From: Raillietiella orientalis
Taxonomy: Eukaryota
Assembly (NCBI GenBank): GCA_036172245.1
Contig: JAYWIR010000003.1
Location: forward strand, 6,448,001-6,512,000
Direction of reading: 5' to 3'
DNA length: 64,000 bases
The position numbers were made by a program, and so were the translations under genes. The notes beneath the pieces are model-generated. The model was given only the letters and a program-made list of their open reading frames with translations, made no database searches and had not been told where the DNA came from. This document shows, piece by piece, positions 1 through 64,000 of this stretch; within the stretch, counting starts at the first letter, position 1; the number at the start of each line of letters is the position of its first letter.

Positions 1-640
1 CCAGTTGAGCTACTACAGGGTGTCTTCCGGATCCAACTTGAGGAGTCATCGAATCGCACGGTTACATATCACAGTTCTTTTAAAAGCACAGCTATGTGAT
101 ACACATAGGGCAGAAATCAACAAATTAACAAATACTGCGTCATGAGAATCAGTGGTTGCGCGCGATACTTTGGGGATGGAGATCGTGCACCAACTTGGAG
201 CACCCAAAGTTCTTTGAACGCCGCAACCTATTTTTCCCGTGTTGACTGCCCTGACAAATTCATGTAATGGCCTTCGGCATATTTCGAAGCCTACCACGGC
301 CTTAAACAAAACCAATACTTTATCTTCCAGGAATGCCCCTATTTTATCTGCTGCAAGGAATGGCAGGTAAGTGGTGGCTTCACTTGCCTGCTATTCTTTC
401 CACTATTCCATTGGCTGCGAGTTGCACTAAATTTTATACAACACGAAGACACACAAAAGTGCATACTTACACTGTGTGTCTTCGTGTACCAAAACAGAAC
501 ACACTAAACGGGAATATCTATGTAAATAAAAATTTATTTGTTCATTATTAAAATATTCTAAAAAAATCACTGAAAGTTATGTATTCAGATGACTAGATTT
601 TGCACTCCTGACTTCCTGACGACTAAAAGTAAAGCAACAA

Positions 641-3600
641 TCATCTCAGGATTTCTTCAACTGCTAATTCTTTTGGAAAGAAACCAATCTGCAAAGTGAA
701 AGAGAAACATGAAACACATCTGCAGCAACTATGCAATCACATGCAAAGATGCATGTTAATAAATTACTGAAGCCATTGCAAAACTGGAAAAAAGAACAAA
801 CCTCTTTTCCTATCTGACCCTTCCATAATTCTTTCTTTATTTCTTCTTTGCTTATTATAAAGAGTCTCTGGCCTTTTTTAAAACTTAAATGAAATGGTAT
901 GCTAGACCGATAGTTACAGCGTGCAATGGCTGCTGGACGAATTTCCTTATAGGGTATAAGAAGAGTTGTATTCAGGCTGAAAATATGCTCAATCATGTGT
1001 ACTGTCTTCTATCTGCTACTTACTTTCCAAAAATTTCCATAAGGCTATGCAGCATGTAATATTCTATTAGTTCAATTTCCGAATTAAAAATTCGTTTTTC
1101 TGATAGGTAAACTGAATTCACACCGCAGCGTAAGACCTTCATATGGCGAACAACACCATTGTAGCTCACACTAATGGCATGAAGATGTTTGGTGACACTG
1201 TTGCGCAACAAGAAGCACCCATTTGGTGTCTGACTTAAGAGGCACTCGGCTTCAGATCTCTCCATGTCGCCAACATACCAAGGATACTGTTTAAGCAAGA
1301 CAGTTTCATCGTGCACATGCAAATTGTTTGCTTGCACATGTGGCACGTGTGTGTCATCTCTATGCTGAGAGCACACGGTAAATCCAGCCTGCAACATAAT
1401 TGTTCAATTCTGTTGAGACAAATGACAATTTTTCTACCTTTCCTTTATAAGGTAAATCTACAAAACAATTATCACTTTCTTCTCTGAAAAACAAATCATT
1501 CGGATCACTTTTTTTGTTTCAAAAGTCCCATACTCATTAGAAAAGCGTGGAGGAACTGCTGGTAGCAATGTACAAACATTGACAATCGACAAAAGGCATT
1601 CGTGATGCACTGCATTGCGGCATTTGAGGCACTGGTATCCTTGATAGATGACACCTTTGAGCAGCCTCCCACAAACATTACATACTGCTGGTTCACTGAA
1701 GCTACTGTACTGGAGCTCATGGTGGGTACGGGGGCACTTGAAGACCACCATTAGGTCCCTAAAACAATCCTGTAGTCCAAAGTTCAGTATTTTGTTTCCT
1801 TTTATTTTCTTTACAATGCACTCCTCATGGCTTTTCTCCAGAGAACGTAACTTTCTTCATTTTTGGCAGCAAATGTGTAAGCATTGCTACGATCTTCTGG
1901 AACTAACAGCCATCCATATCCCCACTTTTCCCGCCGTATGGGAATGTCTTCCAGGCAATGACGCTCCAAGTGCAACAGGGCTTTGAATTTATATTCGTCG
2001 CTCTAACAGCAAAAACATTTTCCGCAATTTCGGGGATCACTGCACTTACTTTGATTTTGGTGATCACCAATAATTTGCTGAATAAAAATATGTATCTGAA
2101 AAGCGGTTCGTACTCCTTGGCAGATAAATTTTGTACTTTTTACCTGCTTTTCATCTTGTTCTCTTCGTGTGATCTTAGTTTTACTTCACCATCCTTTATC
2201 AGGCGGCCATAATCCTTGGGCTTGAGGACTTCCGAGGTGTGCCAATTTGTAATGCTGTTGAGGATGTGGTCAACGTTTTGGAAGCAATCCGCATCCCTTT
2301 TAAATTCGTTTATGAATTCGGAAATATCGACCATTGCATCATAGGCACGTGCAACAGCAAAGTAGTCATCTGTGTTCTTCAGTGAAGACAAATATTAATT
2401 TCGAAGACAAAACCATACGTACTGTGGGCGTGTTTTTCATTAAGCGGTCCAGCAGCAGGTGATACTTCAGAACGCGCTGAACTGGTATCGACAGCAAATC
2501 TCGAAGGTGAAATTTGCCTTTGTTGGCTTTGAGCTGACAGTCCTGAAACCATTAACCCGTGGTGGGCGCCAAATGCATTACTTATACCGACATAAACGTG
2601 GTGGGAGAAACTTTCGTTATTGCGGCAACATTCATCGAGAGTGTGCTGCGCTTTCGGTAAGTTCGTACAGAACTCTCCGTAAAACACAAATTTCATCTTC
2701 CAGTTCACAATGGTAACGGCGACATGCTGCAGCTTCGAAATTATACCAGGGGACTTTTGGAGTTCATCATGGAACATACTGTGCAATTCTCTTAGTTCCT
2801 GGTAATTCCCCTTTATGAAGTGAAAACTCAAGTTGCGCGAATGCACACCTTGATACCGAAAAATATACACTTGTGCTGTGGATCCGAAATAATATCTGAA
2901 CTGTTCAGGGGCTCCACAAACATCGTCACCAGTTTATTAAGAACTTCTAAATAATTCGTTTCCGATTCCACTAATTCCTTCAGGCATAAATCCTGCTTGT
3001 CTGCCGGGACTTGGTTAAAAGAACAGCAACGTTTCTGGGCCGCACAATGACAGAAATCTCCCAACAAGTTGGCCCAAGTACAGACCTCATAATTCAGTGC
3101 ACACAAATCTTCATAGATCTGGGAATCTCCGATTGGGATGCTGCAGTAATCATTCAATTCCTCGTACGTGTAGCTACTGAAAGAGAAATCTCACTCAGCT
3201 CAAGCCGCCGTTTCCGGGAAACGATAACGAAGGAGCAAAGATGGCAAAAATTATTCACGCAGAATCGTTCTGACCAGTGGGTTCTTCCGAAACCTTTTAC
3301 ACGCTACTCTTTCGTTTCGAAGTTGGAAGGGTGGGGTGGGGTGGGGAGGGGGGCGGACTGCATTCCAAATGGAGAGAGAATACGTGAGTTACCCAAGCGA
3401 TGAGATGGAACTTGGAAGCTGTCTCAATCGCTAAGTCACAGGAGTTGAATTTTTTTTTTTAAAGACTTGGATTCACTTCTTGTGACTTATTGACCGCACT
3501 TTCTTATTTGCTCATTTGATGCAATGCCTTTCGAACTGTTGCGTGCTCACCGCAAACAACTCGGGGAAGTTTCAGAAAAACCAATTTGACTCGGTCGTCG

Positions 3601-6600
3601 CCTCGGATTTTCTTTCATGAACTTTATATATATATATCTGCCTCTCCAGAACCGAATTGCCGAGGTCGGACAACGCAATCCGAGGTCGCATCTTTGCGTT
3701 TCCAAATGCGGCGGGTCAGCTATCCTTTTGCCACTGTTTCTGGGATCTCAGGTTGCCGGCTGGAATTTTCATTCCCAAACACACGAAGACACGTCGGCAG
3801 AGTTTTCAAGAGTGCTGCCGACATACTGTTTTCCCGCTGACCATCATCGTCGTTCCCGTGACGAACACGCAGAATCGAGCCAGACGAGCTTTGGTTTGGC
3901 TGCGCCCGGAATTCCATCCGTTACACGTGTAGACGGAAATCGCTTACTACCGACCACACAAATACCAAACGCTGGCTCCTCCGATCAGCCACGTTTGCTT
4001 TTTCATTCCGGATCAGCCACTACTTGGGTGATACACCACTCAGCTACTACTTGCCCTTCTTGCCAGGAACTGCTGTGACTCGGAAGTCCGTCAATAAAGA
4101 TCTGGGTGGAGGAGAAGATTTGCTCTGATGCGCGAGTGCAGCCATCCATCAGTGCATCCACTCTTTTTGCCATTTTCCACAGAGAGTTTCACTACCGTCT
4201 GCGGACAGGTGACGATTATCCAGCAACTAAATCGTGTACTTGTGCCACATAAAAAATCTTTAACGTTTTAGACTTTTAACTGCAAGCTGAATACCAATAC
4301 TGTCTAATCTAAGAGGAAATGCTGTTTATAGTCCGCACGAACTACTCGGTTCTTGTTTCGAAGGAATTCTATCGACAACAAAAGTCTAAAATAACTGGAA
4401 AACACTATATAGAGTTCTTCGAACTGGGACTTCCACTAGTGAGACTCGCCACGTAAATCAGTAAAACAAAAGCATCCTGTGAACAGATCCACTATGAAAA
4501 GTCTTAACCAAAATGCATAAATGAACATACATGATTAAAAATCCCCTTGCAATGAAAACGAACTTGGCAACGGTGGTCTCCACGAGTCTGATCGGCACAA
4601 AGATTTCGATTAACACCTAGAATGAAAACCGTAAGAGATCGAACCGAAAACGAACATGTAGTCGATTATTTCCGTTTCCCCCTCTGGAACGTTTATTCCA
4701 GCGTTCCTGGACGCTTTTCTGCCCAACATGAAATTACTGCAATCGTCTGCAAGTGTGGCAACGGTGGTCGCCAAGGGTTACCAAATCCACTACGGCTACG
4801 AGAGAATGAAAGCAATACTTTTTTAAACCAACGAAAAGGAAACATCATAGGAAAACACACATCGTCCTTGCAAGTAAAAAAAAAAAAAAAGAAGCTGATC
4901 CACGCTGATCGAACATATGCCAATCACTTCTTTGCTGCTTGAAGAACAGACTCTCACACGCTCAAACCACCGACGTTTCCTGCAGGTACGCATAACATAC
5001 CTTGGTTGTCGTCGCTTTTTGTCTGTGTATTTCTTCATTTTGGAACGATGAGCCCTCGATTATCTGCGAAGGTTTCTAATGGATCCATCAATGGAAGCTA
5101 TAATCAGCTGAAACCGATACGTACGTGTACGCACGCCGGAAGTAAGGGAAGCTGTCAGAAAACGTATACAAAACAAGTGAGCCAGGTACAGCCAGGTCGG
5201 ACCTGGCTAAGATTTCAATCAGCCGGTTACTGGGCAGACGAATACTAAGAACGAATAAAAAGCGAATCCTTCGAACGAGCATACTGCAAACGAATCAACG
5301 ATTTCAAGTTTCCCACCCATTTAAATAAAGTGAAAGGAAGAAATAGGTTGAATTTTTCGTTTCGAAAAGTACAATCCCTGACTTCACGGTAACGGATTTC
5401 GATTAGCAAAGTCTACAGCCCAAGACAGTGAGAAATCGGAAGGTTCCCCGATCGGATGCTGTGACTCGCCAGTTTTCAGTTCAGAAAGAGAAGTTCAAGA
5501 GAAGAAAACAAACAGTGGATTTACCACGAATGGTAGAAAACACGCTCTAAGATTAGGCGGTACGCCACGGAGGGTCTGAACACTGCGGGAACCACCAAAC
5601 ACGTATTCGACACCCAAGTGGAAAACCGAACAACACGAAGAATTTGCAAAGGACACAGACTGTTGTACGCACATTTTTCTAAACTGGTACTACTTCTGGA
5701 GCAACAGCTTCCGCGTACTTTTAATTATATTATAATGGTTTCATATCTGACTTTCAATGTGATCAACTGGTTCTTTTGATTTCGGTTGCAAAAACAAACG
5801 TTGTAGCAATCACTGGATGACAGAATCACATGTGCCCCATCCATACCTACGGTGAAGCATTACATATCCGATGGTGAAACTTTTTTTTGTTACGCTTCAC
5901 AGTTGCATGAACTGTGAACGAATGTCAGCAGGAACCCAGTTTACATTAAGAAAAAAAAAAAACATTTAACCAACCAGTCGGTTTTTTGATACTGGAATTC
6001 TTTAATCATACAGTGCACAAGTTTCCACTTATGTATCTTAACCATAATTGTCCATCCTACACGTTCTTTAGAGTCCCGCAAAAAAATTTCACCCTTTAAC
6101 CGACAAATATTTATAATCAATGAAGCCTGCGTAATCGAAAGCAGTGCAAATGATCGTTTACACGGGGATATTAACATAAACATGAGGACACAATGCAAGC
6201 AACGAAAACATAACATGATGTGTTAACATGTTGTTAACAAGCTCAATGCTTAAAGAAAGCATAACTTTCAAATGGATCTCCATTATCATTCTTTTACGTT
6301 TCATACATATACAGGGAAAACAATACAATGAAAAACAATACAATGAAATATCGTTACCTGCTTAAAACACACTATTCTAAATTACCTGGCTATTTTTTCT
6401 AAATTCTTGTAAATATCTTCATGAGATCTACAAGAAGTGGAAGGGAAGCTCCTGCAAAGTATCACAAAATATACACATATATGCATGCACATTCTTAATA
6501 CATAGGTAAACAAGGTATTTACATCAGATACTTTAAAATTAAACAATTAAAGTCTTACTTTGAACTAAATCCATTATTGAAGATATTCAATTATATATTA

Positions 6601-9260
6601 ATTATAAGCTGCAATTTTAGATACATACGTACTTTATCCCTTTCCTCTGCGCTTTTGAACTGTGTGATAATTTTGATATGGTTTCCAAAACCTTAAAATG
6701 GATTAAAATAATCATACTGAGCAACTGACGTACCAATCGCAAATTCAAGAAACACTGATAGCAGCAAGTCACACATTTAAAACTCTCGATAATACATACA
6801 CCTTGTAATGCTGCACACCCTCAAATGTAACTAAAATTCATCAACGGAGATGTTCTGCATGTTTACATGGTTAAAATTACATGGTTAAAACTTTCTCAAG
6901 AAACTTTCAACTTGGCTTTCAAGAATAGTTTAGTAAAAGATCCAAACATTAACCTTGACAGTGCTAATAAAGCATAAGAATCTTGTAACATCTTGTGCTA
7001 TTACAGAGTTAGTAGCAATTCTCTGTAAACATACTAAGGTTAGATATAACCTTAGTTTAACCGTTAACATTCTGATTATGCATAAAATTGATTTATAACC
7101 AACCAACTCGTATAATATGAGATGAAGATAATAGTTTTCAAATCATGTCATAAGGCTTACAAACTATTTTTTCCTATATTCAAGTCTGAAAGCTTATACA
7201 AATGATTCAGATTTTATAACAGGTGCTATTGTGTGTATGCACCAAGCTTTATGAAAACAAAAATAGGGACAAGTTTCTGAGATTAAGAACACATAAGAGA
7301 AATGGTGCCCTTGCAGACACACAATGATAACCTTTCTTTCCTGTCTGGAAACTCATTCAGTTCTAGAATCTTGGATTGACAATGATGTAACATGATTGAT
7401 TATATGCCCTTAATGATGCAAATAATATTTCTTATCATTCAATATTTTGCAGGCTTGAACTCTCAAAAAATTAGATCATCACTCCATCAGTGTACATGGA
7501 TATGATGAACAGACAAGACAGAGATGTATACCAATGATTATAGGACATGGAACCCATCCACAAAATCTGTCTGCAGCTGGAAATACCAAGTTGCAGAAAG
7601 ATCTCTATAGCTAAGAAAAAAGTATCTATAACAAGAAATGTAATATGAAAAAAAAAAAAGAAACAGAAAAGACTTAAAAAGACATCCATTTCATTTATTT
7701 CATTTACTTATTATGATTTACTTTAAGATTTTGATATCCTTCCAATAAAACTTGCAAAACTGAAAATAGTAAACATGTAACCATGCTGTAATTTACAGAT
7801 GCTTGATAATAAACTGTATCATTTTCCATACAAATTCATGGTCAGAGAACTTTCAAAATATCTTAGACTCACCCAGAAAAATGGAAAAACTGAAAATATC
7901 CTTTACATAGGAATCAATAATTTTAAATATAAAAACAACCATGTTTATACATGCAAACAAATGCAACAAAATTAACAGGAAATTTATCACTATAACAATT
8001 ATACATGAAAATGCACATCATAATATGAATCACATGGAGTTTAATAACTCCACTGACTTGCTGCTCACTTAATTATTACACCATGATGTACCATCCAGTT
8101 TCAGAAACCATACATCAATTTTGTATTACTGATTTAACTGAAAGAATATGGTACAGAAATTCTATTTGTTAAGCACTGTCTCAACAGTAATAAATACATG
8201 AACTACTGCTCAATAATTCATTGTAGGAAATAATCAAGTGCGTGCTTTAATACTGTGGATAACCATTGGTTAAAACTGTTTCAATCGGAAAATATCAAAA
8301 CTCTTGAACTTGCACATCACACACAGACATAAACTACTAATCCAACAAGTGTAATTCAATCAGACATTAAGATAGTACGGTCAAATGAATAATAAACACC
8401 AGATCTGATCACAACCACTCAATGCAATTATTCAATTTTTCTGTTTTTAACACATATCATTAGATTTTATGTCAAAACAGCCAAATCACTGGAATAATAC
8501 TCAATAAAATGGCCTACTTAAAATGGACTGAACGATGTGATAAGCACAATAAAAGCACAATACATGGAGGATAATTACTGCCCTTTTAGCATACAGTTTG
8601 TAAAGGCATATGAAAAAAATAATAATAATGTTAATGCGGATAAATACCAAAAACAAGGGAAAGAATCATACCATTCTGAAATCTAATCCTTCAAACAACA
8701 TCATTGGGTCAAAAAGGTCATTTTCCTTTAATTCAAACGAGTTTCTGCAGGTTTGAAGAAACAGTCTTATATTTTTCAAACATAAAAACTGAAAGTAAAG
8801 GGTACATTAACACCTCGTTACAGCATAGGTCAATAGTCAACTAAGATTCCCATGTAAGCCGGAAATCCATAACTTCAAAGGTACTTAACAACTTTTATTT
8901 TAATACTTCAAAGGTTTGCAATGGAAAATATAGATTTAAATTATGATAAATAAGAAATTAATTGATAGGGCTGAAGAAGTGCAAACCTAAAGCTGCATTA
9001 CAGAAATACATGAAGAAGTTTTTGTACACTAAACGATAAATAAATTTTAAATGAACCTGGGCTAATTGCGGCCTCTGAGTAACTAGAGACATATTCAGTG
9101 ATGATGGATCCAATTCATGCAACAATTGGCATAACAGCACACCATCTCTTAAAGCATGAAATAAATCAACAAGAGTTGCCTCTGGCAGAGTCAGACGGTG
9201 ACCTCTTGGAAGAAGTGAACAAGACACTAACCATGACACACACTCTCTCCACAGTTGCAT
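641..9260 (-). CDS. vav: Vav-family Rho/Rac guanine nucleotide exchange factor (CH-acidic-DH-PH-C1-SH2-SH3), multi-exon
   Basis: GT-AG exons join in frame: 9260-9057 (CH, MQLWRECVSWL...LRDGVLLCQLL), 8788-8672 (FLCLKNIRLFL), 6691-6633, 6451-6386 (EDIYKNL), 3176-3086 (IYEDL), then DH exons 3034-2144 (ELVESETNY; LRDLLSIPVQRVLKYHLLL), PH ~2095-1816, C1 ~1757-1510 (CNVC...YQCLKC...HHEC), SH2 ~1390-1025 (WYVG...FLLRNS), SH3 ~960-800 and a last exon IGFFPKELAVEEILR with TGA at 641-643. AATAAA on - at 533-538. A single C-terminal SH3 is typical of invertebrate Vav. Confidence 0.95.
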
Positions 9261-10167
9261 CGCTCAAGTTGGTATCTTATGCTTTTCACTGAATAAATTT
9301 CTCTATTCGATATCGAAATTCATTTCACAATCATTTTCAACCGCGGATAGCTATCCATAACGTTAAGCACTCTTTCATTTTTGCACTCAAAGCAGAATTC
9401 TCATGTACGAAACGATATAATAAATCAGTAACGTGAGAACAGCAGTTCAACGAAACAAAGTATCGTTCTACGTGTGCATTTACATATTGCAATACATCAA
9501 ATTCATTTTTCTAAAGAACTGTGAATCACATTTGAAAACTTTCGTCATAAGTCATAAGCTTTTATAATAAATGCACCCTCTAATTTCATTTTGAGCCAAG
9601 TTTTTGGCAAATCCTAAGGCTATATCGAAACACCCAAAGTTTTCCGTTAAGTGATTGTTATTATTATAGCACTCGAATAAGACAATTCTCTTGAAGAATA
9701 AGGATTATTTTTATAAATGATTCGTTTCAGTTTCTGAAAGGCACTTCAAAAACTTCCTCGTGGATAAATCACCATATTGTGATAGTTTTAGCTCGAAATT
9801 ATAGTATCCATAAAGTAATGTATGAAAATATTTTTCCATTTCACATGGTTTGTTTGTTCTGATGTAGTAAAAAGAAACCTTTTTTTAACACTGTCAAGTA
9901 CAATGCTGCCCTGATGACAGCAAAACATTTGTAGTTTCGAGAATTAGTAAAGGATACGAACGAGGTTTCAAAAAGGAATTAAGGATATATATAAGGAATA
10001 TACAATTCATTGAGCTAGTAATTAAAAGTATTTGCATTGATTTTAAGGTACGTTTTTTTCAGTTTAAAAAAGCTTCCGGAAACTAAAACCACTACTGCAA
10101 TAACTGATACAGTCGTACATATTTTTTAATCTCCAAGAATACTTCAAATTTATTTTCTTGATACCCT

Positions 10168-13100
10168 CTACCTAGTATATTTACTTTGCATTTCTTTGTC
10201 AGCATTTCTTAACGCAGTTTCACTATGAGCAATTGAGGCACCCACTGTGGAGACTTTTACTCAATTTAGAAGGAATCTGTACTTAATTCCAATCTATACA
10301 TCATTGAAACCTACTCATTTTTGCTGGCCTCTGCACAACTAGAATCGAATTTAGAACATTTTTAACTTGAACAAGTTTTAACTTCGTTGCTTTACTGAAT
10401 CGAAAGTAAATACTTAATTGATAATGTGTTACAAACATATTGGAGGAATCTTTTCCGCCAATTCTTTTCCCCGATGTTAATTGTTTAGGAACCTTGAGAC
10501 TTCGATGCAGAACGCTTTCCTCACAGGAAAAGGAAATCATTGCAGCCTCCGAGCTGAATAACCGAAGATTCCTCGGGAAGTCTACAATACACCTATAGTA
10601 TCTGTTCGATAGAAAAGGATAGACTGATATTCTTTTCTCAAAGAGATTCTCATAGCACATTGAAAACTTACAAGTCTTTCTCTATCTGCCTATCACAAAA
10701 ATTTTCGAAAGCTTTCGAGATCAACAGTTACAGTCTTGTGACACAGAGAGCTAGTGCATCCTCAAGGGATATTTTGTTCCCTCTATTCAGAAATCCATCC
10801 AGTGCATAAACCATGCAGATACAAAATTATGTATCACTTCATTATTGTCGATAGCATTTTTTGGAGCAATTCAAATTTAAATATATGTGTGCGGTACTGC
10901 ACCTTCTTCTACTTTAGGCTTGCAATGGGATTGTAATTGTTTCCGATTGCTTCATGGATACTCTCCTCAATAGCTTCACTTATTACATTGCATCCAATTA
11001 AAAATCCATTCAAAATATAAAGGCGTTTGCCGTGTAAGGGAAAAATTCTAATTCATATCAAGCAGACTTTGGTTCTAAGAAATGAACGAAATATTCAAAC
11101 ATTATTTTTTTCATGAGAATGGAATTAATGATCATTTAAAGAGATGCTAAAATCACTGTGTTCCATATTCTGTATGTAAAATCACTGTATTCTGTACTCT
11201 GTAATTTGTGGTATGAGAAAATTCTTCAAATGACTGCTTTCTGAGGTTTGCAGACTTACATTTTTTTGTGAAGGTAGCTTTTATGTCCTATGATTTTCTC
11301 CCAACATAGGAAAAAGTTAATTTAATCTTTCAACATTGCTTACAGTTTTCGTTAGCAAAATTTGAGGAATTTCGTTACTTCTGGAGTAGAACCTGTGGCT
11401 ACTTCAATGAAAGAATGTCCACTTCTAAACTTTCATTTCAGTTTTCAGCTTTGTTGTTAGTTCAGTTGAAATATTTTGCATCTAACTTTGATGGCATGAA
11501 TATTGTGTAGATTTTGTTACTTACTAATATTATCTACAGTATTTCCATTGCTTATTATTATTTTAGGTATTGCCATTTCTATTGATTATATGTTATAGTT
11601 ATATTCATTTATAACTTAGTGTGTTTTTTGAGAGGAGTTTCAAATTCATCTATTAATTGTATTGTAGATGAGATATCTTCCATGTCATCCATTTTTATGA
11701 GGAAACAGTTTTTTATTATGAAAACTGCAATTCAATATACACTGAAAGACGGATTGATATATGTATAATTTAGTTATTGCAGTTCACTGAATTCGGTAAT
11801 TATTTTAGAATCTATGACGTTCATTTAATGCATATTGTCTAATTTAGACAACTATAAAAAGTAATGGATTTCCTCTGCATGCCCAGCCAGTATTTTAACT
11901 ACTTGATTTTTCAACTTCAAGTAATCTTTGATACTCCATTTGGTAGACTTCATTGACGGATTTTCTTTGAATTTCTGATTGTTTGCTTTGAAGCCACCTT
12001 CAGAATGAAACAACTTATGGAACTGTAAGTTTTTTCAAGTAATTTAATGATTTTATTGAGGAATTCAAATTAGGTACTTCTGTATGCTGTGTTCTCGGTT
12101 TTCAGTTTTGAAAAAATGGTTTCTCGGGGATGAACGATTGAGACGGTAAAAGTTGGACGTCTTCTTTTGAACTAAACAAACATTATAACGGTTCCTGGTG
12201 ATAAATCTTAAAAAAATAATGATCAGAATAATAGTAACTAGACATTGCCATTTTCTAGGAACTAAGGGCAGAAATATTGAATGTATAAAATATCCATCTA
12301 AAATCCAATGGTTTTGATGTTTTGCTATGTATGGGAAGCTTGCTATTATACGAATTGAAAGAATGTGAAATTTCTTTCAATTACTTCATATTATAGCAAG
12401 CTTTCATGCTTTGATTTTATGTTCCGTGCATATGCAAACATGACAATCGTTACATTTTAGTTGGAGGATATTTTCCTTGTCCATCTAAAGATATTCTCTG
12501 CATAGCAGAAACCAGGGCTTGTGCACTGATAAACCCGGTATTGTGATTATCCTGAATCATTCCCTATTTATTCACAAAATACTAATTTTCTTACAAGCTG
12601 TGGTCCAGGTTTTTCAAGTACCGGATCATTCACATGAGCCCTATTTCCAGTTTTAACTCCTTAAGTGGTTCCATATACTACAAATGTAGTTTTTGGATGC
12701 TGTCCTCATCTAGTTTAGCTTTCTTTGAACTATTTTTCTGCATAATTCCTTGTGCAAGAATGCAGAAAAACTGATTACAAAAACAAGGATATAGGGGATT
12801 CTCACATTGTATGAGATTTTTTTTGATTTAAATACCGTATGTTCAAGAAACTACTAGTGGTAAAGGATATTTGCTAACAAATTAGCCCTTGAAAGCCTGT
12901 TAAATGTTTGTTTTTTTACTTGCAAGTAGCACAATTAATCTATTAATTAACGTACTTATATCGAAAACGCTTTTTTAATCGTCTTTCTTTCATATTTCAC
13001 TAATGATTTTCGCTAATCTCTCAGACGTGATTGTTTCCAGTATTTCCATTTTTTTTCCGCTGTACTCATCCGAATCCAATTGCATATCTGACAAACGTTT

Positions 13101-13450
13101 TTATCTATGAGTAATCGAGGAAACGTTTCACTTTGAGCTTATTGTATTCGAAATGATTGTTTCTTTATCTCTTTAATGATTTTTTTTCTTATTCGATATT
13201 TAGATAGTTTTCTTGTAAGACCACTATCTAATCCCATAAATTGCACGCAGATTTCTTTTCTCATGTGAAAAATGTTTAGTGTTCGTTCTGTCCCTGCGAA
13301 AGTTTTACAGCAACGGATTGTCTGAGACTGCATTTAAACTTCTTCTTCAATTACTATGTTTCCATTTCTTTACTAATTTCTTTTGTGCTTTTGGCTATTT
13401 GATTGCCATAAGTGAAGTTCCCTTAATCAAATGTGCCCCTTTTTTGTAGA
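10168..13450 (-). CDS. Unidentified multi-exon protein-coding gene (5' structure not resolved)
   Basis: The last two exons join in phase across a 70-nt GT-AG intron (10245-10314), giving ...KNVLNSILVVQRPAKMMGASIAHSETALRNADKEMQSKYTR* with TAG at 10168-10170 and AATAAA on - at 10149-10154. Further exon-like open segments lie near 11.3, 11.9 (WLQSKQSEIQRKSVNEVYQMEYQRLLEVEK) and 12.7 kb. The region is CpG-depleted like neighbouring gene bodies. The 5' limit is approximate. Confidence 0.45.
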
Positions 13451-13605
13451 TTCATTGACGAACAAAGCTGCTGAAATACAGTAATGAAATAAAAAAAAAA
13501 TGCGATGCTATAAAAAAGAGTATATGTCTATGTGATGAAAAAAGAACGTGCAATGCTATTCTCAGTTCCCTTGCATTCGAAAGAAAAATTTCCTATTTTT
13601 CCTAT

Positions 13606-13677
13606 ATTGGTTAAATGTCGGTTAATTTCTGACGCAAGCTTGTTCCCTGCTGCTACAGCCCTGTGAGCATGACGTCA
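13606..13677. promoter_or_regulatory. Putative bidirectional promoter with inverted CCAAT box and perfect CRE
   Basis: ATTGG at 13606-13610 and palindromic TGACGTCA at 13670-13677, in a locally CpG-containing patch ~130 bp upstream of the SKA2-like ATG and between two divergent genes. Confidence 0.5.
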
Positions 13678-13805
13678 CGAAGCGCGAAGTTGTAGGTGTT
13701 CAAACTGGCCTTGTCGAAAGATATTTCGTGTAGCATTTGTTGTAAGGACCAAAGAGTGGGTTCACGGGATCAGATGTTATATTTTCTCCACAAGATTGCC
13801 TCGGA

Positions 13806-14653
13806 ATGACTTTGGAGCAAGCCGTTTCTCGTGTACAGTTGGAGGTGGGTAAGAGCGAATGTTGTGGATGCTTATTCAGATAATATTCATTATGTTTTTC
13901 ACCTGTGCGTTGCCAAAATTTGATTTCCATATAGCATGCGATCACACTGTAATTCGGATCTTGTGCCCTCAAATGAGTATATACGTTACGGAATAAGATT
14001 GTAAGGCTGAAATTAGGGTTAAAGTCACACCTCTTTTGCATGAGTATGGTGTCATATAATCCTCGTGAAATCTAATTCTGGACGTTTTTGTGGCTTGTTA
14101 CCTTTAGCGTAAAAAATCATTTCTTTCCTTTGCATGAATTGTAATCGTGGATAAGGTAAGAGACCTGTGAATTGTGCCATAAAGCGTTGTTAATTACATA
14201 AAAACGTGACCCAACTGCATGTTAACCCAATGTCACTGTTTTGATTAAAGAATGCTTTGGTAGTTTAATGGTTTGCAAGCAGATGCAAAAGTGTATGCAT
14301 GCCAAGCTTACAGAGAATGTGCTGAAATGATTACTCCAATGAAAGAGGTAAAGTACTCTTCAATCTGTTATTTTTTCCAAAAGTGATGAAGAAATGATTC
14401 TGGATTACTTTGTTTTGTTACTGTTTTGTTCTGTATTATATTGTTTGTTACGTGTTCTTAGAAAGATCCCGTACAGCTTGTGGATGCTATGTACTCATGC
14501 AGCGACAATATTCAAACATTAAGAACACAAGTTGATAAGAAAAAGTTGCAAATATTGGAGGACTTGCAAAGTTTGAATGAGAAATTGGACTCCCTGAGGG
14601 ACTCTGCCTCGTATTTTTCAAAAAACGTTATGGACTTTTGCAAGCAACACTAA
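13806..14653 (+). CDS. SKA2: Spindle and kinetochore-associated protein 2-like (104 aa, 3 exons)
   Basis: Exons 13806-13844, 14264-14347 and 14462-14653, all phase 0 and GT-AG, give MTLEQAVSRVQLEFNGLQADAKVYACQAYRECAEMITPMKEKDPVQLVDAMYSCSDNIQTLRTQVDKKKLQILEDLQSLNEKLDSLRDSASYFSKNVMDFCKQH*. This aligns by eye with SKA2 (EAEVDKLELMF...EKNPVTLL...YQTL). AATAAA at 14682-14687. Confidence 0.72.
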
Positions 14654-17600
14654 TCATACAATCATGAATCTGAAATATATTAATAAAAGTATAAAGAACT
14701 GTGTTTTGTTTTTTAAAATCTAAAGCATATTTTATTTACTATTTTTCTCTAGTTGATTGCATTTGAAGTTTTGAAGTCTAGGAAGGAAAACTGTTGTTGT
14801 GCCAGCAAATGGTGATGTTCCTGTCAGGTATTTTCAAGCTGTTTGAAAATAAATTTTATCCATGTGGCTGTTTTATTTCAACTTGGATTTCCATTCCACC
14901 TAATGCCAAAGCAGAACTGAACTTGTAATTACCATTCATTGATTCCTATGGATGAGTTTTATTTATTGGTTTCACATCAAAGTGCGTTAAACATTGGATG
15001 TTGATGATGTAAGGTTCAGACATGTGTTGAACGAATTTTGTTTACATATCATTCCGTAAACTTAGGTTCCTTTACTTGATAGTGCTCGTGGTAGTGGACT
15101 TGGCTGCGTTTGAACCGGAAATTACAGCTTAAACAAACATTAAAGTTAAAAAGAAAAATCTCACGTTGCATGTATTTTCACTGCACCACCTTGAGAGATT
15201 GTACTGGATACGCCAAACACTCTTCTTATTGGGAAAGTTCACTCACTTGGAGTATGTATACGTTCATTGTGTGTGATAGTATTCTCTCTCCCATGGGAAA
15301 CGCTGCGTACAAGAAGAACCTTTCCTCAGAGAGCGTTGCCTGCACACATCGAAGTGCGCCTTGCAAAACGCAGTTTGCACCGTTGTGCTCGGTAAAAAAA
15401 AAAAAAAAAAAAGTTGTCGCAGCACCTATCGAGGTGCCTGAAGAGAGAATTCGTTCCGTCGTCTGTCGCGTTTAAGGCCACGAAAAGTTGCGAAAGTTGC
15501 CTTTTCCGCTTTTGCCAGCGAGCTTCCTATTTTTCTATCCATCCTTTTCAAAAGGGAAGCCTTGCAGGTGTTCCCTGGGGCTGGCTGCCTTCCTGCCGGC
15601 TGAACTGGATGGCGATGTGCCGCGCCTCCTAAAAGTAAAAGTGTTTATCCTCGAAAAGGGAAAAGAAGAATGATCCGAGAACAAGCAGACGTTTCCAGTT
15701 TGTTACTTTCTCGCGTCTCTCGCCTGGCTCCTTTTACGAGAATGAGTGACAAATGATCTCGGGGATGTGCTGGTTTCCTTTTCGTCTCGGGATCACCCGT
15801 ACTACCACAGATCGTTGCCTCCCCCCCCTCTCTCTCTCACTCTCTTAGCTGTCTCTTTGGAGAAAGCTCCAGAGCGGGAGGAGGAGTTTGCTCTGCCGAC
15901 TCACAGCAAGCATCCCTGCATGGCGTGGATTGTCCAGAGGCAGCGAATGCAAAATTTGGAAAAGAACTTATCGATTTCCTGCCACAGGGGCAAACCAATT
16001 TTTTTTTTTTTTTTCCTCCTAGAGCATCTCGTGACTATTCGCCAGCTAATTTATGCCACTGAGAGGTGTTCACGTCTCGGTTTTCTGTGCATCCGTGCAG
16101 TTCGAATGCACGAACAAACGTTTTCGTAGAATGTTAGATTTGTAGATAAAATTCGTACACGATGCAGGCTCTATGCTTGTTGGGGCTTCGAGGTGCTCCG
16201 AAGTCCACTCGAAGGTTAGGGGAAGAGTTAAGATGGTGTGGGCGGGGGGAGGGGGGAGGGACGCCCTTAGATCCGCTGTTCGCGGGCATCCAGAGAGTCG
16301 GGGGTGTCCGAGGTGGTGTGTGCGTGCTTGTTTTTGGTTCTGTACACAGCCAACCACGGACACGTGTTTTTTCCTTCACCAAGTGCAAGCAGCTCATTTC
16401 GAAAAGAGGTCGCTCGGGGAGTCTCTGGAAGTTTTTTTCCCTCTTGGGTTGCAGGAGTGCGCCACCGTTAATGGCATCGGTAGGCAGCCTTCCGCCAGAC
16501 GACACGTAACAAGTGTTTTTTTGGTTTCGATCGACGCCGTGAATCATTTCTCCAAAGTTTGGAGGTGTCGCTGGAAAGTCCGCTTTCCCTCGCATGGCAG
16601 ATCAGATATTGCCGCACCGTTTGCGTTTTTCCTTTGGCGTTTTCCTGGATCGGACCGCCTTGCGCTGGGTGTTTGCCGAACCTGCGCGAGCGCTCTGACC
16701 TCTCCCGGCTCGAACGCGCTGTCGCATGGAACCTGGGTCAGGGAACACGGCCCCGCCAGGGTATTTCGGGAGATGCGCGAAACCTAGACTGCTACCTCAT
16801 CCGGTTGCCCGGGGATCCAGAGATCTTCCTAGACTGGCAACAAGTTCCATTGGCGAAGCCGGCAGGGAAGGGAGGGGGGAGGGGTAGGAAGGCTCTCTGG
16901 ATTTATCCCTGCAGGGGCACGTGTCGTTTCACTCGCAGTCTGTTTGTCGAATTGCATCTTGATAGCAGAAGCGGTGTAAGGTTTGAAGAGGAGGCACCGA
17001 GTCGTGCTACGGTGCTTCGATCACGTTTCGTGATAAAGCGTGTGGAAGGCATAATGTGCACTTTTATTTGCACATTTAATTCCAATTAGTGGTTATGCAA
17101 TCGATGGATGCACATCGAAAATCAATTAGAGCTAGCAGAAGGGAAGATCTGGGGTGGTGGTTTCTTTGTTTGTTCCTGCTGGTAGGTTCTCTTCGGCCGA
17201 TGCCCACGCATCGCGTCCATCCTCCGCATTCCCCGCTGCTGCTGAGTTGCTGCCGCTGCGAGCCTGCGTACCTCTTCTTTGCTGTTCTTCGTTTCATTCG
17301 GCGCCTCAGCAGTTGACGTCCTTATCTCCCGTGCTTGGGATTTTACAGTCGGAGCTTGTGTGCGGTGTTGTCTCTGTGGGTAACAAATGAGATGACTAAT
17401 TACTGTCGCAAGCTTGGGTGTCCGAGAAGGACCGGCTGAGCTTGCTCCAATGATCCTGTTGGCATTTTCTCGCCTTCGTCGAGTGGCTCAGGTAGTTGAG
17501 GAAAAGCAGCGTGCACCTAGCTGTTTTCTTCTTGTTCTTTTCTCTCTTGTGTTTCTCAGATCTGGCGTCCGAGCACCAGAGTCGGCATTCACGTGTTTCC

Positions 17601-17899
17601 TTTCTCCAAGAGAAAAGGAATTTCTCCCGCTTTTCGAATTTTCCCCAGGTTATGACTTCCTGTTTCCAGTCTTGGCCGTTCTCGCGCCGCCTCCGCGACC
17701 TGGTGATTTTCTCATGCCAACAGATGCGATTGTGCTTTCGGGACGTCTGAAAAACTCCTTTCTGTCTTTCAGCGAAGTGTGAAATGATCTGGAAAACTCT
17801 CCTGACCCTCGAGATCGTGCATTGACCAGGTCCTGTTTTGTGCCCGCGTGTTTCTTTTGAGTCTTCAGTTCTCGGTTGGCTTCCGAGTGTGACCCACCG

Positions 17900-19300
17900 G
17901 CACCTTTCCTGTACTCAAGTCAAAGCACCTGGGATGGCTCTCCTGCCTTTCCGGATTGGAGGTTTCTTTGAAAAAAATTCGCTCCTCCTTCCTCGATAAG
18001 TGAATCCGGCCTCTTTCTCTTGCAAAGTCCTCGATCCTCGCCACCCCCCAGGGTGCGGGTGGTCCGGAACCGTGCCTGCTGTGCGGATTGAGTCCGGTCC
18101 GGTCCTTCCCTCGAGCGACCCGAATGTCCGAAGAAGCCCGAGAAAGCGAAACATTCTGGCGAGGGAGGCGCCCCGTGAGGCGAACCAGAGGGGTGCTACC
18201 GCGGGTCGAAGTTCTCCCTCCAGGCGCTCCGCGGGCTCGCAACCGGTCGCCTCCGCAACACAGCCACCGGTTTCCGTGTTCGCAGGATCGGTGGGAAAGA
18301 GAGAGAGAGAGAGGAAGGAACTCTCGTCGTGGTCGTCACTCCAGAAAATCGCCCGGTTGGTCCGAGGCGGATCGGGATTCGCGCCGCAGCCTGCGGACAG
18401 GATGGGGCGCGGTAGGTGATGGACGTGCGCGCCTTCTGTCCTGCGCCTGCCTGCCTGCCTCGTTCCCACGCGTGCAACGCGGAGGCGGCGGCGCAGCCTT
18501 TCGAGCGCGCTCTGATACGGTACTTCCGCAGCAGCGCACCGTCTGCATGCAAGGTGTGCGCGCCGCCGTCCTCTCGGCTCGCGTGCTTCGCGGCTGACCC
18601 GGAACGGAAGGGGCGGCTTCCCGTGGGGTTCGCTCCGGAGGAGCGCTGGTGCTCTCCGCCTGGGCGCGGACGTGCTAATCGCAGCCGCAGCATCAGCCGC
18701 CTAGCCGCCTCTGCACGTGTGGGGACGCTGCCCCTCCAGCTGCGGAGCCGGAGAGTGAGGACCGCAGCCTTCGAACCACTCCATGGCATCCGAGCAAGGA
18801 GCAGACGCCCCAGGACGAGGTCCGGGCAGGTGGCATCGGCAGGACCCTCGACCGGTGACGAGCGTGGAGGCACGCTGGCAGCCCCTGCGTCCTTGAGGGA
18901 CGGGATTCCGACGGTGCTGTTGCCGCATCGTACGGAAGGAAGCGAGGAAGATCGGAAGCAGCAGATCGTGGGAAAAGGGGGGCGCTCTTGGGGGAGGATC
19001 ACGAGACGACCAGGAAGGAACCGGGGCGACCATGACCCAAGACCGTTTCGCAGTCTCCGGCTGCCGTCGCCGCTCTGTCCAGAAGCTCGGAGCGTGCGCT
19101 CATCCTTCGAGCTTTTCTTTTGCTTCGCCGAGTGCCTCGGGAGCCGTCGCGATCCTGACGGCTCACGCGGCTCTTCGATGCCGCTCCACGCCACCGGAGG
19201 GTGCACGCTAACTCTTCGAGTTAGGAGGCACCCGGGCCGAGGGGTCACCCTATGAATCCAAGAAGGGCTCCGGAGGGAGGAGTCCGTTCCTCTCAAAGCT
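17900..19300 (-). mobile_element. Highly decayed L1/Tx1-like non-LTR retrotransposon 3' fragment (copy 1)
   Basis: GCVAEATGCEPAERLEGELRPAVAPLWF parallels CVRCGERESLPHLLVDCVALRPLWF of copy 2, and GIPSLKD resembles the GGLGIP thumb motif. Boundaries are approximate. Confidence 0.4.
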
Positions 19301-19330
19301 TGGGAGGGGAACCGTCCGTCCTGGTTGCTT

Positions 19331-19806
19331 CCGATTCCCACCCGGACGCGCCGGGACGTCTCTTAAAGTCGGAAAGAAACACCTACATTGTGGTAGGAGG
19401 CGCGTGGTTCTACCACACCCCGTTTGTCGACGGATCTGCCGGGTCGCCAGTGTGAGTACAGGCGGGACTCCCCTGGGTGACAAAGGGCTCCCCCTTCGAC
19501 AGGGAAGAAAAGCAAAAACGAAAAACAAAAGGAGAGTATTTGAAAAATCTTGGGGAGGGTCGGGAAGGTGACCACTGCCCGATTTTCACCCAGATTTCGC
19601 CGGGTCGTTTATTTAGAAATAAACTTTACAAAAAAGATGTCAGTGGCTGTAGCAATGCTCTAGCCACGCACGAAGAAACGGAGCCTGCCGGGTCATCGGT
19701 TCGCAGACCGGTACGGTCCTCCAAGGCAGCAAGGGGAGGGGGTAAAACAAAAAACTAAACAAAAAGAAAAAACAAAGGAGTGGGAGGGTACGGGAAGGGA
19801 TCACTG
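19331..19806 (-). repeat. Tandem diverged duplication (~230-250 bp units) of a structured LINE 3' UTR
   Basis: Units 19806-19579 and 19577-19331 share, in order on the - strand: CAGTG..CCTTCCCG.ACCCTCCC, a CTCCTTT(T)GTTTTT U-tract, GACCCGGCAG..TCCGT, a GTGG...CCAC hairpin, and ACG.CCCGGCG...TC.GGGTG..AATCGG. Confidence 0.8.
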
Positions 19807-20900
19807 TTGCTGCTGGGGCCGCATCATCCTTCTCAGGATGCCGGCAAGCTCTTCCTGCATTCGCGGATCCAGGTGGGGCCATCGCGACTCCCTCCTCAGG
19901 AATTGGAGCCCTGGATGGCATCCTTATCGCGTGGTCCTCCCGTAGCCGTTCTCCAAGCGGCGACGATCCCGCGAAGGCAGCACAAGGCTGCTATCGAGGC
20001 CGCTGGCCGAAGGGCTTCGGCAACGAAGAGGGTTTTCAATGCGTCCCTGGGGTTGTCGCAGGGGATACCGATGGCCGCGGCAAAGCGGAACCAAAGGGGC
20101 CGAAGGGCAACACAATCCACAAGGAGGTGGGGGAGGGACTCCCGTTCCCCACACCTAACACAATTGTGATCGACCGCTCCCCAGGTCCAGTGGTGTCGGC
20201 GGGCGTTGCAGGGGAATCCCCAATGCTGCAACAGTAGAGCCGACTCCTGCCATTTTAAGGGGAGGGTGGAAGTGTTCATGAGCACCGGGGGCCACTTCAG
20301 ATGTTTAATCGGAACATCGAGCAGCGCGCCCCAGCGCAGAAGTCCATTGGGAGGCGTACTCGGGGTCGCAGCGTCAGTCAGCTGACCCGTCTTCCACTCT
20401 CCCTGCTTCTTCTCCTTTCCGGAGATGGTTGCTTTAACCTCCCACTTCGCCGCAACATCTCTGTCCTGATCTTCCATCAGGGAGGCCAGCGCAGCAGCGA
20501 GAGGGGTTCTTCCTGACCACGCTCGCTTCTTCGGATCCTTCAGGATCTCTCGGAGCGTGCAACTTCTGTAGCACCCAAAAAGGAACCGTCGTTCCTGTTG
20601 GGAGCGTTGCATGCCGCACTGTGCCCACGTGCGAACTGTTTCCTGCATCCAGGCACTACCGTTCGCGGGGCGACAGGTGATCCATCCTTGATTTTTCCGA
20701 ACCAAGGCAGCCACCCTCCTCAGCTGAAGCCCACATCGGTTGATGCGGGAGCGATGGAGTGAAAGAAAGGACGTGAGTCCCATCTTCCCGGTGGCTTCCT
20801 TGACGAGGAGACGTGCAGGGACGCACCAGCAGGTGCACTACAACTTCGGCACAAGGGTCAACATCCGGAACTGGAGATGAAGCTCCAGCCGCTCCAATGT
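19579..20900 (-). mobile_element. 5'-truncated L1/Tx1-clade non-LTR retrotransposon (copy 2, best preserved; zf-RVT C-terminus)
   Basis: ORF 19896-20783 has the L1-type C-terminal CCHC finger LLQHWGFPCNARR...CVRCGERESLPHLLVDCVALRPLW, followed by a U-rich 3' UTR with AATAAA (- strand, 19608-19613). Confidence 0.8.
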
Positions 20901-20999
20901 CAGGAGACCGAGACCGCAGTCCCGAGACCGTGACCACTGCCCGATGGAAGGAGTCCTCTGCATCCTTTCTTGGATTTCGGATAGGTTCGATCGAATAGG

Positions 21000-23900
21000 T
21001 CTCATATGGGGGCCGTCTCTCCGCCTTCCGCAAGAAACAGGAAGTGCACGCCCGACGGCGTCCCCCCGTTTCTTCCCTCTGTCGGCTTTGCTCTGGTCAG
21101 CCGCAATCCCGCGGATGCAGCAGAGCACCGCTGGGGCTGCGGCTGGCTGCTGCAGTACCCCGAAGGGAACCCCGAAGGGGGGGAACCTCTTCCCTGTTCT
21201 CTCCGGAGGGATTCCCCAGGAAGTATCCTCTACTTCTTCCTCCTCCCTCCTGAGGAGGGTTCCCAGACAGGGGCGCAGCTCTCTACACTCGGGAGAGGCG
21301 TCACCCATCCACCAGCTCCATGGTACGAGATGGGGGGGTCTTCCGCTAGGGAGGGGATGTGAAAAAACAGAGGGGCACCTGAAGGGCTCCCTGATCTCTG
21401 GAAGGACCCCGGAGGGTCGGCTCCTAGTCCGGGCCACTCATCGGGGTCATCAATTTTTTTTTTTTTCCAGCTTCCACCGGTACCTCTCCCGGTTACGAGC
21501 CAACCAGTGTCATCTTGCAGGGAGGGGGGAAGGGGGGGGGGAGGGAGACTCGAAATCTGAGACGCTTTACCCTTCCGTTTTCGGCGTCGATCCTTCCCCG
21601 GGCGGGATTCGAACCTGCGACGCCTGGTGGCGCGCGTGGGGATGGCAGCCACGTGGTCTCCAACTCCCCCTTAGAGTAGGGTAGGGACTTGCAAAACGCG
21701 CCTACACAGGGGAATGTGTGTAGGGGGGAGGTCCGTGGTCCAGGAGGACAGCTTCCAGCAGAGACCATGTCGCCCCCGATGAGCGAGGCAGCCCAGCGCC
21801 TCGCCCGGGACGAGCAGCTCCCCTTCCGAGAAGGGGTGTGGGAGGAGGGGGGCGTTTCTAGGCAACGGGCCACGGAGGATGAGGTGAAAAGCGAACAGTT
21901 GCGAGCGAGTGAGCGAGCTCTAGGAGGGAGATGGAGGGGGACCTGAGGCAGCTGTGGGGAAGGACACGGGGTCAGTCTGGAGCGAGCCAGGAGAGGGAGA
22001 GCGCGGAAGGCGAGGGAGAGGGGTGCCTCCGTCTCCTTGGATGCTCAGTGGATGGGATTCACCCTCCTGGACGACGAGAGGACCTCCTTCACGACGCTTC
22101 TGCTGCCCCTGGGAGGACCCAGGACTCCCGCGCGGGCGGTGGCGCACGACGCGAGGAGACATCGCTTTCCGAGGGTCGCCAACAGAGAGGCATGGTCTCC
22201 CCCTTTCCGCCGACGGCAGCAGTGGCCTCCTCGCAAGTGTCTGCAGCGGGAAGAGAGAGAAACCCCGAGAGGGGGGGAGCGACTCCCCCACGGCAAGGGA
22301 AGGAGCTGCAGAACTCCCGGCCGCACGGCCCGTGTCCCCTTAGGAAAAAGCAGAGACTCTCCTCCGGCGAAGGGCGTTCGAAGCGACAGAGGATGAGGAG
22401 TCGTGCGGGAGGCAGACCGGTACGGAACGGGCGGAAAACAGGACCACGGGGGCGGCTGCCCGCGGGAGCTTCCCGACCAATAAGGGCGTGGGAAGCAGGA
22501 GAGGGCGGCTCCCCTCTCCCGTACCTCGGGGGTATCCGGCGCCAGGGGCCCACGATCGGTCGGAAAAACAGGCCAGGGAGACTCCTGTTACTGTCGTTCC
22601 TCAGGATCGCTTAGGAGTGCCCCGCCCGAGAGTTGAGGGGGAGGGATGGAAGCTGCGAGGAACCTCTGCGTTCGGGGGACTGCATCAAAGGGAAGATGGG
22701 GCGGGCGAGCGGGTCGGCTTCACTACCTCCCCCCCACATGGCACCCCAGGGGCGTCGCAGAGGAGGAGGACGCCCACGACACTCCCGCCGGTTCTTGGGG
22801 CCTGCTGACGCCCTCGCCAGGTCGAGGGCTTTGAAGGGTTGGCCGTCGCTTCCGAGGCAAAAGGTTGCGGGGGCACCCTTCCTGCGGCGGCCCCTACGCG
22901 CTGAAAGCGCGGATGTCTCAAGGACGCAAGGAGGCACCGGGGATGCGCACTTTGCTCCCACGGGGGGAAGGGGGATCCCAGGTGCCTCCGTGGCGGCAGC
23001 TGCGATGGGCCGCCGGGAAGCCCTGTCGCCGTTCGATAGGACGGCGCTCCTCCGCTCTGGGGGAGCTGCGGGAATCCAGTCGGGAGTCTCCCCGCCCCCC
23101 CTCCTCCCCTGTCCCTTCTTTCTCCTGCAACCCCGGACTCATACGCAAGGTCATCCGCTTCACCCCATCCCCGAGCGAGCTCGAAACTTCCCCCACTGCT
23201 CGGCGCCCTTCGCCTCTCCGCAGAGGTAGGGCACTGAGCAGCCCAGCCCGGGTCGACTCCCTGCGTGTCGAATCCCCCAGGTCTTCGTCATCGCACCCGG
23301 AAGCCCGCAGGCTCCTTCGCTGCCTCTCCCTCAACGCCTGGCCTCTGCTAGGAAGGGTTTCGCGAGGCGCGTGGTCACCTTCACCCGGACTTGCCCAAGT
23401 CGCACCCACCCCTGAAGCCACGACCGAGCGGGATGCCTCCCTAGCGAAGCGCCGTAGGCTGCAGCCTAGACGACGCACACGACCCTGACGCACCTTGGTA
23501 ACCCCGAACGTGGTCACGGCGCAGAGGTGACCACGCTTGGGTGCGCCGGAATCACCTCGCTGGCGGGAACGAGCGCGTCGCGTCGTCACCGCCGAGACTG
23601 CCCCTCCCCTCCCCCTTCCCCGTCTATTGGGCTCTCCTTCGGAGCGGAACGTCGTTCCTCCCCTCCTCCCCCTTGCCGGAAAGGGCTTTTCGTGCTGCGA
23701 CCTCAACGAGGGTTCCAGCGACCTCGGCGTCTCCCCGGCAACCAGCTCATAGGCCCTGTACTCACGCGCCGCGTTTCCGCTCTGCGCGGCTTCAGCGCGC
23801 TCCAGTGATCACCCCGCCGTCGCCGCGCGGGTGGCGGCGCACCGCGGAACATCCAAAACGCCGCAGAGGCTTCGTCGGTCCCTGCCGCCAGGCAGCAGGG

Positions 23901-24520
23901 ACAGCGCGGGTTTCCTCTCCTAGGGGGGAGGGAGGCAATGACCACTCTGCCTGCGGCAAGGTCTGCAGCGGCGGCGGCGGCGGAGAGTAGTCTGGCCGCA
24001 GCTCCCCCCTCCCTCGCCTCGTCAGGAAGAGGCCGCTCGCCGCCGGGGCTGGCCGACGTGGGCTGCAGGCCAACTCCGCCACGAGTAGGCTACAGGCAGG
24101 AGGGGCAGGTCCCAAACTGAGGAGCAGGGAGCCCCCTCCTCGCTCTCTCCTCCGATAGGCCGCCTCGAAGCGGTCACCTCCCGGAGCAGCTTCGATTTCC
24201 ATCGCTGTCCCATGCGGGAGGGTGCAGGTGCCCAGGGGGATAGGATACTTCGCCCTTGGCACCCCCGGTCCCTACACAGGCGGGGCCCTCTTCTGCAGAG
24301 CAAACTCTGAGCGGGGGCACTGCCGGACGGGACGTCTGCGGTGCGGACACCGAGAGGAGGAGGTTTTTTGGAGGGAGGAGGCAAGCATAAGGCGGCCAAT
24401 CCTGTCCAGGTGGGGGACGGCGGACCGGGAGGCGAGGTGACCCGCGAGGGGGCGTGCTCCACGGCGAAAATCCTTTCAGGGACGCTCCCTCCCGCCAAGT
24501 GATGCTTCCCTCTGCCATTT
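21000..24520 (-). mobile_element. Decayed near-full ORF2 of an L1/Tx1-like element (copy 3)
   Basis: Frameshifted motifs occur in the expected order: possible APE remnants ~24.1-24.5 kb, LGSDGQPF (PGxDG, ~22850), SFHP..LNS (RPISLLN, ~22640), LILCRFERP (LDFEKAFD, ~22385), RGSPGSS (QG motif, ~22120), and C-terminal ECRELRP...AAPAVLCCIRGIAA (~21100-21290), which matches DCVALRP...ASIAALCCLRGIVAA of copy 2. Confidence 0.65.
21454..21690 (-). mobile_element. tRNA-derived SINE-like insertion nested in copy 3
   Basis: The - strand head TCCCT...CGCAGGTTCGAATCCCGCCCGGGGA has an intact B-box/T-arm at ~21595-21620 and a degenerate A-box. A ~130 bp body and an A13 tail (T run 21454-21466) follow. There is no clean cloverleaf and no clear TSD. 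Confidence 0.55.
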
Positions 24521-25249
24521 AGCCATTCGGGGAGAGGAAGGGAGGGGGGGAGGAAGGGTGCCCAACCGCGGACTACGTAAAACAGGGATTAATCGCTGGG
24601 CGGAATGCGTGGAGGACTTCCGGATGAGCTCTTCGATCTCGAGCGGGCGGTCTTCTGCGGGGTGCCACCCGCGTCTCCTGCGGGATGCTTTCTCGCGTCT
24701 CTCCCCTCCCCCCTCCACTCCAGGTCTCGGGGAGCCGCAAACCGCTTTGCCGTTGCCGAGGGGAAGGACCAGCAGCAGAGCCCGACCGGGCGCGCCCAGC
24801 CCCCGAAGCGTTCGGGCGCAACCGCGGAGCGGAGAGCACCTCGCAGGCCGGCAGCGACTCGCTCCCTGGGGGCGGAATCCAGGAAATGCAGATGCCTCTC
24901 GGGGTGGGAGCAGGCTGGCAGGCAGGGGTGGGACAGGAAGAACCTGCCCCGCCCCGCACGGTCTTCCGGGGACGAATCCAGGCCTGGATCCATGGAAACG
25001 CTTGGCGATCGGACTTGAAGCCGTGCCTTGCAATCGGCAGGTCCTTATCGCTTTGCCCGCCTGCTCGATCCCAAAGACGCGACTCGCCCGAGGCCATCCG
25101 GGGTCGACACGGAATTTTTTTTTTTTTCTGCGTTCGGAAAGACGGAGTAGGTCACGACAGGAGCTCAGGCCAGCCCGGATCGATCGTTAGCGTTCTGATT
25201 TGCAGGAGGGTGAACGAAGCCCTGAAAAAAGGGGTCAAAGAGGTCAAGG

Positions 25250-26400
25250 TGAGAAACTCCGACTCACACGAAATGTGGCATTCGGATGCTCAGGAAGAAG
25301 CTCCACTCGTAAACGGAGGTCATCATCTCCCGGAGCCACTTCATAAACAGGAACCCATGCGAACCTCCTGCCATCGATCGGAAGAGAGGCGGAAAGCGAG
25401 TTCCGTGGTATGTGGATCATCGGCGATTTTCTATTTCGGGAATCGATCGGGACTTCGGCGGGTCCCAAGGACGATGGGATTCTCCCTCTGCGACGGATGG
25501 CGACGAGTCTGTGTGTAGCACACGGTCGGCTTGCGGCTCGTTGCCGCACTCGAGGAAGAAGCGCCGTTGACAAGGTCTTCGGAACCATGGGGACGGCAGC
25601 CGGCCTGGGAGCGAGAGCGGATTGGCTGGCAGGTTGCCTTCCGCCATCGAGATTCCGCCATCTTCCTCGGTCCTCTTGCTTTCTCATTGAAGACGGCGTA
25701 TCTATCAATGCCGACCAAGGAACGAGGTCTTGATCCTGAAGACATTTTGCATTTATGTGTACATATATATGGATGCATTCAGAATCCAAGCGCACAACTG
25801 TGCTTCTCTCCCGGCGCAAGACCTCTCGTTCCCCTGTACCACCGTTTCCTCGAAGTGTGTTCACTCGCAGTTGCTGGCAGGACGGCCTCCAGATCCCCTG
25901 CTACCTATTCTCGCTGCATAGGCCGCTCGGGCGGCTGCCAGTTCGAGCCCTGCCGGTGGAGACGGTTACTCCATCTAACGGAGTATCTCGAAAGCAGTCG
26001 ATCTCTCGATAAATGTTTCCTTGCGACACATTCCTCGGAGTACCCGACCCGGAAATGCTTCCCGGAAGGAATGAGGAAGCGGCGGGATACAGGTAATGCA
26101 CGCCAGCGTCGTACGAGCTTGGGACTCTTCCGCCCCCCGAGACCGTGGGCGATTCCGGCTTCCGCTGCTGGTACTTGTCGTAGGTTTCCAGCCACGCCTC
26201 GGGCCTCGCTGAGATCAAGACATGAGCGCCTGGAGCTCGGGTTGAGCCATCTCGCGATGCCAACTCTGAGGAGTCTGCCGGCTGCTATGGAACCCGACCG
26301 CCGACGCAGACATGAGCGCTGGTAGCTACAATGATCGCAGCTGCACTTGAGAAGAGCATCGAAGAGACAGATACCCCGGAAAGCTCTGGTGGACCACACG
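25250..26400 (+). mobile_element. Decayed RTE-clade LINE, C-terminal half of RT
   Basis: Collinear frameshifted motifs: IIGDFLFRESIGTSAG (cf. DFIFLGSKITADG), SMPTKER..LKTF..YIYGC (cf. TLPTKVRLVKAMVFPVVMYGC), QFEPCRWRRLLHL (cf. AFELWCWRRLLRV), DRRRRHERW (cf. RRRGRQRMRW). Confidence 0.65.
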
Positions 26401-26949
26401 CACAGCCCACGGACGGTCCAGTTGTTCCTTGGATGCCATTCCCAGAATTCAGTGCCCCTTCTGGCACAAGGATCCTGGGGCTTGCATCGCTCGCTTCCCA
26501 TTTCGAAGATCCGTTCCAGGGAGCTCAAGGGCAGGTAAGAGACTGGATCCTGTTTCACCCACCGTCATTGATACGTCTGCGCGTTGAAAGGCCCTGATTT
26601 CTCGCAAAAAGCATCCGCGATCTCTCTGGTGTCAGCGCCTTGGCAACCACCCACCCTGCCTCCACAAACCCCAGCCGGCCACGTTTCCAGCAACGCATTC
26701 TTCTGCAGCATTTACGGCAGGGCTTCGATGATCCTTCGGACCCGTTCTGAGGGTTACAGCCGCTCGGCCTTCTGTCCGCTTGCCCCTTAACGGGTGAAGC
26801 TGTGGTTCGCGAAAATCTCCCGCAGTTTCTTCTCTCCCCCCCCCCCCCACTTCCCCAATTTGAGCTGCTGGACGCCTCAGGACATCAGCAAGCATCGCAT
26901 GGCTCGTACTGAAAAATGCTGAAGCGAGGTTGCCGCGTACTGGGACTCG

Positions 26950-29900
26950 GTGCTCGCAGCTCCCATTCCCCACTGGGAAGTGTGCACCATTCTTTCCCGC
27001 TCAAAAAGAGGTCAGGAGCCCCGTGTCACGTCCCGGCGTGTCACCACAAGCCGTCGCCGGACAGCAGCAGTCGTTCAAGGGCGAACAGACTCCAGCAGAT
27101 GCATCCATGCGGTGCGCAAGGAGGCGTGCGCACAGTCGAGCATGCGTGAGCACCTGACTCTACGGGCCACGTCCTGGGTTCTTGACGCCTTCGGGGGCTC
27201 CGGTTTCCGCGCTCCCAAGCCCGGGGCGTTCGGCATGCCAGCAGCAGCACCCTCCGGATACGCGAAGTCTCTGCCGGGAAGTCCCAGAGGTGGCGGCGGG
27301 CAGGAGGGCACGTGCGTTCGGGGGGCCCAAGCATGCCAATGCCCCTCGTCGTGGAGCCCCCTCTGGCGGAAGCGCATCCTGGAGGAGGGGAAGGGGCAAG
27401 GCGCCGTGCTCTTCGTTTCCTTTCTTCCCCTCCCCTCCCTTCTTCTTCCCGATTCGAACTTTACGGTGCTCGTTCGAGTCCGTTCGTTCCTAGAAGGAAT
27501 CCTCCCAGTGAGGGAGGGAGGGTCGGAGGTGAGGCAGAACGCGAGGACCGTGTCTGCCGCTGCTTCCTTCCCGTCGACCGCACGCTCCGCAGTCACACGC
27601 AGCCGTCCGGTTGCCTTCGGAGCACGCATAAGCAGGCCGCCGTCGACCGCTGGAGCGAAGGGCACGAATCAGCGCGTGGTCTTTGCTTCTCGTGAGCGAA
27701 GGAGCACTCCGTTTCGCTCTGCATCTTCCGCCGCCGCCCCACCCACGCGGTTTCAGGTCCGGTCCTCGCCTCCCTCCTGCATCTCCCCCCCCCCCCCAGA
27801 GAGTTTGCGGTCGGGGGTCCAAGGATGCTCACCACCCAAACCGATGAGGGTGTCCTCCTCTTCCGCTCTTTCTCCTCCGCGTGCCGAAGCTCTGAAGGAC
27901 GAGAGGAAGTGGCTGACCCTCCCCGAAAAGCGATCCCTACGCACCTGCAACCTGTTGCCGTATTCGTCTTTTTTCCCCACTTCGCCGTGGGCGTGGTTGC
28001 TCCCTCCCTGGGGAATACTCTCTGCCTCGGGATGCCGCCCCTCGCCAGTCCTGAGCAGCTGGCGCGACCGGAATTCTCCCGTCTCTGGCCTTCACGCGGG
28101 TAATTCCGACCACGCCATCTCCCGACGAGTCACCCCCCATCTCTCTGTGCGGGTGGTGGGGGCGCCCACCCCCAGAGCGGATCCGGTTCATCATCTCTCT
28201 TTTCTTTCCTACCGATGTAGCGGCAGACCGTTTTCTCCCCTCCCCCCCCCCCCGACTTCCCTCCCCTTGTCCCCAAGCGGTGCACGGAACCTCGGGACGC
28301 AGCGGGAGGCGTCCTCTCGGGCTGCCTGGAAGCTCGCATCCGACACCGTCTGGGGCGCCGTCGTGAGCCCGGCCTCAGAGACAGCTGACAGCTGAGAATC
28401 CGGCGGGCCCAGGCTTGACTAGGGCAGAACAGGGGGAGACGACATGGGGCGAAGGAAAAGAAGAGACAGAAGAAATCGGGAACCCGGAACGACTCGCGCA
28501 GACTGGCGGCTTCCCGCGGCACTGCCTTTCATCTCCCGAAGAATCTTTGGCGGCAGCGTTCTCTCCGCCAGTCCTTCCAGAGGCTCCCTCTTTTCTTGCC
28601 CCGATGGAGGTCAGCGCGGCCTCCCGACTGGACGAAAGCCCCTCGCGGCGTCTCGAGCGCGTCTCGTGGACTGGAAGCTGCAGGACTGCCTCCGAGAGCT
28701 GGGTCGGCAGTTCAGGTCGTTCCAGAGGATCAACATCGGGCAAGATCTCCGGGGGCGGTATGCACAAAAAAGGGGGGGAGGGGCTTCCGCCCCTTCCTCG
28801 ACTGCCCCACTCTCCTCCTAGAAGGCGAGGCGCGAGGGTGTTGGCTGCAGCCGACGGCGCGAATTTCGAAACAAGAGGAAGGAGGAGAGTCAGGGGGGAG
28901 GGAAGGGAAGAAGGACACACACTTCGCCACTTGGGGAGCAGCAGCGGATGCCAAAAGGGGCGGGTCTCACCCGAAGGCTCCGCGCGTGGGAGGGGGGCAA
29001 CGCTGAAGGAAGAAGGGAACCTCGTCGGTTCTTCGCCCTGCGAACGTCCTCTTTTCGATAGCGCTCGCGTCTCCTCTCCCTCCTCGGCGTGAGCACACGT
29101 GGACGACGGGGGCACACAAGGGTTGCGCACCTCGAGAGGGAAGCGCCGCCCAGTCTGGAGACGCCTTGGGTCCTCCTTCTTCGGTGTCCAGTCGCACCTA
29201 GGCTACTCCCGCCGCACGCGCAAACTCCAAGGACCGGGGGGGAGTCCGATGCGAGGTTGCCGCTGCGTCTCCACGGCGCGCAGGCTCGTCCGCTTATTCA
29301 GGCGGGCACCTTAGCCGCTTCCAGGAGCGTCCGACCGGCTGTCAGCCGTATCAGATTGGCGCAAGAAGAGGTAAGGAGTAAAGGGGGAGAAGGGGTTGCT
29401 CTCTCTCCACGCTGCTCGCGATCCTTCCCGAGCTCCGGAATTCGGCTGACTCCTGCTCGCCCCTCACTTGTCCCCTCGTTTGCATCCGCAGCTGGGGCAG
29501 GACACACATGACAAAACAGTCCATCAGGTGCCTCCGTGACTGCTGCTCAGATGGCCCCCCCAGCTGACTCAGGGGACGGGGGCTAGGGAGAAGCGTGCGC
29601 CTCCTCCTTCCCTTTCCCCTCAGATAGTCCCCCCTGGCTCGCGGCTTGCCCCGAGGCGAGTACGATGCAGGGCGTCTTCTCTTGCTCCGACGGAGGAGCA
29701 CCGGGCGCTTCCCAGAGTCGGCGCCGCCCGGAGATCTCCACGCCGCGGATGGTCTGGTGGAACCACCGCGAGGCTCCGGAACCCTCCGCAATGGAGGGAG
29801 GAGACAAGGATAAGGGATGGAAGGGAGAGGGGGAGCGAACAAAAAGAGGAGGCACCACTACCGGAATGAGGGTTGGGTCCACGCGGGCCGTAAATTCCGG

Positions 29901-30300
29901 CGTTTCTGCCCTCTCACCTTTTCGTGCTCGGTTGATGGGACTGCAGCTTGGCAGCCTCCCCGGATGCGCGCATTTTTAGAACGCGGGGCGTGCGCGCTCT
30001 ACGGGAGGACGTACGCAGGAAATCCAAGACGATCCTTCGCTCTCTTTTCGCGAGAGCCGACGGGGGAGGGGAGGAAGACGCTGCACTGCTTTCTGCGTCA
30101 GAGGGAACGCGCGCGCGGGATGCACCGAGTCGATCCTCTGCTGCTTCCGGGACTGTTCGGCGAGCCTGCTGTTCCCTTGAGTGACGGCACGTGCTCGGGA
30201 CCTTGCCGGCAAAGCGGGGAAGAGCAGAAGCGGGGGGCGAGCGAGAGTGGGGAGGTGCTTGCCCTGCGTTGAACTCCGCTTCCCCGAGGACCGCGGAGGC
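26950..30300 (-). mobile_element. Decayed L1/Tx1-like ORF2 (copy 4)
   Basis: Ordered remnants: GKGRRRRTLLPSPRPLSQL (~29580), LLEAAKVPA*IS (LDAEKAFDRIS, ~29310), KRGRSQGEEPTRFPSSFSVAPL (RGVRQG...EPL, ~29030), VSKFA (~28865), GKE-x10-LT..PS (same spacing as copy 2, ~27540), and MLDCAHASLRTAW (~27120). Confidence 0.65.
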
Positions 30301-31303
30301 CTCTGCGAGTTTCACCCTCCCCCTTTCTCATCCTCCTGGTCGTCGCCATCCCGAGAGAACTTCGCAAGCGGCAGCAGAAGCGGGTTCTTCCTTTTGGCCT
30401 TCGGGACGGAGAGCCTTTGGCCGGCAGTCCAACCTCCTCTTCCCCCCCCCCCCCTTCGTTTTTTTGCGTGAGTTTCGGAGTGGCGGCGGAGGCGTTTTTC
30501 GTGAGATGAGGGAAGAGAAGGAAGGGGGGAGGGAAGCTGCTGCGCCAGCAAGAGGCACGTGCGTGCGCGAGCGAGGAACCTGCCCTTCGAGAGCGACTTC
30601 CGGCAAGAGTGGCAGCGGCTCCGTAGCGCCGCAGTTCTCGCTCACGAATCCCCTGCCCCTCCCCGGGCGCCGGATGACGCCGGCGACGCCGACAAGTGAA
30701 GACAGAGAGGTCTCCGCCGCCGCCAGGGAGACGCCGCTGCCTCCACACGCGCGACGAACCTCTGTGGGAGCAGGGATTATTCCTCCTTTCCCTTTTTTTT
30801 CCTTTTTTTGTTAAAAAAAAAAAAAAACTTCTTGCCCACCCACCCGCTCGCGCGGAGGACTCTCGGGGAGGGGAGCATCCCGTGGGCAGTCGACGGTCGC
30901 GATGGCGAAGGGTTCGAGGGGGTAGAGAACCATCCGCCCCACTCCGTGTCCACCTCGAAGCAGCTTCCTGTCCCTCTCTCGCTGGTGGGTCTCACCGGGC
31001 AGCCGCGGGAAGCGCACCCGTCACAGGGCACCTCCTCCATCCCTCGTCGTAGGTACGGAGACATGTAGGGGTGGGGTGGGGGGAAGACGAGTTCTTTTCA
31101 GGTTCCTCAAGCACACGCACTCCAGTCGCGACGTCCCTGCCCCAGTCCCTTGCAAAGTCGCACATTCAACTACTATTTCGGAAGTGGACGCGAGGCTTAG
31201 AGAGATTGCCTTTGTCCACAGGATGGTCAACTTCCTTCCCGAGAGAGAGCGGAAGATGGATCTGGCTTCGTATTTGTCTTTCGGTCCTCCCGTAATGGAG
31301 AGT

Positions 31304-31454
31304 AGTGGGTCGAACCCGGAGGTACTGCAATACCGGGCCGACCCGCGACAGGAGGGGAGCAAGCTCCAAGCATCCCGTCCGCTTCCAACATGTGGTTTAA
31401 TGTACTGCCCACCGGATAGGTGGCCTATCAGATGGTAAGCTGATGGAAACAGAT
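31304..31454 (-). pseudogene. U2: U2 snRNA, 5'-truncated at about nt 38, Sm site mutated
   Basis: The reverse complement ATCTGTTTCCATCAGCTTACCATCTGATAG...GGAGCTTGCTCC...TGTCGCGGGTCGGCCCGGTATTGCAGTACCTCCGGGTTCGACCCACT matches U2 stems IIa, III and IV (insect type). Stem I and the GTAGT part of the branch-recognition sequence are absent, and the Sm site ATTTTTGG reads ACATGTTGG. Confidence 0.93.
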
Positions 31455-34100
31455 TTTCATTCAATATTTTCCGTTTTTCGATTTATTAATTAATCAATTC
31501 ATTTATTAAGCACTTTTCCTCATCTTCCTGCTCTTCCTTCTGGGGAATGATCAGTTTATGTCATTTTTTATGAGGTCCCTGCTGCAGTCGACAATCCGTG
31601 GTCGGGAAGACGGAATGCGCGAAGCCCTCATGAGGGCACTGGCGGGTGGGAAGGCACTACGGCACTTTCCGAACGGGAGCGCGCGTGGAGCAGGGGGGAA
31701 GGGGAGGGGAGGAGGGAAGAGGGGAATCCGACCGCTTGCTCCTCGACTCATTTCTGGTTGAATTCCGGCGAGATGCGGAAGACCGCCTGGTCAGAAAATA
31801 GTCCTGCGCCAGGGTTATCCCAGTCGGATGTGGACTTCGGGAAGGGCAGCGAGGCAATCAGAAAGAGATCTCTAGAGGATCGCTAAACTGTGGAATCGAA
31901 GCTCTTCAAAGAGGATGCATGGACGAGGAGGGTTTACTCCTGGAGGAGCAAAAGTCCGGCATGAGGAGAACTCCGGAGGAGGCCCCGACCCAAAGATCCG
32001 ACCTTCCGCTACTCCCTTCTCCTCCTTGTGCCAAGTCGCGGCAGCCTCGGAGGGACAAGAGGTGAGGAGGAGGCGAAGAAGGAACGAGCCGGAGCCTCGA
32101 GGTTTCGCCCGCAGGGGGAGCGTCGAAGACCGGAAGGGCAAACGAGGCCAACTTTCCTCCGTGGAAGGGACGGGAAGCGGAGGAGAGGAGTGAAGAGAAG
32201 GAAGGGGAGGATTTCGCAAGGATCTTCGAGAGCCGCACGAGGTTGCGCGCGTCGGGGGCAATCTGCCAGCGGAAGGTCGCGGGAGAGAGAGAGAAGGATG
32301 TTGCAGCATCTGGACCGTCTCAAGACTGCCAGAGAGCCTGGACGAGTCTGAAGCAGGAAGAGGGATACAGAAGGCTCGAAGAAAGGACCACATCACTGCA
32401 TTAGTGAGTTCGGCAGCTCCGGCCGAAGAGGAAACAGAAGCGCACCCTCCAGCCCTTCGAGTGGCGCACCTTAGGATGCGCTGGAAATTCAGGAAAGGCT
32501 GCGACTGAAAGCAGTTGCCCCCCCCCCCCCACACACACACACACCTCTCTCTCTCTCTCTCACCCTGAATCCCGGGTTCTGCCGCTGCCAGCCAAAAATA
32601 CAAGAGGAGGGGGGGGGGGGCTTGCGATCAGCTGAAGCAGAGCTGCGCAGGGTCGCCTTTCTGTTCGGAGCGAGCGATGAGGAGCGGAGAGTAGGGAACG
32701 GGGAGAATCGGGAGTGCGACTCAACGGGACCGCAAAATCCAAGAGAGCGAGGGACGCATCATTCGCTCCCCTCTTCCCCCCTCCCCACTCCCGGGCTTCG
32801 CGCGGCGCGTGCACAGGACAAGGGGAAGCGCGTGGGGGCGAGCGTCGTGGGCTTGACGCGGCCTCTCCGCGGGGCAGGCAGAGCGCAGAGGGGAGATTCC
32901 AGTGGAAGAATCCTTTTCGGTCCGTGACCGACCTCCTCTACGAGACGCACAGTGGACCTGCACTCCGGGGGGGGAAGGGAAGGATCAGGGAGGTCATGGG
33001 ACGGGAAGGAACTCAGGATTGTAGGGGGGGGGGGGGAGGGTGACATCGCGTCGGAGGAGCAGACCGTCCGTTGTTGTTGCTACCGCCCTGTTCGTCGAAG
33101 AAGCTGGGTCACGTCTGCTGCTGCTCAGAGCGGACCAACTGGGGAACGTCGATCGAAGAATTCATCCCCTGCGGCACTAAGTTGCCTGACGGCAAGGGGT
33201 ATGGAACCGACGTGAGATTTCGTTTGCAATCTGCTTCCGGCTCTCAGTGCACAATGGCAGCAGCGACGACCGGAATGACCGTCGGCTGGGCCGCCGGATC
33301 CGAAGTGCTTAAAGCCAGTAAGGCTAAGAGGAGAAATCCCTGTTGTCCTCCTTTTACGATGATTCTCCTCCCAGTCGCCCCCAACAGCTAGGGGACTTCA
33401 GGCGTCGTGGCCCTGGGCAGCAAAAAAGAGGAGAGTTCCTGAGGATGTTCTGAGCCGGAAATAAGTTCCTTGCTTGTCGGACGCAGTGACCAATGCGGAT
33501 GAGAACGTACTTTCACCACGTTCGCGTCCTCTCTGTGGCCAATGAAGGATCCGCGTGCCAGAAATAGTGGATGGGAAATGGCGAGGGTCGAAAGGGAGAA
33601 GGCGTGTACACGTGAGAGAGAGATGGCGAGGAGGAAGGGCGGGTAGTAGGAGGATGCCGAGTCATCGGAGCGTGCGAGTAGATGGGAGGAACGACCGAGA
33701 AGATTGGAAAATGATCCGACCTTCAACTTTGTGGAGATTCTGTCCCGGGAGGTTTCGTAACTTCCCTGCCTTCCGCTACGATCAGGAAAGCGAACGAGGG
33801 GATCTTCGTTCAGGGAACGTCTTCGTGGCGAGCTCTTCAACCACAGCTCAATCGCGAGTCCGGGAGTCGGGAAGCGCAGGGGGCGTCGGGGAGTTGGAAT
33901 TCGACCTGCACGGCCGCTCTCGCACCGGCACGGGGGGGAGGGAGAGAGAGCGTTCCCGCCGACGCTTAAAGAACGAAAGCACGGGTCCACAGCTGGAACT
34001 GCGCTTTCAGCGTGGCACGCATCCCCTCTGCCACCCCACTGGCGGTCAGGCCACATCCCACATCGTCGAGCATGCCGGCGTAGAGCCGAAGCACGGTCGC
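31455..34100 (-). mobile_element. Decayed R2-group (NeSL/Utopia-like) non-LTR retrotransposon abutting the U2 fragment
   Basis: One - strand frame, read through a single stop at 33388, gives LWLKSS...STKLK...DANVVKVRSHPH...LLPRATT...TGRRIIVKGGQQGFLLLALLALSTSDP (cf. DLSNAFGSIPH; LY..ATT; GVKQGCPLSPLLFN...DP, with the same QG-x12-DP spacing). The C-terminus LMR...IVDCSRDL (~31560-31635) recalls Utopia LMR...IRWSRDI. An AT-rich tail with two AATAAA (~31482, ~31502) runs directly into U2. Confidence 0.6.
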
Positions 34101-37100
34101 AACGGCGACGAACCCTACGCGGGCAGCGCCAGCGTTTCGTTCGGCCTACTGGCCCTTTCGCCCCCCACCCCTTCTTGGTTGTTCTTTGGAGTTCTCCAGC
34201 ACGCTAATCGAGGCCCGGAAAATCAATCTCCTCATAGATTCGTTGCTGTTGCCTACTGGTCCTTCCCGGGTCGTCTCGAAGTTTCGTTTACCGCGGTGAC
34301 GCTGGCCACGGCAGGCAGTAGCCGTTGCTGGCGGTGGGCGGCGGCTCTCGCACGGGAGCTGCTCCTCCCGGTGGCACCTCCTCTTTTCGGGGCATTTCAC
34401 GAAAACAGCTTCGTGAAATGCTTCGGCGTCATATTCAGTCTCATCGCACACAGTCGTCATGCGCTGCGCTGATAGGAAGAGCAAACACGCGGCCTTGTGC
34501 AAATAATTTCACCTCTGTGGTCGGTGGTGAGTCAGAGGGAAAGCGCCCTACAAAAAGTGCGGATTAAGTCGAGTTCAAGAAGAAGAAGGAAACAGAAAAC
34601 GAAAACAAGTAAGAGTAAGCTCTCCCTCCTCCAAGAATCGTATGGAACGGGGAGAGAGGGAGGGAGGGAGAGGGAGAACACCAGCAAGCAAAAGGATCCA
34701 TCTTTGGCGAAAAAGATTGCGATTTAAAATTCGAAGAACAGGAGGGGAAGGATACTTTATCTCCTCTTCCGCAGCATTCACACAGCCGCCGCCGCCATCG
34801 CAACCAGAATGGAACGGCATCTGTGCGTATGCATGCATTCCTTTCCATTGCTTCTGGAGCCATCCCCTTCGCCAGTCAGCACCTCGCGCCGAATTGCAGC
34901 CATCAACTTCGCACTTCCGCCCTCCCCCCCGCTTTCCCTCCCCGTCCTCGACATTCATTCAGATACAAAGTCATTGCCTGGAAGGAAACCCTCGCGGTTT
35001 GGGAGTGAGAGGCGAACCGCTCACCTCGCGACGATCCGCGTGGATTCCCAGAACAACGGTCATCCCAGGAACGACGAGGCCCCGCGGGCCGAAACTCCAG
35101 TAGGCACCCGCCCGCGGCGCTTCGGCCGTCGGCCGGCGCAAACCAAGGAGGAGCAGGAAACTTCCCTCGAGGCGCGGGGGCGAGCGAGGTGAGAGCCCCC
35201 TCCGATCCCCTCCAGGGCCCCCGCGTGTCCCCAGGCAGCGGCGGTCTCGGAAGCCGGGAAGGAAGCACGCGTGCCCATTCATCACGCACGGGAGTCGCCC
35301 GGAACGAAACAGTGTCAGAATCACGTGGAAACGGCGCTCACGTTCGGTAATCAGAGGAGCTCTGGCGAGCATCTCTCAGCAGGCAGTTTGTCATCAGACT
35401 GCAGAGAACGCAACGGGCTCCCGGCATTCGGAAGGCACTTTGGGGAAAACCTTTTCTTCTTCTTCTTCTTCTTCCTCTTTCTCCTTTTTTTTTTTTTCTT
35501 TCTTTTTAACGATTTTCTGTTTGCGTGGGTTACGACCGTGATGAACTTTCGATCACTTTTATCGGGAAGCGGTGGATAATAATTATCCTCTTTCTCTCTC
35601 TCGACGCAGCTCGAGCTCCGATGAAGGGACCGTGGGATGCGCCTGGAAACGGTCGGCTCAGATAAGGGTACGGCTCCGCAAAGCGTGCTCCGAAGGATCA
35701 TGTGACCACCGGCAAGATAACGGAAAGACGGTCATGCGAAATCAACAGTTATCACGGCCATTTGCTGAAAAGCACACTTTCGTTTTATAGTGCGCGGCGG
35801 GTCCGTTTTTCCGCAAATGCAGCCGTCGAGAGAATTCCTGCGCTCCCAACCCGAGAGACCTTGGAGGGCGGCGAGCCGCAATCTCTTTTTCCGTCCAACC
35901 TCGGGCGGACATCGGCGAAAGCGCTCGCTCGCTCGGGAGCCCATCCCGCGCGGCAGCCGCTCAGCGGGGGCGGAGGAGGATGAAGAAGAAGAAGAAGAAG
36001 AAGAAGAAAACACACACACACACAGACACAGAAAAAGGAAGACCGAAGAGCCGTCTTTCGCTGCTGAAGATACGGCGTGTCTTTCTCTGGTGGAGGGGCG
36101 CGCGGAGGAAGCTGGCCTGGCGGCCGGGGCGGAGCGCGAAAAAGGCCCGGTCGGCAGCTGCAGCAGCAGCCCGAGCAGCTTTCGGTCCTTCCGCCGCCCG
36201 AGGGCGACCCCCCGAGTTCCTCGGACACCGCCCCGGCCGCCATCCTCCGGTGGTCTCCTCCGAGCAGCGCGCTCGGCTCCTGCAGGCAGCGCCCACGGGG
36301 GCGCGCGCGCGTGCACGCCGCAACTGTTTCGTCACGCGCGTAACAATGCAACCGTATCGATCGCCGTTGCCAGGCCGGCCCCGTGCCCGTGGCCGCCGCT
36401 CTTGTGTGTAGGCGACCTTTGTTTTTTCCCGAACGAGGATGGTGTTCGGATGTGTGTCCGTGTCGTTCTTTTTGTTGTGTTTTGTTGTTGCTGTTGCATT
36501 TTCCTTTTTGGGGAAGGGTGGTGTTAAAAGTTATCAGTAGTGTTTTCAGTGCACTTCACTTCCCTCTTCTCCCCCTCCTCCCCCTTTTTCTCTGTTTCTT
36601 CCAAACGTGCAGCTCCTGTTCGTCAAAGTTCCTTTGTGTTGCTCCTCCACTGGTGGTGTAAACACATCAGTGTAGCTCGTGTGTACTCTCCAGCGACTTG
36701 CTTTGCTGGAATGATGTCAATAACAGTGCGGGGGGAAACCGACCCAAAAGTGAAAAGCAGAAAGCGTCACGCCTTGCTCTGAAAAGTTTCCTTAGCAACT
36801 TATCTGCAAGGTGCAAATAAATCTTCCTTGGAAAATGGGTCAGTACTCGGGTTGCACAAGCGATCCTCGCACTGCGATTGCGGATCCGTTCTTGAGAAAC
36901 CCACTGATAGATGGCTGTCGATCGGACTTCGGGGGAGGATGCTCCCCGGGAGACGCGCAGCTTCCTTTCCGCTGGTGCGGGACAAAGCGTGGACGGAGGC
37001 TGCAGAAGGTCGCTCAAGGAGAGCAAGAAAATGGGGAGCGCACTCCGAGAAACGGGTAGATGAGACCGGATCAATTGGAGGCTGCGGTTCGCATGCCGTT

Positions 37101-40100
37101 TGGGGTTTGCCGGAGATGTTGCGCGGAGAACTGCGACGCTTCTTTGGTGATTCCGGACGCAGCAGCAGCTCTTTTCCGTGGCACCGCGCGCTCTGCGTCT
37201 GCGCGACGTCCTCCTCCTCCTTTTCCGAACGAACGGGAAACCGACCAACTTAGCTGTGCCACGGGAGGAGGGACGAGCAAAGGGTGGAACCCCTTCCGTG
37301 GTCGTCGCCGTCGCGTTCCCTCAGGCTGTAAGTTGCGAGACAAAAGCTGCTGCAGCAGCACGGAACGAGGCGCCACGAGCGACGCAGCAGTCTTTCTTTT
37401 TTCTCCCGCACTTGCATCGTCCTCCGCTTCGAGGAGTTTTGCTCCTCTTCCGCGTCTTCTCCCAAGTACCACACCGTTGACTCGTTTCTTTGTTCAGAGA
37501 GGAACGCGGCCAACCCCCTCCGGGCCTGCTGGGCAGAAAGCCCGTCAGGTGATGGAGGCAGATGCCTGTTGAGGCTGCTGCTTTCTTCGGGAATTTCGCG
37601 GAGCTTTTCTCTCCTTCGTCTTGGAGGCAGCCGTGCTTTCGCAGATATTCCGTCGAGGAGGAGGAGGCAAGTAAGAAAATGGCCGGAGAACGAAAAGAAA
37701 ACCAGCTGAAGAACATCCATACCGCTCCCTTCCATGGCAGCACTGCAGGTGCCGAGGGGGCCGAAAGGTTCGCCGTCGTTAGGGAAGCAGGAGCGGGGGG
37801 GGGAGAAGGGAGGCGAGGAAAGAGAAGCCGCCGCTCCCGCCCCCTGCCCGATCCTGTCTCAGCGTCAACAAAAGCGCTGTCTCGGAGAACCCACCTCTTG
37901 AGGTCACTCGGGGGGGGGGGGGGGGGCGACGTCCGAGGGCGACTTCCGGACTCGGTGGAGCGCGTCTGCAAACTCGACGACAAGAGAGAAGGGTCGCGGT
38001 CAGCCCCCCTCGATCTCGGAGGCGCCCCAGGGGAAGGGCGATCCAGGCGGTGTGCGTGCGGGAACAATGTGGAAGGGAGCGGACGACCCGACCGGGGATG
38101 CGCAGCGCGTCGTCAAAAGGAACCGGCGTAGTAGGAGGGGCTGGAGAAAGGAGGAACCTCCCTCGCCCCTACTCCTCCCCACGTCGCCGCCGCCCCGACT
38201 AAAGTGACGGAGCGCGAAGGTGGCGTCCGCCAACCTAATCTCGCGTCCGCCCTGTCTCCTGACAGGGCGGACGCGTCCGCGTGTCCGCCCCAGCCGGGAG
38301 ACAGAGGCTCACCGCAGATTTACCCTCCACCCCCCCCACTCGGCCGCCTCGTCTCGAAAGTCAAGGAAGTTGTTGGGACGCGCACCTTCTCCGGAGGCCG
38401 AACTCCGCCACGGCCACGGCAGCGGCGCAGCAACATGGCGCTGAGCTCGAGCTTCGGAATGTGCCGCCAGGAAGCGTGCACGCGCTGTGGCCGGGCGTCT
38501 CTTCCGGCGTTCCCCTTGCCTGAGGGCGCGCGTTCGCAGTCGGCTCCCGGAACTGCGACCCCAGAGAGGCGGTGCCTCGCTCCCCGACCTCCGCGAGACG
38601 TGCGTTCCGGGTGGTAACCGCGGCCTTGGGCACTTATCCTTCCTCGAAAACCCTCAAACTGTGGGGGGACCCTGGCTCTTCGGCTCCTCCTCACTCGGAG
38701 GGAGGTAGGGGAGAGAGAGAAAAGAAGATCCGTCGCAGGAACGGGGGAGGTCCGAGGAGAGGCGAGGGAGGCTGGATAGCGCACGCGCGCGAATCGCCAC
38801 TCAAGGACTCCTTCTTCTTCCTGGGGTTATTTCCCCCTCCGCGCAGCCTCCTCCCCTTTGCCCTCTGGTTTCCCCCGTCTCTTGCTCGCCGTGCGTAGTC
38901 CGCATCCTCTTCGTCTTCTGCGCAGCTCTTCCTCCCCTTTCTTATCCCCCCTCTCCCTTCCTCTCGCGGGAGCGTCCGTCCAATGCCGTGAACGGAAGCA
39001 GTGCATCTCCGACTGACCTTCTTCCCTTCTCTTTTTTCGTTCTCTCCTCCAAGCGGTTTCCTTCCGACGGCTGATGAGAGCGCGTTGCCCCTGGGAAGCG
39101 CGGACGGCGCTTGCTCTCGAGACAGAGGAGCCGCGTCTCCTCAGGAAAAGAGGCGCTCCTGTCGCGAGTGGGCAGGAGCAGACGAACGCGATAAGAGAGG
39201 GAAAGGTGGTGTGGTTCATAGGAAGCGTTCGCACGCTCCAGGGATAGGAGGGGGATTGCCAAGGAGCGAAGGCAGTGTGGGCACCGCTGTCTGCGCGCCT
39301 CGCACCCGCGTTCTCTCCGCCGACAGCCGTCTCGGCAAGTGCGTGCGTCGCCCAGGGATACGTGAGCAAACGGCCGAGACGCGGGAGCCAATCAGCGAGG
39401 AGGAGGTCTGGAACGATCCGCCAGGTGGCACGGCGGGGCCGCGGCAAACCGGCAGGCAGTCGGGCCGGGGATGTTGCTATACGCTCAGAATGCGGAGAGG
39501 CTCTTTTCCTTCCGGATTGCCCTCTGCAGCTGCTGCTATGCAACGGGGGTTCATGGCGGCGCCCGAGTGGCCGCCGCTCGCGTAGCTGCAACCTTTCCCC
39601 GACAGCAATCGCCGCCGTTTCGTGGGGACCGGCGGGCGAACAAAAAGCGCAGCCTCTCTCTCTCTCTCTCTCTCTCTCACCGCAGCAGCCTGTCGCAGAT
39701 TCGGGCTGCTGCGCCGCTGCGCATTTGCACCCGCGCGGCGTTTCGCGCGCGCGAACGTCGGAGGAGCGTATTTCCGCACGTGCGCGCTCGTGGGATCACG
39801 GCGAAACCTTGAGAATCGCGCTGATGTGTGGCCATTCCGAGAGGAAGGAAGAGCAGGACAAAAACACATACGTGCGCGCGCGGAGAGACACGCGCGCGGA
39901 ATAGGCGGTGGGTTCCGAGCGAAGAGGCCGCCTGTCGAAGGGCGAACCGCCCACGTGGACCCCCAAAAGGGAGAGAGCTCTGTGCTCCATTTGCAAAGGG
40001 ACGGCTTCGCAATGCCAGTACAGCTAGAAAGAACTCTCCCCCTCCCCCCCCCCTTCCTCCCTCGGCGGCCGACATTCCCCACAGAGACGAGAAGCTTCCT

Positions 40101-43100
40101 GTTGCCGGAGGAAAACCCCACCGGGCGGGAGGAGGCCTCTCCCGTCTCGGGAGAGCGCCGACACTCCGGGGGACCCGGCTACAGCCAGATCTTCCACAGC
40201 TGCGGCGGAACGCCGGCGGACGTGGGGGGAAAGTTGCCTGGTCTCGGCCTTGGTCAAGCGAAAGAAGAGCACGCGGCCGTGCCGTGCTAATGGATGGGGA
40301 GCACCTGCGTTCCGCGGTCCCCCCGTGACGGCCGTTCGCGCTGCAAGGACGCGACGGTGGCCGGCGCTGCGGCTAGCCCAGCGCTGTTAGGGATCGCCGA
40401 AGGATCGGGAATTTCCGAATTCTTCCGGCAACGCGGACGGCGAGACCATTCGGCAGCAAAACGGGGGGCGGGGGGGAATGCTCCGCGCGCCCCACCTCGG
40501 GGAAACGAGATGATCCGGCGCCGCTGAAGAGGAGGAGGAAACTTGAGGTTCCGAAACGGTTAGGAAGCGGCATCTTCCGGACCGCGTCCTTCGACCTGCC
40601 GTCAGCTACGAGCCGCAGTTCGCTTTCGATTGAGACCGTTTCTCGCAAAGAGACCGACTCTGCAAGATCCGCCTCCGACCAAGCATTCCATTCCAGTATC
40701 ACGGGAAAAAAGTCAGATGTCTTGTGCATAGGTCATGTGCATGCTCGTCCTGGACGTGTGTGTGTGCGCGCGCGCGCGCGTGTGTGTGGTCGAATAAACA
40801 CATTTGGTTCATCGCTTCTGCAGATCAGTGCTCCGTAAAAGTGATGACCAACGGTGATGACGCTGCACAATGCATTCCGTTATGTCCCTCCATGATGCAT
40901 GTTCAAAAAGAAAACATCTCTCTGTTTTTTTTTCTCTTTTTTTTTCGGGAGGGGGAGGGGGGCATAAGCTGCAGAATGGTGGGTTTTGTTAAAAAAAAAA
41001 AAAAAAAAAAAAGAGAAAAAGAACGAAAAAAGAAAAAACAGTTTCACAATTCAAGCGGATGCGAAATGCCCTCGGAGCATTTATAGCTTGGAAGTACAGA
41101 GCAGGGAAGCGGTGATAGAACGGAAGCTGACCTAAAATAACTTTTGCAGGAGATGGCGTTCCCATGGAAATCGCTGCCACATCACCGAGCGCCGAATCGC
41201 GCACGATAATAAAAGACGGTTTAATGAGTTTCAATTAGCAAAGCAGTCAGTCAGGAGCTTGGGAGACGCAGAGGGTATATTATCCCGGCAATCGCCTCCC
41301 GGAGGAAGGAGCGACGCAGCTTTCTGTCCGGATGAAATCTATTTTTAAATCGAAAATATCTGGAGGCGCGCTTGGAGTGCACCGGTCGGGAGGGAACCCG
41401 CCGGTTTTGCCACCGGGACGAAGCCTCCCGATGACAACGGCACGGAGCCGCGAGATTCCCCAGGCGCCAGATAAGAAGGCGAACCAACTGCGTGCGTCGC
41501 GAGCAGCGCAGCTCGTTCGCGCAGAGCCGGCGACCCTGCGATTTTTGCGTCTCCCGGAGGGAGGAGTGGAGCGACGGTCCCGAATGGCGGCGGCGGCGGC
41601 GGCGGCGGCGACGTGGGAGACGGGAACACAGGCCCGGCGGCGGCGGCGGCGGCGGCTTCAACAGTGACCCCGCAGGATCCGCGCTGCCCGACACAAAAGG
41701 GGAACTCGAAACGTTCGGCGGCGAAGTATCCTTCCCGTGAGCCTGCACGCTAAAAACAGGTTGACCCCAAACGGCACATCTGCGGTACGAATCGAATCCC
41801 TTCCATCTGTTGCCTGCTGCCCACAATCAGGTGTTCCTCCCGCAGTCTGTTGCTCCTTCCCCCCCCCTCTCTCTCTCGTTCGCTCTCTCTCTCTCTCTCC
41901 CTCTCCTGGGCTATTTGAAGTTTGAAGTCGCAGGAACGAACGTGTATACCTGTCCCTCCCCCCTCCAAAAAAATAAAGGGAAGATTCCGGGATTCCAAGC
42001 ACCACTGCTTGTCGAGGTTTACAGGAATGCAAGTACCGAATACATTGCACGAAGTAGGGCACATTTCTGCAGAATTATGAGCGGGCGGGGGTGGATGCTT
42101 CTGCCGATCGCTCATAAGTCAGGACGAGCGCAGTCGACTACAGTCGCCACTCCCTTGTCCCTCGAAATGCTCCTTCTTTTCCTGTTGAGCTGCGCTTTAA
42201 AGGGACCACAAGCGCGTTCATTTGGGCCGAGTCTTCGAGAAAACCGAGAAAGGCGCGAGGGTGGATTCCCCCTGCGATCCCCCTTCCGGCGGTAGCAGGC
42301 GAGCAGGAGACGGGTACACAGGTGCACGTCTGAAAAGTGTGTGGGACAGGGGGAGAGGATGGGGGGCACGAATCAAGCAAACCCGCCGCTCTGCACCCCT
42401 CCTTCCTCCCTTTGATGGGAGGGGGAAGAGAAAAGCAGAAAAGGAACGTCGAATGAATGCGGGAGTGACTCTCCTCCACCACCGAAAACGGGGAGCCGCT
42501 GCCAGGGGCCCTCGAGTTTGGGGACGTGCACTCTTTGCGTGTGGGCCGTGCACGCACACCTCGCTCCATCTACCCCCTCTCAAAGCTGGCTCCCGCAAGT
42601 GACCAGATTTCTGGATGGGATGGTGCGTGACCACCCCGCAGAGCCTCGAGCAAAGTTTCACCTTCTGAGTCGGTTAGAATTCTAGCCTGACCGTCGAGGA
42701 ACAAGTCCACTCCTTCCTCTTGCCCCCTCCCCCCCTGGCCGGGATCCAGCAAGGCAAGGCTCCACAAGTTCTTGTTCTTTGACGCAGGGATGCCGCCTTG
42801 TTTACGGCGGGATCCCTGGGCGTGCGTCAACCGGCAAGAACTCAACCACAGCTCCCGGAACCCAACGGCAGCATCCTAGCTGGAGTTTCTTCCTGGCGAA
42901 GAGCGCGTCCGCACACCCTGCGCGGGGAGGGAAGGCCCTAGCTGTGCGCCCGCACGGCGACCCGGAGATGCCCCGCAGCTCCTTCAGGCACCTCTTCTTC
43001 TTGCAGTTCCCAGTTCTCGGTTTTTTGTTTTTTTCCAGACCAGACCTCGAAGCCAAGGAAGCCGACCCTTCCGAAAGCAGAGGTCTGCGTCGTCGCAAGA

Positions 43101-45532
43101 AAGGCCACCCCCAGTGAGAAGAGAGATACTCCCCACTTGACCCGAATAATGCTCAGGATTCTCAGGCTACCACGGCAGGCGGCATTCCTCGGGCGGTTCT
43201 TCGGAGCTTCTGCGACGGAGGTGCGGGAACCTCCACTCAGTTTGCCGTAGCTACGTGAACCAGGCTTCCCTCGCGACGGACCGATGGTTTTCTGCTCCAT
43301 CCGTCCCTCCCCAGCCGACGACCCGTTGACTGAAGCCGCCACGCTGGCCCTGCTCAACCCGAGTCCCCTGAAGCACACAGTCCGCACGTACTTTACGAGC
43401 GATCCTCTAGCGGGACTTGCTCTTCTTGCCTGGTTGCGCCCGAGCAAACAGACGCTCGCGGAGGAGGGAGCGAGATGCAGGCGAGAAACCACGGCCCGGC
43501 CAGAGGATCTCGAAGTTTCCAGATTCGCACTTCTTTCTCGAGACTCTATCTGACTTCGAGGCTCCCCCATCCAGCACACGTTGTTCCTTCCAGCCTTGCA
43601 AGTTTTTCCCGATAGATCAAGCACGGCTGCTTCGAGCGCAGCTGAGATCGCCATCTCTTTGTCTCTGCTTTGCCAACTTTTCTCGCTCTGCCGCGGAGGA
43701 ATGCTCGGAAGGCTCACTCGCGTCTTCCATGTGTTCTCAGTGTATGCTGCGCCCAGCAAGCACTGAGGCTCATCAATGTTTCTTTTTTCTTTTCCAAAAA
43801 AAAAAAAAGAAAAAAGAAAATCATCCCACACTTTTCAGCAGTCACCGCTGCAGTGCCCTCGAATGTACAAGATTTTTTCCTTGCACGGTTCTTCTCTTTG
43901 GAACTGAGAGGATGTCGGAAACATTTCCTACCATTTTTTTTTTTTTTTTTTCTCTCTCTCTCTCTCTCTCTGGACGTGAGATGCTCCAGCCCTCACGTAT
44001 ACTACTAAGCAGATATATTCCTTTGCTTCGTCTTGGGATCATGGTTACGGACGCGGCAAGTCTCGGCATGATTCTGCTACGGGAATTCGTGCTTTCCAGC
44101 AATTTCCAGAGAATTCGGTCGACTCCTCGTCCTGCTAATTAGGCTGCACTGCCTGCATTTACTAGGATGCTCCCTAGTCGCCTTGGTTTGTGCTCTCCTC
44201 TGAACTTATTTTCATTCAACTTCTACGTGCCTCCCACTCGGCGCCGGTCCAGCTTCATTGTGTGATGTCCGAATGGCTTCGAAAAACGGAAGCAACGAGC
44301 TCGAAATGATAGAGTTTCTTTCTTTTTTCTGACTGTTCTGGTAATGTTCATTAATTGGGCGGAGAGGGAGAGAGAGAAAAAAAAAATGGAAGCTCTGGTA
44401 TACCACCATCAGTTCCCAGGATCTTATCCATAATAACCAGCGTAATCTCTTAAGCGTTTCGCAATTATTTTCCATTTTTTTTTTTTTTTTTTTGTAATGT
44501 AATTTAGATGGAATGGCACGAGGGCATGCAATCTGATGGCCGCGTAACCAAATGAAACGGCGGAAAATCTAGGCGGCACACAATCATCACCGACTGCCTC
44601 GAATCTTCCTGATCCCTAATGAAGTGACGGGGAACCGGGAGATGTGAGTCGGAAGGGCAATCAAATCCGAAAAATTCCTCCGAAGGTGTAGAACGGAATG
44701 GGATCGGGCTTTCTTTTCTTTTTCTCTCCTCTACTGGCAACAGTGCGCCCCTCACTTCCTCCCACTGCCGCCACCTCCGAAGCGAATGCGCAATTGGGAA
44801 TTATTTTTCCTCTCGCAATTAGGCCGAATATAAATAAGACGGCAAAGGCTTTCGCGGGAAATTGCATGCGACGGGAATCAGCCATTACGATTGTTTTTGA
44901 TGAAAATGACGGTGTCAGCAACCTCTCGCAATCAGCTGGCTGCCCGTGTAACTAAAAGTCGCATTTGCTCACCATGTGCGTGATTAGCTTAAAAATAGAG
45001 CTCTTCCTTATTGCAGGATCGCCACGTTTATCGGCGGCGCAGAAATGTGAACGACTGCTCAGAAAACGAAGAACCGCATGAAAATTCAATGATCCGAAGG
45101 AGGAAAGGGGGGAAAAAAAAGAAACGGAAGGATGCCCTTGAAAATAATCGATTAATAATGAAAAACAAAAATTGAAGATCGATTGCGATGATGAAATAAC
45201 AACGGCGCCCAAAAGAGGCTTCTGCTCAATAACGTGTCGCGAGGGTGGGACGGTATTTCTTTTTCTTTCTTTCTTTCTTTCTTTCTTTCTCTCGCTCTCT
45301 CTCTCTCTTTTTTTTTATTTTATTTTATTCTATTTTGGCAACCGTGGATGAGCATTTGTTGCGAATGAGTGCGATCCAAAGCTCTTTCTCTCGGTTTGAT
45401 TCCTGAAGGCGGGTCACCAGAGATGGGAAGTCTGGACCACGTTGGTTTTAAGGTAACGTTGTTTCTTTTTTCCCTTCAAAGTTGATATCGTTTCTTCAAG
45501 AATTTCTTTCCTAATTTGGATCGACGCCTGTT

Positions 45533-45568
<36 letters not shown>

Positions 45569-48500
45569 AAGAAAAAGAAAAAAAAAGAAGCAATATATCA
45601 AGTGCAAAGGCAAGCAAGAACGGAAAAAGAAACTTCTACGTCACTCATTTCAAGAGTGTGTGATGCACTGAATTCCAGGGAACGTCTCGCTCATGTTTAA
45701 GCAGGAAGTCCGTTCGTTTCGAAACTTTCAGTTTTCTTTTCTTTTCCTGCGAAGGAGTTCCACGTGCCCGGTATTCCGGATCCACATTACGCATGCGAGG
45801 ACGCAGTAGGCCTGCAGGTCGCCGGGAGCAAACTGGTCAGCGCTGACTTTAATGACCTGCGTCTTGGCTAGAACGAAGGCATTCTTCCTCAAGGAGTCCG
45901 TCCTTCGCGTTTTCAGTTTCCGTGGCGGCGCTGCGCCTCCAGAAAAAAGATGAAATTCCTCACAGAACTACGAATCAGTTGCTCTCTGAAAGAGTACCAA
46001 ACACCCTCGGATGAAGGATGCAACGGATGCAGTCTTTCACTGCTACCTCAGAGTCCTCCCGTCCGGCTGGCGGGCGTTCATTCGTAGCCGCGCTCGACAA
46101 AAGCCCTACTTTTTTTATCCTTTCACCGATGCGGCAGTCTTCCGGAAAACGTCTGCCGCCGTTGGTTCCAGTGGCGCGCCCGCGGCCTTTGCATCCGTCC
46201 CTGCCGGAGGATCGCGTCGAAGGTGCACGGCTACGGTCGGAGGACCAGGAGGGCAGGGCATCTTGCGAGACATCCGACATCAGGAAAGGCCCAGAAGTTG
46301 CTATGGACACCGCTTGCGCCGCGCCGGAGAAACCCCGAACGGGGTGGGTGGGGTGCTTCCAACACGAAGCCCTGCATGCAAAGGGTGCGATTCGCCGCGT
46401 CCGATCCTTTTGCCAGGCTGAACATTCGGATGTTTCTCCTATGGAGGGAACTTCCTCGACACGGAGGTGTGGTTTCGATGCTCGTCTGCCCACACTGTCC
46501 ATCCGCCCAGGTGGCGCTTTCCCTGGTTTCCAGCTGCCTTTCTGGATGTCCTCAGCCTTACCTGCGATTACGTGCGTGCCTTGGATGTGCGTTTCACGGA
46601 TCCTCGTGATGATTTTTCACAGTTGGACGTTCTTCACAATTTTCGGATCGTATTCCACGAGAAGTTCTTGGCGACCACGCTCGGCATGAAAATCAGGAAG
46701 ATCTTGGAGGAGGAGATACAGGGAAAGGAAAACACGGAAAGGGTAACGGGAGCGGTCTCGTGCCTTGGGATCCGGTCGCGTTGCCGTGGACACGATAATC
46801 CAAGACTGACCATCTCGCCTGGTTATATCTGTTGCGGAACACGGAGCGAGAAACCCGCGAAGAGAAATCCAGGTTTACGGAGATACGATTTGGATGGGAG
46901 GGAGGGGGTGAATTTTTCGGGTTTCGCTCGTTGAGTGTGTGTGTTTGTGGGGGGGGAGGGGGGAGAATCGAACGATTTCTGACCGTAAGTCGGTAAATCC
47001 GAAGCGTCGCAGATAAAAAGCTTTGCCATTCCGGAGCGTTCCAGCTAAGCAAATTTCCGTTAGGCATTGGGATTTGCTCGCCGACTGTGCAAGAAGCAAA
47101 AAAAAACAGATAGAGGAGAACGAAAAAAAAAAAAAGAAGCGTACTGCGATCATCTTCAAGCGATCCGAAACACCAGGATTACACGGGGGCAACAGCACAA
47201 CCCTGGGGCCCTGCTTCCGACAGGGCTTCCGTGGTTACGCGGTCCTTGGATGCAAAATAAGTCCTGGATTCCAAGGGGCGAAACTCTCGTCCTTGATGCT
47301 GGAACACGCGTTTTTTGGTGGCAATAAATTGATTTGAAGAATTCACAAAGAGAGGGAGAGAAGGAGAAGAGGAAGAGGAAGGAAGGAAAAAAAAATCACG
47401 CAACAGCTCTTCTACTGCTTCAGCGTGCAAGAAGGCACACAAATTCGTGGTCTGTTATTTAATGGTAAATAAAAAAGGCTCAATGAGCGCGATGAACGAC
47501 AGCACATAGCAGTGTTGTACATGGCATGGTTCACTGTGCATTCGTAAGTACCTAAGCGACACGCTTGACGTTGACGCAGTTTGACACACTGTTGTGTACG
47601 CGTGTGCTGTGAATCAGTTTCGCATGATGACGCAGATGGATACTCGGGTTGCACGCATTTCGTCTTTGGGAACACGAAAACACACGTGTTCCTAGGAAAC
47701 GCGAAAGAGGCAGTTTTCTTCGGGACCCCCGTGACCGCGCCCGGTTCCAACAGTGGCAACGGCGCGCTCTCAGGTGCGACTTCCTGGCACGACCGGCACA
47801 CCACGTGCGCGTTTCGACATTCTTTTCTTTTTCGGTGCCCGGGGTGCACCTTCTGGGAACTCTTGCGCGTGCCATCCGGGGGGCGTTCCCAACGGTTCTG
47901 GAGGATGGTTTCTTCCGAGGAGCCTGCAAGGAGGAGGCATCCCCGCTCTACTTCCACATCCCCGGTGGCCCTTCAGCAGATGGCGGAGGCGTGCCCCTCC
48001 AGCGGGTGGTGGGCAACTGGATGCGCCGAAGAGCCTCCTCGTTCCAGATCCAGGGCGCGCCTGGATGTCCATGCTGCCCTTTTCCCTTTCCCCCCCGTCC
48101 CGGTCCCTTGATCTCATAATCCCGCCATCACAGGGAGTTCCGTCCGAAGCGGAGGAATAAACATGGAAGGAATCTCCAGCAACGCCGCAGTTCTCCTCCG
48201 CACTCCGGGCAGGAGCTGCGAACGAGCAATCTCGTGGGAATGGGATGCAAAGGGGACTCCTTCTCCCCTCCCGCCTCCCCGCCCTGGACAGCGCCGGGAT
48301 GAGCTTCCCAGGTAAAATAAAATTCGGAATTTCCATCGGTGGCGTTCCTTTCTGACAGCTGGAGAGTAGAGGCGGCGGTGGAAGAATGCAGCGTAAGAAA
48401 CGGGAGGGAAGAAAGGCAGGGGTGGGGGGGGAGGGCGGGGAAGAAGAAGAGGAAGAGGAAAAAACACGCCGAGACGATGAGCACAAGGCGCGGGAGAAAC

Positions 48501-51500
48501 TCCCACCGACGTTTGCAGGCGGTCGACGCTCACCTCGCCGTCCGCACGTCCAGCAGAAGCCTTCCGCTGACAAAAAGCCACGGGCCGCTCAGCTGAAGGG
48601 GCAAAAGAGGGATGCGTTTCGAGGCGCTGCATGCAGGCTCTCCGCGGGCAGGTGGAAGAGGGCTTACCCCTCCACTTTTGAAGGCAGCAGGAAGAGTCGC
48701 CGCCCCGGTGGAGCCTTCCCCTCTCGCGAGATGCGCTCCTGAAGGGAGCGACGCGCTGCCGTCGCCGCTGGACATGGAAACCGCAGACGGCAGGCGTCCT
48801 TAGGCTACTTCCTCCCCTTCCCTCGTCCGCCCACCTCGAGGGAATGTCCGCTGTCCCGAAAGCGGATCGGCGCGAGCATCCGCGCGCTGCTGCTGTGGTC
48901 GGTCGCTGGCCCGTGAACGGGCGGGTCTCTTCCCGCGAGCAAGGGATGCGCCGGTGCAAAGGTCAGAGACCTTTCCACCGACAAACCCTGCTTTTGGGTC
49001 GCCACGGGCGAATCCTCCGGACAGTAAGGGGGGGGGGGGGATACCGTGAGCCGTGAGCTTTTTTCCGCACGGTGGGACCCCGGATCCCGTGCCTTTTCCA
49101 GCTCCTCTGCCCCCGACCCCCCCATCCTCACCCACCCCGGAGCGAACGAACGGTCCCTCTGCTGGCAAGGGAGCAACCTCCGTTTCCTTCGATTCGTCCT
49201 CCATGCGGGAGGCAGTTTTCGAGCCCCAGCGTGGTGGTGGTGTGGGGGGGGGGTGTCCAGGCCTATGGGCGGGACTGTTGGTCCCGCTTGGGAGGTGGGG
49301 GAGGGCGCTGGCCGGGCGCTCTCCCTCTCCGGCAGAGCCGCCGCTGCGCGACGCGGCGGCCTGGGTGTTGAAGGGCGCGTGACTCCTCAGGGGAGGTCGA
49401 AGCTTCCGGTGACCTCGGGAACTCACACGGCGCCACGGCGCACTCCCTGATGTGAGTGCGGCACGGGCGCGCGCTTCTCCCCTCGGAGACCGGAGATGGC
49501 GGTCGGCAACGGGGAGCCGGAGGCGCCGGGGTCGCGTTCGTTGCCGCGGACGCTCGGATTGTGGGCCAGCGTCTTCTGCCCCGGAGACTCCAGAGGAAGG
49601 GGGGGCATGGTGGCGGCGCTGTACGCGGCCGGCAGTCGATCATGAGGAGGGGGAGAAAGGAGCGTCGGTGGTGGAGGAGTGGGCAGCTGCCAGAACCGGA
49701 CCGTCGAAAGCGAGACCGCGCGCGAGCGCGGAGCTACGCCCCGAGCGTTTCGGAAATCGGGACTCCGGCCGAAGGACGATCTTCAGCAGCAAGCCCCCCC
49801 CCCCCCCATCCGCTGGAGACCATCGCCCCGGAGGCAGGTCCCCGCAAACCGTGACGTCGGCGTGTCCACTCGGGAAAAGCTGCGAGCGAGCCGTCCTCAC
49901 CCCCCCACCGCGGATCGCTCGCACCACGGGGCGTTTCCGGAGGGGTGGGGAGAGTTCCCTAGGCGATGTGTCCGCAGCCGGCCTGCCCGCGGATTTGCGT
50001 GCTGGAAGTGTATGGGAGGCGGGCGAACTGGCCGCGCGGGTCGCACTTCCCGAGGGCGAGGTCACGGTCGCGGAGGCGAAAGATCCTTCCTTCTCTTGCG
50101 ACCTCCGACCGACCATCCGGCATGGCGAAACCGACTCGATTGAGGTGGTCGCCGCCGCCGTTCCGTTCTGAGAAATGCCCGGTGCTCAGCGAGATCAGAG
50201 GTCAAACCTGCGGGATCATTTCATTAACAGCAGGCCAATGGAACGGGGGAAAGGGGGGGGGGAGGGTGGAAACGGGAGAGCGAGTCCGAAAGCTCCATCC
50301 GAAGCCAGCGACGGCAACCAGATGCGTTGCGCTCTTCCTTGGGGACGTGCTGCTGAGGAGGGCGAGTCGCAAGTCCTGGTGTCCGCCAGAGCTTTTTGGC
50401 GGAGGATTCTGCAATCATGAGATGCGGCGACTGTAACCGGATAGCTGGAAACGCGAGTGCTGTTCTTCGCTGCTGCTCTTTCACCGAGTGTAATCTTTCG
50501 CGGGCGCTCGACTGGGGACCAGAGGCAGAAGATAAACGAAGATAAGTGTTCCTTTCCGCGAGAGCAGTTCCTCCCGTTACAGAAAAACCACGTCGGCTAA
50601 GGGCTAAGACGGCGAAGGGGATCAGGCGGCCCGGGCACACCCCCACCAAGCATCGCAAGGCGCTCTCGTCGGGCCGGGAGCGGACGGGAGCGGCGCGCAG
50701 AAATCCGCATCGACACGCCGGATGCCCTTGCTCAGCGTTTCTGCGACCATCTTTCGGGTTTCGAGCTGGCAGCCAATCAGCTTCCTCCGCTCGTCTCCGT
50801 CCCTTGTCGGGTGACGCAACAATGCGCCGCCGCCGGAAGGGAGGGCTCCCCGCGAGGCGCGGAGCGGGGGTGGGTGGGGAAGGGGAGAGGGGCGGGGGTG
50901 CACCGGCGGCTCGCTCGCCTCCCACCCCTCCTCGTCCCCTTCTGAGTTTCCACGGCACTTGGAAACAATGGATGTGTGCGTTTTTTTTTTTTTATTTCAT
51001 GTTACCTTTGTTGTCCCCCACCCCACCCCCCTCCCCGTTTCATTACCCCCGTCAGCTTCTTGGGCTTTGTGTGTGTGTATCTCGTGTTGAACGCAGACGG
51101 ATACGCAGCCTGCGCTTCTCGGTTGCCATGATACGGTGCGACAGAAGGCACCATCACGCGAAGACAAACATGACGCAGGCAAGCAAAGAAGGAGAAGGAA
51201 AAAAAAAAAAAAAAAAAAAAAACCGATGACGACGAGGATGATGACAACAACAACAAAAAAAAAAAAACATTTGTTGCGAGCAACAAAAACAGGAATGTTT
51301 TTCCATAATAAGAACAATGATGACAACAAAAAATCGTAATGGCGTGCGCGCTTGCTGCAGAGGAGTTCCTGCACGGTTGGCATCCGAGATGAAATCCTCC
51401 CCAAATCTTTGTGTTGGATTCTGCAAGAAGAGGAAAATAGAATATAGAAATGAAGCAGCCTGCACGGCGCAGTCATCTACTTGTCGTCCACGGGTAGCTT

Positions 51501-54239
51501 CCAGACTGGATGGCTCATTCACCATAGCGTTGGAACCGCGGGGGGGGGGGGAAGGAAACGAAACAAAAAAGTAGGGATGGAAACAAAACAGGAATGTTTT
51601 TTCTTTTTTTTTCTCTGTGTGTGTGTTGTTGTTGTTGTTGCGGTGTTTTTTTCTTTTGGCTTTTTTTTTGGAGCGCAAGCAGGTTGTTTGGGACGCTGCT
51701 GCTTCCCCCGTTATCGGAGGAGTTTCGTGGTAACCACACTGTATCAAAAACGCTGCTCGGATCCCTCGGGAATTCCGAAAATCCTGGCGAGGGGTAAGGG
51801 GCAGGGCGGGACGAAGGAGGGTAGCGCGGAGGCTCCGGGAGGAGGGGTCTCGACCGTTCCCGCCGAACCCTGGGGACCCGGGCGAGGACGCTGCACGGGG
51901 AGAAGCGGCCGCCCTCCCGGAGGAGGGAACGCGGCGACCGCTGCTCGGTTTCGGGCGGGGAGGCCGATGGTTGCGGACCCCCCGTGCGCGCCCCCCGTTC
52001 TTGTCGGCTCGCGAGGGCCACGGCCGCAGCCTCCCTCCCGTCCCACTCCGCTGCGCGCCCGCCTCCTCGCCTCGCGCGGAACGGGGGCAGGGGCTCCGCC
52101 GAGCTCGCTAGCTGACTCCCAGGGGTGCCGTTCAACAAAAGGTGAGGGGGGGGGGGGAGGGAGCTGCCGGCTGAGGGGGGCCGACACTCCTTGGGAGTAT
52201 CGCTGGAGCTCGGGGCACGCAGCGCGAGACGACGATCCGGGGAAGCATCGTTCCCCCACCTCCCCCCTTTCTCGTGCACGCCCAGTCGCTTTGGGGTGGG
52301 ACGGCGCGCGTGCGCTGACGCGGGATCCCCCGGAAGTTCGAAGAAAGGAGGCCGATAACCGGAGGGAGCAGGGGAGGCATCCCCTCCCCACCCTCTCTCG
52401 CCCGGGGGTCTGCTTGCAGGCAAGGACCATCCCAACCCCCATTTCCCCAAGTCCTCCTCCCCCCTTTTCTGCCAGGGCCGCGCCCTCGCAGCGGCAAGAA
52501 TGGCGGGCGACCAACTGCGGCGGATGCTCCCAGGGCCGTCCGGGGGAGCGTCCATCCGCGACGGGCGGAGCCTCAAGGACGGGAGGGACGCGCAGCAGGG
52601 AGGAGCCGCCTCTCCGGGACGACGACCCGGGGAACGCGGGGCCGCGCACCGGCGGCGACCGAGAGGGGCGCGGTCCGGCACGGCCGCTGCCGTGGGCGGA
52701 GCGCTCCCCCCCTCTTCACAGCCCCCGACGCCAGCGCTCGGCCTCTTCGTCTCCGCCTTCGCCAGCTCGCTCGCTTGTCATCAGCGCCGCCCTGCCGCCG
52801 TCGCCATGCGAGGGGTGGGCGGAACGCGGCCGCGATGCCCACTGCTCCCTCTTCCCGTGGCGAAAAGGGAAGAGAGGCGCCGGCAGGCGCGCAGGAGGAC
52901 GGACGGAAGAGGAAAGGGAGGCGGGAGGGGGGAAGAGTCGACGCGTTTTGGCATGGCAACCAACAGCTGCAACCGCCTCCCCGCCCTCGCGACTTTTCCC
53001 TGAAAATGGTCACCGGGATGCTGCTCCTGTCGCCCGGAATGATCGCCGCCCTCCGCGCGCTCGCGTCGCACCGCGGCCGTCGCCGCCCGGTCTCGGGAGA
53101 ACGGGACAGACGGGGTGGGGGCGACGGGAAAACAGGCGGGAGGAACGCGCGCGGGTCGCCCGCCGTCGCCGGGGAAAACCGGGTCAGCGGATGTCTGGTG
53201 TCTCCTCCGTCGCTCTCCTCTCTCTTTCTGCGCCTTCCATCCCTCCTTGTGCTCTCCCCCACCGGTGCTGACGTCTCCCAGCGACGCGCGCGAGCTCCAG
53301 ACAAAGACGTCTCGGGAACCGGTGGCGAGCCAGGGAAAGAAGAGACGGCGGCGCCGGCAGGTGAACGGCCCCTCCCCCCAGACGGCGGCGCGCGCGCTCA
53401 CTCCCGCGAGGTGCGCTTTTTTCTTTTTTTTCCTCCCTCCCTCTCTCTCTCTCTCTGCCACCCCCCCCCTCTTTCCTTGCGTGCGCGGTGACGCATGCGT
53501 CCCGTTGCCCCCCACTGCTAACGCCCCCGTTGCCGCTCTTGGGCGGCCCTTGCCCGCACCCACCGCGTGGCAACCGCCCTCGCCGGCCGTGCCCGCTCGC
53601 TCCGCTCACCCCAATCCCTTCCCTTCCCCCCTCCCCAGAGACTTTCGGCGGTCCTGGGAGCCGCGGGAGGAGGGGCGCGGAATTTGAGCACGCGAGGGGG
53701 CGATCCGGGATTTTCGCGGGAGCAGGAAGGGCTTCCCGCAACCTGCGGCACGAAAACCGTCCGCAATTCGTTTCGAACGGCCCACGAATGCTTTTTCTTT
53801 CTTTTTTTTTTTTTTTTTTTTGTGTGTGTTTTTCACTTCCCCTTTTTCGTTTCTCCTAAGGCGGGCAGCCTCGGGTGAGTGCAATTTGTCCCCCCTCCCC
53901 TCCCCTCCGCCCCCTCCCGCAGCCTTAAAAGAAGGAGGAGGAGCGGATGGGCCGCTGCTGCTGCATTCTTCGGCGGCCAGGTGCACGTGGAGGGGGCCTT
54001 CCAGGAGAGCAGCAGCCCGCCGGCGGCCGGCGGCGAGCCATGGCAACGCGGGGAAGCGGCAACAATGGCAGTGAAAGGGGACGCACGCGTTCGAGGATGG
54101 TTTATTGGCATCGAGCGATGTACACCGAATATGTAGAAAAAGCTGCTCGCCTCAGGCACGAGCGGCGCTTACAAAATTAAAAGGTGAAATACAATTTCTA
54201 TATCACAAAGCAGGACCACATTCCTCCATACAGTCTCCG

Positions 54240-54339
54240 TATGTATACGTGTGTGTATATATGTACATATATACGTGTGTGTGTCTGTCTGTCTGTCTGC
54301 CTGCGTATGCGTTCGCGCATACGCGGTGATGGGGAGAAA

Positions 54340-54373
<34 letters not shown>

Positions 54374-54624
54374 TTTCCTCCTCCTCCTCCTCCTCCCGTG
54401 TTTCCTTGGCTCCCCCTCCAAGGGGTTTGCGTGGGTCTTCTCGTTCGGAGATCGGGCGCGGATCCAAAGCACCGTCGCGGCGCGCTCCTCCGAGCGGGCA
54501 GCTCCCGGCGCGCTCCTGCAGAGGAGGAAGGGGCTGACCGCTGCGTGTGCGGGAGAGAGTCCTGGAGCGCGTTGCTGGGAAACTGCCACAAGAATTGCAC
54601 TCTTCTTACTCAAATACACGTTCT

Positions 54625-54663
<39 letters not shown>

Positions 54664-55075
54664 AAAAAAGAAAAAAGGATTTCAGATATCACATACGAAA
54701 AATCTCAATATCACATTTGCTTGTTCCCGATGGGGTGCCGCGCTGCTGCTGGCGGAAGCTCTTTTTGTACTTTTCGTCGTCGTCGTCGTCGTCGCATAGA
54801 CGCACCAGCAGCACGCGACGCGCACCCATGCACAACTGCTGGTTGTGTGTGTGTGTCTGTGTGTGTGTGTGTCTGTGTCTGTGTGTGTGTGTGTCTGTGT
54901 CTGTGTGTGTGTCTTTTTTTCCTCCTCCTCCTCCTCCTCCTCCTCCTTCTTCTTCTTCTTCTTCGTCTTCTTTTTTTGTCCTTTCTTTTGTTTTGCTTTT
55001 TTGTTTTTTGTTTTTTTTTTTTGTGTGTGTGTGTGTGTGTTTTTGTTTTTGTTTTTTTTTTTTTTTCCTTTTGTT
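54240..55075. repeat. Compound microsatellite field in the probable YPEL 3' UTR
   Basis: (TG)n, (CCT)n, (GA)n, (GTC)n, (CTT)n and T-tracts; candidate AATAAA on - at 54101-54106. Confidence 0.85.
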
Positions 55076-55151
55076 GTCGTCGGCCGCGGTTAACTTTCAA
55101 TGAAGAGCAGTCGGAGCGGACATCCCATGGACCCGCCGCGCTTCGTCTGCC

Positions 55152-58041
55152 TTATCTGTCCCATCCATTTTCTTTGATCATGTGAGCCATTTCGATTATG
55201 TACTTTCCCTCTTTGTACTTCTGGCTGGACTCGAAAGCGTGCTCCTGAAAGACAACAAAAAGGGGTGTTAGCTTTCCGGCAAACCGCCAGGGGTGCGGCT
55301 GCACAGCATCCGCGGCCGCACAGACGCACCCCAGCCAAGCAGCACCGGCAGCAGCCCGCACGCCAGCGAGACGGGGGGGTGGGGTGGGGTGGGGGGCGGC
55401 GGCGACGGCACTCGTCCGCCGCATCAGCGCCGATGCAAAGGAAACTGCGATCGCACGTTGACGCAGATAGAAATCGCGGGGGGGGGGGTGGTGAACGGAT
55501 TGCCTCGGGGCACGCAGTCGGCTTTGCGGACAAATGCGTGTGTGGGTGTGTGTTTTCCTCTCACGACGCTCGGAGGCGTCGGTCGCTCGACCCCCCGGCA
55601 GGGTCGAGCGACCATTTCGCCTCCAGGCAGTTGTCTTTACGCGTCACTAAGGCGTCTTCGTTATTCGAGCGCCCCCCCCCCCGCAGATGTGTCCGAGCGC
55701 CAGAAGGAAAAGTGGGAAGAGGGAGGGATCGCCGCCGACCGAGACGAGCACAGAGGCTGCGCTCCTCCCCCGCCGGCCAAGGCGAGGGGAGCACCTCGTG
55801 AAAGTGCGGGCGCGGACCCTCACCGACAACGGACTGCACCCACACGGAAAAAGAAAGACGAAAAAAAAAAAAAAAAAAGGGGGGGGGGGGAAGGGCAAGA
55901 ACCAAAATCACGGGCCGATTGCGCTTTTATTTTCGAAGCTTTTCGGGGGTGTCCCGAACGCGGCCCATCCCGCCCGACCCGCAAACGCCGCACACCCAAG
56001 GCCGCCAACACCCCCACTTTATCGCGGCCGTGCCTCTCGGCGGCAGCAGCATCAGTGGGGGTCTCTTGCACCCCCGGGCGAGGTCCCCCGGCCCACGCTC
56101 GTACACAAGCGGCTCACCGAAAACCCTCTTGCGACCGTACGCCCCCTACGAGCACGAGGACCCCTATTTTACCAACTCGCCCGCCGAGCGATCCTCGACG
56201 GTCCTCGCTAGAAACGGAAAAAAAAAAAAAAAAAGAGAGACCCCACATGGGGGTACGTACCGAGGAGCCCCATTCTTAGGAGGAGTCGAAAGCGCGTTCA
56301 AAGCATCACCAACTTGCTCCTGCAACTTTCTCCTTTCAGCCATCCGTCCGTCAGTAAGATGATTACTTATCCTACTGTAATCGTCATGGCTCGAGGGGTG
56401 AATCATTTTTTTTTTTTTTTTTTTTTTGAAAATGCGAATTCCTTCGTGAATTTTACAAAATGAGCTTTCTGCAGGCGGAGGAGGGAGGAAGAGAGAGGGA
56501 GGGAGGGGGAGGAAGGAAGGACGTACACTCCCCAGTGCAGAGCCGGGGTGTACTGCGGAAAGATACACACACACACACACACACACAGGCACTGGAGCTG
56601 TACATCGAAAACGAAGATGCCTCCCCCCCCCCTTCTTTCCCCTCACCCCCGGAGCGAAACGAAGAAAGCAAAAAAACAAATCTCAAAACAAAAGTACCAT
56701 GTATCGTATTTCCGGTCTGATGGGAGGAGGAGGAAGAGGACGAAGAGGAGGAGGAGGAGGAGGAGGAAGAAATGCCACGTGGAGCCTTCCTAGGTGGCTG
56801 GCTCACCCCACCGCACCGGTGGATTCGCTGCGAGAAGGCGGGGGGGTGAGAGACGGATAGGCAGGGGGGTGGGGGGGTGGCTGAGCCGGTGTCCCCGCTC
56901 ACGTAACGTGCACGCGGCACATGCTCCTCAAACCCAGCGCTCAAATGCACAAGAGAGTAAATCGAAAATCATCAGCCGTCATCATTATGGGAATTTCAGT
57001 GACTGTTGCAGCAGAGTAAACCGTACGTATTTCCATCCGAGGGTTGTTTTGCAGCACTCGCAATAGATGTCAGCAACAGCATGCAATCCCGTCAACAGCA
57101 CTCTTTCTTCAGCTGGTCCGCATCCAACATTCACTCTAAAACAGATATGCAAAGCATGTTCATTCTTTGTTCTTCTCTTTTGCTTGATTTTTTCTGCATT
57201 CATCTTTTTTTTTTTTTCCCCCTTTTTTTTTTTTTGGAAAAAAAAAAAAAAAAAAAACGAGATGCCAATAGAGTGCACTCGTGAAAACTATGTGTACTTA
57301 CACTGAATTGAAAAGATAGGCTCTTCCTTGACTACCTTGGAACGACTACGTGGTCAAATGAAAATAGAAAGCTCAAATGAGTACACTGGATTTTGAAAAT
57401 GCCATCATTATGCACATATAAAACACGCACGCACACACACATAAAGATTAAGGACACAGTAAAGCGGTGCATCCGCCAACGATTCGACTGGCGAAGACGA
57501 CGAGACGTGTGCGTTGCTGCTCTTCATCGGTCGCCCTTTGGTGGTGGTGGTGGTGGTGGTGGTGCTGCTGCTGCTGACGGCGGCACTCACTCACGAATCC
57601 CTCTCCCCCGACTGTTCCCTTGAAGAAAGGATTCCGGGCTGCGTGCAAAAGCTGCTTGCTGCTGCTGCTGCTGCTGCTGCTGTCCTCCTCCTCTCCTCGT
57701 CCTCCTGGGTCCGCAGCGTGACCCCTCTCCCAGTTCGTTCCGCAGGGCTTTTTCCGAGACTTGGTCGAGGCGAAACGTCACTCCCCCCCCCTCTCTCTCT
57801 CCCTCTCTCTCTGCATTTAGGCATTTGTGGTGGTGGTGGGGGAGGGGGGGAAATCCTTTTTTTCCCTTATTTCTTTCTTTATTTATCTTTTTCACCACCA
57901 CACACAGTCAACTTGCTGAATAGAATGAACAGAGCTTACTTTAGAGATCAGTTCATCATGATTCGCGAGGTGTGCTCGACAGTGAATGCAAGAATAAATG
58001 CGATGGCAATAAGGAAGGTAAGCCTGAAAAGTCTTGACCAT
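55152..58041 (-). CDS. YPEL: Yippee-like protein (YPEL1-4 group), 115 aa
   Basis: Exons 58041-57940 ([34 protein letters not shown]), 57345-57302 ([15 protein letters not shown]), 57135-57027 ([36 protein letters not shown]) and 55244-55152 ([30 protein letters not shown]). All are GT-AG with consistent phases, and both CxxC pairs are present. An acceptor just upstream of the ATG implies further 5' exon(s). Confidence 0.97.
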
Positions 58042-58361
58042 ACTGGAACAATGCCGTCTAAAACACAGTCAGGGTGAGAACAAAAATGAATCAACGAACT
58101 GTCAAATGCAAAAATCAAATGCACACCGCGAGCGTAACGGATCGCGGGGAGAGGATACGGCGCAGCCTCCCACTCTTTCCTCCCTTTTTTTGTTTACCGA
58201 GGAGATTCGCTGCGGCCGCCCGCGTGTACCAACTCTTCTCGATTTCATTACGGAACGTCGGAAGGCTGACCTGCCTCCGGCACCCGATCACATGTTCGTT
58301 CTGCATACGCAGAACCACAGGTGTGTGTGTGTACGTTACACCGCCCCCCCCCCCACACACA

Positions 58362-58364
58362 CAT

Positions 58365-58405
<41 letters not shown>

Positions 58406-58407
58406 TA
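58362..58407. repeat. (TACATA)n hexamer microsatellite
   Basis: About 7 tandem units are directly visible. Confidence 0.9.
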
Positions 58408-61400
58408 ATGGTATTTTCAAGCGATGCTACGAAAACATGTGAAAGTACAGTGCATGTACACCCTGGCTGCAAATCACACACTTGCACATACGTGTATGCG
58501 TCCCTGTACATACACATGCTTCCACACTTGTACGTGTGTTCGCACACGTTCCATGCGGCCGCTCTTGTATACTTTTGGCATGTGTGGAGACATCCTCTCT
58601 GTGGGGGGAGAGAGATCAGTGAAAGTTCATCATCAGGTGACAGGAGGGAACCAGTCTTCCGGAGGGAGTCAGCGTGGTGGCGAGACAAAGGGAAGGAGGA
58701 GAGAGGAGGCATCCGCGGCCGGGGCAACCACAGTCGGTTCTTTCACGTGGCCCCACCACTTGAGCGTCTGGACACGAACTGAGAGGAGCAAGAGCAGGAA
58801 GAAGGCGAAGAAGAAGAAGAAGAAGGAAGAAGAAAGGAATCCGAGATCTGGCTTTTCCTCCCTTTCCCTTTCGAGATGAGCACCGCACACGAGAAGCAAA
58901 CACTGCACTTTTTTTTTTTTTCTTTTGGCTTTCCGGAATGACACACCGACGGAAACGCGCGCGGGGAGTTGGTACGGGCAGCTTCTTCCTGTACGATCGG
59001 CGGACCGCTCGGGAACGGGGGAGCGGGGAAATTTCGTTCCTCGACGCCAGGGCAAAGATCCTCCGATTGCAAGCGCGGTTTATCTGCACGTACCATCTTG
59101 AGTGTACGGGGAAACAAAACACGGAGTCGCATCAACAAATTCGTCCGCCTTTTCGCCTTTTGAGCCGCTGCTGGAAGAGCTCGGCAGCAGCAGCAATACT
59201 TCTTCCTCGCGCTTCCCTGCTCTGAGCGACGAGGAATCAAACGGCATGTACACTGGGAGGGAGGGAGGGAGAAGGAAGGAAGGAACACGAAGGAGAGGAG
59301 GAGGAGGAAGGAACAAAAAAAAAGAAAAGAAAAGAGGCAAGGGGATCATCTGATACGATCCGAGAGCTGGTGGTACCCCGGGATGCTGCGGGGCACGAGA
59401 ACGGCGGCAAAGGTGCCGTTCGTTTCAGTACGCACAGAGTACGGATCGGCTTCAGGTGTACGCAGATGCGTTGTGTAGGGTTCGTGAATCTCCGCGGGAC
59501 AAACTTCCTGCAGGGAGCTGACCAAGTTTGTCCCGGGTAAGGGAAGAGGAGGATTCCCCCTGCTGCTCTGCACCAGCAAACTACCAATTGCTATGACGAC
59601 AGAACGTCACATGGATCAATAATCAATACTTAAATGCAGCATCCATTCTGTTTAGGAGGGACCGATTCAATCCCGGATTCATTCATGGGGCCCACGACTT
59701 TGTAACCATCCAAACGGCATCCTTTCGAGGAGCGGTTTGAGGGTACAAAACAGGGAGAGAAAAAAAAACAAAAAAAAAAAACAAAAAAGCGGGAATGACC
59801 ATTCGGGAGAACACACGCGAGAAAATTCGCGCTGCACAGAAAAGCAGCACCGTCGTACTCATCTCCACCGATACACTTCGTGCACAGAGCAACCGTACAA
59901 AAAGCAAGTGGATGGGGGGCGGGGGAGAAGAAGAGGAAGACGAAGGAGAAGAAGGAGAGGGGGGGAAAAAAAAAAAAAAAAAAAAAAAAAGAAAGACGAC
60001 GACGCATGCAATAATTTTCGAGGACCAGAGGAGCTGCGAAGAACGCCAGAGGAGCTGATGATGGATGGAACAAAGGAAAGGCAGGAAAGAAGGAGGAAAA
60101 AAAAAAAAAACAAAAACACGGAACGGCACGGCGACTCGACAAAAGGAGATGAAAATCAGCGCCGTGGCTTGGCGATGGCTAAACGGTCGACGACGCTTTA
60201 AGATGCGCAGTTTTGTGCTTCCCACAAAAACACCACTCGCACAAAACACCGACTGGGAGGAGGAGGAGGAGGAGAAGAAGAAGAAGAAGAAGAAGAAGAA
60301 GGAGAGGGGAGGGGGGAAAAAAAAGGTTCACATTCGAAACACATTCGGTTGGGGGGAGGAGGAAGGGGGAAAAAAAAAAAAAAAAAAACAGTTGCAAATC
60401 AATCTCTCCCGTTCGCGACGCAACAAACTACGTGAAGCCGAGAGTACTGCAAAAACAAAGGATCATCATCGACACGGAGATGAAAAAAGCAGCATCCCAA
60501 GCTCGCTCTGGAGAACGGGATTCTCGGCCCACGATCACACACACACACACACACAACACGTCGAACAAAGAAACGATTTCCCCCCCCCCCCTTCCCCCCG
60601 TGAAAGGTTATCACATTTCGTGCCCCAAGTGGGAAACAAACAACCAAAAACACAACAGGAAAAGGAAGAAAAAAAAAAACAAAAATTCAGTGAAATTTCT
60701 TACTTATCTGTTCTGGGCGAAATTTCGAGCATCACGACATCGGGGAAGTCGGTGTTTAGCGAGCAGTGCTATGAATCCTCCTCTGCCTGATCATTGATCT
60801 TGTTCTTTCATTTGCTGTGCAAAAAGACACACGGCGTTGTTCGGAGGTTCTGCCCGGAGGAACGGTAACGTTTACTGTGAGCAAAACAACGCACACCACG
60901 CTGCACGTGTACGCTCCTCTTTGCAAATAAGCAGACTGTCGTCAGGTTGTTGTCCCTACAAACAGCTGGCGACTCGCCAAATCCACGATCAGCTGATGAA
61001 CAATAACATTGCACGCGGCTCCCGAAAAGCGAACAACTCCGAGCCGTCGTCAATTAAGCCCTCGTGCATTAGCCACGGGAACGTGGTAAATGATCGATTC
61101 GTGGGAGCCTCGGTGGCGAATTTCAGGCACTCCTACTATTATGCCTGCACAAAATCAATACCCTATTTTATGGTTAGTTAGGACGGTGTCGTGAACGGAG
61201 AAAATTCCGTAGGCTCGTGTCGTTATTTCCAGAAAACAAAAAGCAGAAAAGCAGAAAAATGACAAAATAACATCGTCCAGAACAACATTGCGGGGGAGGG
61301 GAGGGGCGTCGGGGAGGAGGAGGAGGGGGGGGGGGAGAGAGAAGGGAAAAAAAGGAAAAGGGAAGCCATCCCCAACTTTATTCGTGCATCCTGGATCAAT

Positions 61401-62559
61401 AAAGCACACAAATTTAAATCCTGCATTCTGTAACTCTTGGGAGGTTAAATTATCAAACCACAAACGCACAAAACAAACTCTGTAAAAATGGATTGCTGCG
61501 TTACTGCTCCGAGCATCCAAAATCGTCCAGAATCACAATTTGCATCTCAGCACTTTGAACAAAATTCTTGAAAGTCATGATCCTTGAGGATTTTTTTTTT
61601 TTTTTTTTTCTTTTTTTTTTTCCCGTCCCCCCACCGTTGTGAATGACGATCAGCATGGACGCCTTGAAGGAGAAATATTCTCACTTTTAAATCAAATCAA
61701 AGCTTCCCTAAATAATTCTTGCCCTGTGTTAATAAAAATAACGTCTCAGAGTGATGCCCCTATGTTGCTTCTTTCTTGAACCGTCGAAGCAAAAAAAAAA
61801 AAAGAAACAGAACGGTGGCTGAAGAAATAAACCGCAATAAACAAATGAAAGAACGAAAAAAAATCCATGGCATTAGGTCAGCTTTTGCATTATTATCACA
61901 AATTAAACACACCTAAAGAAAAAAAAAAAAAAAAAACCCATGCTGGGTAAATCAATGAAGCAACAATCAATGCATATGAAAACGCTTTCACAGAGTTCCA
62001 TTGACTGTTGCTGCTCGGTGAAGAAGGAGTGTGCATCAGCAAGGGTCAGTGATGACATTTTTTCAATGACCATGCTTCTTGCACTTGCCCCTGACCACCG
62101 GAAGGGGATCTCTCAGCAGCAGCAGTTTCCCACCACCACAAGCATGGTGGACCCCCAGTTCTTCCTTTCTTCTTCTTCTTCTTCTTCTTCGGCCGCCGCC
62201 CCTTTCCCTTGAAAGCTGCGGCAGCCAAACCGTCCCACACTTTTGGGGGAATTTCCGAGGGGGGGGGGGGGGGGGTTTCCCCTCGGCAAAAGGGTCGACC
62301 AGGAATTTCCAAAATCGACTGGGAAGCGCTTTCCGCCCCTGCCGGAGCAGCACATGGTGGAAAGAGCTGCTGGCGTTCCGTGGACGGGCAGCCGTTCTCA
62401 TGTAATCCCGTGATTCCAGCCTTCTCCTTGGACTCCCCATAAATGTGTTCCTCCTCGGCTGCCCCACCTGCATTCCACGACCAGGGCCTTGTGAGCTTCG
62501 ACGAGCAATGTGTGGTTATGGTCGGAAGCATTGCTGGATGAATAGCACAGAAAAAAAGA

Positions 62560-62853
62560 ATGCCTTCTTCCCTCGGTAAAAATTTCCCCGACTTTTCCAT
62601 TAACGAAAGAAGACTCAAGTCGATTTACGGTACGTTTTTTCCCCGAATAAGCAGCATTCCATTTCTTTTTCTTTTTTTTCTCTTTCAAAAAGAAAAGGAA
62701 AAAAAAAAAAAAAAATCAAGTCCATCCATGAGTTGATACACGTATATATGTACATGTGTACTTTCAGACTGCTTGGACAATGGTAGCAACAAAAAGGCTT
62801 TGCAAGAAGCTGAGAAAGTCTTAAAAAAGGCTCCTAACCTGGAGTGTGCCAAG
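62560..62853 (+). CDS. NAA25: NatB auxiliary subunit NAA25/MDM20, first two exons (gene continues beyond them)
   Basis: Exon 62560-62629 (MPSSLGKNFPDFSINERRLKSIY) plus exon 62768-62853 (DCLDNGSNKKALQEAEKVLKKAPNLECAK), joined by a GT-AG phase-1 intron. Matches the NAA25 N-terminus DRRLRPIYDYLDNGNNKMAIQQADKLLKK...CAK. Confidence 0.93.
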
Positions 62854-64000
62854 GTACGCGAGTGTTTAGGTTACATCATGGCATTCCCATTTAAAATTAT
62901 CTCACAAGTCAACATGTACATGAAAATGTATAGAGTAATCATAGTGTCGATTTGTTTTCGTAAACAGTAAAAGTTGTTCCTTACGCTTGTAACTGTATCT
63001 TCGAAAAATTGTTTCGTAATGTATTGTTCAATTTGATAGTCTAATCAATCCTTTGCTTTGGTTTGTTGGATTATAATGCGTTTGACACATGTTTCAACCA
63101 ATCATTCAATTTCTGGAGAGACTGCTTATGCAGATCACATGTTTTGGAACGTCTTTGTGTGAGGCTCTATCAGAGCCTTCGTTTCATAATATTATTCTGT
63201 ACTCAGGTATGCTCGATCAGTGAATCATAAGTCTACCATTTTCAAGAAATTTTGCCTGAAGCTTAACATGGTTACATCACAAATGTTAAGCTGTATAATA
63301 TGTCAACTTGTGTTCACCGAACCTTGGTTCAAAACTGTAAAACCATATCACTTGAATTCAACAATTCTTCTGAAAGAAGGATTGTCAGTGATGTTCATAA
63401 GTATGCAGGCAATAATAATCCACCTTTGTGTCATGAGTGTACTATGAAATCTACTTGTGCATGAGTCATTTTTGGATTGAATGTCTTTTTGAAATATTGT
63501 CCTTAATGCAGAGGCAGAAAAAAAAAAAGAAAAAAGCATTACAATAGATAAAGTTAGCAAATACTCTCAAGTGCCCATGATTCAGAGGCATTTATGAGTT
63601 ACATTATTGGTTACAGTTGCCTTTTTTGTTTTGTTTTGTTTTGTTTGCTTGTGAAGTTGAGAGCCTCATTTTGTAAACAAAAGTTTCAGACTTTAGCCAC
63701 CCACCCTCGACTTCAAGTATGTTTATAGCTTAGAAATCTAAGAATCTTGTTGCAATTGCTTTAGCAATATCACTAGTTGATTCGGTTAATATGCCTTTGT
63801 TCAGAAACGTATTAAATTTTGTTTGCCTGCCCAGAGAATTAGAAACTATTGTACGTAGGCACTTTCACTGTAATTTTTAAGCCATGTACTGTTCTCTGAA
63901 CTATAACTTGGAGAAAATGTGTGGGGTTTCAGGGTTTCCTTTGTAATACAGAAAAATTAAGGTTGCTTTTTTGTAATGTGGTTCTGTTGCTCTGTTGTTA

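Follow-up and report, generated by a model that had tools for sequence, protein, structure and literature searches.

We propose that read-through RNA of Utopia-type retrotransposons has carried the elements' own U2 snRNA target to off-target sites in this genome (3′ transduction), a reading to which we assign a probability of about 0.6. The U2 fragment in the 64-kb stretch of DNA analysed here (the window) probably belongs to a very short, 5′-truncated Utopia-type (RLE) copy that carried along the target sequence lying downstream of it. Taken by itself this copy is an ordinary dead fossil fragment, and the genome-wide pattern weighs more heavily. The proposal follows from the uniform junction, the dispersal of the U2 pieces and the ladder of their tail ends, from a large excess of U2 3′ halves over promoters with 5′ halves, from upstream DNA that the loci do not share, and from duplication-bracketed units outside U2 genes.

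The Rfam model RF00004 matches the window at 31300-31498 on the minus strand with 80 bits against a cut-off of 46. The 5′ portion of this match is A/T-rich non-U2 sequence, and true U2 alignment begins only at ATCTG at 31454. Rfam and alignments together place the U2 3′ part, from host nt 39 to the end, at 31302-31454 (minus strand); the host U2 has a 5′ half of 38 nt, and given that it contains one extra A, the window piece begins at host nt 39. Utopia elements are RLE non-LTR retrotransposons that target U2 and belong to the NeSL clade (Kojima and Jurka 2015, PMC4640811; cited here from excerpts, as are PMC4494074, PMC5322556 and PMC6795142). The window junction shows the Utopia arrangement, in which the 3′ end of the element meets U2 at nt 39 (TCTG), and (A)TCTGTTCT at this point agrees with the junction drawn in S1 Fig of that paper. 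Two AATAAA hexamers occur upstream of it (31482-31487 and 31502-31507), and ATGAAA directly adjoins it. The abrupt U2 start at ATCTG behind an AATAAA-containing tail, as originally predicted with the Rfam model suggested as the check, is thus borne out, and like the original reading we found no U2 5′ half in the 64-kb window. Against the youngest copies, the U2 piece shows 21-23 differences over 153 bases. It is followed by ~145 nt of non-coding U2 gene 3′ flank (31157-31301, minus strand), which shows 72-81% identity with other dispersed copies and then ends.

On the other side of the junction, the putative Utopia-type 3′ end, comprising 3′ UTR and AATAAA tail, covers 31455-31590 on the minus strand, with the best support at 31482-31537. 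The top match of a Utopia 3′-end profile in the 64-kb window falls here (31587-31509), weakly at E 0.54, and pairwise comparison of the remnant with its best DNA match, sister locus L068, gave z 6.8, above 100 of 100 shuffles. No coding remnant (RT, zinc finger or endonuclease) was detected in the window copy by tblastn, profile or codon-region scoring, and its apparent tie to Utopia, which comes from the 3′ UTR match, is weak. Candidate target-site duplications, 15 of 18 bases identical, lie on the minus strand at 31572-31589 (left) and at 31130-31147 (right), the latter ~10 nt past the point where the shared flank stops. Their score of 10.5 is the highest of 53 loci (null ≥10: 0.6%), for a candidate that was chosen post hoc and whose score under stricter scoring is reached by 9% of the null. 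The left bases also resemble the C-S-R-D codons of the element and are therefore ambiguous.

Further upstream, ~2.6 kb of decayed RT had been predicted, and this was not recovered. With two Utopia-type proteins from the same genome (sister locus L064) as queries, tblastn gave a best E of only 5.5 in 31.5-34.1 kb; among 37 sister loci the same queries match 22, in sense orientation. A 51-homologue profile reached -7.1 bits in sense over the 3 kb upstream of the window junction, as against more than 10 bits, also in sense, at 25 of 40 sister loci. Pfam searches of two long minus-strand window ORFs returned no domain. We also compared 31.6-34.1 kb by tblastx with ~0.98 Mb of the examined loci; the best E was 5.5e-4, spread over short low-identity stretches, and we rejected these as RT. 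The S.PH, QG and LMR...SRD motifs that underlay the prediction do occur in the translation, but the DNA under LMR is at background (score 15.3; null 13.4 ± 4.4; true copies 37-71). LMR..SRD was likewise dismissed as the end of an element ORF, the match being just 18 nt long and the DNA upstream of it at background level. At most ~135 nt of element are left in the window. We therefore regard 31591-34100 (unstranded) as non-element DNA without RT similarity; it is essentially single-copy, 31560-34200 having one 74% match at 31653-32025 (~370 nt), a low-copy repeat. The sole paralogue of this repeat was considered as an empty site and rejected, since homology ends short of the insert.

Elsewhere in the window, an exon of a RhoGEF-domain gene lies at 2382-2933 on the minus strand (Pfam E 8.5e-7), and GC content rises at 15000-17000 from about 0.30-0.45 to about 0.55-0.70, staying high for some 40 kb. 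The end of a Tx1/L1-like element occupies 19000-21700 on the minus strand (ORF 19899-20837; zf-RVT E 0.0011, below cut-off). This repeat is very common across the examined loci, and one copy splits the U2 tail of locus L144.

The family of the insert was evaluated from sister loci. L064 carries two Utopia-type frames, of which the upstream copy matches RVT_1 (Pfam E 1.6e-33) and the downstream one has RT, CCHC and RPD..D, the last two read from the translation, and ends ~150 nt before the same junction. The Utopia domain order (RT, zinc finger, endonuclease) is present in sister copies at this junction, and all protein-bearing sister loci are of the RLE type. The top named database matches are arthropod; the list of database homologues, which covers the closest relatives of L064, contains Camponotus floridanus, Solenopsis invicta, Ixodes scapularis, Pelodiscus sinensis and Ladona fulva, all five of which stand in the Utopia host table of PMC4640811. 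The likeness to Utopia as described there comprises the (A)TCTG 3′ junction, the AATAAA-rich end and RT, zinc finger and PD..D in sister copies, as well as several families per host, tandem copies and weak specificity in some families.

The same 3′ junction in U2 is used by Keno, an APE element of the Tx1 clade (PMC4640811, PMC4494074), Tx1-like elements are abundant in this genome, and the window remnant carries no protein signal. These points would fit an insert that is the 3′ end of a Keno element, or a U2 piece that is an unrelated truncated pseudogene. We nevertheless consider either very improbable, given the RLE character of the protein-bearing sister loci; given that none of 39 oriented loci has a Tx1-like C-terminus at the U2 junction, the window's own Tx1-like C-terminus serving as query; and given that L068 carries an RLE C-terminus. 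Neither was an APE/Tx1-type element seen at any examined junction, a difference from Keno. On these sequence comparisons Utopia is favoured over Keno, as originally proposed, with sister loci as the support and the window's own supposed RT contributing nothing. Target specificity of the Utopia-type elements appears relaxed or mixed in this genome, where they do not reside strictly in U2 genes. A U2 tail lies within 700 nt of 10 of 150 RLE C-termini, a set that includes other RLE families, and six of these ten are among the eight closest relatives. L141 and a neighbouring locus contain RLE elements from a different family, and the sequence that comes after them resembles 28S rRNA.

The original prediction had proposed collecting other genomic U2 copies for comparison of junction and upstream sequence. 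Within the 210-Mb assembly, the U2 of the window has 40 other matches, and the junction motif has 81 (control 0) on 36 contigs. The same junction thus recurs in 81 pieces, and upstream the RT profile is matched in the 25 of 40 sister loci given above. The pieces are mostly far apart, 6 of the 81 having a neighbour within 20 kb. Native U2 nt 31-38 precede the junction in 0 of 38 loci, and a U2 5′ half lies upstream in two of 38 loci (300,722 bases searched), both at promoter-bearing places. Tails end 21-418 nt past the junction and form a continuous ladder over 57 loci, often ending inside the gene 3′ flank; they exceed 200 nt in 22, in a sample that was chosen by U2 similarity and is biased toward long tails. 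For L061 and L092 the tail length was set by hand where the alignment overran into an unrelated repeat. In the ten loci whose flanks are similar, no collinear DNA is shared upstream of the element. Target-site duplications scoring ≥9 were found in just 7 of 53 loci (null 3.2%; four of the 57 left out for short flanks) and are absent from most long-tailed copies.

We found no intact U2 gene in the assembly among the 38 Rfam U2 calls above cut-off that we examined, the best of which scored 115 bits, a result of some consequence for annotation. A promoter with a U2 5′ half occurs at four places in the genome, in each case followed by non-U2 sequence, and Utopia-type elements interrupt promoter-bearing U2 genes at nt 38/39. 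A cluster at L064 and L198 (C30:2719000-2730399) comprises two promoter-bearing 5′ halves, one of them inverted, together with a single 3′ half and three or more Utopia copies; it is likeliest the remnant of the real U2 locus.

Given such insertions, the window copy might itself be what is left of a real, dispersed U2 gene that Utopia interrupted where it stood, its 5′ half and promoter deleted then or later and its flank eroded; we judge this unlikely. The exact junction with ~145 nt of authentic gene flank behind it would be expected of such a gene, two other copies share ~350 nt or more of flank, and loss of the upstream U2 5′ piece has been described for in-gene Utopia insertions in Phytophthora (PMC4640811). 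The genome is dense with other insertions, and an older, diverged promoter could have escaped the promoter searches. Element 3′ UTR type and flank type do not covary (Mantel r -0.20, P 0.96, 29 loci), which leaves a small number of master loci unsupported and fits in-place disruption. However, the 5′ half is retained at all four promoter-bearing loci, the 36 of 38 loci that lack it have nothing upstream in common, and neither the short tails nor the duplication-bracketed chimeras can be whole genes. That the insertion hit a U2 gene here is doubtful, since the copy has neither promoter nor 5′ half and is one of a dispersed group whose U2 tails are ragged.

We give very little credence to a two-step origin, in which a U2 retropseudogene or fragment landed first and Utopia then entered its target site. 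U2 fragments that span the junction do exist (L082, L214), but they are rare, with one (degenerate) match across nt 20-48 as against 549 matches to U2 5′ heads. Moreover, a copy of the mature RNA would lack the 145 nt of flank, and upstream there is no 5′ half.

For 3′ transduction, the preferred reading, the starting point is observed in the form of Utopia-type elements at nt 38/39 of promoter-bearing U2 genes. Transcription would run through such an element into the remaining U2 and its 3′ flank; the element's protein would then nick a non-U2 site and prime reverse transcription at a variable point in the read-through tail, for the window copy ~145 nt beyond the U2 end, leaving a tail of ~298 nt. 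Synthesis would stop early, in this case after ~120-135 nt of element. The product would be a dead cassette of element 3′ end, U2 39-191 and flank where no U2 gene had stood, and variable off-target priming points would give rise to the ladder of tail ends. Downstream target sequence in R2 read-through RNA has been reported to aid integration (PMC6795142). U2 5′ heads on truncated copies might arise through co-transcription from truncated in-gene inserts, which occur in this genome as potential templates, or through template jumping onto U2 RNA. We counted against transduction the weakness of the window remnant, the post hoc and scoring-dependent duplication, the few loci with duplications, the lack of UTR-flank covariation, the 5′-piece loss reported for in-gene Phytophthora insertions, the promoters possibly missed and the sampling bias toward long tails.

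The 549 U2 heads are matches to nt 5-30 across the genome (control 0). Thirty perfect matches sampled from the first contigs (L151-L180) are promoterless, have unrelated flanks and end at nt 30-37. Duplications of 7-17 bp score ≥7 at 13 of the 30, compared with 3.1% of swapped pairs, and no TT/AAAA-like L1 site motif was apparent in them by eye. By contrast, the 119 U6 5′ pieces in the genome have variable 3′ ends (L181-L196) and extend beyond nt 40 in 12 of 16 sampled, which indicates that the sharp stop is particular to U2. A search with a U1 motif as control gave 0 matches and missed the U1 gene itself, and is therefore uninformative.

Most heads are solo. Among 100 listed heads, at least three are followed by a Utopia end or a U2 tail. 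The chimeras join a head to a truncated Utopia, and some also have a U2 tail; three are bracketed by duplications: L144 (head, 0.85 kb of Utopia and U2 39-95, between duplications matching at 11 of 12 bp), L136 (head and Utopia, 11 bp duplications) and L200:922-1118 (head, 55 nt of Utopia 3′ UTR, U2 39-~95 and a U6 5′ piece, all enclosed by 12 bp duplications). All three lie outside U2 genes, complete units of U2 piece, element and U2 piece among them, and the U6 piece in L200 points to RNA templates. It is possible, although we hold this only tentatively, that the Utopia protein uses U2 RNA as a routine co-template, with priming in read-through U2 tails at off-target sites and nt 1-37 serving as a 5′ homology arm by priming on, or a jump onto, U2 RNA at the branch-recognition loop. 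If so, a single habit would account for the scattered 3′ halves, for truncated copies capped with U2 and for the ~550 solo heads; new target fragments would be seeded genome-wide, and tailless U2 copies would be RLE-made rather than L1-made. Alternatively, the abundant Tx1-like elements may have produced the solo heads.

Utopia itself, families with weak specificity, snRNA chimeras and tailless copies have all been described before. Turtle Utopia copies (S1 Fig, PMC4640811) carry ragged U2-like tails, mostly about 4-16 nt, which the excerpted text takes as a preference for U2-like sites; here the tails reach 418 nt, include non-coding flank and lie at dispersed sites. We found no description there of truncated Utopia copies with promoterless U2 heads, nor, in the limited literature consulted, any account of U2 3′ transduction by Utopia or of long U2/flank tails on dispersed copies. 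The solo heads are 5′-complete, 3′-truncated and duplication-flanked, as are the tailless U2 and other small-RNA retropseudogenes that Noll et al. (2015, PMC5322556) attribute to internal priming. Those copies are described as L1-dependent and, among vertebrates, occur in therians and anole, whereas the 549 matches here come from an invertebrate with a 210-Mb genome and break off a little before the Utopia site. SINEU and other snRNA-LINE template-switch chimeras (Kojima 2015, PMC4494074) likewise have U2 heads of ~32 nt on retro-inserts; unlike in SINEU, the junction differs in each chimera seen here (L176, L199, L200), and these look like independent events and not a SINE family with a master.

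These data suggest that an element "flanked by U2" can have carried its target with it and not have hit it there, and carried targets would inflate estimates both of Utopia specificity and of disrupted U2 genes. The pattern would be a record of a site-specific element relaxing its targeting while reliant on a low-copy gene, a question raised in PMC4640811, and it shows that tailless small-RNA copies can be numerous outside mammals.

Several further loci show related arrangements. L190 is a full-length U6 that terminates in a run of T and may be a real gene. Serial capture at one site is seen at L215 (C22:1324050-1324450), where two U2 heads accompany a 17-bp unit present three times, and at L165, where a U2 head is followed by a U6 piece. 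At L145, L146, L203 and L084, U2 39-~60 is followed by TG-rich sequence resembling the 5′ end of another element, common to L145 and L146; tandem insertions with a U2 duplication of ~21-26 bp are possible at these four loci, close to the 20 bp reported for reptile Utopia.
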